Assembly: GCA_963826525.1 (NCBI GenBank)
Contig: CAWGXH010000004.1
Location: forward strand, 800,001 to 864,000
Length of the DNA stretch: 64,000 nucleotides
DNA from: an uncultured Methanomicrobiaceae archaeon
GTDB lineage: Archaea > Halobacteriota > Methanomicrobia > Methanomicrobiales > Methanoculleaceae
Reading direction: 5' to 3'
The notes below the pieces were generated by a model. That model worked only from the letters and a program-made list of their open reading frames with translations, made no database searches and was not told where the DNA came from. This document shows, piece by piece, positions 1 through 64,000 of the stretch (positions are counted from its first letter, which is position 1; each line of letters begins with the position of its first letter). The translations under genes were made by a program, and so were the position numbers.

Positions 1-103
1 AACGAACGTCAGCACGATAGGGATGAGGTAGAGTGCGGCGATGAGGCCGAGTACCGAGGAGTGCAGCAATGAGCAGGATAGCGAGCAGGAGCGATGCGGC
101 CAT
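1..103 (-). CDS. 5' part of a membrane protein, probably the DUF2953-type partner of YtfJ/GerW (runs off window; probable indel)
   Basis: ATG at 103 gives MAASLLLAILLIAALL..., then LGLIAALYLIPIVLTFV in a shifted frame; lies directly downstream of the YtfJ-like gene. Confidence 0.45.
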   Translation of the reverse strand, partial: MAASLLLAILLIAALLGTRPHRRTLPHPYRADVR

Positions 104-126
104 AGAAGAAGGAGTGGGCAGGGAAC

Positions 127-579
127 CTACTGTTCTCCTTCACCCTTGATATGGATCTCTTTTGATTCTCCGGAAGGCTGTGCTTCTTTGTGGCGTTTCA
201 TCATCATCTCGGAGCCTTTCTCCATCGCTCTCCCGATATGCGGGCCGACGGTCTCGCCGAGCGTGGTGATCACCTCCGCTAGTTCGCTCCTCTTCTTGAG
301 CGAGATGACCTGGACGCCCTCGGGGCCGGTAACGCTTCTGTTGATGATCACGAGTGCCACGACATAGACACCGCCGCCCCCGCCCGTGCCGGCTCCACCG
401 CCCCGATTTGCCTCCGTAGTTCCCCCGCTTCCCTCTCCTGCGCCGAAACCGAATCCGAACTCGGCTACCGGAAGTATCACCCGGTCGCCCGCTTCGATCG
501 GTTCACCGATAACGGTGCTCGCACAGAGCATTTTGCCGAGCTGGTCGACGGTCAATTGCAGCATTGATTCGCCAGTCAT
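127..579 (-). CDS. YtfJ/GerW family protein
   Basis: MTGESMLQLTVDQL...TVIGEPIEAGDRVILPVAEFGFGFGAGEG...GGGAGTGGGGG; TATA-like TTATATA near 612-619. Confidence 0.85.
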   Translation of the reverse strand: MTGESMLQLTVDQLGKMLCASTVIGEPIEAGDRVILPVAEFGFGFGAGEGSGGTTEANRGGGAGTGGGGGVYVVALVIINRSVTGPEGVQVISLKKRSELAEVITTLGETVGPHIGRAMEKGSEMMMKRHKEAQPSGESKEIHIKGEGEQ

Positions 580-716
580 ACGTTCACCACAGCTACCACT
601 CTCAGGTATCGTATATAACCGTTGGGGTAATCGGATGCGTTCTCCTGCCTGTTCCGCCGGTACTATCATAACAGCCCCTGGATGAGGTACTGGACGGTTG
701 CCTCTCTGTCCGGCTC

Positions 717-1280
717 TCAGCGGCCGCAAGGAGGTGTGGTGAGGAGTGTGACGACGGCACGGATCAGCCTCCGGAAGGGGACGGCGAGACTTCTTGCGTA
801 GAACTCCCGCAGCTCGCGGTGGTAGAAGAGGCCTAGGATGAGGGCAGCCGCCACGAAGAGGAACCACTCGGACGGCTCCGAGATCTCACTCCAGAATGCG
901 TTCCAGAAGTAGTCGGTATAGTGATGCTGCGGATACGGCCCGAGCAGCGGCCAGTACCACTCGACGGGATGAAGCCACATCCCGTCCATGATCTGGTGCG
1001 AAAAGATGCCGGCTGCGAGCACGATACCGAGGAGAACCCCGCGGTATCGCCAGAGGACGAGCCCCAGGATAAGCAGCACGAGCAGGACGATGAGGCCGTG
1101 AAAGTAGATCCTGCCGTAGTCCACGCTGCCTTTCAGGAAGATGTGCCCGAGCGGTTTGTCGATAACGTCGGAGAGCACCCCTCCGACGGCGCCGACGACG
1201 ACCGCCCGTCGGTCGCCCGATATTTTCCAGAATACCAGCCCGATGAGCAGTCCTGCGACGAGGTGGGCGAGGACGAACAT
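717..1280 (-). CDS. Membrane-bound metal-dependent hydrolase (YdjM-like)
   Basis: N-terminal H, 'SDVIDKPLG', 'GRIYFH', 'SHQIMD' motifs with hydrophobic helices. Confidence 0.8.
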   Translation of the reverse strand: MFVLAHLVAGLLIGLVFWKISGDRRAVVVGAVGGVLSDVIDKPLGHIFLKGSVDYGRIYFHGLIVLLVLLILGLVLWRYRGVLLGIVLAAGIFSHQIMDGMWLHPVEWYWPLLGPYPQHHYTDYFWNAFWSEISEPSEWFLFVAAALILGLFYHRELREFYARSLAVPFRRLIRAVVTLLTTPPCGR

Positions 1281-1384
1281 TGCTCCCTGTTATCGGGGGT
1301 GCATGTTATACTCTTCGGCGCCGTGCCGCAGCGCGAGGTGGAGAGCGGCTGGCCGGTCTGTCTCCGTCCGTTGTTGCAACAGAG

Positions 1385-1430
1385 GGTACTTCGTAACGCA
1401 CATGTGAACCACAATGTATATTACTGTACA
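1385..1430 (+). promoter_or_regulatory. Putative TrpY operator (TRP boxes) overlapping the trp promoter
   Basis: TGTATA(1415-1420)-N4-TGTACA(1425-1430), plus weaker in-phase TGAACC(1405) and GGTACT(1385); 16 nt before the trpB2 ATG. Confidence 0.6.
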
Positions 1431-1446
1431 TGGCTTACGGTGATCC

Positions 1447-2805
1447 ATGCAGACGAAGTTCCTCCTTGACGAAGGGGAGATGCCGAAGCGATGGTATAAC
1501 ATCCAGGCAGACCTGCCGACGCCGATGGATCAGGTCCTCCACCCGGCCACCGGCAAGCCGGTCACCCCCGACGACCTCCACGCCATCTTCCCGATGGAAC
1601 TGATCCGGCAGGAGGTCAGTACGGAGCGCTATATCGATATCCCCGAGGAGGTACGCGATATCCTCACTCTCTGGAGACCGAGTCCCCTCTACCGGGCGCA
1701 CCGGCTCGAGCAGCACCTCAAGACGCCGGCGAAGATCTACTACAAGTGGGAAGGCGTCAGCCCGGCCGGCTCCCACAAGCCGAACACCGCCATCCCGCAG
1801 GCGTACTACAACCGGCAGGAGGGGATAGAGCGGCTCGCCACCGAGACCGGTGCGGGACAGTGGGGTTCGTCGCTCGCATTCGCCACGAGTCTCTTCGATA
1901 TGGCGTGCACCGTCTACATGGTCAGGGCGAGCTACGAGCAGAAGCCCTACCGCAAGATCATGATGCAGACCTACGGTGCCGAGTGCCTGCCGAGCCCGAC
2001 GATGCAGACGAAGTCGGGGCGTGCGGTGCTCGAGCGCGACCCCGAAACATCGGGATCCCTCGGCATCGCTATCTCCGAGGCGGTCGAGGATGCGGCGACC
2101 CACGAGAACACCAACTACGCGCTCGGCTCGGTGCTCAACCACGTCTGTCTCCACCAGACGATCATCGGGCAGGAGGCACAGGCGCAGCTTGCCATGGCGG
2201 ATGTATACCCGGACGTCGTGATCGGAAGCGTTGGCGGCGGGTCGAACTTCGCGGGCCTGAGTTTCCCGTTCGCCGGAGAGAAGATGACCGGGAAGCACCC
2301 GGAGATCGATCTCATCGCCGTCGAACCCTCTGCATGCCCGACCCTGACGAAAGGTCTGTACGCCTACGACTTCGGCGATGTGGCAGGGTTGACGCCGATC
2401 ATGAGGATGTTCACGCTCGGGCATGACTTCGTCCCGCCGGCCATTCACGCAGGCGGCCTGCGCTACCATGGGGCGTCGCCGCTGGTCTCACGGCTTGTGC
2501 AGGACGGCGTCGTCCGGGCGACTTCCTGCCACCAGAACGAGGTCTTCGCCGCAGCCGTGCTGTTTGCGAGGACGGAAGGGATCATCGTCGCCCCCGAGGC
2601 CGCACATGCGGTGAAGGTAACCGTCGACGAGGCGCTCCGCTGCCGGGAGACGGGTGAGGAGAAGGTCATTCTCTTCAACAACTCGGGCCACGGGAACTTC
2701 GACCTCTCGTCCTACGACGCTTACTTCGCGGGAAAGCTGGTCGACTACGAGTATCCGGCCGACCTGATCAAGGAAGCGCTCGGACGACTGCCGGTGGTGG
2801 GGTGA
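1447..2805 (+). CDS. trpB2: TrpB-like PLP enzyme (tryptophan synthase beta chain 2)
   Basis: 'WYNIQADLP', 'GSHKPNTA', 'TETGAGQWG', 'HAGGLRYHG' motifs; 452 aa. Confidence 0.95.
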
Positions 2806-2878
2806 TGCCGGTGGACTGGACGGCGCTCGAAGAGAGCCATTTATAGAACTGAACCTGACCCCTGCGGAGTTTTGTGCT

Positions 2879-4351
2879 GTGGCAGAGCGGCGGGACGGAG
2901 CCCTGCTCATCCCCCTCTTCTGCAGGGTCCCGCTTCCGAACTGCTCCCCCTCGACGATCTACCGGCACCTGCGCCAGGCTCGCGGCTGTCTGCTCGAATC
3001 GCTCGAAGGAAGCGAGAAGGTCGCCCGCTACTCCTTCATCTGCACTGATCCCGGTCTCTTCGTCTCCGTCGGAAACGACGGAGCCGTCAGCCTCACGGGC
3101 GATCCGCGACTGACGGCGATCGCCGCATCGCCGGGAGGGAACGATCCGGTCGATCTGATCCGGTCGATCATGGCGCGGTTCAAGGTCGCAGCGGTCGATC
3201 TCCCCCGGTACTTCGGCGGGATGGTGGGCTACTTTGCCTACGACATCGTCTCCTCGCTCGCACCGACGGTGCGATCGTGCGCCCGCGACGATCTCCTGAT
3301 GCCGGTCGCCCGGTTCATGCTCGCAACGGACTGCCTGATCATCGATCACCGCGAGCGCGAGGCCTTCATCGTCAGGACGCCGCTGCTGACGGAGAACTCC
3401 GATCCGGCAGGGGTCTACGAGGAGAGCAGCCGCGCGATCGCCGCGACGGTGAGCCGGATCGCGTCCCTGGCAGGCGAGACCGAGACTCCGGGGGCAGCAC
3501 CCGCTTCGCAGGAACCTCCCCCCCGGACGGTATCGTCACTCTCACGGGAGGAGTACATGCAGGCGGTGCTCCGGATCAAGGAGCATATCTTCGCCGGCGA
3601 TATCTTCCAGGCCGTCATCTCCCGGCGGATCGAGGCACCGGCTCCGGCCGATCCCTTCGCCGTATACCGGGCGCTCCGGTCAGGCAACCCGAGCCCGTAC
3701 ATGTACTATCTCGACTTTGGCGATACCTCGCTTGTCGGGAGTAGTCCGGAGATGCTGGTGCGGGTTGAGGACGGCCGGGTGACGACCGTCCCGATAGCGG
3801 GGACACGCCCCCGGGGTGTCACGCTGGAGGAAGACGAATTTCTTGCCGCAGAACTCCTCGCAGACGAGAAGGAACGGGCGGAGCATATCATGCTCGTCGA
3901 CCTTGCGCGTAATGATGTCGGTGCGGTTACAGCCTACGGTTCCGTCCGGCTCGACGAGTTCATGGGTATTGAACGGTTCTCGCACGTCCAGCATATCGTC
4001 TCGACGGTCAGCGGAGCCCTCCGGCCGGAGTGCGACTGCTTCGACGTCCTGAAAACCTGCTTCCCGGCAGGCACCGTCAGCGGCGCTCCGAAGGTTCGGG
4101 CGATGCAGCTCATCGACGAGGTGGAGGGGACACGGCGCGGCCCTTATGCCGGCGCCGTCGGGCACATCGGATTTTCGGGTGCAATGGACATGGCCATCAC
4201 CATCCGGACCGTCGTCGTCCGGGGGAATACGGCATACACCCAGGTCGGAGCGGGGATCGTCGCCGACTCCGATCCCGAGAGCGAATGGTACGAGACGGAG
4301 CGAAAGGCAGCGGCTATGCTCCGTGCGCTCGGTCCGGGAGGCGGCATATGA
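2879..4351 (+). CDS. trpE: Anthranilate synthase component I (true start may be ATG 2805 with an indel near 2835)
   Basis: 'LLES', 'NPSPYMY', 'PIAGTRPRG', 'EHIMLVDLARND', 'FPAGTVSGAPK'. Confidence 0.95.
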   Translation: MAERRDGALLIPLFCRVPLPNCSPSTIYRHLRQARGCLLESLEGSEKVARYSFICTDPGLFVSVGNDGAVSLTGDPRLTAIAASPGGNDPVDLIRSIMARFKVAAVDLPRYFGGMVGYFAYDIVSSLAPTVRSCARDDLLMPVARFMLATDCLIIDHREREAFIVRTPLLTENSDPAGVYEESSRAIAATVSRIASLAGETETPGAAPASQEPPPRTVSSLSREEYMQAVLRIKEHIFAGDIFQAVISRRIEAPAPADPFAVYRALRSGNPSPYMYYLDFGDTSLVGSSPEMLVRVEDGRVTTVPIAGTRPRGVTLEEDEFLAAELLADEKERAEHIMLVDLARNDVGAVTAYGSVRLDEFMGIERFSHVQHIVSTVSGALRPECDCFDVLKTCFPAGTVSGAPKVRAMQLIDEVEGTRRGPYAGAVGHIGFSGAMDMAITIRTVVVRGNTAYTQVGAGIVADSDPESEWYETERKAAAMLRALGPGGGI

Positions 4352-4929
4352 AGGTTCTTGTCATCGATACCTACGATAGTTTCACGTTCAACCTCTGCCA
4401 GCAGATCGGTGCGCTCGGCGCCGATCCGATAGTGGTGAAGAGCGATGCGCCCTTCGAGCACGTCTGCGCCATCCCCTGCGATCGCATCGTGCTCTCGCCG
4501 GGGCACGGCCACCCGCGTGATTCCTCCCTCTACCGTCGGGTTCTCGCCACCATGAGCCGGACGATCCCGACGCTCGGGGTCTGCCTCGGTCACCAGGCGA
4601 TCGGGCTTGCTTTCGGCGCGGACGTCGTACGGGCGAACCGCGTGATGCACGGCAGGACGTCTCTGATCCGGCATGACGGAAAGACCATCTTTGCGGGTCT
4701 CGCCGACCCGCTCACTGCCACCCGCTACCACTCGCTCATCCTCGATGCCGGAACCATACCGCCGGATCTCGTGGTCACTGCACAGAGCGCGGACGACGGC
4801 GTGGTCATGGGCGTCCGGCATACCATCTACCCGATCGAAGGGGTGCAGTTCCACCCGGAGAGCATCCTCACCCCCGAAGGGTCTCGGCTGATGGAGAACT
4901 TCCTCGACTATCCGGAGGGAGTGGCATGA
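4348..4929 (+). CDS. trpG: Anthranilate synthase component II (glutamine amidotransferase)
   Basis: [13 protein letters not shown], 'LGVCLGHQ', 'RYHSL', 'GVQFHPES'; ATGA overlap with trpE. Confidence 0.95.
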
Positions 4930-5942
4930 TCCGCGAGGCGATTGCACAGGTCGCGGGCGGTGGTGATCTCTCGCCCGACGATGCCGCGACGGTGATGTGC
5001 GAGATCGTGGAAGGAAAGGCTACTGCGGCACAGATCGGGAGTTTCCTCACGGCCATGCGGATGAAGGGAGAGACGGCCGCCGAGATCGCGGCCTTCGCCC
5101 GCGTGATGCGGAGCGCTGCGGTCACGGCCCCGGTTCCCGGGCCAGGCAGGCTCGTCGATACCTGCGGCACGGGCGGCGACGGGCTCGGCACCTTCAATAT
5201 CAGCACGGCTGCGGCGTTCGTCGCTGCGGGTGCCGGGGTGCCGGTGGTGAAGCACGGCAACCGGAGCGTCTCAAGCCGGTGCGGTTCTGCAGACGTGCTC
5301 GAAGCGCTCGGCGTCCGTATCGGGACGCCCCCCGAAGAGATCGGTGAGGTGCTTCGGGCGGCGGGGATCGCCTTCCTCTTCGCGCCGGTGTACCACCCGG
5401 CGCTGCTCCACGCCCGCGACGTCCGGCAGGAGATTGGCATCCGGACGCTCTTCAACCTCCTTGGGCCGCTCGCAAACCCGGCCGGGGCGCAGGCACAGCT
5501 CATGGGCGTCTACGCTCCAGGGCTCGTCGGCACGCTGGCGGAGGTGCTCGCTCTGCTTGGTCTCGAGCGGGCGATGGTGGTGCACGGATCGGGGATCGAC
5601 GAGTTCACGACGACCGGGACAACGCTCGTCGCGGAGCTCGAGGGCGGCCGGATCCGGACGAGCCTGATCGACTGCGAGGAGTTCGGGATCCCACGGGCGA
5701 ATGCTGCGGCGCTCCGCGGGGGAGACGTCCGGGAGAACGCCCGGATCCTCCGCGGGGTGCTGGCCGGCGTTCAGAGCCCCGCCCGCGATATCGTCCTCCT
5801 CAACGCGGGTGCGGCCGTGTACCTCGGTGGCAGGGCGTCCGACCTCATGGACGGGATCGCCCGGGCTGCAGATGCGATCGACTCCGGCAGGGCTGTGGAA
5901 AGGCTCTATCGCTTGATAGAGGCTACCGGAGGTGCCGTGTGA
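4926..5942 (+). CDS. trpD: Anthranilate phosphoribosyltransferase
   Basis: 'DTCGTGGDG', 'FNIST', 'KHGNRSVSS', '[10 protein letters not shown]'. Confidence 0.97.
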
Positions 5943-6697
5943 TACTCGACGAGATCATCAGGTCCACCGGCAAGCGCATCGGCAACCTTGGTTCTTTTCC
6001 GGCTGTCGATCCTGCGGGTATGCCTCACCGGAGCCTTGATGCGGCGATACGGGCGTGCCGGGAGAAGAATGCGATCATCGCCGAGGTGAAGTACGCCTCC
6101 CCCTCACGCGGCAGGATTCACGACGGCTGCACCCCCGAAGAAATCGCCCGGGAGTTCGCCGCTGCCGGAGCTGCCGGCCTCTCGGTGCTCACCGAACCCA
6201 CCTTCTTCGGGGGGAGTGTCGAGAACCTCATCCGGGCACGGCATGCGGTATCGGTGCCGATCCTCCGGAAGGACTTCATCATCGACGAACGCCAGCTCGC
6301 GGAGACCAGGCTGCTCGGCGCCGACGCAGTCCTCCTTATCACCCGGGTGCTCGGCGATCGGCTCGCCGCATTCGTCGACGAGGCACGGCTGCTCGGCCTC
6401 GAGCCGCTCGTCGAGGTCCATGACCAGAGCGAGATGGAGTCAGCCCTCGCCACCGAGGCGGGCCTCATCGGGGTCAACAACCGCGATCTCCGAACGCTGA
6501 CGATCGATCTCTCCACCACGATCCGCCTTGCGGAGGCGGCACGCGACGACGGGAGGCTGGTGGTCTCCGAGAGCGGCATCATCTGGCCATACGACGTTCG
6601 GAGCCTGCGGAAGCACTGCGACGCGTTCCTGATCGGTTCGGCCCTCATGTCGGCCCGGGACCGCCGGCGAAAGCTGGAGGGATTCGTATTCGCGTGA
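5939..6697 (+). CDS. trpC: Indole-3-glycerol phosphate synthase
   Basis: '[11 protein letters not shown]', 'LSVLTEP', 'LRKDFI', 'GVNNRDL', 'SESGI'. Confidence 0.97.
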
Positions 6698-7266
6698 AGA
6701 TCTGTGGGATCACCACCGTCGATGACGCCCGCGCCGCCGCAGCGGCGGGAGCCGACGCCATAGGGGTGGTGATGAGAAGCCCGTCGCCGCGATCCGTGAT
6801 GCCCGACCTGGCACGGGCGATATTTGCGGCGGTTTCGCCGTTTGTGACCACGGTCGCCGTCACGTCGACCGACCGGGAGGAAGACCTTGCGGCGATCCTC
6901 GACTGCCGGCCGGATGCGGTGCAGGTAGGGGGCGACCTCGACCTACCCCGGGGTGCGGCGGTGCGTCTCCTCCGGGTGCTCAGGCCCGGCGACGCCCTCC
7001 GGGACGACTGCGATGCGGTGGTCGTCGATGGCAGTCATGGCACCGGACAGGCATTCGACCGTGCGTATGCCGAAAAGTGCGTGGCCTCCTCGCCGGTGCC
7101 GGTCATCCTCGCGGGCGGACTGACCTGTGGGAATGTGGGGGAGGCGATACGGGCGGTGCGGCCGTATGCCGTCGACGTCTCTTCGGGCGTCGAGACGGCG
7201 CCGGGGCGAAAGGACGATCGGCTCATGAGAGCGTTTGTGAAGATATGCAGGACGACATACCTATGA
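6694..7266 (+). CDS. trpF: Phosphoribosylanthranilate isomerase
   Basis: 'KICGIT', 'SPRSV', 'ILAGGL', 'VDVSSGVE'. Confidence 0.95.
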
Positions 7267-8434
7267 AAGCAGGACGATACGGAGTATATGGCGGGCAGTA
7301 CGTGCCCGAGACGCTGATGAGTGCACTGGTTGAACTTGAGGAGACCTATGGGCGGGTCCGTGCCGACCCGGAGTTCTCGCGACGGCTCGGCTGGTACCTG
7401 CGTGAGTATGCCGGCAGGGAGACGCCGCTTTCCTACTGCACCAACCTCTCCCGCGAACTCGGCTGCCGTGTCTACTTAAAACGCGAGGACCTCCTCCACG
7501 GCGGTGCGCACAAACTGAACAACACCCTCGGCCAGGCGCTCATGGCGAAGTTCATGGGCAAGCGCCGGCTGATCGCCGAGACCGGCGCCGGACAGCACGG
7601 CGTGGCGACGGCTATCGCGGGTGCGGCTCTCGGCCTTCCCGTCGATGTCTACATGGGCGAGGTGGATACACGGCGGCAGGCGCTGAACGTCTTCCGGATG
7701 GAGCTCCTCGGAGCTCGGGTCATTCCGGTTGCCTCTGGAACGCGGACCCTTAAAGACGCCATCAACGCAGCGATGCGCGACTGGGTGGCAAATCTCCGGG
7801 AGACCCACTACCTGCTTGGCTCCTGCGTCGGCCCGCACCCCTTCCCCCGGATCGTCCGGGATTTCCAGTCGGTCATCGGCGAGGAGGCGAGACGGCAGAT
7901 ACTCGAACGGGAAGGACGGCTCCCCGATACCGTCGTCGCCTGCGTCGGCGGGGGTTCGAACGCGATCGGCATCTTCTACCCGTTCGTGAACGACGACGTG
8001 ACGCTTGTGGGTGTAGAGGCGGGCGGCGAGGGGCTCGATACGCCTCGTCACGGGGCGTCGCTCTCTGCCGGTTCGGTCGGGGTCTTCCAGGGGGCGCTCT
8101 CCTACCTCCTCCAGGACGACGACGGTCAGGCGCTCGAGACACACTCCATCGCCGCAGGTCTCGACCACCCCTCCGTCGGTCCCGAGCACGCTATGCTGAA
8201 AGATCCGGGCGGGTCCGCTACGAGGCGGTCACCGACCGGGAGGCACTCGAGGCCTTCCGCTACCTCTCCCGCACCGAGGGGATCATCCCGGCACTCGAAT
8301 CCGCCCATGCGGTTGCCTACGCTCTCCGGGCTGCAGGCGACCTCGACCGGGACGGCATCCTCGTCGTCAACCTCTCGGGACGGGGCGACAAAGACGTCGC
8401 CGACGTCGCGAAGATCCCCGGAGGAGCGGCATGA
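7263..8434 (+). CDS. trpB: Tryptophan synthase beta chain 1 (frameshift near 8208, probably sequencing error)
   Basis: 'GGQYVPE', '[15 protein letters not shown]', 'ETGAGQHG'; C-terminal '[12 protein letters not shown]...NLSGRGDKD' in a shifted frame. Confidence 0.93.
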
Positions 8435-9267
8435 GCCGAATCGCCGAGCTTTTTGCCCGGAAGAATCCGGTCTTCATCGGCTTTACCGTCGCCGGAGACC
8501 CGGATATCAAAACGTCACTCCGGATTGCGGAAACGATGATCGATGCGGGTGTCGATCTCCTCGAGATTGCCGTTCCCTACTCCGACCCCGTGGCGGACGG
8601 CCCCGTGATAGAGCGGGCGCATGTCCGCGCTCTCCACGCCGGTACCACGCCGGATGATGTCTTCGCCCTTGTCCGGCAGGTCAGGGAGTACGCACCGGCA
8701 CTGCCGATCGTCCTCTTCACCTACTACAACATCATTTACCGTCGGAGCCCCGAGCGGTTCTTTGCGGAGGCTGCCGCCGCCGGTGCGGACGGCGTCCTCA
8801 TCGTCGATCTCCCCGTCGAAGAGTCGGGTGAGGTCGCGCTGCCTGCCGTGCGGCATGGCATCGACCGGATCATGCTCGTCGCCCCGACAACATCGCCGGA
8901 GCGCCGAAGGGCGATCCTCCGGGAGGCAGCAGGTTTCGTCTACCTGATCTCGCTCGAAGGGGTGACCGGCGAGCGCGACCGGCTCTCGCCCGATATCGCC
9001 GGGCTGATCGGTGCGGTGCGGGCGGATACCGATCTCCCGCTTGCGGTGGGGTTCGGGGTTTCAAGCCCCGAGCATGTCCGGACAGTTGCGGCCGCCGGTG
9101 CGGACGGCGTCATCGTGGGGAGCGCGCTCGTCCGGATCATCGAAGAGCATCTCAGTGACGAGGCAGGGATGCACGACACGCTCCGCACCACGATCGGAGC
9201 GATGCGGCGTGCGCTCCTCCCCGGCCCCGGGCCTGATATACCCGGACGAGAAAGAATAGAGGGATGA
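8431..9267 (+). CDS. trpA: Tryptophan synthase alpha chain
   Basis: 'AGDP', '[12 protein letters not shown]', 'GVTG', 'VGFGVS', 'DGVIVGSA'. Confidence 0.97.
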
Positions 9268-10367
9268 CGTGGACTATCGGATTCCTCGTTAACCCGATCG
9301 CCGGCATGGGTGGTGCCGTCGGGCTGAAGGGGACGGACGGGCAGCTCGCCGAAGCCGTCCGGCGGGGGGCGGTCCCGCATGCCTGCGACCGGGCAGTGCA
9401 GACCCTCTCTCTTCTCCGGGACGACGATATCAGTTTTGTCACCTGTGCCGGAGCGATGGGCGAGGACGTCCTCCTGCGTGCGGGCATCTCTGGGTATACT
9501 GTCCTCTACCGGCCGTGCAACTCCACCACTGCTGCCGATACGAAGGCTGCGTGCCGGGCATTCCTCGACGCCGGGGTCGACCTGATTCTCTTCTGCGGCG
9601 GGGACGGAACGGCTCGGGACGTCTACGACGCCGCCCGGCAGGAGGTGCCGATCCTGGGGATTCCTGCCGGAGTGAAGATGTACTCGGCCGTCTTCGCCGT
9701 CAATCCTGTGGCGGCAGCCGGTCTCGTCCGGCAGGCGGGTCGGGTCGGGTGTCGGGACTCCGAGGTCATGGACATAGACGAGGAGGTCTACCGTTCCGGC
9801 CGCCTCACTGCCCGGCTCTATGGGTATGCACGTGTTCCGTATATCCCGGAGCGGACGCAGGGTGGGAAACAGGTCTTCGAACAGCAGGACGAAGAGCGGG
9901 CGAAAGACGAGATCGCCGCATTCATCACCGAGATCATGATCCCCGGGACGCTTTACATCATCGGCGCCGGGAGCACGACGGCGCGGATTATGGAGCGAAT
10001 GGGGCTTTCTCCGACGCTCCTCGGTGTCGACGTCGTCCGGGACGGGAAGGTCGTCGCCCGCGATGCCGACGAACGGACGCTTCTTGCCCTCTTCGATGAA
10101 CGCCCGCGGGCGAAGATCATTATCAGCCCCATCGGTGCGCAGGGCTTCGTCCTCGGGAGGGGGAACCAGCAGATAAGCCCTGCAGTGCTCCGGAAGGCCG
10201 GATTACAGAATCTCATCGTGGTTGCCACGCCCGCCAAGCTCGCCGCCACGCCCCTCCTGTACGTCGACTCCGGGGATGCGGTGCTGGACCGGCGGATCGG
10301 CGACTCCCTGCCGGTCATCTCCGGGTACCGGATTGCGCAGCGGAAACGGGTCGTCAACACCGGGTGA
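9264..10367 (+). CDS. ATP-NAD kinase family (AcoX-like) protein
   Basis: 'NPIAGMGG.VGLKGTDG', 'GGDGTARD', 'GIPAGVKMYS', 'GRGNQQISP'. Confidence 0.85.
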   Translation: MTWTIGFLVNPIAGMGGAVGLKGTDGQLAEAVRRGAVPHACDRAVQTLSLLRDDDISFVTCAGAMGEDVLLRAGISGYTVLYRPCNSTTAADTKAACRAFLDAGVDLILFCGGDGTARDVYDAARQEVPILGIPAGVKMYSAVFAVNPVAAAGLVRQAGRVGCRDSEVMDIDEEVYRSGRLTARLYGYARVPYIPERTQGGKQVFEQQDEERAKDEIAAFITEIMIPGTLYIIGAGSTTARIMERMGLSPTLLGVDVVRDGKVVARDADERTLLALFDERPRAKIIISPIGAQGFVLGRGNQQISPAVLRKAGLQNLIVVATPAKLAATPLLYVDSGDAVLDRRIGDSLPVISGYRIAQRKRVVNTG

Positions 10368-11982
10368 CGGGGGCTCGCTCTTCTTCTGCACGGAATACTG
10401 CTCGGCGAGCTTGCGAAGATCCCGCACTTTCGCGTTGGCCGCCTCGATGATGGAGAGGACTTCGAGGTAGCGGCTGTCCGCAAGATCGCCTTCTCCGCGG
10501 AGACTCGTGAGCTGCTCGCGGTACTGCTCGTTGATGGCGCGCTGCAGGTCGATATCCCGGGCGCGGAGTTCCGTGACCGTTGTATCGAGGATCTCGGGGA
10601 AGAAGAGCCCGAGCCCGACAATATTTTCTTCGAGGATCCGGTAAACGCTCTCCGTCCGCGCCGCCAGGGCAGCAGGGGTAGTCTTTCCGTTCCGGGACGC
10701 TCGGTGGAAGAACTCGCCGAGCTCCACCCCGAGGTCGCCGAGCCGCTCGATCTCGTTCGACATCCGGACCAGGAAGACCACCTCCTGAGCCTCCCGGTCG
10801 GAGAGCGATCGCTTGGAGATCGTCCGGAGCGCCTGCTCGATCCGGCCATCCAGATAGTCGTTCAGGCTATCGAGTCTCTCGACCATCTGGTAGTCTGCCT
10901 CTTTTCCCGTGGCGAGGTAGGTCATCGCCGCCCGGAAGAGGTCGAGCGTGACCTCGTGGGCATGTTTGAGCTCCTTTCTTATCAGGTCGAACCCGTGGTG
11001 CGTATCGGCGGGGACGCCGCCCTCAAGGTAGCGTGTCCGCATCAGGATCTCAGGCTCGCTGCCGGGCACCGCCCATTCCACAACCCGTTTGAACTGCCCG
11101 ATGATGATGAGGAAGACCGCCGCCGCTATCAGGTTGAAGATGAGGTGGGCGTTTGCCACCATCTGCGCCTCGGTCCCGCCGATCATCTCCACAAGGCCGG
11201 TGAACGGCACGAGGAACGGCAGGATCAGGAGCACGCCCCCGAGGTTGAAGATGAAGTGGGCTGCCGCCGCCCGCCGGGAGTAGAGGTTCATCCGGGCGGA
11301 GGCGATGAGCGTCGTCGTGGTCGACCCGATGTTTGCGCCGAGCAGGATCGGGATCGCCTGCGGGAGGGTGAGCAGCCCCTGCTGGGCGAGGACGACGACG
11401 ATGCCGGTCGTGACGGAGCTCGACTGCACCAGAGTGGTGAAGAGAAACCCTATCAGGATAGCGAGCGGGAGCGCCGAGAACTCGGTGATAAGTCCGATGA
11501 TCTCGGGATCGCTCTGGAACGGCGCGAGCGCCGTCGATATGAGGTTTAAGGCTGAAGAAGACGAGGCCGAAGTAGAAGAGGGGCTTACCCAGGAACTTAT
11601 ACCGGCCGCCGAAGATCCCGATGAGAAAGCCGACCGGGATCAGCACCTGCCCGAAGGCCGTCATCTTGAAGGCGACGAGCTGGGCGGTGACGGTCGTCCC
11701 GATGTTCGAGCCGATGATGATTCCGAGGCTCTGGAGAAACGAGAGCGTCCCGGCGTTGACGAGCCCGATGGTGATGATCGTCGTCGCCGCGCTCGACTGG
11801 ACGAGGGCGGTGACGCCGGCGCCGAGGAGCGCACCGAGAACCGGCCGCTTCGTCACTCTGCCGAGGATCCTGTTGAAACTTCCCTTCGCGACTGCCAGGA
11901 TCTCACGGGAGAAGTTCTCTATCCCGTAGAAGAAGAGGATCAGGCCGGGAATGATGGCGAATACGAGCTCCCACGGAACCAT
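10203..11982 (-). CDS. Na+/Pi cotransporter (NptA-like) with PhoU-type C-terminus; frameshift near 11547; 3' end uncertain (probably near 10355)
   Basis: Two 'QSS' repeats with 'GSNIGTT'/'GANIGST', 'IERLGD' PhoU-like helix; split over ORFs 11050-11982 and 10203-11429. Confidence 0.85.
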
Positions 11983-12051
11983 GGCATACTCGGAAAGGTA
12001 CTAGGAGATGCAGACGGAAAAAGGGAGATGAATTGCACCGGTGCGGTATTG

Positions 12052-12540
12052 CTATTCTATCCGCTTCGCAATCGTCTCGATCGCCTCCAGTAGCGTTCGC
12101 TTCCTCGGCTTGATGAGTGCGACCGGGCAGTCGACGATCTTCTCGACGATGGGCGCGAGGATAGGAGCGCAGATGATCCCGAGCGCTCCCTCTTTGTCCG
12201 CCCGGACGGCGGCGATGATGCACTCGTCGAGCGACTCCGCCGAGTAGCCGCGGATCCGGTAGGTCGCATTGCCGACCGGGATCTCCCGGTTGTCGAGTTC
12301 ATCGAGGAGGAACCGGGCGGCGATCACCGCGATGAAACTCTGCTCGCGGGGTTCGAGGACACCGACGATCTTCTTCACGGTGGAGAGCCGGGGGTCGGCT
12401 TTGCCGCTCGTCAGCTTGTAGAGGGTCGCCACCGGGATCTCTGCGAGATCCGCAAGCTCCCTGATGCTCATATCCCGGCGCCGGAGTTCCTCCTCGAGAG
12501 CCGTCGAAAAGTCGGCCTCGAAGATCCTTCTCGAGAACAT
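12052..12540 (-). CDS. XRE-type HTH transcriptional regulator with C-terminal putative effector domain
   Basis: 'MSIRELADLAEIPVATLYKLTSGKADPRLSTVKKI' HTH; divergent from the CoM operon. Confidence 0.85.
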   Translation of the reverse strand: MFSRRIFEADFSTALEEELRRRDMSIRELADLAEIPVATLYKLTSGKADPRLSTVKKIVGVLEPREQSFIAVIAARFLLDELDNREIPVGNATYRIRGYSAESLDECIIAAVRADKEGALGIICAPILAPIVEKIVDCPVALIKPRKRTLLEAIETIAKRIE

Positions 12541-12543
12541 TAC

Positions 12544-12557
12544 TCTACTTTAGTAGA
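12544..12557. promoter_or_regulatory. Palindrome TCTACT-N2-AGTAGA, candidate operator
   Basis: Perfect 6-bp inverted repeat 3 nt upstream of the regulator ATG, in the divergent promoter region. Confidence 0.45.
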
Positions 12558-12645
12558 ATTATTGTGGATAAACATTTCCTTGGTGGTTAATATATGGCGA
12601 CAACAAAGCGAATCATTATGCCTGATCTGCGATCATTGAACAGCT

Positions 12646-13425
12646 ATGAGGACCGGGACGATCCGGGAGATCACCATCCTGCCGGGAAGGAACCGGGCGG
12701 GAGATCCCGAAAACTTCGGATCACTTGTGATCCGGCCGGGCGAGACCATCTCCATCGTCGGCCCGACCGGCTCGGGGAAGAGCGCATTCATAAGCGACAT
12801 CGAGATATTCGCGAGGAACGACACCGTCACCGGGAGGACGGTGCTGGTGAACGGCGAGCTCCCGCCGGAGGAGTTTGTCCGCGACCCGGCAAAGAAACCC
12901 GTCGCCCTGATAACCCAGAACACCAAGTGCCTCGCCGACCTGACGGTTGCCGCATTCCTCGAGATGCACGTCCGTTCCCGGAAGATCGAGGACGAAACGC
13001 TCGTTCGAAAGACGATCGATCTCGCCAACGAGTTTACGGGCGAAAAGATCCATGGTGAGACACGGATGACATCGCTCTCGGGTGGGCAGACCCGTTCGCT
13101 GCTGGTGGCGGATGCCATCACCGTCAGCAACGCTCCTATACTCCTCCTCGACGAGGTGGAGAACGCCGGGATCTTCAAAGACCGGGTGATCGAGATCCTG
13201 CGGGAGTACGGGAAGGCAGTGATCTTCGTCACCCACGACCCCCTCGTCTCGCTCCTCTCCACCCGCCGGATCGTGATGAAGAACGGCGCGGTCGAGAGCG
13301 TGCTCGAACCCGGCGACCGTGAAGCGGAGGCGCTCGCGGCAGCGCTGCGGCTTGACGGGATCCTGGCCCGGATGCGGGAGCGGATCCGGGCAGGCGAGTT
13401 GATCACCGATCCGGCATTTGCATGA
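12646..13425 (+). CDS. Stand-alone ABC-type ATPase (no permease in operon)
   Basis: Walker A GPTGSGKS, Q-loop ITQN, LSGGQ, Walker B LLLDE, H-loop VTHD. Confidence 0.85.
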   Translation: MRTGTIREITILPGRNRAGDPENFGSLVIRPGETISIVGPTGSGKSAFISDIEIFARNDTVTGRTVLVNGELPPEEFVRDPAKKPVALITQNTKCLADLTVAAFLEMHVRSRKIEDETLVRKTIDLANEFTGEKIHGETRMTSLSGGQTRSLLVADAITVSNAPILLLDEVENAGIFKDRVIEILREYGKAVIFVTHDPLVSLLSTRRIVMKNGAVESVLEPGDREAEALAAALRLDGILARMRERIRAGELITDPAFA

Positions 13426-14130
13426 AGCTCGATCATCATCGCCGGCCCGCCGTCATCCGGGAAGACGGCGGTCGTCAGGCAGATCGTCAGGGGACTGCAG
13501 AGGGAGCATGCGATCGCATACCTCAAGATCGATGTCGTCCGGGCGTTCGAGGACGAGGAGATCCGGGCTGAGTTCTCGCTCCCCACCCGGAAGGTCTACT
13601 CCGGTGACCTCTGCCCCGATCACGCGGGCGTGACGGTGATGCGGGATGCAATCGCCTGGGCGGAGAGCGAGGGCGCAGACCTTTTGATCGTCGAGAGCGC
13701 CGGCCTCTGCCTCCGCTGCTCGCCCTACACCACCCAGGCGCTTGGGGTCGTGGTCATATCCGCTGTTTCGGGGACGAACACCCCTTTAAAGATGGCGGCC
13801 ATGCTGGCGCTCGCCGATTGTGCGGTCGTCACCCGGATCGATCTCGTCTCTCAGGCTGAGAAAGAGGTCTTCCGCGAAAGAATACGGGAGGTAAACCCCG
13901 CGCTCGATATCGTGGAGACGAACGCCGTCCAGGGCACCGGAATGCGGTATCTCCTCCGGGCGATCGAGGAGTTTCCGGAGATCGACGACCCGGATGCGAT
14001 CGTCCTCCGGGGTGTTCCGCCGCTCGGTGTCTGCACCATCTGCATCGGCAGGACCGAGATCGGGTGGCAGCATCACTTCGGCGTCGTCAGGAAGCTCGAG
14101 GGCGCCGACTATCTCTATCGGGGGGAGTAG
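13422..14130 (+). CDS. HypB/UreG-like (G3E) GTP-binding protein; +1 frameshift near 13431
   Basis: ATG 13422 MKL, then shifted frame IIIAGPPSSGKT...LCPDH...ESAGLCLRCSP...TRID...CTIC. Confidence 0.85.
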
Positions 14131-14133
14131 CGG

Positions 14134-14754
14134 ATGGCGTGGACACCCCCGGGGAAAGACTGCGGCGCCTGCGGCGCCCCGACCTGCGAAGCGTTCCTCG
14201 CCCTGGTCAGGACCGGGGAGCGGGAGCGTGCGGACTGCATCTTCTATGAGGAAGCACCGGTCAGGCCTGGGTATGCCCCGGAAGCGCGGCATGCGGAGAG
14301 AGATATTCTTGGGGGAGGCTACGACTTCATCCTCGAACCGCTCCCCGGCGAAGTCTCCGCGAGGAAGATCGTCCTCCCGTTCCGCCCCGACCTCGTCGAG
14401 GCCTGGAATATTCATGAGGGCGACATCGTCGTCGGGAGACCCGTGGGCGCCGGCTGTCCGGTCCAGCACGTCCTCCGCGTCATTCACGCAAGCCCCGTAT
14501 CGGGGCTCCTCACCTGCTTCGTCGTCGGGCCGCAGGCATCCCGGGGCGGAGAGTTTAAGGATATAGAGGCCTACCACATGGTCGGCTTTGAGGGAATCGC
14601 CCGCCCGGTTCTCCGGGAACCGGTCTTCGGGATGCGGCAGCGGTTCCTGCCCGGGTACTGCATGATGAATCTGGCGCACACGGGAGTCGTCAATATGATC
14701 CTCGGGAAGTCGTACGGGCTCCACGTGCGGGTGGAGGATATCAGGTTTCTATGA
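14134..14754 (+). CDS. (Fe-S)-binding protein
   Basis: N-terminal PGKDCGACGAPTC...C Fe-S domain; further 'GAGCPVQH' and 'CMM..HTG'. Confidence 0.8.
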   Translation: MAWTPPGKDCGACGAPTCEAFLALVRTGERERADCIFYEEAPVRPGYAPEARHAERDILGGGYDFILEPLPGEVSARKIVLPFRPDLVEAWNIHEGDIVVGRPVGAGCPVQHVLRVIHASPVSGLLTCFVVGPQASRGGEFKDIEAYHMVGFEGIARPVLREPVFGMRQRFLPGYCMMNLAHTGVVNMILGKSYGLHVRVEDIRFL

Positions 14755-15992
14755 AGACGGTTCAGGAGATTCAAGAGAAGATATGGAAGGGCGAGGCGGT
14801 CGTGTACACCGCTGCCGAGTTCAAGGGGCTCGTCCGCGAAGGGCAGACGCTCTCGGCGGCCGACGTCGACGTGGTTACCACCGGGACCTGCGGGGTGGTA
14901 TCGGGCACTGCTGCCATCCTCTCGGTGCCGGTCGCTCCCCCGGGGAGCTTTGAGCGGGCGGAGAAGGTCTGGCTCAACGGTGTGCCGTGCTTCCCCGGCC
15001 CCTGCCCGAACGAACGGCTCGGCCTCGTCGACCTCATCGTTTCGGGCACCGCCCATGCCGGGATGGACTACGGGGGGGGCCACCTCCTCCGCGATATCAT
15101 CGCCGGAAACCCGGTCGAGGTCGTCGTCGAGGCGAGAGACCAGACCTTTGAGGCAACGGTCACGCTCGGCGATCTCCCCTTCGCCCGGATGTTTACGACC
15201 AGGAGCGCCTTTAAAAACTATACGGCGTTCGTGAACCGCCGGTCGACGACCGTCGCCACCATCTTCTCGGTGCGGGGGCTCGCCGGGCCGTGCCGCGAGG
15301 TCTCGGTGAGCGGCTGCGGTGAGATAAATCCCCTGCAGAACGACCCTGCCCGGCTCTCCATTCTGACGGGCTCGCCGATCCTCCTGAACGGGGCGGCCGG
15401 GATAGTCGTCGGAGAGGGGACGCGGAGCAGTCCCGAGAGGCCGAACCTCTCCGTCAGCGCCGACATCGCGGGGATGCAGCCGCAGTACCTCGGCGGTTTT
15501 CGGACGTCGGCATCGCCGGAGTGCTTCATCAGCATCGCCGCTCCCATCCCGGTCCTCGACGACCGGCAGATTGCAATGCTCTCCGTCCTCGACGAGGAGA
15601 TATCCCTCCCGATCGCCGATATCAACGACCGGGCGGTTCTCGGAGAGGGAACCTACGGGGAGGTCTGGCAGAAGACAGATATGTGCGTGCAGTACTACCC
15701 CGACTGGTGCGAGGACTGCTCCGTCTGCGTTGCCGGCGAGACCTGTCCGACCGGGGCATTCTCGAAAGGGAAGGGTATCGACCGGAGCCGCTGCCTCGAC
15801 TGCGGCACCTGCCTCTCTGTCTGTCCGGGCAGCGCCTTTGAGGGCGATTACGGCGCTCTCCGGATCCGCGGCCGGAAGATTCCAATCACGCTCCGGCAGT
15901 CCAGCCGCCGGAGGGCGGAGGAGATCTGCAGCGATCTGAAGGAACAGATCCTGGAGGGGCGGTTCCTGCTCACCGGAGGTGAGCGGTCGTGA
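14751..15992 (+). CDS. Methanogenesis marker 16 metalloprotein (coenzyme M synthase, ComF-like)
   Basis: 'DVDVVTTGTCG', 'GPCPNERLG', 'YGGGHL', 'SGCGEINPLQND'; two C-terminal 4Fe-4S motifs; adjacent to cysteate synthase and comDE. Confidence 0.9.
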   Translation: MKTVQEIQEKIWKGEAVVYTAAEFKGLVREGQTLSAADVDVVTTGTCGVVSGTAAILSVPVAPPGSFERAEKVWLNGVPCFPGPCPNERLGLVDLIVSGTAHAGMDYGGGHLLRDIIAGNPVEVVVEARDQTFEATVTLGDLPFARMFTTRSAFKNYTAFVNRRSTTVATIFSVRGLAGPCREVSVSGCGEINPLQNDPARLSILTGSPILLNGAAGIVVGEGTRSSPERPNLSVSADIAGMQPQYLGGFRTSASPECFISIAAPIPVLDDRQIAMLSVLDEEISLPIADINDRAVLGEGTYGEVWQKTDMCVQYYPDWCEDCSVCVAGETCPTGAFSKGKGIDRSRCLDCGTCLSVCPGSAFEGDYGALRIRGRKIPITLRQSSRRRAEEICSDLKEQILEGRFLLTGGERS

Positions 15993-17263
15993 CGGAGAAG
16001 TACCGGCTGCAGTGCCCCGGGTGCTGGGTCTCGTTTGACGACCACTACACTCTCGACTGCCCGATGGGGTGCCGTGCGCTGATCCGGACGTACTACCAGA
16101 AGCGGCAGCTCGACGTCAAAGAGCTCCCCGGGATCTTCCGCTACATCGACTGGCTTCCTATCGAGCACCCGCTCCCGCTCGATGCGGGCCCCGTCTCCTA
16201 CCGGAGCGAAGCGTTTGCGCGGGAGCTCGGCCTTGATCATCTTATTGTGACGTTCTCGGGCTACTGGCCGGAACGGGGGGGAAGATCCTGACCTGTTCGT
16301 TCAAGGAGCTTGAGGCCATACCGACCATCATCCGCCTGCGGGAGAAGGGTGCGGGCATCCTGCAGATCTCCTCGGCAGGCAACACGGGACGGGCGTTCTG
16401 CCAGATGTCGGCATTGACCGGGGTGCCGGTCGTGGTCGTCGTTCCTGCTTCATGCCGTGATCGCCTCTGGACGACCGAAGAGGCAGAGAATGTCTGCATG
16501 ATCACGATCGAGGGCGATTACACCGACGCTATCGCCCTCGGAAGGGAGGTATGCACCCTCCCCGGCCTCGTCCCCGAAGGCGGCGCGAGGAACGTCGCCC
16601 GCCGCGACGGGATGGGGACGACGATGCTCGACGGCACGCTGGCGGCCGGCAGGCTGCCTGAATATTACTTCCAGGCCGTCGGGAGCGGAACCGGCGGGAT
16701 CGCCGCATGGGAGGCTGCCGAACGGCTGATCGGCGACGGGCGGTTCGGCACGCACCGGCCGGAGCTGCACCTCTCCCAGAACGTCCCCTTCATCCCGATG
16801 GTGCGGGCGTGGGAGGCCGGGCGCGATCGGATAACCCCTGCGGACATGCCCGATGCAGAGCGGGCGATCGCATCGGTCTCTGCCGATGTGCTCACGAACC
16901 GCGATCCGCCCTACGCCGTGAAGGGCGGGGTGTACGACGCCCTCACCGCGACTTCCGGAAGGATGTATGCGGTCACCAACGACGAGGCGAGGGCTGCCGG
17001 GGCGCTCTTCACCGCCCTTGAGGGGATTGACCTCGACCCGGCGGCCGCCGTCGCCGTCGGCTCGCTCGTCCGGGCGGTCGACGAGGGCACTATCGACCCC
17101 GCGAAAGTCGTCCTTCTCAATATCACCGGCGGCGGTTACGACCGCGTCCGGGAAGATTTCACGCAGCACCGGATCGAACCGTTCCTCCGCCTCTCCGCCG
17201 GAGCCGGGATTGAGGAGGAGGTGCGGGGCGAGGCTTGAAGGGTGGGTGGCTTCCCATGCATGA
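15989..17263 (+). CDS. Cysteate synthase (frameshifts in G runs near 16280 and 17226)
   Basis: Threonine-synthase-like; 'GYWPERG', 'TCSFKELEA', 'SAGNTGRAF', 'EGGARNVARRDGMGT', 'YFQAVGSGTGGIAAWEA'. Confidence 0.9.
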
Positions 17264-18383
17264 GACCTGCGTCCTCGACCGGCTCTCCGGTCAGGGGGTC
17301 GAGACCGTGGTATCCCTCCCCTGCGACAGGACGCAGGATCTCTGCTTCCTCTTTCCGGAACGGTTCCACACGGTCGATCTCACCCGGGAGGAGGACGGTG
17401 TCGGTATCTGCGCCGGGCTCGTCCTCGCCGGAGGACGGCCGGTGCTCCATATGCAGAGTTCGGGTCTCGGGAACTCCCTGAATGCGATCATGTCCCTGAC
17501 GGTAACCTTCGGTCTGCCGCTTCCGATCCTCGCGAGCTGGCGGGGCGTCTACAAAGAGGCGATCCCCGCCCAGATCCCGTTTAACAGGGCGGTTCCGGGA
17601 GTGCTCGATGCGCTCGGCATCCCCTATACGATCATCCGCGATAGCAGAGAGGATGACCTGATCGACGCCGTCATCGAGAACGCTTACGGGGAGATGCGCC
17701 CGCACGTGGCTCTCATCTCGCCCGCTTTCTGGGAGGGGGCGGAGGATGCCTGCCCGGCCGCGAAGCGACCGCTCCCGCCCCGGGGCCGAGAGTCTCTGGT
17801 GGAGTACCGCCGGACTATCAGGGAGCCTGTCATGACCCGGTACGACGCGATCCGGGTGATCGCCGCTCTCCTCGGGGATGAAGCGGTGGTCTCCAACATC
17901 GGTGTCCCGTCAAAGGAGCTCTATGCCGCCCGCGACCGGCCCGAGAACTTCTACATGCTCGGGAGCTACACCCAGGCGACGCCGATCGGCCTCGGCCTCG
18001 CGCTGAAAACCGATCGCGACGTGGTGGTGCTCGACGGTGACGGCAGCCTGCTTGGGACGGCCGTCCTCCCGGTGGTGGCGGCGGAGTCTCCCGGGAATCT
18101 CACTATCGTCTGTCTGGACAACGGTGCCTTCGGCAGCACCGGCAACCAGCCGACGAACGCCTACGGCCAGGTGGACATGGAGTTTCTCGCGATCGCTGCC
18201 GGTATCAGGAATACCGCGAAAGTGCATACGCCGGATGAGCTCCGTGATGCGTGGGAGATGCGGGGGAAGGGCCCGGCCTTCCTGCACGTGATCGTACAAC
18301 CGGGCAACGCACCGGTGCCGAACATCCCGTATGCTCCCGAAGATATCCGGGACCGGTTTATGCAGGCTCTCCGGAGCCCCTGA
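17256..18383 (+). CDS. comDE: Fused sulfopyruvate decarboxylase ComD-ComE
   Basis: 'SLPCD', 'TREEDGVGICAG', 'MQSSGLGN' (alpha part); 'NFYMLGS', 'DGDGSLL...DNG..GSTGNQ' (ThDP motif). Confidence 0.93.
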   Translation: MHETCVLDRLSGQGVETVVSLPCDRTQDLCFLFPERFHTVDLTREEDGVGICAGLVLAGGRPVLHMQSSGLGNSLNAIMSLTVTFGLPLPILASWRGVYKEAIPAQIPFNRAVPGVLDALGIPYTIIRDSREDDLIDAVIENAYGEMRPHVALISPAFWEGAEDACPAAKRPLPPRGRESLVEYRRTIREPVMTRYDAIRVIAALLGDEAVVSNIGVPSKELYAARDRPENFYMLGSYTQATPIGLGLALKTDRDVVVLDGDGSLLGTAVLPVVAAESPGNLTIVCLDNGAFGSTGNQPTNAYGQVDMEFLAIAAGIRNTAKVHTPDELRDAWEMRGKGPAFLHVIVQPGNAPVPNIPYAPEDIRDRFMQALRSP

Positions 18384-18390
18384 ACTCTTT

Positions 18391-19371
18391 TTAGACCAGC
18401 ACCGTCGTGATCAGCGGGATCGTCAGGAGCGATCCGATGGTCGAGACGAAGACGACCTGCGAGGCGAGGCGTGAGTCGGAGCCGTACTGCTCGGCGAAGA
18501 TGACGGTGTTCGCGGCGACGGGCATCGCGGCGAGGGTGATCAGGACGCCGAGGATGAGCGGGTCCGAGACGAAGGGCCGTGCGAGGAACCAGAATATGAC
18601 CGGCACGATGAGGAGCCTGATGGCGCTGACGGCGGCGGTTCGCCAGTTCCCGACCATCTCTCGCGCCGGGAACGTGGCGAGCAGCGCCCCGACGATGATC
18701 ATGGCGAGCGGCGTGGTCACCTCGCCGAGGATCGCGAGCGAGTCGATGAAGGGTGAGGGGATCTCGATCGACCAGAGGAAGAGGAGAAACCCGATCACCG
18801 ACGCGGCGATACCGGGGTTTGCGAGCATCTTCGGGTCGAACCCCTCGCGTCGCCCCTCGGTCATCAGTGCTATCCCGACCGAGAAGACGAGGATGTTGAA
18901 GAGCAGGTTGAAGATGGCGACGAAGAAGAGGGCCTCGGCACCGTAGATCGCCCCGATGACGGGAAAGCCCATGAACCCGACGTTCCCGAAGACGATGGCG
19001 AACTGGAAGACTCCCCTCTCCACAGCCTTGCGGGAGAGCGCCCGGGAGACGAGGTACGCGACGGCGAACGAGAGGAGGTAGAGCGCCCCGCTCAGGAGCA
19101 GCAGTTCCTCGGTGTTCGCGAGGCGGTCAGGGGAGAAGGGTACCTGCATCGAGACGATGATGAGAGCGGGGATCGTGACATTGATGAGCAGTGCCGAGAT
19201 CCGTCCGGTCGAGTGCCGGTCGAGGATGCCGGCGGCGAGGGCGATGTAGCCCGCCGCGATCAGGAGGACGAGGATGAATATCCGGTCCGCCACCGTCAGA
19301 AACTCCGCGATCATCCCGTCCATACCGTCACCCTCCGCCTGTTCCTCAAAGGTGTGCTCCTTATCACCCAT
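18391..19371 (-). CDS. AEC (auxin efflux carrier) family transporter
   Basis: 'FGNVGFMGFP', 'TTPLAMIIVG', 'AMPVAAN'; about 10 hydrophobic helices. Confidence 0.9.
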   Translation of the reverse strand: MGDKEHTFEEQAEGDGMDGMIAEFLTVADRIFILVLLIAAGYIALAAGILDRHSTGRISALLINVTIPALIIVSMQVPFSPDRLANTEELLLLSGALYLLSFAVAYLVSRALSRKAVERGVFQFAIVFGNVGFMGFPVIGAIYGAEALFFVAIFNLLFNILVFSVGIALMTEGRREGFDPKMLANPGIAASVIGFLLFLWSIEIPSPFIDSLAILGEVTTPLAMIIVGALLATFPAREMVGNWRTAAVSAIRLLIVPVIFWFLARPFVSDPLILGVLITLAAMPVAANTVIFAEQYGSDSRLASQVVFVSTIGSLLTIPLITTVLV

Positions 19372-19436
19372 TACGCTTCTGTTCGATGCCGCAAGGACGG
19401 GCAGAGTTTTTCCGTCGGTATCGCCACATCTTTTTC

Positions 19437-19925
19437 ATGTTTGAAAGACCGTGGTACCTCGCCGTATCGGCGCTGATCCGGAACGGTGAGGGGAAGGTGC
19501 TGCTTCTGAAACGCTCGCTCGACGACGAGATCAATCCGGGTAAGTGGGATCTGCCCGGTGGAAAACCCGACCCGGGCGAAACCTTCGAACGTGCTCTTCG
19601 GCGAGAGGTCTACGAGGAAACCGGGATGCACGTTGCGCTCGCGCATGTTGCCGGTGCCGGTGAGTCCGAGCTGCCTGACAAACGGATCGCCTACCTGATC
19701 CTCGCGTGCGACGCCGACACCGGGGGCGTCAGGCTCAGCCCTGAACATTCGGAGTACGCCTGGCTTGCCCCCGGGGAGATTCTCAGCTCGATCTTGCGGA
19801 GCAGTTCGTGCGGTTGTTTGCCAGCCGTGCCATGGAGAGTGCTCCAGAGAATTGCGAGTAGCCCGCTTCTCTCAGAGCCGCCCAATGGTACAACCGCCAA
19901 AGACTGTGGCCATACACCGTTATGA
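19437..19925 (+). CDS. NUDIX hydrolase (3' end uncertain, probable indel near 19785)
   Basis: Nudix box 'PGGKPDPGETFERALRREVYEETG'; 'LSPEHSEYAW'. Confidence 0.85.
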   Translation: MFERPWYLAVSALIRNGEGKVLLLKRSLDDEINPGKWDLPGGKPDPGETFERALRREVYEETGMHVALAHVAGAGESELPDKRIAYLILACDADTGGVRLSPEHSEYAWLAPGEILSSILRSSSCGCLPAVPWRVLQRIASSPLLSEPPNGTTAKDCGHTPL

Positions 19926-20075
19926 ATGCCAGGCCTCACGTTGATGAACGCGCAAGCAACGAACCTGAAGATCTACCCTCTGGTAGCGTACTTCCGGAGA
20001 TGCTCCCAGGAGGCGAAGGCTGCGCCCCGCCACCACGATAACCCTTATCTCCCTCTCGCAAGAGAGATACTATTC

Positions 20076-20981
20076 ATGCTGGATCAGTTCAAAGGCTGTC
20101 TGTTGGGGGCCGCGATCGGTGACGCGCTCGGAATGGCGGGCGAGAGCGGCCCGCCGAGTCTCCAGCGGCTCGGGGAAGGATATCGGCGGGCGTGGCGGGG
20201 ACACCCGAACGCCGGCTTAAAACCCGGACAGTTCACCGACGACACTCAGATGATGCTCATGGTCGCGGAGATGCTCGCCGACGGGACATACACGGACGAG
20301 GCTTACTCCGCCGAGCTCGCCCGGATGTATATGAAAGGGGAGATGCGGTTCCCCGACGGCTCCGTCGGGGCGGCCTGCGAACACCTCCTCTTAAAAGGCC
20401 CGAAGGGTAGTGGGGTGAACTCGAACACCGCCGGGTGCATTAGTATCGGGATTCCGTTCGCTCTGCTCTACGACGACCCCGTCGAGGTCACCGAACGGGT
20501 GGCCACGGCATGTAGCATCACCCATACCCACCCGGCCGCTCACGCCGGGGCGATCACCGTTGCCATGCTGATCCACTACACTATCCGCGGGTATCCCGAC
20601 ACCCTCGAGCTCGCCCAGAGGAACGCCACATTCGAGGATGTCGTCCTCGGCAACAAGATCCGCGACGCCCTCCGGATCGAGCGGGAGGGTATCAGCCTCG
20701 ATAGTGCGCTCTCGGTGCTTGGGAACGACGTCACCGTCTACCAGACCGTGCCGCTTGCCTTCTTCCTCGCGAGCCGGATCACCGATATCGACGACCTGCT
20801 CTCCACGGCTTCGAACGTCGGCGGCAACACCGATACGATCGCGCTCATCTGTGGTGCGTATGCCGGGGCAAAATACGGAAAGGGAATATTCCGGTCGGAT
20901 CTCACGGATGGGCTCGAGGATAGAGAGCGCATTGAAAATATCGCAAACCGGCTCTACCAACGCTACACCGAAAAGGGTTAA
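20076..20981 (+). CDS. ADP-ribosylglycohydrolase family protein
   Basis: 'GCLLGAAIGDALG', 'GQFTDDTQ', 'ITH', 'GGNTDT'. Confidence 0.9.
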   Translation: MLDQFKGCLLGAAIGDALGMAGESGPPSLQRLGEGYRRAWRGHPNAGLKPGQFTDDTQMMLMVAEMLADGTYTDEAYSAELARMYMKGEMRFPDGSVGAACEHLLLKGPKGSGVNSNTAGCISIGIPFALLYDDPVEVTERVATACSITHTHPAAHAGAITVAMLIHYTIRGYPDTLELAQRNATFEDVVLGNKIRDALRIEREGISLDSALSVLGNDVTVYQTVPLAFFLASRITDIDDLLSTASNVGGNTDTIALICGAYAGAKYGKGIFRSDLTDGLEDRERIENIANRLYQRYTEKG

Positions 20982-21007
20982 GTTTTTAAAAAAGCCACAT
21001 GTGTTTC

Positions 21008-21994
21008 ATGCACATTGCGATCATCGGAGCCTCCGGGTACACCGGCGGCGAGCTGATGCGGCTGCTCGCGAACCATCCCTCCGCAGAGGTCGTCTGCGCC
21101 ACGTCCCGCAAACAGGGCGGCCTCCCCGTCGCGGCCGTCCACCCGCACCTCCGCGGCCTGACCGATCTGGTGTTTCAGAATGCCGATATCGATGATATCG
21201 ACGCCGACTTTGCCTTTCTGGCCGTCCCCCATACTGCCGCCATGAAGGTGGCGGGCGCTCTGCTCGAGCGCGGCATCAAGACCGTCGACCTCTCCGCCGA
21301 CTACCGCCTGCCGAAGGATATCTTCGAGAAGGTCTACGGCGTTCCCCACGAGGCCTACTTCGACGCACCCTACGGCCTTCCCGAACTGCACCGGGACGAG
21401 GTGCGGGATGCCGCATTCGTGGCGAACCCCGGCTGCTTCCCCACGGGCGCCACGCTCGCCGCCGCCCCGCTCGCAAAGCACGCCCACACCATCATCTTCG
21501 ACTCGAAGACCGGCGTGACCGGGGCGGGCAACACCCCCTCGGAGACGACGCACTACCCGAATGTCGGCGATACCTTCAGCGCCTACAAGTGGACGACGCA
21601 CCGGCATCTCGCGGAGATGAAGCAGGAGGTCGCGAAGCTCGGGTCGGGTGCCCGTTGTTACTTCACGCCGCATCTCCTCCCCGTCAACCGCGGCATCCTC
21701 ACCACCGCTCACATCCTGCTCAACGAGCCGATGGAGCAGAGCGAGGTCGAGGCACTCTACAAGAAGTACTATCAGGACGAATTCTTCGTCCGCTACCAGA
21801 AACCGACGCTCGCTGCGGTGCGGGGCACGAACTTCTGCGACGTTGCGGTGGAGAGCGAAGGAGATCGCGTCGTCGTCGTCTCGGCGATCGACAACCTGGT
21901 GAAGGGTGCGAGCGGCCAGGCAATCCAGAATATGAATCTTATGTGCGGGCTCTCTGAGACTACTGGTCTCCGCCTCGCAGGGATGTTTCCATAG
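21008..21994 (+). CDS. argC: N-acetyl-gamma-glutamyl-phosphate reductase
   Basis: '[12 protein letters not shown]', 'DLSADYRL', 'ANPGCFPT', '[12 protein letters not shown]'. Confidence 0.96.
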
Positions 21995-22003
21995 GTGATG
22001 CTC

Positions 22004-22486
22004 ATGCAGGTACGCGATGTTATGACAAAGAATCCCGTGGTCGTGCCGGTCGAGGCACCGATCCGGGAGGCGGCACGGCTGCTCCGGACCTACCGGATCG
22101 GCGGACTGCCGGTGATGAAGGGCGACCATATTGAAGGGATCATCACCGAGAGCGACGTGCTCTCCCTCCTCGATACCGGGAACCTCTCCGACGACCTCTG
22201 GCTCCCTTCCCCCCTCGAGATCATCGAGGTGCCCATCCGTGAGTTCATCAACTGGGAGCGGACGAAGAACGCCCTCTCCGATATCGGCGATATGCCCGTC
22301 GGCGAGGTGATGAGCAGCCCCGCTATTACCATTCGCGAGGATGCGGATATCGAGGCGGCGGCGGCCCTGATGCTCCGCGAGGGGATCGCCCGTCTCCCGG
22401 TGGTGCGGGAGCACCAACTTGTCGGAATCGTGACCCGGGCCGATATCGTCCGCGGCGTCGGGGAAGGTGCGGAGGAGTCGACGTGA
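22004..22486 (+). CDS. CBS domain pair protein
   Basis: Two CBS repeats ('VRDVMT...GIITESD', 'VGEVMS...GIVTRAD'). Confidence 0.9.
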   Translation: MQVRDVMTKNPVVVPVEAPIREAARLLRTYRIGGLPVMKGDHIEGIITESDVLSLLDTGNLSDDLWLPSPLEIIEVPIREFINWERTKNALSDIGDMPVGEVMSSPAITIREDADIEAAAALMLREGIARLPVVREHQLVGIVTRADIVRGVGEGAEEST

Positions 22487-23634
22487 AGAGCATCTGCGCC
22501 GTCGAAGGCGTGACCGCCTGGGGGGTGAAAGAAGGGAAGTACGGCCTCGCCCTCATCCGCGCGAGTGGGAACGCAGCAGGCGTCTTCACCTCGAACCGGG
22601 TGCGGGCCGCACCGGTCGAGCTGATGATGGAGCGGATGCACCGCGGGACGCTCGACGCGATCGTTGTGAACAGCGGGTGTGCCAATGCCTATACAGGTGA
22701 ACGGGGCTACCGCGACGCCGTGGAGATGTGCGAGATTGCCGGATCTGCCCTGCACCTCGATCCGGAGGCGGTCGGGGTAGCGAGCACCGGCGTCATCGGG
22801 CGATACCTCGACCTCGACCGTATCCGCCTGCAGACGGGAGAGGTCGCCAAAAACCTCCGGCGTACCGGCGAAGCGGAGGACGCGGCCGCCCATGCTATCA
22901 TGACCACCGATCTCTTCCCGAAGCATGCCGTCGTGAAGACGGAGTCGTTCACGGTCGGGGGTATTACCAAGGGGAGCGGCATGATCGCCCCGAATATGGG
23001 AACGATGCTCGCGTTCATCTATACCGATGCGGAGATGGAGACACCCGGTCTGCACGGTCTTCTCCGCCAGGCGACCCGGAGGACTTTCAACCGTATCGTT
23101 GTCGACGGGGATACGAGCACCAACGACGTGGCCTTCTGCACCGCCACCGGCGAGGCCGGCCCGGTCGACCAGCACGACCTTGAGACGGCACTCGAAGAGG
23201 TCTGCCGCCGGCTCGCCGTCCAGATTGCGAGGGACGGCGAGGGCGCGACGAAGCTTCTGGAGGTCACCGTCCGCGGTGCTCCCGATGAAGAAGCGGCGGC
23301 CGAGGTCGCACGGACAGTGATAGCATCCCCGCTCGTCAAGACCGCCATCTACGGAGAAGACCCGAACTGGGGCAGGGTCGTTGCCGCAGCGGGTCGGGCG
23401 GGCGTCGAGTTCGACCCCTATGCCGTATCGCTTTCTGTCGGCCGTGGAGGCGAGCGGACGGCGCTTGTTGCGCGGGGCGCGATTGTCGCCGACCTTCAGC
23501 GGGCGAAAGCGGCGATGCACGGTGATACCGTGGCCTTCGAGCTTGACCTCGCCGCCGGCGAGGGCGAGGCGACGGCCTGGGGCTGCGACCTCACCGAGAA
23601 GTACGTGGAGATCAACGGGAAGTACACAACATGA
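22483..23634 (+). CDS. argJ: Ornithine acetyltransferase / glutamate N-acetyltransferase
   Basis: 'NSGCANA.TG', 'IMTTD', '[14 protein letters not shown]', 'DGDTSTND', 'RDGEGATK'. Confidence 0.97.
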
Positions 23635-24500
23635 AGCGAGAAGACGTTCTGATGGAGGCACTGCCCTATATCCAGAAGTTCCATGGCAAGACGATCGTCA
23701 TCAAACTCGGCGGCCATGCGATGGTCGATGCGAAGATCCTTGAGACCGTCATCCAGGATGCCGTCCTGCTCCACTACGTGGGCATGAAGGTCGTGCTGGT
23801 CCATGGCGGCGGCCCTGAGATCACCGAGAAGATGAAGGCGATGGGGAAAGAACCCAAGTTCGTTGCGGGTCTCCGGATCACCGACCAGGAGACCCTCGAG
23901 ATCGCCCAGATGGTGCTCGTCGGCAAGATCAACGACGGGATTGTCTCCCTCATTGCCAACTGCGGCGCCCGGGCGGTCGGCCTCTCGGGGAACGACGGCA
24001 ATCTGCTGATCGCCCGGAAGATGGATCTCCAGAAGGTCAAAGTCGGCGGCGTCGAGCAGGAGGTCGACCTCGGCCACGTCGGTGAGATCGAGGAGGTCGA
24101 TCCGCGGGTGCTCCACTGCCTGCTCGAGCAGGGGTATATGCCGGTCGTCGCTCCCATCGCCATAGACCGATCGGGAAAGAGCCTGAATATCAACGCCGAC
24201 ACCGCCGCAGCAGAGATAGCAACGGCACTCGGGGCGTTCAAACTCTTCAACCTCACCGACGTCGACGGCGTGATGAACGCTGATCGCTCGCGGATCTACC
24301 ACCGCTTAAAACTCCACGAGGTGGAGGCGATGATAGAGGACGGGATCATCGTCGGCGGGATGATCCCAAAACTCCTCGGATGCATGAAAGCGGTCGGGAG
24401 CGGTGTTGCGAGCGCTCATATCGTGAACGGGAACAAGGGGCACAACCTCCTCCTCGAGCTCTTCACCGACGAGGGCGTTGGGACGATGCTCTCGGCATAA
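23631..24500 (+). CDS. argB: Acetylglutamate kinase
   Basis: 'EALPYI', 'VIKLGG', 'VHGGGP', 'NINAD', 'GGMIPK'. Confidence 0.97.
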
Positions 24501-24516
24501 AACCTTTTTTTCGCCG

Positions 24517-24802
24517 CTACGGTAGGTTCCCGTCCCCGCTGCATTCACGCTGCCGCTCTTCGTTCATATCGATGAGGATCTCGAAGATCTTCCGGACAGC
24601 GGTCGGATCGATCCGGCTCTCCACGGCATAGGTGAAGACCCGTTCGAGCACCAGCGTCTTCTGCTGTTCGTCGTGGATAGGGAGGTCTGCCTCATACTTG
24701 AGGTGAGCGTACGGTTCCTGCAAGGTTCTGCCGCCGTGCGATGAGATCGATGATCGCCTCGTCGATCTCCCGGATCTCTTCCCGCACCGTCTCAAGGGAC
24801 AT
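24517..24802 (-). CDS. Chorismate mutase (AroQ type); frameshift near 24710
   Basis: MSLETVREEIREIDEAIIDLIARRQ..., then LK....PIHD....IFEILI in the next frame. Confidence 0.85.
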
Positions 24803-24908
24803 GGTACTACAGTATCGTGCCGATGAGCGAGATAAATCTGATGCTTTATCCGCCTCCCGGTGCAGGGAGGGGAAGAATATTAAGATGCCGTGGCATACCG
24901 GTTACTGA

Positions 24909-25499
24909 ATGTTGGAACGTATTCCCCTGCGGGAACGCCGGGATCTCGTCATTGCATGGCTGGCAATATCCGTCGCGTTCACCCTGATCTACGTCCGGGG
25001 CGGTGTGACCGTCGAAAACTTTATCCTGCTCTTCGTGATGTCGCTCGGAACGGTCGGTCTCGCATTCGTCCTCCACGAACTCGCCCATAAATTCGTCGCG
25101 ATGCGCTACGGTTACTGGGCGGAGTTCCGGAAGGATAATCAGATGCTCCTCGTCGCCGTGGTGCTCGCGGCACTCGTCGGCGTGGTCTTTGCCGCACCGG
25201 GTGCGACCTACGTCTACGGTAATGCTACCCGCCGGGAGAACGGCTGGATATCGGCATCGGGCCCTATCACGAACCTTCTGCTCTGCATCCCGTTCATCGC
25301 CCTCGTCTTCCTGGGAGCAGATAGCATCCTCGGGCTCTTCGGTATCCTCGGTCTCCGGATAAACGCAATGATTGCCGCTTTCAATATGCTCCCGGTCAGC
25401 GTCCTCGACGGGCGGAAGGTGCTTGCCTGGAACCCGGCCGTCTTCGGCATCCTCATCGCTGCTGCGGTCGGCATGCTGATCTGGTCGCTATCGCTCTGA
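24909..25499 (+). CDS. Membrane zinc metalloprotease, M50 family
   Basis: 'HELAH', 'SGPITN', 'FNMLP...LDG'. Confidence 0.9.
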   Translation: MLERIPLRERRDLVIAWLAISVAFTLIYVRGGVTVENFILLFVMSLGTVGLAFVLHELAHKFVAMRYGYWAEFRKDNQMLLVAVVLAALVGVVFAAPGATYVYGNATRRENGWISASGPITNLLLCIPFIALVFLGADSILGLFGILGLRINAMIAAFNMLPVSVLDGRKVLAWNPAVFGILIAAAVGMLIWSLSL

Positions 25500-25539
25500 T
25501 GCCCGGCATCAAAATCTCTTTTTCCCGGCATCACCCTGC

Positions 25540-28500
25540 TCAGGGGGAGGGAGCTTTGTGAAGCGTGAATAGAAACGCTACTCCCTCCTCCGGACGCCCG
25601 GGTACACGGTCCTTGATCCAGACCCTGCCGCCATAGCGCTCGATAAGCATCTTGACGATGAAGAGCCCGAGCCCCTCCCCGCGCCCCTTCTGCTTCCCCC
25701 GCTCGAAGCGGCGGAACACCTCTTCTTTCGCCTCGTCGGGGATGCCGGGGCCGGTATCCGCGACGGCCACGACCACTTCGCTCCCCTGTTCCTCCACGGT
25801 GATGGTGATCAGAGTGTCGGGCCCGCCGAACTTGACGGCGTTGCCGATGAGGTTTGTGAAGACCTCGGAGAGGAGGTCGTCGGCGAGGACGGTACACGAT
25901 GCGGGGCAGTGCATCGTGACGGAGGCCTCGGGGAAGTGCTCTCGCTCGCCCTCAATGATCCGTTCGAGCGGGAGCGGGGTAAGCGGGACAGCTTTTCGTG
26001 GATCTTTCGGATCGTCGAGACGTTCACGAGGATATCGACGCTCTTTCTGATGGTCTTCTTCAGCTTGTCTGCGTATTCTGCCGCCTGCCCCTCGAGCATA
26101 TCGCTGAGGAGATCGGTGTACAGGGTGGCGACGTTCTCCGCATTCCGAATGTCGTGAGTGAGAATGTCCAGGTACAGGTTTGCCTCGCGGTGCGCCGCCT
26201 CGAGCTGGCAGTTCAGGAGAGCCCGTTCGAGAGCGATCCCGATCTCCCTGCCTATCTGGGCGAGGATGTACCGCTCGGCCTCCGAGAAATGCTGTCCCGG
26301 TGCTCCGATGATGTTGAGGGCACCGAGAACCCGGGTATGCGCCACAATCGGGACACTGGCACAGGCGTACATCGTCTCATCGGGATCGCCCGGGTACCGG
26401 AGCGGCATCGCCTCGAAGAAGAGAGGTATGCCCCGGACGAGGACGGTCTTGTAGGGTTCGTTCTGGATATCCTCGATACACCGCCTGGGCGGGAAGCCTT
26501 CCGGGAGATTCTGTGTGGAAACAAGTTTTGCCCGGCCATTCTCCGTATCGATACGGTATATTCCCCCGCCTTTGAGGTGCAGAAGATCGATGGTCGCTCC
26601 AAGCACCGCCTCAAGCAAAGTGTCGGGATCGGTAGACTCCACGGTTATGCCGATGATCCTGTTGAGGGCGGAGAGGTGCCGGTTCTGTTTTTCGAGTCCT
26701 TCCTCAGCCTGTTTGCGCTCGACCCCCTGCGAAACGACGTTTGCGACCGCCTGCACGAAATAGGCATCATCCTCTCCGAACCGGTGCGGCGTGGTCGAAT
26801 GGACGCCGAGGACCCCGTACGGTTCGGTTCTGCCGTAGATCACGACACTGACACCGCTCATGATCCCATGCTCGTGGAGAATGGCGGGTCCGTGGAACCG
26901 GGTCTCGGTGCGGAGATCGTCGACGACGACCGGTCTGTTCGTCTGGAGGGTATACCCGGCCTGTGAGCCCTCGGCCTCCACCAGGGCATGCCCGACGAGC
27001 CCGTCTTTCCAGCCCACCCCTGCCGCCAGGAGCAGGCCCTGCTCCCCGGGAAGCAGGCGCAGCACCTTGCAGTACCTCGGCGCCGAGAACCCCGGCGACG
27101 GTTCTGACCGTCTCGTCAAGCAGCATGGTAAGGTCGTTGCCGGCAAGGGCGTACTGTCCGAGTCCGGCTATCGCAGCCTGCTGCGCTGCACGGGTCTTTA
27201 CCGTATCCTCGGCCCGCTTGCGCTCGGTGATGTCGTTGTTCGTCTCAAGGATCGTCTCCGGCCGGCCGTCCCGGCTACGCACCAGCGCCCAGCGGCTCGC
27301 CACTACAAGAGTCGATCCGTCGCGGCGGGTATGCGTGAGTTCTCCCTCCCACCGGCCGTCGCGGAACAGGCAGTCCTCTGATCCGCTCGAGCGGTTCGGG
27401 AAAGACCGTCTGCAGCAGGAGATGGGAGTCCCTGCCGAGCACCTCGTCCCGCCGCCATCCGTACTGCTCCTCGGCACCCCGGTTCCAGAAGACGATCCGG
27501 TTCTCCATATCCCGGACGAAGATGGTGTCGTGCGTGAGGTCGAGGAGACTGGCCTGCTTTCGGAGGACGGCCTCCGCTGTTTTGAGATCGGTGATGTCAC
27601 GCGCAGCGGCGAAGACGCCGATCACCCGGCCGGACTCGTCGCGGTAGACTGAGGCGTTGTAGAGTACCGGTGTTACCCGGCCGCCCCTGTGCCGGATCTC
27701 CAGCGGATAATCGCGTACTTCTCCTGCCTCGAAGACCCGGCGATAGCCTGCCCGTGCCCGTTCCGGGTCGGTGAAGTAGTCTGAAAAGTCGGTGCCGATC
27801 AGTTCCTCCCGTGAGTATCCCGTCGCCGCTTCGGTTGCAGTATTGACGTCGGTGATCCGCCCGTCGGGGGAGATGGTGACGAGGGGGTCGGGGTTTGCCT
27901 CGATGAGGCTCCGGTTATAGGCGTTTGCATCCCGGATCGCCTTATCCGCCTCTCGCTGTTTTGTGACGTCTCGTGCCGCTGCAAAGACGCCGGCAACCTC
28001 TCCCTTATCATCACGGTAGACCGAGGCGTTATAGAGGACGGGCGTGGTTCGACCGTCCCTGCGCCGGATCTCAAGTGCATAGTCGCGGACCTCCCCTTCG
28101 TTGAATGCCTGCCGGTAGACTGCCCGTGCCTGTCCCGGGTCGGTGAAGTAGTCTGAAAAGTCGGTGCCGATGAGTTCCTCCCGCGCATAGCCGGTCACCG
28201 CTTCGGTGGCGGAGTTGACGTCGGTGATCCTGCCGTCGGGGCTGATGGTGACGAGGGGGTCAGGGCTTGCCTCGATGAGGCCGCGGGTATAGGAGATCGC
28301 CGCGTAAAGAGCATCTTCCATCCGTCTCTGCCCGGTGATCTCCGTTCCGAACTCGATGATCCCGATCAGCTCACCTGCGTCATCGACCACGGGCTGGCCA
28401 CGAATCCTCCAGGTCCTCCCGTCCGGGGTGGTGACCTCTCCGGCTTTCGGCTCCCCGGTCGCAAGTGCCTCGAGCACCGGGCAGCACTCGCACGGCTCGG

Positions 28501-31345
28501 TTCTGGAGTGCCAGATCTCGTAGCACCTGCCGGTTGTCAGGTCGTCGATCGTCCGTCCGACACTCTCTGCAGCAGCCCGGTTCGCCCACCGGATCGAGAG
28601 GTTCGTATCATAATAGACGAAGAGTTCTCCGGTGGAATCGAGGATGAGGGATTTTTCCCGCTCCGACCGGATGAGTTCCTCTTCCGCCCGCTTCTGTTCG
28701 GTTATGTCGATTCCCGAACCCATCATGCAGAGCGGTTTCCCTGCGCCGTCCGCGACGAGGGTGACCGAGGCCTGCACGGGGAAGGTGGAGCCGTCCTTCC
28801 GTCTGGCTGTAAGCTCCCCCGTCCAGCTGCCGCGCTCCCGCACAGTCTCCGGAACCTGCCTGTACCGCTCCGGATCCGCCCAGAACCGGGATGTCGGGCT
28901 GCCGACCATCTCGTCCGGGTTCGAGTAGCCCCACATATCGAGGGTTGCCTGGTTCACGTAGGTGACGCTTCCCGCAAGGTCGGTAAGCGTGATGGCGTTC
29001 AGAGAAGAGGCTATTGCCATATCCTTGATCCGGAGTTCCTTCTCGGTCAGCCGCTGCTCCGTAATATCGCGGGCTATGGAGAGAATCTGGTCGACCGTCC
29101 CGTCCCGGGAAAAGACCGGAATGGACCGGGAGTCGTAGTAGTGCGTCTCGCCGTCGCGTGCGTAGGTGAGTTCCTGGATATGCGGTCTTCCCGATGCGAC
29201 CACCGCATCGATGATCCGGAGTCTCTCGGAACCCCCCTCCGGGGGAAGATCTCTCTGATACTCTTTCCTATGATATCTTCGGGGTTCTTTCCGAGCCCTT
29301 CTGCTCCTCTCGCATTGAGATAGAGCAGCGTCCCGTCCCGGCCAGTTAATGAGATGATGTCGGGCGATGCCTCCGCAAGCGTCCGATATCGCCTTTCGCT
29401 CTCTATGAGAGCCAACTCCGCCTTTTTGCGCTCGGTAATATCCCGGCCGACCGCCTGCACGCCGATGAGCGTTCCGTCCTGCATTATCGGGGTTTCAGAG
29501 AGATCAATTACGGCAACAGTCCCATCTTTGCGCCGGAACTCGATCTCGGCGCCCGCAATACTTCGACCCTGTTTAACCGCATCTGCGCACCGCTGCCAGG
29601 CGGGGAGGCTTGAGGGCATGACATACTCACGGCACTGGGTGCCGACGATCTCTTCGGGCGCGTAGCCGAGGATCTTCTCCACCGCCGGTGAGATGTAGGT
29701 CACTCCTTCGCTTCGGTAGCAGGTGTAGATCATATTGGAGTGGCGCTGAGCCATTCCCCGGAATTTCTCTTCGCTCTCTCTGAGAGCGGTCTCCATCCGC
29801 TTTCGGTCGGTGATGTCGGCGCCGGATGCCATAAAGCAGATCGGCTCTCCTGCCTCATCGGCAACAACACTGGCGGAAACCTGCACGTCAAAGAGCGTGC
29901 CGTCCTTTCTCCTGGCGGTCAGCTCGCCACACCAGGCATGGTTTCGCCGAATCGCTCCGATGACGTCCCTGGTCTGATCTTCGTCCGGCCAGAGTTCCGC
30001 GGGCGGTCTGCCCCGGATCTCATCGAGATCCGTATAGCCCCACATATCGAGCGCGGATCGGTTCGCGTAGATCAGGTTCCCGCCGGTATCGACAATAGCA
30101 ATGGCATCAAGCGCCGTAGCGATCGCTTTATCCTTGATCCGGAGTTCCTCTTCCACCCGCTTCCGCTTCGTGATATCACGGCTGATCCCCATCAGGCACC
30201 GGATCGCTCCGTCTCGTCCCGGCACCGGGATCAGCCGGGTATCGATCCACATGTCGCCGCCGGGCAGAGGCAGCCCGGTCTCCTCGGTCACCGGCATACC
30301 GGATGCTGTCGCGTGCTCCACCTGCCGCATCCACGATTCGGCTACCTCCGGAGGGAAGATCTCGCGGATGTGCTTCCTCCCGATGAGGCGGGCAGGTTCT
30401 GTCTGCAGCCATGCCGCTCCGTACTCGTTTACATACAGGACATCCCCGCCCGTCGTGATCAGGAAGACGGCGTCGTGCGCCGACTCCGCGAGCGTCCGGT
30501 AGAGGCGTTCGCTCTCTGAAAGTGTCTCTGCAATCCGCCTTTGTGGCGTAATATCAATGCAGGATGAGAGAAAGCAGAGCGGGTTGCCGGCTTCATCTGT
30601 TACCCTGTGCACAGCGAGCTGGACGTCCATCGGCTCTCCGTCCTTCGTCCTGCCCTGCAGTTCTCCAAACCATTCGCCTTTCTGGTGTAACTCCTGGATT
30701 GCCGCTGCTGTCTGCTCACCATCGGACCAGTACCTGCAGACCCTGGGTACCAATAAGTTCACCGGGATCGGTGTATCCTCCCATCTCGAGCAGAGCACGG
30801 TTGACGTAGACGATCCTGCCCGCGAGATCGGTGATGACAATGCCGCTCTTTGCCGTGCTCATCGCCGTTTCAAGGATGCGCAGGTAATCTTCGGCACTTT
30901 TGCTGCCCGTGCTCTCCGTCCCGATGCCGGGGATTCGCATTGTTCGCTCGCCCTCCTCGCCTTCGCAGGTCAGGAACCATAGGAGCCAGTACGTGTGGCC
31001 GGGCGCGGTTTCAACAAGCCTTCCCGAAAAATCGTAGCATCGCCTCGTCCCTGACGAATCCGTCTGGAATATCCCGCGAAATTCCTTCTCTCCCCTCTGC
31101 AGCCGTTCTGTTACAGTTGTGGCCCACCCTTCGCCGCCGGGAGTGTCGGGTTCGTGGGGAGAAGAGAGCGCTCCGAGATCCATCCCGATGAGTTCTTCTC
31201 TCCGGGTTCTGGTGATCTCCTCCATGGCGACACTCATCCAGGCAATCTGCATAGACTCGTCTACGAGGAGCAGCTTCTCGCTATCCAGTGCTTCAAGCAG
31301 TGTGAACGCAGGATTGACGGGTTCACGGGTGTCCAACCGGCGCAT
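25540..31345 (-). CDS. Very large multi-PAS/GAF sensor histidine kinase, broken into six ORF pieces by indels
   Basis: Consecutive PAS/PAC units ('..DITERKRAE'), two GAF domains, H-box 'LDILTHDIRN', HATPase 'NLIGNAVKF','DTGPGIPD','GEGLGL'; TATA near 31410-31418. Confidence 0.85.
27593..28282. repeat. Tandem duplication of one PAS/PAC module, period 372 bp
   Basis: GGTGAAGTAGTCTGAAAAGTCGGTGCCGAT occurs at 27770 and 28142; protein repeat 'LIEA.PDPLVTISPDGRITDVN.ATEA.TGY.REELIGTDFSDYFTDP'. Confidence 0.9.
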
Positions 31346-31484
31346 ACCGTCACCATCTTCAGGATACCGGTTCGGAAGGTCCTGAATAACAGGGGGAATG
31401 CAATGGATCTATATAAAATATGTGTATCGGCACCGGGAGCGGTTCTCCGATGCCGTTCTTTTTTAGGCCGCATGCAGGCAGGGT

Positions 31485-32121
31485 TCAGGACGAATCTCGC
31501 TGTTCCGGTGCGGCATCCTTCTCTATGAGGTGCTCCAGAACACCGACGACCTCGCTTCCCTTCTCCCGCGCCTCGGCAAGCGCCGTCGGGTGGCCACGGA
31601 TGCCCCCGTAGCGATCCATATCGTTTGCGATGATATTGTCGTAGGTACTCAAACCCGGTGGTGTTGAAGAAGGCAGTCATGGCCGGGAAAGCGGCGTCGA
31701 AGACGTTATCCCACCCAAGGCCAGCCGTTGAGAGAAAGATGCCCTTGTGCCGCATGATATGGGCGTGGGAGAAATACAGATCCTTTACGATGAACTTGCG
31801 CGCCCAGAGATACTGCGCCCGGTCGATCACCCCCTTGAGTTCGGCCGTAATGCCCATCGAATAGATCGGGGAGGCGACGGCCAGGCAGTCGGCGGCGAGG
31901 ATCTTCGCAAAGAGGTCGTCGAGGGCGTCGTGGACAGTGCACGCTCCGGTCTTGTGGCAGACATTGCACCCTCTGCAGGAGGAGTAGTCCAGGCTCTTTA
32001 AGACCACCTTCTCGATCTCCGCACCGGCATGCTCTGCTCCTTCCAGAAAAGCGTCGAGAAGCATCTCCGTATTGCCGTGCCGGTGAGGGCTTCCCGATAT
32101 GCCGAGCACCGATGCCGTCAT
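31485..32121 (-). CDS. Iron-sulfur flavoprotein (Isf/flavodoxin family) 1; frameshift near 31643
   Basis: 'GISGSPHRHGNT', CRGCNVC..TGAC, 'ASPIY', 'IDR'. Confidence 0.88.
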
Positions 32122-32732
32122 TCCGCCTTCATCTCCCGGAGCCGCCGGATGACCTCTTTCCCGAGGTGGTAAGCGTTTTCCCGCGCAGTGGGGTGCCCCT
32201 CGATAGCGCCTTTCTCGTCGACGTTCTTCACCAGCAGGTACTCAAGGTCTCTGTTCCTGACCTCGATAACGTTGAAGAAGCACTTGATCGACGGGATTGC
32301 CGCATCGAAGACGTAGTCCCAGTCCTGCCCCGCCGTCGAGAGGAATATCCCGATCCGCTTCCCTTTCTTCTCCGGAGGAACGATCGGGAGTTTCAGGACG
32401 TACTTCCGCGACCGGAAGACCTGCGTCCTGTCGACGAGCGCCTTTGCCTGGGAGGCGAGCCCCATACAGTAGATGGGGGATGCGAGGACGATGCAGTCCG
32501 CCTCGATGATCTTGTCATGGATGACGTCCATGTAATCGCGCTGAACGCATCTATTGAGCTGCTCGCAGGCGTTACATCCGTGACACGGGTGGAGATCGAC
32601 ATCGGCGAGTGCGATCTTGTCGATCTCCACGCCGTCTTCTGCGCCCATCGACTCGAGCACCCAGTCCAGAAGCGTCTCCGAGTTGCCGTGGCGCCGTGGG
32701 CTTGTGGCGAAGGCAAGCACCTTGATCTGCAT
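32118..32732 (-). CDS. Iron-sulfur flavoprotein 2
   Basis: 'SPRRHGNSE', CHGCNACEQLNRC, 'ADCIVLASPIY'. Confidence 0.9.
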   Translation of the reverse strand: MQIKVLAFATSPRRHGNSETLLDWVLESMGAEDGVEIDKIALADVDLHPCHGCNACEQLNRCVQRDYMDVIHDKIIEADCIVLASPIYCMGLASQAKALVDRTQVFRSRKYVLKLPIVPPEKKGKRIGIFLSTAGQDWDYVFDAAIPSIKCFFNVIEVRNRDLEYLLVKNVDEKGAIEGHPTARENAYHLGKEVIRRLREMKAE

Positions 32733-32866
32733 ACTGAATGAATGCTCCGCAGAAGAGAAAAAGAAAGCGGCAGATACTGGCGGCAATCCGGGCTCGACGA
32801 GCGATCGGTCCGCCTCAAAGCCCGTTCGCTTCGGTATCTTCGTAGTGGAAAAGTGAAGGGTTGTAG

Positions 32867-33514
32867 TCAGATCTCCTTGAAGCAGAGGTACCAGTCCTTG
32901 CACTCGTACCCCTCTTTCATCCGCTTTTCGGCTTCCTCGGACGTCTTCGGCGCCGGGACAACGACTTTATCACCGGGCTGCCAGTTCGCGGGAGTGGCGA
33001 CGCCGTGTTTGTCCGAGACCTGGAATGCTTTGATGAGCCGGATGATCTCGGGCATATACCGGCCGTTGCTGAGCGGGTAGTAGAGCATGGCCCGCAGAAT
33101 GCCGCGTTCGTCGATGAAGAAGACCGCGCGGACGGCGGCGGTTGAGTTCTCTCCTGGGTGGAGCATGCCGTAGAGCCGCGCCACCTTCATATCGAGGTCT
33201 GCGATGATTGGGAAGGTGATATCGACGCCCATCTTCTCCTTGATGTTCCTGACCCAGGCGAGGTGGGAGTGGACGCTGTCGATGGAGAGGCCGACGAGCT
33301 GCACGTTGAGGCTGGCGAGTTCGTCGGCGATCCCGGCGAACGCCATGAACTCCGTCGTGCAGACCGGTGTGAAGTCGGCGGGGTGGGAGAAGAGCACCAC
33401 CCACTGACCTCGGAGGCTCGAGAGTTTCATCGGGCCGTGCGTCGTCACTGCCTCGAAGTCCGGTGCTTCCTCACCGATCGACGGCAGTTTCTGGCGTACT
33501 TCAGGTTCTTCCAT
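32867..33514 (-). CDS. Peroxiredoxin (archaeal Prx6/TDXH type)
   Basis: 'FSHPADFTPVCTTEF', 'YYPLSNGR', 'TPANW', 'CKDWYLC'. Confidence 0.95.
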   Translation of the reverse strand: MEEPEVRQKLPSIGEEAPDFEAVTTHGPMKLSSLRGQWVVLFSHPADFTPVCTTEFMAFAGIADELASLNVQLVGLSIDSVHSHLAWVRNIKEKMGVDITFPIIADLDMKVARLYGMLHPGENSTAAVRAVFFIDERGILRAMLYYPLSNGRYMPEIIRLIKAFQVSDKHGVATPANWQPGDKVVVPAPKTSEEAEKRMKEGYECKDWYLCFKEI

Positions 33515-33534
33515 GCTGATCGGGGCCGTCTCCC

Positions 33535-33876
33535 TTACTTGATGTACTCTTCGAGGGCGGTCTTGCCGTAGACGTATGCCGGCATCCCCGCAAGCAGGAA
33601 CGCGACCCGCAGCCCCTCTTCGATCTCTTCCTTCTTCACCCCGAGATTCTGGGCGCCGGCCATCTGTGCGCGGACGGCGTGCCGGTCGCGGAGCGAGGCG
33701 GCGATAGCGATGGCGATGATCTTCTTCGTCTGCCGGGAGAGGGCGCCGTCGTCCCAGATCATCTGATCGAGGCCCATCACCCTGTTGTAGAGATCAGGGT
33801 TCGTATCCTTGAGATCTTTGAAGATCGCGGGAACCTTTCCGATCTTCTCTTCAAGGTCCTTGAGTTTCTCTTCCAT
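33535..33876 (-). CDS. Carboxymuconolactone decarboxylase/AhpD-like protein (no cysteines)
   Basis: 'DGALSRQTKKIIAIAIAA', 'GVKKEEIEE','AGMP'. Confidence 0.8.
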   Translation of the reverse strand: MEEKLKDLEEKIGKVPAIFKDLKDTNPDLYNRVMGLDQMIWDDGALSRQTKKIIAIAIAASLRDRHAVRAQMAGAQNLGVKKEEIEEGLRVAFLLAGMPAYVYGKTALEEYIK

Positions 33877-33884
33877 TCTTCCAT

Positions 33885-34010
33885 TCACTCCTGCAGTACC
33901 ATCGGCTCGCCGCAGCAGACGAGTTCGCCGCCGCCGACCTCTTTGACTTCGACAACATTTCCGCAGATCTCACAGAGGTAGACCTGCCCTACAGCAGATA
34001 CATTCACCAT
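33885..34010 (-). CDS. Desulforedoxin-type FeCys4 small protein (41 aa; absent from ORF track)
   Basis: Hand translation [41 protein letters not shown]; CxxC...CC motif; SD GGTGA upstream. Confidence 0.92.
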
Positions 34011-34069
34011 TTCTATCACCTCGTTATACCGGGGGGCGAACCCGCCGTGTAGGCGGGTGCTTGCCCGGG

Positions 34070-34309
34070 TTACTTCTTATAACTTTTCCTCTCGGGGGGG
34101 TGTTGCACGTCTTCGACAGTCTTGATGTCGGGTCTGATGTGCGTCATCGGGAAGCAGTCGTAGGTTTCGCAGGCGCAGGTCGGGCACCTGACGAGATCTT
34201 CATCGACTTTGTCGAGGCGGATCTCCCGGCCGCAGTCGACGCAGATATATCGCCCCGGGCCAGGTTTTTCTCCTGCTTTCACCTGTTTCTTTGCTTCTGT
34301 CTCTGTCAC
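34070..34309 (-). CDS. Small zinc-ribbon protein
   Basis: '[16 protein letters not shown]...CPTC'. Confidence 0.75.
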
Positions 34310-34446
34310 TCGGATTCACCGGACCGAAGATGGCTTTCTATTGCATTTATGTGTTGTGGCTATCGGCTCTCCGGTCTCCCTGCCGCTCTGCGGTTAACCG
34401 GGACGACCCGAATGCTATTAATAGGGCATCGGTCGATTCCGTATCT

Positions 34447-35055
34447 ATGCCGCGAAAGATCATTGCACTCCTTGGGAGCCCCCTCATGGAGGGAAATACA
34501 GCAAAACTCCTCGAACAGGCGATCAAGGGGGCGGAGGATGCAGGATGCGAGGTCGAGAAGATCCCGGTCTTTCACCTGCAGTTCAAGCCCTGTATGGAGA
34601 TATTCTACTGCATGGAGCACGAAACCTGTAGAATACAGGATGATATGACCGGCATGTATCAGAAGTTCCGCGATATGGACGGCCTCATCATAGCCACTCC
34701 GGTCATGACGATGGGTATCCCCGGCAAGCTGAAGATGTTCATGGACCGTTTCCAGGTCTTCTACATGGCAAAGTACTTCCGGAATAAATCCTTTATATCA
34801 TCTGAACGGCGCAAAGAACGCAGGATGCTCTTTATCTCCATCTCTGGGATGAGCATCCCGGATGTCTTCGAGGGAGCGAAGATCACGGCCAGAGCATTCG
34901 GTGAGATCATCGACTGCCCGTACTGGGACGAGGTGCTGCAGAACGACATGGATACCATCAGGGATATTACGACGAAACCCGACGTGATGGAGGCGGCATA
35001 CGCGAAGGGCTATGAACTCGGCAGAAGGCTGGTTTCGACGGAGGGGAGCTCCTGA
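34447..35055 (+). CDS. Iron-sulfur flavoprotein 3 (three-Cys variant)
   Basis: 'LLGSPLMEGNT', CMEIFYCMEHETC, 'DGLIIATPV', 'FMDR'. Confidence 0.88.
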   Translation: MPRKIIALLGSPLMEGNTAKLLEQAIKGAEDAGCEVEKIPVFHLQFKPCMEIFYCMEHETCRIQDDMTGMYQKFRDMDGLIIATPVMTMGIPGKLKMFMDRFQVFYMAKYFRNKSFISSERRKERRMLFISISGMSIPDVFEGAKITARAFGEIIDCPYWDEVLQNDMDTIRDITTKPDVMEAAYAKGYELGRRLVSTEGSS

Positions 35056-35101
35056 CGAACCACGCCGTATGAGCACTCCTCCGATCGGCAGGCGCTATTC
35101 T

Positions 35102-35968
35102 CTACTTCTGCCGCTCCGGTTCGATATGCACGACGACCTCTTTGAGCCCGGATATCTCCTCCCTCATCCGCTCTTCGACCTCGACGGAGAGGCCGTGGGC
35201 ACGGTCGACGGAGATCTGCGGGTCGACCGTGATGTGGATGTCGGCGAAGAGTTCTCCCGGTTTTCCCCGGCACCGAAAGTTGTGGCAGCCCTGCACGCCC
35301 GGGATCGCCATGACAATCCGCCGGACGTCATCCGTATCACAGGGAAGGTTTGCCGAGTCGGCGAGTATCTCCGCGGCGTCGTAGAGGATCGTAAGACCCA
35401 TCTTTGCTATCAGTATCCCGATAGCGAACGCGATGATGGGATCGGCTATCTGGAATCCGAGAAGCACCGCACCGAACCCGGCGAGAACGGAGAGGGAGAC
35501 GTAGATGTCGCTCTTCGTGTGGGTTGCATCGGCGATGAGGATCTCGCTGCCATATCTCTCTCCCATCTGCCGTTCGTACCGGTAGACGATGACGGTGACG
35601 ATAAGCGCCGTGACCATGACCCCGACCGTCACCGGCGTGATATCGGGTGATGCCGGATGCACCAGCCGGTCGTATCCTTCGGATATAATCCAGTACGCCG
35701 TCAGGAGGAGCATGGCTCCGATGACGAGCGTCCCCAGCGTCTCGAACTTGCCGTGGCCGTAGTGGTGCCTGGCGTCGGGTGGGTGGGCGGCGATGGTGAT
35801 GGCGATGAGCCCGACGACGTTTGAGGTCGAGTCGAAGGTGGAGTGGAGTGCGTCGGCGACCATGCTCACCGAGCCTGCCAGGAGCCCGAATACAGCCTTT
35901 ATCACGGCTACGAGAATATTCAGACCGAGTATGAAGAGAAGTGTCCGTTGCACCGGGGTGCTCTGCAT
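35102..35968 (-). CDS. Cation diffusion facilitator (FieF-like)
   Basis: 'ADALHSTFD', 'PPD..HHYGHGKFE', 'ADATHTKSD', 'VVVHIEP'. Confidence 0.93.
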   Translation of the reverse strand: MQSTPVQRTLLFILGLNILVAVIKAVFGLLAGSVSMVADALHSTFDSTSNVVGLIAITIAAHPPDARHHYGHGKFETLGTLVIGAMLLLTAYWIISEGYDRLVHPASPDITPVTVGVMVTALIVTVIVYRYERQMGERYGSEILIADATHTKSDIYVSLSVLAGFGAVLLGFQIADPIIAFAIGILIAKMGLTILYDAAEILADSANLPCDTDDVRRIVMAIPGVQGCHNFRCRGKPGELFADIHITVDPQISVDRAHGLSVEVEERMREEISGLKEVVVHIEPERQK

Positions 35969-36087
35969 CGACTGGTAAGATCGCCCTGCACCATATGAGG
36001 GTTTCTGCGCCGCGGCGAGGTGGGACGAATAAGATGCGGTGCAGGAAGGGAAGCCTTTAATACGGTTATCTCTGAAAAGAGATTCTT

Positions 36088-36588
36088 ATGTCCACTGAAG
36101 AGAATGCACAGAATGCGTATGCGGGTGAGTCGCAGGCCAACCGGAAGTATTCGGCATTTGCGGAGAAAGCCGATGCGGAAGGCTATCCGAATGTCGCAAA
36201 ACTCTATCGTGCAGCGTCCGATGCGGAAGCGATCCACGCAAAGCGTCTGCTCTTTATCCTAAACCAGGTCGGTAAGACCGAGGAGAACTTAAAGAAGAGC
36301 ATCGAGGGTGAGAACTACGAGTTCACCACGATGTATCCGGAGTTCGTCGCAGAAGCTAAGGAGGAGCGGAAGAACGAGGCGGCGATCGTCTTTACCCATG
36401 CCATGCGAGCGGAAGAGGTGCATGCAAATCTGTACCTCCAGGCACTTGAGAGCATCAGGAACGGTGGCGACCTCGAGGTGGAGGCTGTCTACCTCTGTCC
36501 GGTCTGCGGCAACATCGAGATCGGTGCGGCACCCGAGAAGTGCCCGATCTGCGGCGTACCACAGCGCATGTTCCGCGAAATAAAGTAA
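36088..36588 (+). CDS. rbr: Rubrerythrin
   Basis: 'AGESQANRKY', 'AEAIHA', 'GENYE..MYP', 'EEVH', C-terminal CPVCG...CPICG. Confidence 0.95.
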   Translation: MSTEENAQNAYAGESQANRKYSAFAEKADAEGYPNVAKLYRAASDAEAIHAKRLLFILNQVGKTEENLKKSIEGENYEFTTMYPEFVAEAKEERKNEAAIVFTHAMRAEEVHANLYLQALESIRNGGDLEVEAVYLCPVCGNIEIGAAPEKCPICGVPQRMFREIK

Positions 36589-36706
36589 TCATCTCACTTT
36601 TTTCAGGTATTGGGGATAAATCTGCCTCCGGGAAGCATCGAACCCGGAAAATGGGTATGGAACGGTTCGACATCATTAAATAGGGGTCTTGTGATAGATC
36701 CGAACC

Positions 36707-37876
36707 ATGCCATCCGTTGAGCCATCCGTTACGGTCTATTCGACGAAAAACTGTCCTTACTGCCGTATGGTCAAAGCATTCCTCGATAAGCACGGCGTCT
36801 CCTACCGGGGTATCGACGTCGGGGAAGACCGTGAGGCCGCACGGGAGATGATACGACTATCCGGCCAGCGGGGCGTTCCGGTCACGACCATCGGAGACGA
36901 GATGATCGTCGGGTTCGATGCGAGGAGACTCAAGGAGATCTTCGGCACGGAGGTGGCCGATGAAGTATACGACACGATCATCGTCGGTGCAGGCCCTGCA
37001 GGGTTGACGGCTGCGGTCTACTGTGCCCGGAAATTGCTCAAGACCATCGTTATTGCGGAGAATATCGGCGGGCAGGCGACGTGGAGCTGGTCGATCGAGA
37101 ACTATATGGGCTACCGGATGATCACGGGCGAAGAACTCATCAAAAGGTTCGAGGAGCAGGTGCGGGGACTGCATATCAGCCTCGAGCTCGACAGCGTGCA
37201 GGAGATCACGCAGGAGGGCGATCTCTTCCTCATCGGAACGGTCTCGGAGAATCTCTACCGGGCGAAGACGGTCATCATCGCTGCCGGCAAACAGCCGCGG
37301 ATGCTGGGGCTTCCCCAGGAGAGCGCCCTGATGGGGAGGGGCGTGAGCATCTGCGCCACCTGCGATGCCCCGCTCTACAAGGATAAGGCCGTGGCCGTGG
37401 TCGGCGGCGGCAACTCCGCACTCCAGGCAGTGCTCGAACTTGCCGGGATCGCACGGTCAGTAGTGCTGATTGTACGGAGCGCCATCCGGGCCGACGAGGT
37501 CTACCGGAGACAGTGCGAGGAACTCGGGATTCCGATCTACCTGCACCACGATGTGACGGCGCTCTCGGGCGACCAGTTCCTCACCGGCATCACCATCGTT
37601 GATCGGGAGACCGGGAAGGAGACCGAGCTCGCTGTCGACGGCCTGTTCCTCGAGATCGGGCTCGTCCCGAATACCGAGTTCCTGCACGGCTTTGTGGAAC
37701 TGAACGAGAGGCATGAGATCATGGTCGACCAGAACACGCACACGAACAGGGACGGGGTCTACGCGGCCGGCGATGCCACCTGCATCAACGCCAAACAGAT
37801 CATCGTGGCGGCAGGGGACGGAGCCAAAGCGGCGCTTGAGGCGCATGAGTATCTCCTGAGACACCGGGGCGCGTGA
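36707..37876 (+). CDS. Glutaredoxin/NrdH-thioredoxin reductase fusion
   Basis: N-terminal CPYC...GQRGVP domain; TrxB part 'GAGPAG', 'CATCD', 'GGGNSA', 'AAGD'. Confidence 0.9.
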   Translation: MPSVEPSVTVYSTKNCPYCRMVKAFLDKHGVSYRGIDVGEDREAAREMIRLSGQRGVPVTTIGDEMIVGFDARRLKEIFGTEVADEVYDTIIVGAGPAGLTAAVYCARKLLKTIVIAENIGGQATWSWSIENYMGYRMITGEELIKRFEEQVRGLHISLELDSVQEITQEGDLFLIGTVSENLYRAKTVIIAAGKQPRMLGLPQESALMGRGVSICATCDAPLYKDKAVAVVGGGNSALQAVLELAGIARSVVLIVRSAIRADEVYRRQCEELGIPIYLHHDVTALSGDQFLTGITIVDRETGKETELAVDGLFLEIGLVPNTEFLHGFVELNERHEIMVDQNTHTNRDGVYAAGDATCINAKQIIVAAGDGAKAALEAHEYLLRHRGA

Positions 37877-37943
37877 TCGGCTCGGCGGCTCCCCGGCACA
37901 CTCATCATCCTGCAGGGTCAACACTGTAGCGGAAGGTGACCGG

Positions 37944-38261
37944 TTGGACGTTCTCTATATCATCACCGAGCTCATCGGTTTTGTCATGCTCGCTCTCGGC
38001 TACCTGATCCGTTTCCGGGGCCAGGTGAATCTGATCGCCGGCTACGACGAGAAAAGGGTGCGGGATCCGGAGGGGCTGGCACGCTTCGTCGGGACGAATC
38101 TCCTGCTGCTCGGCGTCGGTGCATTCGTGGTTCTCGCTCTTGAGTTTCTCTTCCCCGAGTATGCGGTGCTCTTCTTTGTCGTCTACGCCCTCGTCGCGGT
38201 TCCGCTCGTCAGCCTCCTGACCGTGCGTGGTTCGAGCCGCTATGAAAAGCCGGGACAGTGA
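37944..38261 (+). CDS. Small membrane protein (DUF3784-like)
   Basis: Three hydrophobic segments with 'NLIAGY'. Confidence 0.7.
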   Translation: MDVLYIITELIGFVMLALGYLIRFRGQVNLIAGYDEKRVRDPEGLARFVGTNLLLLGVGAFVVLALEFLFPEYAVLFFVVYALVAVPLVSLLTVRGSSRYEKPGQ

Positions 38262-38288
38262 GCGTCCGGCATGCTAAAAAAGAGAGGG

Positions 38289-38798
38289 TTAGTCGAGCGG
38301 CGGGAGGATACTCGAAGTAGTACGCCCAGTTGCTCCCGCTGAACTGGGATGCGGACGCCGGTATAGTAGCCCTCGAGTCCTGCGCAGCCCATCCATGCGG
38401 TCTCGCTCTCTCCGTTCCGTGAGACGACCGCATGGGCGGCGATATAGATGGTATCGCCTTCTCCGGGGATATCGTCAAGCGGAATCACCTCTTTGACGAT
38501 ATGTCGTTCCGAGGCCTTCCTGCTTGTAGGCGAACTTGCCCGGAATCGGGTTTCCTTTCTTGGTCTGCGGCAGCAGGTCGGGGTCACGTGCGACTGCGAG
38601 GTGCGTCTCGGTGAACTGCCAGCCGTTCTCCGTCTGATACTTCACGATGAGATTGGTGCCGTCGTTCCAGACCCAGACCTTCCCTGCAGGGATGGTCTTA
38701 CCGGCGTTCAGCGACGGTGCGATTGCAGATGCCGTTCCCACCACTGCGCTGACGAGGAGCAGCAGGGCGGCGAGCCGTATAAGGGTGTGCCTGTTCAT
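38289..38798 (-). CDS. Secreted hypothetical protein (indel near 38500; 3' end uncertain)
   Basis: Signal peptide MNRHTLIRLAALLLLVSAVVGTASA; 'GNPIPGKF', then 'IYIAAHAVV...ETAW...NWAYYF' in the next frame. Confidence 0.7.
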
Positions 38799-39074
38799 AG
38801 TGTTGTCCCCCCTTGGAACATGCCCGTGAATGCAGGTTGTGTATATAAATCTGCCGCAGGGTTCCAGGGAGCCTGCCCGTTCATGGAGCCCTGTTCGCGC
38901 TGCATGGGCTGCCCGGGTATGCTTATTTCAGAATTATATTATTCTGCGTATATTTCAGAGAATTGCGCTTATTCTCCGTGCGGATAGAGCGCTGAAAAGA
39001 GCGTGGCAGGGGTTTGTTGGAGACCCCCAGCGTTCTGCCCGGGCGGCGAACCGTCTGTCTCCGAAAGTAGGGGG

Positions 39075-40546
39075 TCAGGCTTTCCCGGCGTCCTTCTGCT
39101 CCGCATCCTTCTTCCGGTATCCCTCGAGGAGGAGGGTTGCGAGGTTCTTCACCGGCACGTCGGTGCAGTCGGCGATATGAAACTCGCAGAAGGGACAGAT
39201 GGTGGTGACGACGTCGGCACCGGTCTTTCTGATCTCTTCGTCCCGCTTCGCCCCGAGTGCCGCCGCTTCCTCCGGAACGCCGGAGCGGACGCCGCCACCG
39301 GCCCCGCAGCATTGCGACGGCATCTCCACGAACTCCCGGACGACCTGTCGAAGGAGTTCCCGGGGCTCTTCGCTGTATTCCCTGCCCCCGTAGCAGGTGG
39401 CAGGGGTCGTGGTAGGTGGCGGTGATATCGAGCTTCGCCGGCGGCTCGATGCCGTACTCGGTGAGCACCTCGGAGATGTCCTTCACGACAAAAGGTGTCT
39501 CGTAGTCGTTCTTCAGTGTCGCCCCGCACCCGGCGCAGATGGTCATCACCGTCGTAATACCCCGGCGGACGAATGCGTCGATGTTCTTCTGTTTCAGGGT
39601 CGTCGAGGAATGCCGTCTGCCCGGTGCGGAGGAGGGGAGAGCCGCAGCAGACCTGATCGTGGGGAACGATCACCCGGATGCCGTTCCGTTTCATGACCTC
39701 CATGGCATCAAGCGCTGTTTGCGGCACCCGGCCGTTGAACATGCACCCGACGAAGAACCCCACCTCGCCGCGAACCTCGCCATCAGGCTCGATAACTTCG
39801 GGCACCTGCTCAAGGAACGTCGGCTGCGTCCTGGCGACGCTCCGCCCCGTCTCCTCCACCATCTTCGCCACCTCCTGGTGGCGGGGCAGCGTCAGGCCGC
39901 GGCGGTTTGCGACCTCGCGGAGCTTCTCGATCGCTTTCCCCGGGATATCGATATCCTTCGGACAGACTTCCACGCACCGCTTGCAGGTGGTGCAGAAGAA
40001 GAGTCCCTGCTCGATCGCCTCATCGATCCGATCCTTCGTATCCCGGGGATCGAGGGCGAGCCGCATCTGCTGCCGCAGGATGGTCGGGCCAGCGAACTCT
40101 GAAACCTGCAGTGCCGGGCAGGCAGAGACGCACGATAAACACTCGATGCAGTTTCTGAGCGGTTTTATTGCCTCGATCTCCTTTCTGTCCGGGAGAGCGG
40201 CTCCCTCGCCGGACGAAATCCAGGCTATCTTCCGGAGCACTGGCTCCATATCCACGACGAGGTCTTTCTGCACGGGAAGCGCGAGCGGTTCGATCGTTAT
40301 GCCATCCCGCGCCTCCTCCATGCAGGCGAGCACCGGTGTTCCGTCCACGCGGACGGCGCAGCTGCCGCACTGGCCTGAGCCGCAGCAGTAGCGGTAGGAG
40401 AGCGTCGGGTCATGCTCGTCGCGGATGGCGTGCAGCACGTGGAGCACCCGGGCGCCCTCATTCACCTGCACGGTATAGGTCTCGAAGTAGGGTTCCTGGT
40501 CGACCGCGGGATCGAACCGTGCAACTCTGGCTGTGATCGTCTTCAT
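39075..40546 (-). CDS. tfrB: Thiol:fumarate reductase subunit B (indels near 39600 and 39370)
   Basis: 2Fe-2S 'CGSGQCGSC', two 4Fe-4S motifs, CCG domains 'QVCCGSP', 'YHDPCHL', 'CCGAGGG', 'TICPFC'. Confidence 0.92.
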
Positions 40547-42171
40547 GCCACAACCTCCTTTCGTTCAATCCCCGCATCGTGGAGAGAGATGTAGGTATGG
40601 CCGAACGGGGATGCGGCCGGCTCCCAGGCCGTCGTCACGTCTTTCCTGACGTGAGCGCCCCGGTTCTCTGGCCGGAGCAGGGCGGATCTGACGATCAGGG
40701 ATGCGGTGGTGCACATGTTCCGGACGGTACAGCAGTCGATGATGTTCGCCGGCGAGGCTGCCCGGAGCGGCAGGCTCTCGAGGCGGGTGATCGTGGCGAG
40801 CGCGGCGTTGAGTTCGTCTGCCGTCCGGAAGATCCCGGCGTGGTTCCACATGGCGAGTTTCAACTCGCGCCGCACCACGGCAGGGTTTGCCTCGCCATCG
40901 AGGAACGCGGAGAGCCGGTGTTCCAGGGCAGCGAGCCGGTCGTGATCGACATCCTTCGTCCGCTCCGGCGCCTTTCCGGCAGACTCCCCGGCACGCTTCC
41001 CGAAGACCTGGGTGTCGGCAAGAGCGTTGCCGCCGAGGCGGTTTGCTCCGTGAACGCCGCCGGTAACCTCGCCGCAGGCGTAAAGGCCGGGGATTGTCGT
41101 CCGGCAGTCCGGCGTTATCGCAAGCCCGCCCATAATATGGTGGGCGGTCGGCGCGACGACCATCGGCTCGCGGCGGATATCGACGCCGAAGGCCAGGAAC
41201 TGTTCAAGCATCACCGGCAGGTGGGTCTCGATCTGCTCGGGCGCAAGGTGCGTGACGTCGAGATAGACACCGCCGTAGTCGGTGCCCCGTCCTTCCAGGA
41301 CCTCGGTGGCGATCGCCCGTGCCACCACGTCCCGGGTGGAGAGTTCCATCCGCCCGGGGTCGTACCGCTCCATGAACCGCTCGCCGTGGGTATTCAGCAG
41401 GAATCCCCCTTCTCCCCTGACCGCCTCGGTGACCAGCCGTCCCCGGGCGTCGTAGGGGTAGACCGCTCCTGTCGGGTGGAACTGCACCATCTCCATATCG
41501 ATCAGCTTCGCTCCCGCACGGTAACCGAGGGCGAACCCGTCGCCGGTCCCTGCGGCGGAGTTCGTGGAGATATCATAAGCCTGCGTCCCGCCTCCGGTGG
41601 CAAGGACGGTGCTGTCGGCCAGAATGAGAGTGGGATCGCCGCGCCGGTCGAGAGCAACCGCGCCGGTGACGCTCCCGTCCTGGGTGAGGAGATCGACGAC
41701 GGAGTACTCGTTCAGGACAGTGGTATCCGTACCGTCGAGCCGTTCCATCAGGGTTGCCATGATCTCGTGCCCCGTCCGATCACCGGCATAGCAGGTGCGG
41801 GGGAACCGCTGCCCGCCGAACGGACGCTGGGCAATCATTCGATCGTCGGTGACGTCGAAGACCGCACCCCAGCGGATCAGATCGGCCATCCTCTCGGGTG
41901 CCTCCCGGGCCAGCACCTCCACGAGCGCAGGATCGTTGAGATAGGCACCGCCGCGGAGCGTATCCTCGCGGTGAACCTCGCAGGAGTCCTGATCCCGGAG
42001 CACGGCGTTGTACCCGCCCTCCGCCATCGTCGTGCACCCTCCCTTTCCAGCGATGGTCTTTGAGACCAGCACTACGTCGCCGTAGCGGGATGCCTCGATG
42101 GCGGCACGGACACCCGCACCGCCGCTTCCGATAACCAGAACATGGCACCCTGTAACCTCGCTTGCAAGCAT
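40543..42171 (-). CDS. tfrA: Thiol:fumarate reductase subunit A
   Basis: 'IGSGGAG', 'GCTTMAEGG', 'QFHPT', 'TEAVRGEGG', 'HGANRLGGNAL'. Confidence 0.95.
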   Translation of the reverse strand: MLASEVTGCHVLVIGSGGAGVRAAIEASRYGDVVLVSKTIAGKGGCTTMAEGGYNAVLRDQDSCEVHREDTLRGGAYLNDPALVEVLAREAPERMADLIRWGAVFDVTDDRMIAQRPFGGQRFPRTCYAGDRTGHEIMATLMERLDGTDTTVLNEYSVVDLLTQDGSVTGAVALDRRGDPTLILADSTVLATGGGTQAYDISTNSAAGTGDGFALGYRAGAKLIDMEMVQFHPTGAVYPYDARGRLVTEAVRGEGGFLLNTHGERFMERYDPGRMELSTRDVVARAIATEVLEGRGTDYGGVYLDVTHLAPEQIETHLPVMLEQFLAFGVDIRREPMVVAPTAHHIMGGLAITPDCRTTIPGLYACGEVTGGVHGANRLGGNALADTQVFGKRAGESAGKAPERTKDVDHDRLAALEHRLSAFLDGEANPAVVRRELKLAMWNHAGIFRTADELNAALATITRLESLPLRAASPANIIDCCTVRNMCTTASLIVRSALLRPENRGAHVRKDVTTAWEPAASPFGHTYISLHDAGIERKEVVA

Positions 42172-42231
42172 CTTATTAGTCTGTGCGTTGTATAGTATCT
42201 TAATATAATTGCAGGAATTGAGTGAGCCAGA

Positions 42232-43632
42232 ATGAGGCTTTTAATGAAATTTGGCGGCACATCCGTCTCAGATGGGGATTGCATCCGGCGGGTTGTGGAT
42301 ATCCTCGAACCTTACCGTAACGATGGTGTAGAACTGGCCGTGGTCGTATCGGCATGCTCGGGGATAACCGATCAGATCATATCGGTGGCAAACGAGGTGG
42401 TAAACAGCAGGGATAACCCTCCCATCGAGTCGTTTATCCACGCCATGCGTACCCGGCATGCGAGGATACTCGAGCAGGTGGCACCCGATTACGTGGAGGA
42501 GGTGACCGCGGTCATCGACGACCGGCTCGGCCAGCTTGAGAATATTCTGAGCGCCGTATACACGCTCAAGGAGCTCACTCCCCGCTCACGGGATTATATC
42601 ATGACCTTCGGAGAGCGGTTCTCGGCACCGATCGTCAGTGCCGCCCTCCGGCAGCGGGGGATCCCGTCGGTCGCTCTCGACGGGATCGAGGCCGGGATCA
42701 TCACCACCCCGCATCATGGTGATGCACGCGCCCTTCCTGCAAGCGACAACCATATCCGGAGCCGGGTCGTCCCCCTGCTTTCGGAGACGGTTCCGGTCGT
42801 TATGGGCTTTATGGGAGCGACGGAGCAGGGGATAGTCACGACGCTCGGCAGGAGCGGTTCGGACTACTCGGCTGCCGTCATCGGCAGCGGCATCGATGCC
42901 GATGAGATCTGGATTTGGACTGACGTCGACGGCGTCATGACCTCCGATCCCCGGATCATCAAAAACGCTCGGGTGCTCTCCGACGTCTCCTACCTCGAAG
43001 CGATGGAACTCTCCTACTTCGGCGCCAAAGTCCTGCATCCGCGCTCGGTCGAACCGGCGATGCAGAAGGATATCCTCGTCCGGGTGAAGAACACCTTCAA
43101 CCCCGCTCACCCCGGCACCTGCATTCTCCGCAAGGAGCACCTGGAGAAACGCGTGGTCAAGGCGATCTCGTTCATCGAGAAGGTAGCGCTGATCAACATC
43201 ACCGGCGCCCAGATGATCGGCCGGCCGGGCGTGGCGAAGGCGATCTTCTCGTCGCTCGCTGAGCGGGAGGTTAACGTGATGATGATCTCGCAGGGCTCGT
43301 CCGAAGCGAATATCTCCCTCATAGTCGATGAGTCGCACCTTGAGGTTGCCATGGATGCACTCTCCCCCCTCGTCAAGCAGGGAGTCGTCCGGGAGGTCAC
43401 CTACGACCGTGACGTCGTGGCGGTGGCGGTCGTCGGGGCGGGTATGGCAGGCACACCCGGCACCGGCGGAAGGATCTTCACGGCTCTCGGGAGAGCCGGG
43501 ATCAACGCCATGATGATCTCGCAGGGCTCCTCGGAGGTGAACGTCTCCTTCGTGGTGAAGGGTGGCGACGGGAAACGCGCCCTCCAGGTGCTCCACGACG
43601 AGTTCCGCCTCTCGGAGGACTGCGATGAGTGA
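42232..43632 (+). CDS. lysC: Aspartate kinase
   Basis: 'MKFGGTSV', 'TTLGRSGSDYSA', 'WTDVDG', two ACT domains 'SQGSSE'. Confidence 0.96.
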   Translation: MRLLMKFGGTSVSDGDCIRRVVDILEPYRNDGVELAVVVSACSGITDQIISVANEVVNSRDNPPIESFIHAMRTRHARILEQVAPDYVEEVTAVIDDRLGQLENILSAVYTLKELTPRSRDYIMTFGERFSAPIVSAALRQRGIPSVALDGIEAGIITTPHHGDARALPASDNHIRSRVVPLLSETVPVVMGFMGATEQGIVTTLGRSGSDYSAAVIGSGIDADEIWIWTDVDGVMTSDPRIIKNARVLSDVSYLEAMELSYFGAKVLHPRSVEPAMQKDILVRVKNTFNPAHPGTCILRKEHLEKRVVKAISFIEKVALINITGAQMIGRPGVAKAIFSSLAEREVNVMMISQGSSEANISLIVDESHLEVAMDALSPLVKQGVVREVTYDRDVVAVAVVGAGMAGTPGTGGRIFTALGRAGINAMMISQGSSEVNVSFVVKGGDGKRALQVLHDEFRLSEDCDE

Positions 43633-44618
43633 ACATACCTACCGTGAGGCGGGAGTCGATATCGACCTCGAGGCCGCAGCCGTCCGGTCACTGATCAGCC
43701 GGCTCTCCTACCGGCGGGAAGGCGCTTTCTCCATGCTCGGCAAAGTCGGGCACTTCGCGGGGCTGATCGAGTTCGGTGAGCACGTCCTCGCGCTTGCCGT
43801 CGACGGCGTCGGTACGAAGATGCTGATCGCCGACGAACTCGCCGACTGGCGGACGGTCGGGATCGACTGCATCGCCATGAACGTCAACGACCTCTATGTG
43901 ATGAACCTCGAACCCGTCGCGTTCGTCGACTACATCGCCACCGATGCGCTCTCGGTCGAGAAGATGGCGCAGATAGGCGAGGGTCTCAACGAGGGCGCGC
44001 GGCTTGCCAACATGAACATCGTCGGCGGCGAGACCGCCACCCTGAAGGGCCTCGTGAACGGCCTTGACCTTGCAGGCACCTGCCTTGGTGTCCAGCGGAA
44101 GGAGAAGGTCGTCACCGGTGAAGCGATCGCCCCGGGTGACGTCATCGTCGGCGTCCCGTCAAGCGGAATCCACAGCAACGGCCTGACGCTTGCGCGAAAG
44201 GTCGTGGACGAGTGCGCCTCCTACACGACCGCGCTTCCGAATGGAAAGACGCTCGGTGAGGAACTTTTAACCCCTACCCGGATCTACTCCGAGGTGCTGG
44301 CGGTGACGGATGCCTGCGCCGTCCACGGGATGTGCCACATCACCGGCGGCGGCCTCTTAAACCTCCTCCGGCTCGCTGACCTCGGGTTTTCGATCACCGA
44401 TCCGCTTGAGGTTCCGCCGATCTTCCGCTGGCTCCGGGAGACCGGAAATATCGGAACAGTGGAGATGTACCGCACCTTCAACATGGGTATGGGATATGCG
44501 TTCGTCGTACCCGAGGAGAGCGTCTCCTGCATCCGATCGATCGTCCCGGACGCACGGGTCGTCGGCGAGGTCGTGCGCGAGCACGGCGCCTTCATCGAAG
44601 GGACAGAAGTAAGCGTAA
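43625..44618 (+). CDS. purM: Phosphoribosylformylglycinamidine cyclo-ligase (stop apparently lost by an indel near 44612)
   Basis: 'YREAGVD', 'DGVGTK', 'GGETA', 'SSGIHSNG', 'HITGGG', 'TFNMGMG'. Confidence 0.93.
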
Positions 44619-44674
44619 GAAAAGGTGGAGAGGGCTTCTGGCCGCTCCTCATTTCGGTGTCTTTTTTTATCCGG

Positions 44675-44911
44675 CTAGGAGCCGCCGCCATGCTCCTCGA
44701 AGTAGTGCATCGCCTCGGGGACGTACTTTTCGACCTCCCGCAGGAAGTTCTTGGTGAGATGTGCGTCGGCGATACGGAGAGACTGCTGCATCGCCCGTTC
44801 TGTCTCCTGCGAGAGCCCGCCTTTTTCTGCCATCTCTGCCCTGATTGTGTGCACGGCGTTGTCGACGTCCTGTTCGCTCTCCCACTTCGTTACGGTTATC
44901 GTTCGCGCCAT
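44675..44911 (-). CDS. Small hypothetical protein
   Basis: 78-aa ORF MARTITVTKWESEQD... with upstream SD-like GAGG. Confidence 0.6.
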   Translation of the reverse strand: MARTITVTKWESEQDVDNAVHTIRAEMAEKGGLSQETERAMQQSLRIADAHLTKNFLREVEKYVPEAMHYFEEHGGGS

Positions 44912-44989
44912 TTCTCATGCCTCACGGTGGCCGTATGTGGGCAGAGCACCTATTTTAGGTTAACCCCTCCCGGGGCGGAAAAAAGGATG

Positions 44990-45517
44990 TCAGATCTCCG
45001 AAGGATCCAGCAGTATCTTCTCGGCCTTCTCACTGATGAGCGCGCTGTTCCCCGCGGGGTCCTCGAGGATCAGCGTGAACGGCGGTGTCCCTTCCTTCGC
45101 CGCCACAATCCGGCTCAGCACATCTTCAGCCCGGTCGCGCTCATCCTCCGTCTCCGGATTCATGAGAATGCCTGCGACGGCCTGCTCGAACCGGTTCAGG
45201 ACACCTTCGATATTGGTGACGAATCCCTCGCAGGCACTGCCGGGCTCGACCTTCAGGCCGAGCTCGGGGATCTCGATAGTGCCGGAGGTGCTCCGCACGA
45301 CCCTGATAGCGAGGTCGGCGGGCTCTTCGACCCGCACCGTCCACCTAACGGGGTCGCCCTCGCCGAGGATGATGGTATCGATGTGGCGGTAGCCGCATTC
45401 GCCGCAGGAGATGCTCACAAGGAGGATATCCGAGAAATGCGGGACCTCGAGACGGTGGTGGACGATCGGAATCTCATTTCCACATCCGGGGCAGGTGCCC
45501 TGGTACTGCTCTCGCAC
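44990..45517 (-). CDS. ZPR1 zinc-finger protein
   Basis: CPGCG...CGECGY, 'VVRS..GTIEIPELG', 'EGFVTNIEG', 'DPAGNS'. Confidence 0.93.
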   Translation of the reverse strand: MREQYQGTCPGCGNEIPIVHHRLEVPHFSDILLVSISCGECGYRHIDTIILGEGDPVRWTVRVEEPADLAIRVVRSTSGTIEIPELGLKVEPGSACEGFVTNIEGVLNRFEQAVAGILMNPETEDERDRAEDVLSRIVAAKEGTPPFTLILEDPAGNSALISEKAEKILLDPSEI

Positions 45518-45894
45518 TAGAGTCCTCCGCCGATCTTGTCGCGCGAGACCTTCACGGACATGGGGGTGAGCACGACGTACTTCTGTTCGCCGAGCCCGAC
45601 GATATCTCCGTTGACGTCACGTGCGACGTCCCGGAGGTCTTTTAAGACGCGCTCGAAGGTGATCTTGTCCATCTTGAGCCGCCCGATATCGACGATGACG
45701 ATGTTGCCGTTGTAGACTTCGTCTTTCACGCGAGGTGTGTCCTTGAGGTCCGTTATCGTCGCGATCTTGACGTACATCGATGCTGGCGCATCGTCGCCCG
45801 TCCCCTCGTAGGATGCGAGATCCAGCTCCATATAGTCGTCGTCGCTTTTAGTGCTGGTTTTCCCGAGGATACTGTCGAATATCTTCTTAACCAT
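45517..45894 (-). CDS. sepF: Cell division protein SepF
   Basis: 'VKDEVYNGNIVIVD', 'VNGDIVG', 'VLTP..VKV'. Confidence 0.9.
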   Translation of the reverse strand: MVKKIFDSILGKTSTKSDDDYMELDLASYEGTGDDAPASMYVKIATITDLKDTPRVKDEVYNGNIVIVDIGRLKMDKITFERVLKDLRDVARDVNGDIVGLGEQKYVVLTPMSVKVSRDKIGGGL

Positions 45895-45943
45895 GAAAAA
45901 AGTGTAGAATGAATTTTATTTAATAGTATCTTTTGATTCCGGG

Positions 45944-46441
45944 TCAGATCTCAAGATTCCAGATGTCGTCTCCGACATAATGAATGCTCCTGACCGATTT
46001 TCCCTTCTCCTGTGCCTCCATCTCGGCGGCATCGAGGAGAGCGACCCCGACAGCGAGCGGTTTTCCGTGGCGCTCCTCCACAACCTGCACCGGGGCTCCT
46101 GCGCGGACGTCAGGCGAGATTGCGACAATCCCAGGGCGCATGATATCCGCCCCGTTCACGACAAATCTGACCGCCCCCTGGTCGACGACCACCCTCCGCA
46201 TGGAGAGGGGGTGCTCGATAAGCCCCCTGACTGTCGGGAAGACCCATCCGTCATGCCGCATCAGGAGCGGCTTTTTATTGACCAGGTAGAGCTCGAAGTC
46301 GGAGTCGGTCTCGGCAAGTTCGATACGTTCGGCAGCAAAGAGCGTGGCTGCATCGCCGATCTCGTCGGCAAGCCCGGTCATGAGCTGTCCGAGCTGTGAT
46401 TTCCGGATGGAATGGCGTTTTTTTACGATAATTTTAGGCAT
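45944..46441 (-). CDS. PUA-domain RNA-binding protein (MCT-1/Tma20-like)
   Basis: 'FPTVRG', 'VDQGAVRFVVNGADIMRPGI', 'HYVGD.IW'. Confidence 0.9.
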   Translation of the reverse strand: MPKIIVKKRHSIRKSQLGQLMTGLADEIGDAATLFAAERIELAETDSDFELYLVNKKPLLMRHDGWVFPTVRGLIEHPLSMRRVVVDQGAVRFVVNGADIMRPGIVAISPDVRAGAPVQVVEERHGKPLAVGVALLDAAEMEAQEKGKSVRSIHYVGDDIWNLEI

Positions 46442-46563
46442 TGTTGCAGACCTCATCGGGTAAAATGTGCTGCGGAATACTTCTGTCCCTGGAACTCGGT
46501 TATATTTAAGTCACTTACTCACTCAAATATATTACTCCGAAATGGACGGCACAGGGTAATCAT

Positions 46564-46791
46564 ATGACGCGAAGACCGTTAGATATTTTAGATCAGGGTA
46601 CTGAATCGTCAGCCCGTTATCATCAGTCTCAAGGGTGGAAGGGAGATTCGAGGGGTATGCAGGGATACGACGTGCACATGAATCTTGTACTGGACAAAGC
46701 GGAGGATGAAGTCGACGGGCAGGTCCGCAAGCTCGGGACGCTCATCGTTCGCGGAGACAACGTGATATACATTACACCATCAGTCGAATAA
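46564..46791 (+). CDS. Sm/LSm-like protein (two compensating indels near 46597 and 46657)
   Basis: 'RPLDIL', 'GYDVHMNLVL', 'IVRGDNV'; the alternative frame restores VLNRQPVIISLKGGREIRG. Confidence 0.92.
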   Translation: MTRRPLDILDQGTESSARYHQSQGWKGDSRGMQGYDVHMNLVLDKAEDEVDGQVRKLGTLIVRGDNVIYITPSVE

Positions 46792-46805
46792 TCAGGTGAT
46801 ACGAC

Positions 46806-46989
46806 ATGAGTAAGGGCACACCTTCAATGGGAAAGCGGAACAAGAGAACACACATCGCCTGCAGGCGGTGCGGTAAGATCTCGTTCCACGCACGGCACAA
46901 AGAATGTTCCGCCTGTGGTTTTGGTCGGAGCAGCCGTATGCGCAGTCTACAGATGGACAGAAAAGAAAGCAAAGGTTCCAACCCACTAG
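46806..46989 (+). CDS. rpl37e: 50S ribosomal protein L37e (indel near 46947)
   Basis: [23 protein letters not shown]...CSACGFG. Confidence 0.95.
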
Positions 46990-46998
46990 AGTTGTACT

Positions 46999-48436
46999 AT
47001 GTGTGGTATCGTTGGCATCGTCGATGCTGGCGGTGTCTCGTTCCAGCTGTGACTATGCCCTGTACGCTCTCCAGCACCGTGGACAGGAGAGCGCAGGGAT
47101 CTCCACTTTTGACGGCAAAAGCCTCTATAAGCACAAAGGACAGGGGCTTGTTGCAGAGGTCTTCGACGAAGATATTCTCCGGGAACTGAAAGGCAACGTC
47201 GGTATCGGGCATGTCCGGTATCCGACGACCGGCGCGAAGATTCCCGAGAATGTTCAGCCCTTCAACTTCAGGTACAAAGGACGGGACCTCGCGATCATCC
47301 ATAATGGAAATCTCGTAAATACGCAGGCGCTCCGGCAGGAGTACGAACAGCGCGGGCAGATCTTCTGCACAACCACCGATACCGAGATCATTGCAAACAT
47401 CATTGCCGACGAACTCCGCACCTCGAACAGCATGGAGGATGCAGTCCTCCTCTGTATGCGGCGCCTGGAAGGATCGTACTCCGTTGTCGTCATGCTTGAC
47501 GATACGCTCTATGCGTTCCGCGATCCCCTCGGGATCAAGCCGCTCTGCATCGGAAAGACCGACCAGGGATACGTCCTTGCCTCGGAGAGCGTAGCGATAG
47601 ATGCTTTTGGAGGAACCTTCGTCAGGGATGTGATGCCGGGAGAGCTCGTCCGCGTGAACGCCGACGGGCTCTCGGCCACCCGGATGGCAGTGGCCAGCCA
47701 CACGGCGCACTGTATCTTCGAGTACGTGTACTTCGCCCGCGCGGACTCGACGATGGACGGAACGCTCGTCTACGACGTCCGGCAGAAGATAGGCCAGAAA
47801 CTCTATGAGTCCGATCACCTGCAGGCGGATATCGTCTGTCCGGTGCCCGACTCCGGCACCGCCTATGCGGCCGGGTATGCCATGCGCTCCGGGGTTCCCT
47901 TCCTCGAGGGCTTGATGAAGAACCGGTATATGGGCAGAACATTCATCATGCCTACTCAAGCGCAGCGGGAGCAGGCGGTCAGGATCAAGCTCAATCCGAT
48001 CCGGGAGAACTTAAAAGACCGGAAGGTGGTGCTGGTGGACGACTCTATCGTCCGGGGCACGACGTCCCGGCGTATCGTGAATATGATCCATGAGGCGGGT
48101 GCCGATGAGGTGCACGTCCGGGTCGGTTCGCCTCCCATCATCGCACCCTGTTATCTCGGGGTCGATATGCCCACACGGAAAGAGCTGATCGCGAGCGGGA
48201 AGGCGGAAGCGACTGTCAGGGACAGTATTGCAGCCACATCGCTCACCTACATCTCGCTCGACGCTCTGGTCGAGGCGATCGGGATCGACCGGTGCAACCT
48301 CTGCACCGGGTGCCTGACCGGTCACTATCCGGTTGAGATTCCGGGAGAAAAGTCCTGCCGCTGTGCAATCACCTACGTGGACGGCACCTATCAGTCGGAT
48401 CTCACCTCGTTTGAGGCCGGTCAGGGCACATCCTGA
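46999..48436 (+). CDS. purF: Amidophosphoribosyltransferase (indel near 47050)
   Basis: ATG 46999 MCGIVG; '[10 protein letters not shown]', 'GHVRY', '[12 protein letters not shown]', '[10 protein letters not shown]'. Confidence 0.96.
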
Positions 48437-48532
48437 CCTTTTTTTACGAAATTTTTTCGCCTATCGAAGAACTCTGTGGCTATCGTCCGAAGGCTGAGTA
48501 CGTGCGAAAAGAAGAACGGAAGCAGCGTCTGA

Positions 48533-48607
48533 TAGCGAGGGATGGATTTGAACCATCGATCTACGGGTTATGAGCCCGTCGGGATTTCCTGACTACCCCA
48601 CCTCGCT
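48533..48607 (-). tRNA. tRNA-Met(CAU), initiator type
   Basis: AGCGAGG...ACGGG-CTCATAA-CCCGT...GGTTCAAATCC...CCTCGCTA; A1-U72 pair and three G-C pairs in the anticodon stem; CCA not encoded. Confidence 0.96.
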
Positions 48608-48656
48608 CCTTGTAGCATTGGGTGTTTGCGAAAAGAAGGACGGAAGCAGCGCCTGA

Positions 48657-48731
48657 TAGCGAGGGATGGATTTGAACCATCGATCTACGGGTTATGAGCC
48701 CGTCGGGATTTCCTGACTACCCCACCTCGCT
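48657..48731 (-). tRNA. tRNA-Met(CAU), initiator type, second identical copy
   Basis: Same 75-nt sequence as 48533-48607; TATA-like TATATAA near 48773-48779. Confidence 0.96.
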
Positions 48732-48857
48732 CCTTGTAGCATCAGAGTCTATACCTTATTGACTGTATCACGTTATATACGTTTCTGCAGTCTCCGTTCG
48801 GTGTGCATCGAATTTCTCAACAATCATAAATAGATCCTATTCCTTACCCCCACGTGT

Positions 48858-49277
48858 ATGGAGGAGAAGAGAACCGGGGACGATGACCTTGCGCGTCTGC
48901 GGGAGCAGCGGCTGCGCCAGATTCAGGAGGCTGCACTCCGGAAGCGGGAAGGAACCGTTATCGACCTCACTGATGTGAACTTTGCAGAGACGATCCGGCA
49001 GCACGCCTACGTCGTCGTTGATTTCTGGGCGGAGTGGTGCGGGCCATGTCGGATGGTATCCCCGACGGTCGAAGAGCTTGCGGGGGAGTATGCGGGCAGA
49101 GTGACCTTCGGCAAGTGTGACGTCGATGAGAACCGGTGGGCGGGAAGCAGTTTCGGGATATCGGCGATACCGACGCTTCTCTTCTTCGCAAACGGCCAGG
49201 TCGTCGACCGAATTGTCGGGGTGCAGTCAAAGGCCGTCATCCAGTCGCGGATGGATCGCGCGTTCTCGTCGCTCTGA
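48858..49277 (+). CDS. trxA: Thioredoxin
   Basis: 'DFWAEWCGPC', 'IPT'. Confidence 0.95.
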   Translation: MEEKRTGDDDLARLREQRLRQIQEAALRKREGTVIDLTDVNFAETIRQHAYVVVDFWAEWCGPCRMVSPTVEELAGEYAGRVTFGKCDVDENRWAGSSFGISAIPTLLFFANGQVVDRIVGVQSKAVIQSRMDRAFSSL

Positions 49278-49315
49278 TAGGTGAAGAACTGTCCCATCCT
49301 CGTTTAAAAATAGAT

Positions 49316-50894
49316 TTATGTAGTTTCGGCAGGACCCGGGGCTCCCGCAAGACTCCGATCGATCAGCCAGCCTGCCGCCAGCGCGACGATCGAGAGCGGC
49401 AGTGCAATGACCAGAGGGTCGATGACCGGCCACGGCATCGGAAGAAGGCTCTCCGCACCGAAGAGGAACTCCGAGAGGCCGAGCACTGCCGACTCTTTGA
49501 CGTGGACGAAGGCTGTCCAGAGGAACCAGACGACCGCACCCGTCACCACGCTGTACTTCGCGCCCCGGAGCGACGGCCGGTCGGAGAAGAGCGCGAGCAG
49601 CGTACGCCGGGAGGAATGCGGCGGCGCCGAGGCCCATGAACATCGCCGTCGCCCGGGCGATGATGCTGCCGGGCATGACGTAGGCGAGCAGGACGGAGAC
49701 GACGATCATCGCGACGGTAGCGATCTGGATCGCCCGCATCGACGGCTTTTCGCTGCGGGTATGGCGCCAGATATCGAATCCGAGACTCGTTCCCATGGTA
49801 TGGAAGAGCGAGCTTAACGTGGACATGGCGGCGGCGAGAAGTGCCAGCATGAAGACGATGATGAAGAGATCGGGCATCGCTGCGTTGATGTACAGGGGGA
49901 TGATCGTGTCGATGTTTCCGGCCGTCGCCGCCTGCATCGCGATCTCGCCTTGTGTCTGGTAGAAGTAGACGTTGGTCAGCGGCCCGACGGTGAAGGCAAC
50001 CCCGGTCATCATCAGGATGAACGGCCCGCCGACGAGCACCGCGCGGTTGATGGATCTGCTGTCCTTGACGGTCATGAACCTGACCACGAGCTGCGGCTGG
50101 GCGAGGACGCCTATCCCGACGCCGAGGATGAGTGTCGTAACCAGGGTATACCAGAGGGACGATCCGAGTTCGGGCATGGATGCCCATCCGGTCATCCCGG
50201 CGGCCGCTAGCCCGGCGGGCACCTCGCTTGAGAGGGCGTCGAGGGCCGCATGAGCGTTCGTAATGCCGCCGAGGAGCAGGTAGGTGAGCACGAGCAGCGC
50301 TGTCATGCCGACGAGCATGATCGCGCCCTGGAGGGCATCGGTATACATGACGGCGATCAGGCCGCCGACCACGACGTAGAGGGCGACGACGGCGGCGAAT
50401 GCGAGGAGGGCGGTGTCGTAGGGTATCTGCAGGGTGCTGGTGAGGAACTGCGCTCCCCCGATCAGGATGGCGGCTGTATACAGCGGCATGCCGACGACGA
50501 TCAGAAAGCCGGTGAACGTCTGCATGAAGGGTGAGTTGTAGCACTTCCCCATCAGGTCCGGGAAGGTGACCGCATTCAGGCGCTGCCCGATCCGTCGTGT
50601 TCTCTTTCCGAAGACCACGAAGGCGAGGAGGACACCGACGCCGATGCAGAGGACGGTCAGCCACATAAGCCCCATCCCGAGTTGCGCTGCTGCTCCGCCG
50701 AAGCCGATGATTGCCGAGGTGGAGATGAAGGTAGCGCCGTAGGAGAGTGCAAGGACAACCGGGTGGATCTTTCTCCCGGCGACCATGTAGTCGTCGTGAC
50801 CCTGGGTCTTTCTGTACCCGAGGTATCCAAGGCCGATGACCATCAGGAGATAGACGATGGTCACCAGAGCAAACGTAAGCGTATCAACTGCCAT
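49316..50894 (-). CDS. Sodium:solute symporter (SSS) family protein; indel near 49600
   Basis: 'DYMVAGR', 'SYGATFISTSAIIGFGG', 'VMYTDALQG', 'QPQLVVRFM', 'AAAMST'. Confidence 0.93.
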
Positions 50895-51009
50895 TACTAT
50901 CATCAAGCCCTGTATTCCAGTTCAGAATGCCATACACGATACACGCAAGCGTAAGGCCGATAGCAAGCACGTATGCAAACCCGATAACGGGATCAGTAAT
51001 TCCAAGCAT
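50884..51009 (-). CDS. Symporter small accessory membrane protein (41 aa; absent from ORF track)
   Basis: Hand translation MLGITDPVIGFAYVLAIGLTLACIVYGILNWNTGLDDSNGS; SD GGGAGG; overlaps the SSS start. Confidence 0.85.
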   Translation of the reverse strand: MLGITDPVIGFAYVLAIGLTLACIVYGILNWNTGLDDSNGS

Positions 51010-51072
51010 AATAGTCCTCCCGGTAACAGGTTACCGGATCAATCCACGGGAACACAGCGTCGTGCCGGTTCC

Positions 51073-51147
51073 CTATCTAAAGCTAAAGAAAAAGGCGAAT
51101 GCGTTCTGCACGTCGGTGCAACCGGGGTTCACGCTGAAATTAGCCAT
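51073..51147 (-). promoter_or_regulatory. Putative Phe-rich leader peptide (uORF) MANFSVNPGCTDVQNAFAFFFSFR of an attenuator
   Basis: ATG 51147, TAG 51073; 6 Phe codons, 5 in the last 8; TATA TTTAAATA at 51189-51182; hairpins downstream. Confidence 0.6.
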
Positions 51148-51442
51148 CGGTGAATGTCCCGCCTATCATAGGGCTTCCGGATATTTAAATCGGCATGATC
51201 GGTGACCGGAATTTCGACCGTCTCCGATGGAGAGTCCCGACGCTGCCGTCGGAACCGTATCCTTCCTCCTCCTCATGGGATAGGCCTTGTGAAGGCCGGT
51301 GTCGTTACGGTGGCCGGGCACATCCTCCTCCCGGTCTCCTGCCGGGGAAAGGTTCGCAAAAGGAGGCGCCCGCTGCTGCCTAGCAGTCGGCCAAAAAGAC
51401 GCTCGGGGGTATATCTTCCCCATGATAACTGGCTGTAGCAGG

Positions 51443-52822
51443 TCAGTAGTGCCGGCGCATGAACTCGCGGATCGATGCCGACTCGATCCACCCGGAGTCC
51501 AGTCTGCTGATGATGCTGTGAATGGTGTATGCCTGTTCAATGATCTTCGTCGAAGCAGGGTTCTCATCCATGCATGCAAGCCCCACGATCACCTGGAGGG
51601 GGTTTCTGATATGGTCGCCGAGAATGGCAAACTGTTCGATATTCTTATCGATCTGGATATATGCCTCGCGCCTCTCCTCCTCGAGCTCGGAGAGTTTCAG
51701 AGCGGATCCAAGGTCGTTTGCAAGCGTTGCAAGAAGACTCGTCTCCTCTGCGGTGAAGCGGCCGCTATCGGTGCGGACGACAGCGATGACACCGACCGAT
51801 TCGCTCCCGGCAATCATGGGGATCGCCCGGATCTCCCCGACGGAATCAAGCCCTATGCAGAGGGCTTCGCCCTCTGCCAGATGCTCCGATACGATGGTGC
51901 CCGTTCGGTAGGCGGATTCGATGAAGCGGCGCAGAGGACGGTTATGTGAAATTCCGGCGTAGCGATCGTCGGAGATGGAGAAGAGGGATATCCTCTCCTC
52001 CTTCCCGAGCCAGATCGATACTATCAGTCCCTCCCGAATGCTCCCGAGCCTGTGGCAGGCCTTTCGAAGGAGGCTGCGCTCGTCCCGCTCCCGCACGAGG
52101 ATGCCCGATAACTCGCTTGCGCCCCGGAGCAGCAGCTCGGCCTCCCTCCGTTCGGTCATATCGACGACGGTGCAGATGGCGGTCGTCGGGGAGAGCGCTC
52201 CGGCAGAGAGCACTGCGTACCTGCATGCTCCCCCGCGGGTGACGAGCGTTCCTTCGTAGTTCACGACAGTGTCCTCTTTCTCGATCTGATACATGAACTG
52301 CCGGAGTTCCTCGTTTTTCTGCCAGATCTTTCGCAGGTTTGCTCCCACCAGGTCGTCGGCGCCGTAGCCGAGCATCTCGGCGCATCGCCGGTTCACCTCG
52401 GTGATCCGGAGGCTCTCTCTGTCGACGAGGAAGATCCCTGCCTGCGAATTGCCGAAGATCCCGTGGTACTTCTTCTCCTGCTCGCGGAGGCGGTCGAGGA
52501 GGTACGCGACGATCCCCGAGATGCCCACCATGGCGACGAACTGAACCGTCCCTTCTGTCAGTGCGACCGTCTCGGGGTAGGTGATCAGATAGACGAGGCC
52601 GATGTAGAGTGTGGCGAGCCCGATGGCAAGGTGGAACCCTCGCTGCCGGTACCGGAAGATGGCGAGGAGGATCGGGATATAGAAGAGGTTGGGGAAGATG
52701 CCGTTGATGCCGTGCGACAGGCCGTATGCGGTTATGGTGAGCGATACGGCTGAGGTGATCAGAATCGCGGCAAGCCATCGATCCCGGAGGTATCCGGCGG
52801 CAGGGATGGGGGGGCACCACAT
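51443..52822 (-). CDS. Membrane PAS/GAF sensor with a HisKA-like helix but no ATPase domain
   Basis: About 4 TM segments, PAS ('IFGNSQAGIF..VN...MLGY'), GAF, 'ILGDHIRNPLQVI', stop about 45 aa later. Confidence 0.8.
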   Translation of the reverse strand: MWCPPIPAAGYLRDRWLAAILITSAVSLTITAYGLSHGINGIFPNLFYIPILLAIFRYRQRGFHLAIGLATLYIGLVYLITYPETVALTEGTVQFVAMVGISGIVAYLLDRLREQEKKYHGIFGNSQAGIFLVDRESLRITEVNRRCAEMLGYGADDLVGANLRKIWQKNEELRQFMYQIEKEDTVVNYEGTLVTRGGACRYAVLSAGALSPTTAICTVVDMTERREAELLLRGASELSGILVRERDERSLLRKACHRLGSIREGLIVSIWLGKEERISLFSISDDRYAGISHNRPLRRFIESAYRTGTIVSEHLAEGEALCIGLDSVGEIRAIPMIAGSESVGVIAVVRTDSGRFTAEETSLLATLANDLGSALKLSELEEERREAYIQIDKNIEQFAILGDHIRNPLQVIVGLACMDENPASTKIIEQAYTIHSIISRLDSGWIESASIREFMRRHY

Positions 52823-52994
52823 AATTCTACCTATGCGGTGGCAATCAATAAGTCCACCGGTATTGTGGCTCTGATGCGGCTCAAGCCTCTCGGAATTCCC
52901 CTGTTCCGGAGACAGGGCTCATGGCCGTCGGCGGATATGCCTTCCGCCCGCCTGTCCGCTGCAGTGCCGCCGCGGTATCGCCGCGGCTCTTCCG

Positions 52995-54101
52995 TCAGAG
53001 TTCGATCAGGCGGTAATTGCTCTCACCAAGGCCGATCTCCGCTCCATAGGCGATCTGGTAGTGCCCGTCCGTGTACCCCCACGTCCCCTGGAATTTGTCC
53101 TCGCCCGGGGCGTGGTTGTGTTTCAGGAACGATCTCACAAATCCGGCCTCGCTGTTGACGAGGTCGTAGCTCGCGCGATCGATCGCCACCGGATCGGTGG
53201 ATGCGAGGATGCCGATATCAGGAACGATTGCAGCGTCGCTCCAGGGGACGCAGTCGCAGTCGGGGGTTATGTCCATGAGGAAGTTCACATAGCCGATCCG
53301 CCGTTCTTTCCCCGTCACGGCACCGAGGGCGTACTCGACCATCCGTTCAAGGAACGGCCGGATCTCCGTCGTCCAGTCAAACTCGATTGCTCCCACGGGG
53401 CACGAGCGCATGCAGTCGCCGCACCCGACACAATGTTCGGGGTTTAACTGCGCCTTCCCGTCTACCATCGTCATCGCTGCCGCGGGGCAGATCCCGGTGC
53501 ACTTCCCGCATCCCATGCATCCCGCCTCGTCGAGGATCGGGCGGCCCGCGTGCTGCTCCGCCTTGCCGATGGCCGGAGCGCAGCCCATGGCGAGGTTCTT
53601 GATAGCCCCCCCGAACCCCGCGAGATCGTGCCCCTTGACGTGCGAGAGGACGATCATGCTGTCGGCGGCGGCGATAGCACCGGCGATCTTGACGGAGGCG
53701 AAGTGCCGCTTCCCGATTGCAACCTCGGCGAAGTGGCCGCTCCGCAGGCCGTCCGCGATGATCACCGGCGCGCCGACCACGGCGTAGTCGAATCCGTGCT
53801 CGACGGCGGTGATGATGTGATCGACGGCGTTTGCCCTGCTGCCCGCATACAGCGTGCCGGTGTCGGTGATAAAGGGCTGTGCCCCCTGCTCCTTCACCCG
53901 ATCCACGATCTGCCTGACGAAGACGGGTTTGATGAACGTGTCGCTGCCCCGTTCGCCGACATGGAGTTTGATGGCTGTCAGATCGCCCGGCCGTGTTACG
54001 GTGGCGAACCCCGCGGCATCGAAGAGGCGTCGTATCTTCACGATTCTGCTCTCGCTGCTGCTGCGTGCCCGGAGATTGGCAAAGTAGACGTCGGCTGTCA
54101 T
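52995..54101 (-). CDS. DUF362 protein with 2x[4Fe-4S] domain
   Basis: 'AIKLHVGE', 'HVKGH..AGFGGAIKNLAMG', two CxxCxxCxxxCP motifs, 'CDC', 'DPVAID'. Confidence 0.9.
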   Translation of the reverse strand: MTADVYFANLRARSSSESRIVKIRRLFDAAGFATVTRPGDLTAIKLHVGERGSDTFIKPVFVRQIVDRVKEQGAQPFITDTGTLYAGSRANAVDHIITAVEHGFDYAVVGAPVIIADGLRSGHFAEVAIGKRHFASVKIAGAIAAADSMIVLSHVKGHDLAGFGGAIKNLAMGCAPAIGKAEQHAGRPILDEAGCMGCGKCTGICPAAAMTMVDGKAQLNPEHCVGCGDCMRSCPVGAIEFDWTTEIRPFLERMVEYALGAVTGKERRIGYVNFLMDITPDCDCVPWSDAAIVPDIGILASTDPVAIDRASYDLVNSEAGFVRSFLKHNHAPGEDKFQGTWGYTDGHYQIAYGAEIGLGESNYRLIEL

Positions 54102-54177
54102 GGAAGGAATACTCCTGCATCACAGGATGGGTGCAAAGCGCTGTATAAAAGTAGACTGAAAAGGGGAGGCTCCCCGG

Positions 54178-54737
54178 TCAGCGGAGGGCCGAGAGGACGA
54201 TATCGCCGTTCGAGGTGAGGACGGTGTTCGTCGCTCCTCCGCTGCCGAGCGTCCCGGCAAGGTTTGTCTCCGACGACTGCCGGAGTGCGAGGGGGAGATC
54301 AGTGGCGGCGATTCTGCCGCCGCTCGTCCCGGCGACGATCGTCGCGTTGATCTCAGGTGCTATGGCGAGCCTGAATCCGCGTTGCTCGTCGTAATGGATA
54401 CATCTCCCCGGATGGCCGGGATGCCGGCGGTGATAGCCCCGTTCGTGGTCTCGACCGAGACCGGGTCTCCTTCGCGCACGATAATGTCGGCCCTCGCCAG
54501 TTCCTCCTCGCTGTAGGGTGTCCGCATAACGGCATCTACCTGAGCGGTGCTCTCGTTCCAGGGAGCGACCGCTACGTCTCCGTTCAGGCTCCGCACCGAG
54601 AGTGCGGTGCCGGGCGGCACCGGTACAGTCAGGTTGACGTTCTTCTCCGCCTCCCCGCCGACGAACGGCGGTGCGGTGCATGCGGCGGTGCAGGCAAGGC
54701 CGACCAGCAGCAGAAGGAGGAACTAGTCCTGCGCCAT
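54178..54737 (-). pseudogene. DUF4097/beta-strand-repeat lipoprotein-like gene, disrupted (in-frame TAG at codon 5, frameshift near 54370)
   Basis: 'LLLLVGLACTAAC' signal-like segment; 'SLNGDV','TTNGAI','TSGGRI','TSNGDI' repeats. Confidence 0.6.
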
Positions 54738-55573
54738 TACGTCACCACCGCCCTTCGGAAGGTCTGCCAGGCGACGACATACATTGCCGTGGTGAAGACG
54801 GCGAGAGCGCCGAACGCGATCAGGATATCGACCGGGGTGTAGGAGTAGTGCGTACCGATCGCAAAGAAATCGCTGCCGATGGCGAAGTAGCGGATGCCGG
54901 TGACGAGGTAGGTGAGCGGGTTGAGGGCCGAGAGTGCCTGCAGGACGGGCGGGAAGGCCGATATCGGGTAGAGGGCGTTTGAGACGAAGAAGAGCGGCAG
55001 CGTCAGGAGGGTGATGACTCCCTGCAGCCCTTCCGGGCTCTCCATCCGCATGGAGATGGTGGAGGAGAGGAAGAGGAACCCGAGGGAGAAGACGCCGACG
55101 AAGAGGAGGATGCCGAGGATGGAGTAGGCGATCTGCAGAGCCGAGTAGCCCTGGAAGAAACTGACGCCGAGAAAGAGCCCGAAGACCATGATGATCATCA
55201 CCTGGATGAAGGATTTGGTCATTCCCGAGAGGCTGATCCCGATCATGATATCCGTCCGTGGGATGGGACTTGCCATCATCTCCCGCATCAGCCCCCAGTT
55301 TTTATCGAAGAGGAGGCTGATCCCGCCGAAGAGGCTTGTAAAAAGTGTGGTCATCGCGATCACCCCGGCCGCCATGAAGGTGAGGTACTCGACCGCATAG
55401 ACTCCTTCCGGGACAGGGATGGCGCTCGTCAGCTGGTTGAAGTTGCTCGACATCGCAACGCCGAAGAAAGCCATCCAGAGCGCCGGCTGGAGCAGCGAGG
55501 AGAAGAGGAGCGCCCGGAACCGGATGAACCGGATCATGTCCCGCCAGTAGATGGTCAGGAAGGCCATCCTCAT
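54737..55573 (-). CDS. ABC-2 type exporter permease (DrrB-like)
   Basis: 'SLLQPALW', 'FDKNWG.MREM', 'FVSNALYP','NPLTY'. Confidence 0.92.
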   Translation of the reverse strand: MRMAFLTIYWRDMIRFIRFRALLFSSLLQPALWMAFFGVAMSSNFNQLTSAIPVPEGVYAVEYLTFMAAGVIAMTTLFTSLFGGISLLFDKNWGLMREMMASPIPRTDIMIGISLSGMTKSFIQVMIIMVFGLFLGVSFFQGYSALQIAYSILGILLFVGVFSLGFLFLSSTISMRMESPEGLQGVITLLTLPLFFVSNALYPISAFPPVLQALSALNPLTYLVTGIRYFAIGSDFFAIGTHYSYTPVDILIAFGALAVFTTAMYVVAWQTFRRAVVT

Positions 55574-56535
55574 CGCCCTCCCCTCCCCGCCTCGCCGGTA
55601 TCCCTGAGCTCCCGCCCGGTATAGTGGACGAAGACGTCGTCCATGGAGGGTTTCTTGAGGTTGACGCTCCGGATGGTGATCCCCTGCCGCCGCACCCGAT
55701 CCATGACTTCCGGCAGGCAGCGGCTCCCGTCCTCGGTGATGGTGATGGCAAGGCCGCGCGACGAGACTATGATATTCCGGATGCTTGCAAGGCTGCCGAG
55801 CGTCTCCTCCGCCGCCCGGTTGTCGGTGGTGTCGAGGTAGATCACATCCTCCCCGAGGGCGTTCTTCAGGTCGTCCGGGGTGCCGGAGGTGATGATCTCC
55901 CCGTGATCGATGATGCTGATCCGGTCGCTCAGGGTATCCGCTTCGTCCATGTAGTGGGTGGTGAGGAATATCGTCGTTCCTCCCCTGTTGACCTGCTCGA
56001 TGTAGTCCCACATCCGCAGGCGTGTCTGGGGGTCAAGGCCGATCGTCGGCTCGTCGAGGAAGAGCACCTCGGGCTGCGTCATCAGGCCGCGGGCGATCTC
56101 GAGCCTGCGTTTCATTCCACCGGAGAGGTTCTTCGTCCGCTCGTTCCGTTTCCCCGCAAGTTCCACGATCTGGAGCATCTCTTCGATCTTCGTCCGCCGT
56201 TCGTCCCGCGGGATGTCGTAGAGCCTTCCGTGAAACTCCATCGTCTCCCAGACTGTGAGGTCGCGGTCGAGCACCTCGTTCTGGAAGACGACGCCTATTG
56301 ACTCTCTGACCCGTGCGGGCTCTTTTGCCACGTCGTAGCCGGCGATGCGGACTGTTCCATGTTGCAGGGGGAGGAGGGTGATCAGGACGTTGATGGTGGT
56401 GCTCTTCCCTGCGCCGTTCGGGCCGAGGAATGAGAAAATTTCCCCCTTCCGGACTGTGAAACTGATCCCCTTCACTGCCTGAAAGCCGTCGAACGAGTGT
56501 TCGAGGTTGTTCACTTCAATGATCTTCTCAGTCAT
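55570..56535 (-). CDS. ABC exporter ATP-binding subunit (DrrA-like)
   Basis: GPNGAGKS, LSGGMKRRL, LFLDEPT, TTHYMDEA. Confidence 0.95.
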   Translation of the reverse strand: MTEKIIEVNNLEHSFDGFQAVKGISFTVRKGEIFSFLGPNGAGKSTTINVLITLLPLQHGTVRIAGYDVAKEPARVRESIGVVFQNEVLDRDLTVWETMEFHGRLYDIPRDERRTKIEEMLQIVELAGKRNERTKNLSGGMKRRLEIARGLMTQPEVLFLDEPTIGLDPQTRLRMWDYIEQVNRGGTTIFLTTHYMDEADTLSDRISIIDHGEIITSGTPDDLKNALGEDVIYLDTTDNRAAEETLGSLASIRNIIVSSRGLAITITEDGSRCLPEVMDRVRRQGITIRSVNLKKPSMDDVFVHYTGRELRDTGEAGRGGR

Positions 56536-56591
56536 CGATCCTGCTCTGCCTCCCGTCCACTACTCTTGCTCGTGCCATATCTCCCTTTCCG

Positions 56592-57941
56592 TCAGGTGCC
56601 TGCCGGTGTCCCGCCCTCCTGCATCCGCTGGAAGGTGAGCACCCGGAATGAGAGGAGGAATACCGCGAGGATGACGACACCCGAGACGAGGAAGGCCGCA
56701 GGGCCTATCGCCTCATAGAGGACTCCGCCGAGGATCAGCCCGATGATGCTCGCGAGGCTCCCGGCACTCCCCGCAAACCCCTGCACTGACCCCTGGTAGG
56801 TCTTCCCGGCGACCTTCGAGAGGAGCGAGAGGAATGACGGCCACATGATCCCGTTGCCGACGGCAAAGAGTACTGCGCTTACGTAGATGAGCAGCAGATT
56901 CCCGGTCACAAGGATGGCAAACCCGATGCCGAGGACGGCGCTCCCGGTGACGATCAGGACGGCTTCCACGTAGCGCTTCGAGATCCGGGAGAGCACGGGC
57001 CCCTGCACCACCACCATCATAACGCTGATGGCGGAGTAGTAGATCCCGAGATCCGCAGCCGTCCAGGCAAGGCTGCCTGCGGCGAAGGCGGGGAACGCGG
57101 TGTAGTAGATGTTGAACCCGAGGAAGATGAGGAAGTAGAGCGCCAGGAGGAAGGGGATGTGGCTGATCCGGAAAGCACCCCGGAAAGAGCGTTTCTTCTC
57201 GCTCCCGGCAAAGGAGCAGTCAGTATGCTCCTGTCCGAAGACCTTCCGGACGCTTCCCACTTCGGGATTCTGGCTGATGGCGCACCGGTTCGACTCCGGC
57301 AGCCAGAACGCGATAATCAGGGTACCGACGACCGAGATCAGGAACGCCGCGATCACCGGGAGGATATCGCCGTAGATCGTGGCGCCGAGGATTCCGGCGA
57401 GTGCCGGACCGACGATATAACCCATATTGGACGCGACCGACATCCGCCCGAAGTTCCGGTTCCGCTCCGCCTCGCCGGTGACATCGGCGAGATAGGCGTT
57501 CGCGACCGAGACGTTGCCGCCGGTGATCCCGTCGAGCGCCCGGGCGACGAAGAGGACGAGCAGCGGCAGGGTGAGTACGAAGATCCCGAGCAGGCCTGAG
57601 TCTATCGCCGCAACCGGAATGAGCGGCAGGAAGAATGCGGCAAGAAAGATCCCCCAGGCGGCGAGGGTGCCCACCTGGGAGAGAAAGAGAACCTTCCGCC
57701 GTCCGCGGATATCCGACCACCGGCCGAGGATCGGAGCCCCGATGAGCTGGAAGGCCGGGTAAGTCGAGGCGAGCAGCCCGTAGACGAGGGCGTTTCCGCC
57801 CCACGCCTCCACGAGGAAGATCAGGAACGTGAAGACGATCCCAAACCCCAGCGTCCCGATGAACGTGACGGCGTAGAGCGGAACGAGCGCCCTTCCCGTG
57901 AATATTTCGGGCGATCCGGGTGGCTCGGGCAGCAGGGGCAT
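56592..57941 (-). CDS. MFS transporter (DHA1/TetA-like)
   Basis: Motif A 'GRWSDIRGRR', 'RALDGITGGN.SVANAYLAD', 'GPALAG'. Confidence 0.9.
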   Translation of the reverse strand: MPLLPEPPGSPEIFTGRALVPLYAVTFIGTLGFGIVFTFLIFLVEAWGGNALVYGLLASTYPAFQLIGAPILGRWSDIRGRRKVLFLSQVGTLAAWGIFLAAFFLPLIPVAAIDSGLLGIFVLTLPLLVLFVARALDGITGGNVSVANAYLADVTGEAERNRNFGRMSVASNMGYIVGPALAGILGATIYGDILPVIAAFLISVVGTLIIAFWLPESNRCAISQNPEVGSVRKVFGQEHTDCSFAGSEKKRSFRGAFRISHIPFLLALYFLIFLGFNIYYTAFPAFAAGSLAWTAADLGIYYSAISVMMVVVQGPVLSRISKRYVEAVLIVTGSAVLGIGFAILVTGNLLLIYVSAVLFAVGNGIMWPSFLSLLSKVAGKTYQGSVQGFAGSAGSLASIIGLILGGVLYEAIGPAAFLVSGVVILAVFLLSFRVLTFQRMQEGGTPAGT

Positions 57942-58030
57942 CGATGGCGCTGATGCCGGGAGGGTACATATACCTTTCCGGCAGGAGTGTTTCAGAGCAC
58001 TGTCCTTCCCGGTGCAGGGTCGCACTGCCG

Positions 58031-58150
58031 TTACCGACTCGTATCTCTCCGCCCGCCGGAGGAATCCCCTCACCGTCTCGAGTACCTCGCTCTTCTCGAG
58101 GTGGTGCTCGTGCGAAGCGCCTTCAAAGACTGCGACCTTGGTGTTCGGCT
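58031..58150 (-). pseudogene. Relic 3' end of a proline iminopeptidase gene
   Basis: 58051-58148 aligns with 62381-62481; 'VAVFEGASHEHHLEKSE.LETVRGFLRRA'. Confidence 0.85.
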
Positions 58151-58166
58151 CATCAACCCCCGGTGG

Positions 58167-58250
58167 AGCCGCTGCCTGATCCCGGTCGACGGGTTCTTCG
58201 AATGGCGGGAGGGAGAGGAGTTCATCTGGCCGGTGAAGCGGTGGTGGTGA
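58167..58250 (+). pseudogene. Fragment of a SRAP (YedK/HMCES) family gene
   Basis: 'RCLIPVDGFFEW' matches the SRAP RC.IP.dGFyEW motif; no start or N-terminal Cys. Confidence 0.6.
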
Positions 58251-58470
58251 AGGCAAGCCTCCATCTCAAGCGACGGCACGACCCGAATGAGGCGGATACC
58301 GACGGTGACGGCTATTCTGATTACGAAGAGCGTATCGATCCCGACTCGCCGACTCCTGCAGTAAACGAAGACGTCAATCCCGAAAGATCGTGCAGGGCAG
58401 GTCCCTGGTTCACAGCCCGACGATGCGAACGACCCGGCTCGGAAAAACAGAGGGGGGAATCCCCGTGCCG

Positions 58471-59941
58471 TCAGTCGGACGGTATCGGAGCTGGCATCCC
58501 GATACCGTCCTCCCGTCCCCGCATCGCCGAGACGATGATCGCCGGTACGGTCAGGATGCAGGAGAGGAGAAAGACTGCCGTAATCCCCTGCGTGAAGGTG
58601 ATCTGAACGGCAACGGGCATGTTCATGCCGCCGACGACGAACATGTTCATCATCTGGTCGAGCGGGATGGTGCTGACGAGCAGCGGGAGGGCGAGGGTCA
58701 TCGAGATGACCATGCCGGTATTGTTGAAGAACGCCCGCATCGCCGACGCTGCCCCGCGTCGGTCTACGGGTACTGACGCCATGATCGCACTCGTGTTGGG
58801 CGGCTGGAAGAGCCCTGACCCAAAGCCGTTCACAAACATCCAGAGCGCAATTACCCAGTAGGGCGTGTCGTACTGCATCAGAGCAAGTCCGGCGAGCCCT
58901 GCGACCGAGATGACGAGTCCTGCCGTGCTGATCAGGCGGGAACCGTACCTGTCCGAGAGAATGCCACCGATGGGCCCGGTGATGACAAGGCCGATGGCAA
59001 GCGGGGTGATGAGAATGCTTGCCATCAGGGGGTCGTAGCCTTTGAGCCCCTGGAAGAACAGGATCAGGAGCAGCATCACGGCGCCGCGTGCAATGGCGTT
59101 GATGAAGGCGCTCATCTGACCGTAGTCTGAATGCCCTGATCGAGAAGAGCGAGAGGTCGATCAGCGGGTGGGGCGTGCTCGTCTCGTGCCGGATGAAAGC
59201 AGCGAGAGACACCAGGCCGACTGCGAGACAGAGGAGCATCGGGAGCGAAAAGAGGTCGAAAAGGAATCCCGCGCTGCCGTAGACCGTCAGCGTGAGGAAC
59301 GCGACGGCAAACAGCATCATGCCCCGGATATCGAACGACTCGGTCGCGGTGAATTTCTCGACCTCGCGGAGCCGGTAATAGGCATAGACCGCCGCGGCAG
59401 CTCCCAGCGGAATGTTCAGGAAGAAATTCAGCCGCCAGTCGATGAGTGTCAGGAAACCACCGATTATCGGTCCGACCACAAAAGTTGCTGCCATGATCAT
59501 TGAGAGGATGCCCATCGCTTTGCCGAGCTCGTGCCTCGGGAAGGCATCGACGACGATGATGACGCCGTTGGCGATGATGATTGCACCTCCGATCGCCTGG
59601 AGTACGCGGAATCCGATGAGTTGGGTGACATCGGCGGCGAGCCCGCAGAAAAGTGACCCAATGGTGAAGACGACGAGCCCGGCGATATAGAGATTCCTGC
59701 GCCCGTACATATCGGCAAGCCGGCCGCTGGCGGGTGCAAGAATCGTGATGAGGAGCATGTAACTGATGAGCACCCAGGTAACCCCGACAAGGTCGGTCCC
59801 GAGGCTCACCATCATCACGGGAAGTGCGATAATGAGTGTGCTTGCGTTGAGTACCCCGAGGAGAGTCCCAAGAGCCGCAATGACCATTGCAATCCACTTG
59901 TAACCCTGATCCGGGGTATTCGGAATAACCTGATTTTCCAC
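58471..59941 (-). CDS. MFS drug:H+ antiporter DHA2 (EmrB/QacA-like); indel near 59125
   Basis: 'GRLADMYGRR', 'FRVLQAIGG', 'GPIIGG', 'WRLNFFLNIP', 'PLIDLSLF', 'FQPPNT'. Confidence 0.9.
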
Positions 59942-60141
59942 GAAAAATCGCCTCTTATATGTTGATGTTGCCTGGATGAATAGGTTTCACAGGAGAGTAC
60001 GGCTGTATAGAGGCGTGTCTGGCAGGTGATGCGTGGGGAGTGTTTCATAGGGATGGATGCGGGAGATTGCCTCCTCTCCGTATGTCTATTTCCCTCTCGT
60101 CCCGGAGCAAAGCACTGCCGATCCTTCTTCTCACATCCCGA

Positions 60142-60909
60142 TCACCTGTTGAACTTCTTGTACAGGCGGTTCGCCGCGAATTGGAAGACCAGAATAAAGA
60201 GCACCAACATCAGGATATCCAGCAGCGGCGAAAAGAGCGACGTGCCGGTATATGCGTACTCGATCATGTCGTTTCCGTAGGTGAGCGGGGAGAAGAGCGC
60301 GATGACCCGGCCGATCTGCGGCATGGCCGATAGCGAGATAAAGACACCGGAGATGAAGATAAGTGGCAGCCTGACCGTATTGAGCATCGACATTACTTCT
60401 CCCACGTTCTCGGTAGGGTACGCGGCGAACAAAGTCCCGAGTGTCGCAAAACAGAATGCAGTCAGTACCATGGCGGGTACAAGAACCGGAGCATGGACTA
60501 TCGGGGTGCCGAACAGGACGATGCCGATCACGAGCGGAAGGCACGCGATACAGAGGCTGTACAGAAAACCACTCATGCTCTCTCCAATGACCAGCGAATT
60601 GAGTGAGATCGGTGCCGCGAGCATCCGGTCGAATGTTTTTACCCGCCGTTCGATGGGTATCGAGACCGGTTCTATTGACGAGGCCGAGAACAGAAGTGTG
60701 ATCGAGATGAGCCCCGGGATCAGGGTGCCGGGCGGGGCGTTCTTCCCGATGGCAAAGGCAAGGAACATGAAGAGCGGGAAGAGGATGCCGGAGACGATGA
60801 TGTTGGGCTTGATGTAATAGATCTTCATGTCCTTTCTGGCAATCGCCCATGCAGCGGACATCTCCCGGGCAAGACGTTTTGACCACATCTCACGTTCAAT
60901 CGATGGCAT
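60142..60909 (-). CDS. ABC-2 type exporter permease
   Basis: 'LIPGLI', 'ERRVKTFDRML.AP', 'FISGVFI','PLTY'. Confidence 0.9.
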   Translation of the reverse strand: MPSIEREMWSKRLAREMSAAWAIARKDMKIYYIKPNIIVSGILFPLFMFLAFAIGKNAPPGTLIPGLISITLLFSASSIEPVSIPIERRVKTFDRMLAAPISLNSLVIGESMSGFLYSLCIACLPLVIGIVLFGTPIVHAPVLVPAMVLTAFCFATLGTLFAAYPTENVGEVMSMLNTVRLPLIFISGVFISLSAMPQIGRVIALFSPLTYGNDMIEYAYTGTSLFSPLLDILMLVLFILVFQFAANRLYKKFNR

Positions 60910-61852
60910 AGACGGCACCTCCTGTCCGCTGCAAGCCGGTCAGACGGATGAACACGTCCTCGAGGCTCGGGCCGAGCGTCGTGATACTAATTACCTTGAG
61001 ATTGTGAGCGTGGGCGTATGCCATCACGGCATCGATGACTGCAGACGGATCTTCCGTATAGAGCTTGAATTTGTCGCCGGCCTTACGTGCATCGTTCACC
61101 ATCGGAAACCGGCGAAGGTCGTCCGGCAGGCCCGCCGGAGCGCGGTCGAAGGAGAACTCGATTGACTGCACGCTCTGAATCGTCTTTTTCAGCCGTTCCG
61201 GTGCGTCAATGGCGGCAATGCTGCCTGTATTGATGATCGCGACCCGGTCGCACATGACATTTGCCTCCTCGATATTGTGCGTCGTCAAAAAAACCGTGAC
61301 GCCCTCGCGGACGAGATCCGTGACCACGTCCCGGATGATGAGGTTGCTCTGTACATCGAGCCCTGAGGTTGGTTCGTCCAGGAAGAGCAGGCGCGGACTG
61401 TTGACCAGCCCCATCGCGAGCGTCAGCCTGCGTTTCATCCCCTTCGAAAACCCGCGGACCCTATCGTTGCGCCGATCGTATAACCCAAAGAGCGTTAATA
61501 ACTCTACTGATTTCCTCTCCCGTTCTTTCCGCCCCACATGATAGAGTTCAGCCGAAAACATCATATTCTGCCATGCAGTCAGGTCGTCGTACACATTCGA
61601 GGTCTCGGATACGATCCCCATAGACTGTCGTGCGGCGATGGTTTCGCGCTCGATATCGTGGCCGAAGATGGTTGCCGTCCCTGAGGTCGGGCTCGAGATG
61701 CCCGTTAGAATACGAATGGTGGTGGTCTTGCCGGCGCCATTGGGGCCCAGAAACCCGAAGATCTCTCCTTCTTCCACTGAGAATGTGATATCGTTGAGTG
61801 CGGTGAGAGAGCCGAATTGTTTGACGAGATGAGATACTTCAATTGCCTGCAC
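60896..61852 (-). CDS. ABC exporter ATP-binding subunit
   Basis: GPNGAGKT, FSKGMKRRL, LFLDEPTSGLD, TTHNIEEA. Confidence 0.95.
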   Translation of the reverse strand: MQAIEVSHLVKQFGSLTALNDITFSVEEGEIFGFLGPNGAGKTTTIRILTGISSPTSGTATIFGHDIERETIAARQSMGIVSETSNVYDDLTAWQNMMFSAELYHVGRKERERKSVELLTLFGLYDRRNDRVRGFSKGMKRRLTLAMGLVNSPRLLFLDEPTSGLDVQSNLIIRDVVTDLVREGVTVFLTTHNIEEANVMCDRVAIINTGSIAAIDAPERLKKTIQSVQSIEFSFDRAPAGLPDDLRRFPMVNDARKAGDKFKLYTEDPSAVIDAVMAYAHAHNLKVISITTLGPSLEDVFIRLTGLQRTGGAVYAID

Positions 61853-61886
61853 GAATTTCGATATTTATGGGTTCGTATATATCAAT

Positions 61887-61904
61887 TAGTTGCCTGGTCA
61901 ACTA
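61887..61904. promoter_or_regulatory. Palindrome TAGTTG-N6-CAACTA, candidate MarR-type operator
   Basis: Perfect 6-bp inverted repeat beside TATATA (61876-61881) of the ABC gene. Confidence 0.55.
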
Positions 61905-61945
61905 TGCTCGAATTTTTCCGGATTTGGTTGGGGGGCATGAAGGGT

Positions 61946-62222
61946 ATGAAAAATCAGCGCAATTCATGGAATTCCCAGAAAAAGGAGCAACATCCTGAAA
62001 TTAATCCCGGCGGTGCTCGACGGGGGACAAGAAGATGGGGCGAAAGACTGAGTCGATATCTGTACCGGTCGTTCATCCTGTTTTGCAACCGGGGATTGCG
62101 TCTATGGCGACGATGCCGGTTCTCTTCTCCAAAAATGGAGACGGCCGACGGCATCGTCCTGGATTTGCCGATGTATATCGACAGCGTGACCGCACAACCT
62201 GAACGCCTGGATCGACCGATCC
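61946..62222 (+). pseudogene. Degraded iron-sulfur flavoprotein (Isf) pseudogene
   Basis: Frame-corrected MKISAIHGIPRKRSNILKL..VLDG...CFATGDCVYGDD..LLQKMETADGIVLDLPMYIDSVTAQ..AWIDR; motif substitutions and truncation. Confidence 0.7.
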
Positions 62223-62231
62223 ATCGCCCGT

Positions 62232-62325
62232 GTTCCTGTCGAGTGCCCGGGCGACGAAGAGGATGAGAAGATCCCGGGACGGCGAGGGTGCCTGTCTGGG
62301 AGAGATAGAGAATCTTCCGCCGTCC
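62232..62325 (-). pseudogene. Relic of the DHA1-type MFS gene
   Basis: Aligns with 57531-57560 and 57646-57704; 'GRRKILYLSQTGTLA' and 'ILFVARALD'. Confidence 0.8.
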
Positions 62326-62361
62326 ATGCACCGAGATACGAAAACCGAAGGAAAGAGATCT

Positions 62362-63372
62362 CTATCTGGCGCTTTCATCAGCCCGCCGGAGGAATTTCCT
62401 GACCGTTTCGAGGTACTCCTCGCTCTTCTCAAGGTGGTGCTCGTGCGAAGCGCCTTCAAAGATCGCGACCTCGGCATTCGGGACGAGGCTCGCATAATAG
62501 GCGGTCGTCTTCGGCGATGCCTCGTCGAACTCCCCGCAGGTGAAGAGCACCGGGACGGCGATCCGGCCGAGCCGTGCCGTACAGTCGTACTCCCGGAGCG
62601 TCCCGGTCACCGTAAACTCGCTCGGTCCCCACATCTGCTCGTAGACGGGGTGGCCGAGTTTCTCGAACGACCGGTTCAGGCAGTCTGGCCAGGGTTCCAT
62701 CCTGCAGACGTGCCGGTTGTAGAAGAGCGACATCGCCTCCTGGTACTCCGGGGACGAGAAGTTCCCCGACGCCTCGCTCTCCCTGATGGCTGCTCGGGCA
62801 CTCTCCGGCAGATCGGAAATGTACTCCTGCTGGTCTTCCGCCCAGCGGGCTGCGCTGAGGCAGGGGCCTGACATTACAAGGCTCCGGACGCCTTCCTGGC
62901 CGCCCGCAAGGACGTACTCCGCAACGAGCGCTGTTCCCCAGGACTGCCCGAGGATATGCACCTCGTCTAAACCAAGCGCCTCGCGGACCGCTGCAACCTC
63001 TGCGACGGAGCGGTTCACCGTCCAGAGGGACGGATCGTCCGGGCGGTCGGCGTTGCCGCCGCCGAGCTGGTCGTAGAAGATGACCGGCCGCTCGTCGGCG
63101 AGGGCTTCGAGCGGTTCGAGGTAGTCGGAGGAGGCTCCTGGCCCGCCGTGGAGCATCAGCAGCGGCGTGCCCTTCGCACCGCTGCCGACGATTCGGTACC
63201 AGACATTCCCGCCGGGAACCGGGATGACCCCCCCACGAACTCCGGGTATATTCTCTCTTTTCTGCGATTCATCTCCTCTGGAGCCGGTCGTCAGGATAAC
63301 GGCTCCGGCGAGCAGCAGGCAGATGCCGCATACACCTATCAGAAGTATCACACTCGATGAATGGTTTGCCAT
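62362..63372 (-). CDS. pip: Proline iminopeptidase family (S33) hydrolase with N-terminal membrane anchor
   Basis: 'LHGGPG', 'YDQLG', catalytic 'GQSWG', 'GPSEF', 'GEFDE', 'ASH'. Confidence 0.88.
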   Translation of the reverse strand: MANHSSSVILLIGVCGICLLLAGAVILTTGSRGDESQKRENIPGVRGGVIPVPGGNVWYRIVGSGAKGTPLLMLHGGPGASSDYLEPLEALADERPVIFYDQLGGGNADRPDDPSLWTVNRSVAEVAAVREALGLDEVHILGQSWGTALVAEYVLAGGQEGVRSLVMSGPCLSAARWAEDQQEYISDLPESARAAIRESEASGNFSSPEYQEAMSLFYNRHVCRMEPWPDCLNRSFEKLGHPVYEQMWGPSEFTVTGTLREYDCTARLGRIAVPVLFTCGEFDEASPKTTAYYASLVPNAEVAIFEGASHEHHLEKSEEYLETVRKFLRRADESAR

Positions 63373-63517
63373 GGGTTTGGCCTCTCCGCCCGGCGCCTGC
63401 TGGTCATATGCCGGCTGCGGGCTGATTCCTGAGAAGGAGTGGTCAGGCGGCGGAGAAAAAGGATTCGTTCCGGAGCGTGCGGCTTCTGGAGTGTTTCCGG
63501 AAAAAGGAGGTGATCCG

Positions 63518-64000
63518 TTATCGGGGAGGAGCTGCTGCGAGTTCTATCCGCGCCCGCCGCGACATCTCCTGTTTCACCCGCCGGATATTCTCGGCCTGAT
63601 CAAGTTTTGCCATATCGCCGCCCACCTGCTGTACCGTGTGCACCACGATCTCGCTCGGCACGCCTCCCGCGTTGACTGCACGCTGGTAGCCGAAGGTCGC
63701 CCAGTCGTCGGGAAGGTCGCTGAGCCGCTCGAAGATCATGTTGTGCGGCATGAGATCGATCTGCTTCTCGACGATCCGGTTGACGTAGTCCTTGTTTGAT
63801 TCAAAGACGATCAGCGGCTCGACGACGTCGGTCTGCATGACCTCCCGCATGTCGCGCTTCTCGTACTTCTGCAGGAGATCGTTGCAGATGGAGAAGTGCG
63901 TGATCTCCATCTTCGCGAACTGCTCCCAGATCTGCTTGATCCGTGAGTCCGTCTCAGTTTGAGCGCAGGAGTAGTAGTTATAGGCTTCGCAGAGCTGGAT
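63518..64000 (-). CDS. 3' part of a ferritin-like conserved protein (runs off window)
   Basis: Open frame '...QLCEAYNYYSC...IW....MEITH...FESNKDYV' with an E..H helix pattern. Confidence 0.65.
   Translation of the reverse strand: MQLCEAYNYYSCAQTETDSRIKQIWEQFAKMEITHFSICNDLLQKYEKRDMREVMQTDVVEPLIVFESNKDYVNRIVEKQIDLMPHNMIFERLSDLPDDWATFGYQRAVNAGGVPSEIVVHTVQQVGGDMAKLDQAENIRRVKQEMSRRARIELAAAPPR

Follow-up and report, generated by a model that had tools for sequence, protein, structure and literature searches.

Can an archaeon sense an amino acid through a short peptide that its ribosomes translate at the head of an operon? The question is raised by a phenylalanine-rich upstream open reading frame (uORF) that precedes the genes for a small accessory protein and a sodium/solute symporter (SSS) in an uncultured Methanomicrobiaceae archaeon, within the 64,000-nucleotide stretch of DNA analysed here (the window). 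Leader-peptide attenuation is a textbook mechanism of bacteria that relies on coupled transcription and translation, and our full-text literature searches turned up no leader peptide of an archaeon that senses an amino acid. An excerpt of one source says in general that uORFs act in archaea and names no case (PMC10219788). We propose that the leader in the window is a cis-regulatory, ribosome-read Phe-tRNA sensor of the accessory/SSS operon that is conserved across Methanomicrobiales, a reading to which we give a probability of roughly 0.65 on the strength of comparative sequence analysis.

An earlier note on this DNA had described a TATA box, the uORF with its Phe positions, two hairpins (A and B) and the Shine-Dalgarno sequence (SD) of the accessory gene, and all of these were confirmed at their coordinates on the minus strand. 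Together with the two genes, the parts are as follows:

51189-51182, minus strand: TATA box TTTAAATA, the putative leader promoter, with the uORF ATG 42 nt downstream of its first base.
51073..51147, minus strand: leader uORF of 24 codons plus TAG, peptide MANFSVNPGCTDVQNAFAFFFSFR, with the ATG at 51147 and the TAG at 51075-51073.
51106..51121, minus strand: small hairpin within the uORF (UGCAC-CGAC-GUGCA), then GAAC, found in both the MFE and the centroid structures.
51079..51099, minus strand: Phe-codon cluster, codons 17-23 (TTC GCC TTT TTC TTT AGC TTT), the proposed sensing site.
51048..51073, minus strand: hairpin A (GGGAAC CGGC ... GCUG U GUUCCC), -14.3 kcal/mol, with the G of TAG in its first pair.
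51020..51037, minus strand: hairpin B (CCGGTAAC-CT-GTTACCGG; as RNA CCGGUAAC CU GUUACCGG), abutting the SD.
51016..51021, minus strand: SD GGGAGG of the accessory gene.
50884..51009, minus strand: symporter small accessory protein of 41 aa, with the ATG at 51009 (NCBIfam NF045580, 58.2 bits, cut-off 35).
49227..50894, minus strand: SSS superfamily sodium/solute symporter (TIGR00813, E = 1.4e-46).

Six of the 24 uORF codons (4, 17, 19, 20, 21 and 23) encode Phe. The TATA box is placed between the upstream gene and the uORF, and a TATA-like element lies about 36-46 nt 5' of the uORF start in most relatives, although a simple TATA pattern found no match in L018, L019 and L029. The leader would therefore have a very short 5' UTR, with the transcription start predicted from a promoter about 40 nt upstream. 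The exact peptide of the window is absent from a collection of 15 billion proteins, so the uORF has been called by no gene caller; none of five uORF peptides looked up exactly in that collection was present.

The same arrangement of promoter, Phe-cluster uORF, stop hairpin, accessory gene and SSS gene was found at 46 of 46 orthologous Methanomicrobiales loci, which come from related genomes and are not independent samples. These loci span six families and 18 genera: 30 were found in 41 relatives and 12 more in a 401-genome sample of the phylum, all with the accessory gene and a Phe-cluster uORF, and four from genus g19 were missed by the RNA model yet carry both. Among the carriers are Methanoculleus, Methanogenium, Methanolinea, Methanoregula, Methanospirillum, Methanosphaerula, Methanocalculus and Ca. 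Methanofilum, and the leader was present at all 26 loci of the order that were inspected among the 69 returned. The conserved uORF has 21-39 codons and ends in a C-terminal Phe cluster, with Arg or Ser as the last residue before the stop. Some start codons depart from ATG: four of five Methanospirillum-type loci lack an ATG in frame at the conserved start position or close to it and would need TTG, the uORF of Ca. Methanofilum would require GTG or TTG, and at L155 an in-frame ATG lies five codons further in.

Outside the order, an unfiltered search at E <= 1 gave no match to model R1 at any of 40 orthologous loci in families f7, f14 and f24 of the phylum, and the four Methanotrichaceae loci checked for an ORF showed no Phe-rich uORF. 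Model R1 has a single match in the window genome, and 81 of the 83 genomes with a match in the order-wide search have one only; the other two (G021 and G024) have two matches each and two SSS copies each. The leader element is thus, as far as these searches extend, unique to the accessory/SSS operon. A scan of the window genome for other single-amino-acid-rich uORFs with a stop hairpin gave 198 candidates, among which only the Phe leader was convincing in what was a crude and inadequate test. In this GC-rich genome, most of the candidates were Arg-rich ORFs lying out of frame.

That the uORF is coding is indicated by its codon-level pattern, examined in 37 distinct tails from 42 loci. Phe averages 4.6 per last ten codons in frame, compared with 0.9 and 1.0 in the other two frames, and individual loci have three to eight Phe among these ten codons. 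The Phe codons alternate at the wobble position (95 TTT and 84 TTC), so that wobble-read TTT makes up 53% of them against 27% in the long ORFs of the window genome, where Phe accounts for 3.3% of codons and TAG for 19% of stops; this genome has one tRNA-Phe (GAA). The earlier note implied a frame and start position conserved in relatives and a T-tract not simply conserved regardless of frame. Both expectations were borne out: the uORF frame is open at all 46 loci, 99 of the 134 C residues within pyrimidine runs are at codon position 3, and most Methanoculleus-type (g6) loci have T-runs of no more than 3 in the Phe tract. In a frame test independent of ORF calling, nucleotide motifs at the ATG and the stop served as anchors for 23 distinct Methanoculleus-type uORFs; these uORFs fall into nine lengths (63-117 nt), all multiples of 3, with no internal stop. 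Frame-specific Phe, wobble alternation and these lengths are what selection for the frame and for regulatory amino-acid codons, as in a ribosome-mediated attenuator, would leave behind. Judged by these patterns, the uORF is under coding-frame constraint.

The end of the uORF is conserved beyond this. All 37 tails have Phe at codon -2, and 35 of the 37 have it at codon -4. The last codon is Arg by AGA (20), AGG (9), CGA (2) or CGT (1) or Ser by AGT (5), and the stop is TAG at 45 of 46 loci, with TAA in L113. Codon -2 is TTT in every tail, and the stretch UUUAGRUAGGG is nearly invariant in nucleotides; therefore the conservation is partly at the RNA or peptide level and does not reflect a demand for any Phe codon.

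Hairpin A begins at the second or third base of the stop, or at the next base, at all 46 loci, with free energies from -12.7 to -24.6 kcal/mol. Because the stop sits in the base of this hairpin, the position of the ribosome necessarily sets its folding. The folding energy of the window leader is unremarkable in itself (z = -1.0; 34 of 200 shuffles fold as well), so the evidence for structure is covariation and not energy. MAFFT alone mis-registered the 3' arm of A and recovered 5 pairs only, and for that reason a covariance-model realignment, which leans towards structure, was used. In that alignment, itself fitted to the model, pairing holds in 84.5% of cells, and sliding the partner leaves at most 57.4%. 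Double changes occur in 7 of the 10 pairs (33 cells), and the observed covariation score was reached by none of 500 shuffles. On this comparative evidence hairpin A is under RNA-structure constraint. Following it, a UGUA motif is conserved at nucleotide level in relatives, and the window has GUGGAUUGA there.

The earlier note had suggested testing both hairpins for covariation, and it holds for A. Hairpin B is lineage-specific: local B-type hairpins occur in genera g1, g6, g8 and g12, and in many other lineages the position of its 3' strand pairs instead with the 5' region of the uORF. The resulting helix, P1, is a covarying long-range pairing of the uORF start region with a segment just 5' of the accessory SD. 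In genera g9, g16, g10, g18, g20, g21 and g11 the cognate segments pair far better than non-cognate ones (for example, -21.6 versus -8.9 kcal/mol); ranked against 43-45 non-cognate pairs, they take places 0-7. The pairing of cognate P1 strands also shows that the start region of the uORF is on one RNA with the accessory SD, which supports the earlier assumption that the Phe-cluster uORF is carried on the transcript of the accessory/SSS operon. Comparison of these lineages indicates that P1, too, is under RNA-structure constraint in many of them. Smaller structures are found inside the uORF as well. The UGCAC-CGAC-GUGCA hairpin belongs to an 18-nt unit, present once in the window uORF and in up to four copies in Methanoculleus uORFs (L009 has a period of 18 and 4.0 copies), and the Methanoculleus repeat copies differ by compensatory changes.

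Conservation at the peptide's end could also mean that the nascent chain itself is the sensor, as in TnaC or SpeFL. Here F-x-F-R/S-stop would arrest the ribosome at or near the stop on a small molecule such as free Phe or an aryl acid, and the parked ribosome would alter termination or RNA folding, so that expression would rise with the ligand and not with starvation. The near-fixed Phe residues at -2 and -4 and an Arg spelled by four codons from two codon boxes are peptide-level conservation of the kind expected, and a TAG held at 45 of 46 loci and embedded in a hairpin fits a mechanism centred on termination. However, TAG and its neighbouring bases are also explained by their place in hairpin A. 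Known arrest peptides need one or a few sensing residues and are conserved further up the exit tunnel, whereas here sequence and length diverge freely N-terminal of the Phe cluster and the high Phe count of the last ten codons is a hallmark of tRNA-charging sensors. We consider an arrest sensor unlikely.

The covariation of hairpin A and P1 raises a different alternative, in which the leader is a structured RNA element such as a riboswitch or a protein-binding leader, the frame is incidental or secondary, and a ligand or protein (for instance an Sm-like protein on the U-rich tract beside hairpin A) acts via P1 or A. P1 closes the whole leader as a riboswitch P1 does, and both UUUAGRUAGGG and the UGUA after A are conserved as nucleotides. 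Yet codon-phased C/T, four Arg codons and nine lengths in multiples of 3 are hard to obtain without translation, and the start codon is always the same distance from the TATA box. Between the start and the Phe tract, no sequence or fold is conserved across families, which leaves little for a ligand pocket, and no Rfam family matches the leader. This explanation seems to us quite unlikely.

We would regard it as very improbable that the uORF encodes a functional hydrophobic micropeptide, such as a third small subunit of the transporter, in place of a regulator. Its constant co-location and co-orientation with the accessory and SSS genes and its hydrophobic C-terminus would suit such a role. Nevertheless, the roughly 8-14 conserved C-terminal residues are too few to cross a membrane, and the N-terminal parts of different families are unrelated. 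Expansion of the 18-nt repeat makes the length vary between 21 and 39 residues, and three other families have orthologous operons that do without the uORF. A chance promoter-proximal ORF, or a simple oligo-T terminator belonging to the upstream gene, is hardly credible and already contradicted by the comparative data, for although the window tract has a T5 run and leader folding energy alone is non-significant, the leader is conserved at 46 of 46 loci and shows frame signals, most g6 loci have no tract T-run above 3 and the TATA box separates the upstream gene from the uORF.

As a Phe-tRNA sensor, then, the leader would work through the ribosome that translates the uORF. When charged tRNA-Phe is scarce, this ribosome would stall on the Phe codons while hairpin A is still folded ahead of it; when Phe is plentiful, it would reach the stop, have to melt hairpin A, and depart. 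The difference between the stalled and finished states would be sensed in the course of transcription or soon afterwards and would set symporter expression, such that Phe shortage may switch the symporter on to import Phe or an aromatic precursor.

How the two states might be read out was considered at several levels. The earlier note had proposed that the 3' arm of hairpin A pairs over the accessory SD and that a starvation stall frees the SD. Such pairing is strong in the window clade (L001-L005, -9.2 to -13.0 kcal/mol; window -13.0) and in genus g8 (-10.5 to -10.9 kcal/mol). For the remaining genera, 16 of 18, cognate pairing is no stronger than non-cognate pairing, and overall the mean is -6.25 for cognate against -6.55 for non-cognate pairs, with a genus-level mean rank fraction of 0.58. 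Constrained folding of the 46 leaders gave a flat mean unpaired probability at the accessory ribosome-binding site (RBS) of 0.48 when free, 0.47 when Phe-stalled and 0.49 at the stop, and the model of the window leader ran opposite to the proposal, with an accessibility of 0.28 stalled versus 0.40 at the stop. No conserved mutually exclusive structures tying ribosome position to the accessory RBS were found in the 46 leaders. With 16 of 18 genera at non-cognate level and modelled accessibility flat, we reject the anti-SD switch as a general mechanism; what survives of the proposed ribosome-mediated Phe attenuator is the frame-conserved Phe uORF and hairpin A. In the window clade and genus g8, an anti-SD switch is possible according to the modelled pairing.

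Three further candidates were discarded. The Phe tract does not behave as an anti-SD of the accessory RBS, since blocking it leaves modelled accessibility unchanged. An oligo-T intrinsic terminator was rejected as a conserved output, there being no conserved terminator across the 46 loci: T-runs of at least 5 occur in the Phe tract at 27 loci, which include the window, downstream of A at 13, and in neither place at 12. Programmed frameshifting or readthrough at the stop was assessed by eye and found no conserved slippery heptamer; the uORF stop lies 59-107 nt from the accessory ATG, and the frame between them is not constant.

If the leader-sensor hypothesis holds, our tentative preference, at a little short of even odds, is for a transcript-level output by premature termination or processing, for example by aCPSF1/FttA on an exposed U-rich tract. 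Control of translation initiation, possibly lineage-specific as with pairing of the A 3' arm and the SD in the window clade, is a possibility that we rate as lower than this, and the remainder may fall to other routes such as mRNA stability. An excerpt of one report describes recognition of U-tracts by archaeal aCPSF1/FttA (PMC8716108). A ribosome held on the U-rich Phe codons would, in an FttA version of the sensor, shield the U-tract from this CPSF73-like factor with hairpin A folded, and the polymerase would continue into the symporter genes; once the uORF had been completed, the tract would be exposed and the transcript cut or terminated. On the mature mRNA the uORF would be closed by helix P1, which would leave the co-transcriptional pioneer round as the only one sensed. 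The full combination, namely a first archaeal leader-peptide amino-acid attenuator in which a stall hides the U-tract from aCPSF1/FttA and P1 shuts the uORF, is doubtful as a joint claim.

Among the closest known systems is the pheL-pheA attenuator of Escherichia coli (RF01859), whose PheL sequence the earlier note had quoted correctly. Both leaders have a short ORF with a C-terminal half made up of a Phe run broken by single residues (here FAFFFSFR-stop), and in both the stop is directly followed by a G-rich segment able to pair either with the pyrimidine-rich codons at the end of the ORF or with a C-rich arm further downstream. The RF01859 Phe_leader model, with a gathering score of 55 bits, found no match at E <= 10 in positions 50700-51700 of the window and none at E <= 1 on L001, L008, L022, L026 and L027, whereas the E. 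coli pheL control scored 132.3 bits. Unlike pheL, the leader has no hairpin-plus-U-run terminator, a G/C-UGUA-like motif following hairpin A in its place, and the genes controlled would be for a transporter in an archaeal host and not for Phe biosynthesis. To our knowledge, archaeal RNA polymerase does not use bacterial intrinsic terminators.

Other parallels are partial. TnaC senses free Trp through its nascent chain with a single key Trp, and the leader described here differs in having many Phe codons; it resembles TnaC and Rho-dependent tna attenuation in that the leader stop is the critical site and the downstream genes include a transporter. As in uORF-gated Rho termination, a factor-dependent terminator could sense ribosome cover of the RNA beside the stop. 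In ermC-type translational attenuation, the SD downstream is masked by a hairpin, which is remodelled when a ribosome stalls on the leader ORF, as an excerpt describes (PMC10219788). Like ermC and cat, our leader has an ORF with hairpins between its stop and the next SD, and the 3' arm of A complements the SD in the window clade; in contrast to them, the SD complementarity is not conserved and modelled SD accessibility is independent of ribosome position, so that an SD masked by the leader and freed by a stalled ribosome was not seen across the 46 loci. According to part of a preprint, polycysteine leaderless short ORFs are Cys-responsive attenuators in mycobacteria (bioRxiv 10.1101/834739). 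Within what that part describes, these are similar in their very short or absent 5' UTR, in an operon that opens with a short ORF enriched in a single amino acid and in a control of downstream genes that is not defined by a classical terminator, although they are bacterial and use another amino acid.

The SSS ATG (50894) overlaps the end of the accessory gene. Against TIGR00813 the symporter scores 159.4 bits, below the curated cut-off of 184, with the E-value listed above over 394 residues; the PutP and PanF models fall far below their cut-offs on it, and its solved relatives (SGLT1, vSGLT, NIS and SMVT) are all distant. By these profile matches the assignment is at superfamily level only. 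Flanking genes scanned at 14 named loci include none of aromatic metabolism and give no hint of the substrate because they differ among these loci. In family f14 the orthologous operon adjoins a regulator of the TrmB family, which is best known for sugars. The window genome encodes an IorA orthologue (838.7 bits, cut-off 650.9), and no Phe uORF was found 5' of iorA in that genome. The IorA aryl-acid route is described for M. maripaludis in an excerpt of PMC3462420. On the reading proposed here, the symporter is a probable importer of Phe or an aromatic precursor.

For this uncharacterised and widespread pair of symporter and accessory protein, Phe or an aromatic precursor is the only functional clue. 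As an order-wide candidate with a clear sensor, the leader makes it testable whether an archaeal ribosome can signal to the eukaryote-like archaeal polymerase or a termination factor. It would also offer a natural amino-acid-responsive control element for methanogen engineering.

We re-read the minus strand of the region, and all coordinates in an earlier note on this leader, made from the sequence alone, proved correct, as did the E. coli PheL sequence that it quoted. The features of the locus are:

51443-52822, minus: PAS-domain gene, the upstream neighbour of the leader
51190-51442: intergenic stretch of ~250 nt between the PAS-domain gene and the leader's TATA box
51189-51182, minus: TATA box TTTAAATA
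51147 (ATG) to 51075-51073 (TAG), minus: upstream ORF (uORF) of 24 codons, MANFSVNPGCTDVQNAFAFFFSFR, in agreement with the ORF listing
51073-51048, minus: hairpin A, whose first pair takes the G of TAG
51037-51020, minus: hairpin B
51021-51016, minus: GGGAGG, Shine-Dalgarno sequence (SD) of the accessory gene
51009 (ATG), minus: 41-aa ORF, NF045580 'symporter small accessory protein' (58.2 bits vs cut-off 35)
50894 (start), minus: SSS-superfamily symporter gene, overlapped by the 41-aa ORF (TIGR00813, E = 1.4e-46, under the curated cut-off)

Solved structures related to the symporter are distant ones only, and the folding energy of the leader by itself is ordinary (z = -1.0). Just 3' of the symporter gene, a tandem pair of tRNA-Met (CAT) genes with equal Rfam scores lies on the minus strand (48533-48607 and 48657-48731).

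All 46 loci, which span 18 genera in six families, have the leader; they come from related genomes and are not independent trials. Of 41 related genomes searched with the SSS protein, 29 have orthologues, and the 30 loci returned all have the accessory gene, an upstream short ORF with a terminal Phe cluster and a GC-rich hairpin right at its stop. The symporter is present in 128 genomes of a 401-genome phylum sample, from which 12 further loci of the same order all have the leader. R1, an RNA model built from the stop-proximal region, matched 83 of 151 genomes in an order-wide search, once per genome except for two matches each in G021 and G024, each with two symporter copies. R1 overlooked genus g19 (0 of 21 genomes), yet the leader is present in all four g19 loci fetched, three of which have MDVERTSNSCGILSTFHVFFFFFR-TAG and a differing hairpin sequence, while one uORF ends in FFFFYFN-TAA. 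The carriers are Methanomicrobiales: Methanoculleus, Methanogenium, Methanolinea, Methanoregula, Methanospirillum, Methanosphaerula, Methanocalculus and Ca. Methanofilum. In a check of named organisms (30 loci inspected of 69 returned), the leader was present in 26 of 26 Methanomicrobiales loci and absent from 4 of 4 Methanotrichaceae loci. Outside the order, none of 40 upstream regions (10 from family f14, 23 from f7 and 7 from f24) matched R1 at E <= 1 with filters off.

At five f14 loci (L043, L044, L046, L050 and L051) the accessory/SSS operon has no leader uORF; a gene for a TrmB-family regulator (Pfam PF01978 in L043, L046 and L050, E = 1e-18 to 2e-20) is transcribed in the opposite direction, with an AT-rich region between the two. 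Upstream of other orthologues and paralogues in f14 and f7 (L047, L049 and L052-L082) are paired palindromes, for example CATGCTAAC ... CATGTTAAC or GCTATAGCAT repeats, which look like operator sites and lie just 3' of a TATA-like box. Genomes of f7 carry 2-3 symporter paralogues, tandem or dispersed.

The best-supported part of the proposed mechanism is its sensor, a frame-constrained cluster of Phe codons with a stop embedded in a stable hairpin. The earlier note had proposed testing relatives for an in-frame Phe cluster with TTT/TTC wobble, and this is conserved: among 37 distinct tails from 42 loci, 4.6 of the last 10 codons are Phe in the uORF frame, compared with 0.9 and 1.0 for the two shifted frames. 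TTT and TTC alternate (95 and 84), and 99 of 134 C residues within pyrimidine runs sit at the third codon position. In a length test independent of ORF picking, in which Methanoculleus-type leaders were anchored on the ATG nucleotide motif and on TAGGGAACC at the stop, 23 distinct uORFs had 9 lengths (63-117 nt), every one a multiple of three, and no internal stops. A further feature of Methanoculleus uORFs is an 18-nt unit made of a small hairpin and GAAC (UGCAC-N4-GUGCA-GAAC), always in frame, in up to four tandem copies (e.g. L009:1225-1296) with compensatory variants between copies; the window has a single copy (51121-51106), and the unit might slow ribosomes or bind a protein.

Where a simple pattern found a TATA-like element, it lies roughly 36-46 nt upstream of the uORF start, so the 5' UTR is probably about 10 nt long. 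The start codon is a weak point of the case for coding: Ca. Methanofilum offers GTG or TTG as sole options, and 4 of 5 Methanospirillum-type loci have TTG alone at or near the conserved position, L155 having an additional in-frame ATG five codons further in. In the Methanospirillum loci L153, L179, L181, L150 and L155 the uORF is apparently TTG-started (GGTAAATTG), at a position occupied by ATG in M. lacunae and Methanosphaerula, and the accessory protein is N-terminally extended (MFSVFGI...). None of five uORF peptides looked up had been recorded by any gene caller. The window's genome has one tRNA-Phe (GAA); in its long ORFs, Phe makes up 3.3% of codons, TTT 27% of Phe codons and TAG 19% of stops.

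All 37 tails have Phe at -2 and 35 have it at -4; the last residue is Arg (AGA, AGG, CGA, CGT) or Ser (AGT). A second weak point is that codon -2 is TTT in every tail and that the stretch UUUAGRUAGGG hardly varies, so part of the constraint acts on the RNA or the peptide. The conserved F-x-F-R-stop at the uORF end would suit a TnaC-like arrest sensor, which we regard as a minority possibility beside the Phe-codon sensor.

The second component of the Phe-codon sensor, hairpin A, begins in 46 of 46 loci at one of the last two stop bases or the base that follows, with free energies of -12.7 to -24.6 kcal/mol. MAFFT alone recovered just its five outer pairs. The covariation that the earlier note had proposed to test was borne out for hairpin A after covariance-model realignment, in an alignment fitted to the structure and thus favouring it: 84.5% of cells are paired against at most 57.4% with the 3' partner slid, two-sided changes occur in 7 of 10 pairs (33 cells), and none of 500 shuffles reached the observed score. 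The compensations GGGAACC, GGGGACC, GGGAGACCG, GGGCUCCGG and GGACUACCGG, each with a matching 3' arm, are seen in the raw sequences. Most loci (e.g. L008 and L036) also have a conserved single-stranded UGUA-type motif (G/C-UGUA-A/G) 1-3 nt 3' of hairpin A, of which the window has the variant GUGGAUUGA (51047-51038).

Hairpin B stands as a local hairpin in the window's genus (g1) and in g6, g8 and g12, but many other lineages have instead a long-range helix, P1, which the earlier note did not describe and which joins the uORF's 5' UTR and start codon to a complementary stretch directly 5' of the accessory SD (GGUAAAUCC with GGAUUUACC, GGUAUUUUG with CAAAAUACC, UCCAAGGGAU with AUCCCUUGGA). Cognate strands are far stabler than non-cognate ones in g9, g16, g10, g18, g20, g21 and g11 (ranks 0-7 of 43-45). 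At loci including L022, L023, L026, L027, L034, L037, L039 and L041, the ~30 nt before the SD are paired, with clear compensatory changes, and the helix reaches about 20 bp (-21.6 kcal/mol) in g16. P1 closes the entire leader in predicted folds and places the start region of the uORF on the same RNA as the accessory ribosome-binding site (RBS); it also suggests that uORF translation is possible mainly before the 3' strand of P1 is transcribed.

From the standard ribosome footprint, we infer that ribosome position decides whether hairpin A folds. A ribosome awaiting Phe-tRNA on the upstream Phe codons would leave it folded, whereas one at the stop would already have melted it. The earlier note had predicted that stalling frees the SD, but under constrained folding the window's own leader shifts the opposite way. 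Both the window's clade (L001-L005, -9.2 to -13.0 kcal/mol) and g8 (-10.5 to -10.9 kcal/mol) show strong pairing of the 3' arm of A with the SD, as the note proposed, while elsewhere this pairing is at background level; outside two genera the leader does not pass the test that defines ermC-type translational attenuation. Accessory-RBS accessibility over 46 leaders was 0.48 with no ribosome, 0.47 and 0.48 with stalls at Phe -4 and -2, and 0.49 at the stop. Because the modelled states appear not to differ in RBS openness and P1 would confine uORF translation to nascent RNA, we lean towards an irreversible, co-transcriptional output, by premature termination or cleavage. A conserved oligo-T terminator is absent among the leaders compared, and the Phe tract alone is a U-rich element common to all. 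U-tracts are reported to be the recognition target of aCPSF1/FttA (PMC8716108, PMC11616081); that this factor acts on the Phe tract is our conjecture.

By analogy with bacterial leaders, a shortage of Phe would switch the operon on, and the symporter may import Phe or an aromatic precursor. The genome encodes an orthologue of IorA, part of an aryl-acid route described in PMC3462420. The flanking genes of the scanned loci were of no help on the substrate, and the pairing with a TrmB-family regulator in f14 neither supports nor excludes an aromatic one.

The leader resembles the enterobacterial pheL attenuator in logic. However, it lacks the hairpin-plus-U-run terminator, controls a transporter and has no match to RF01859, and it is not a member of the pheL family. 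In the literature, subscription-only titles aside, we found neither an archaeal amino-acid leader peptide nor any work on the symporter accessory protein. The type of sensor is familiar, while the domain of life is new, as is an architecture without a terminator, in which the stop lies inside a hairpin and a closing helix reaches onto the RBS of the next gene; the actuator is probably new as well.
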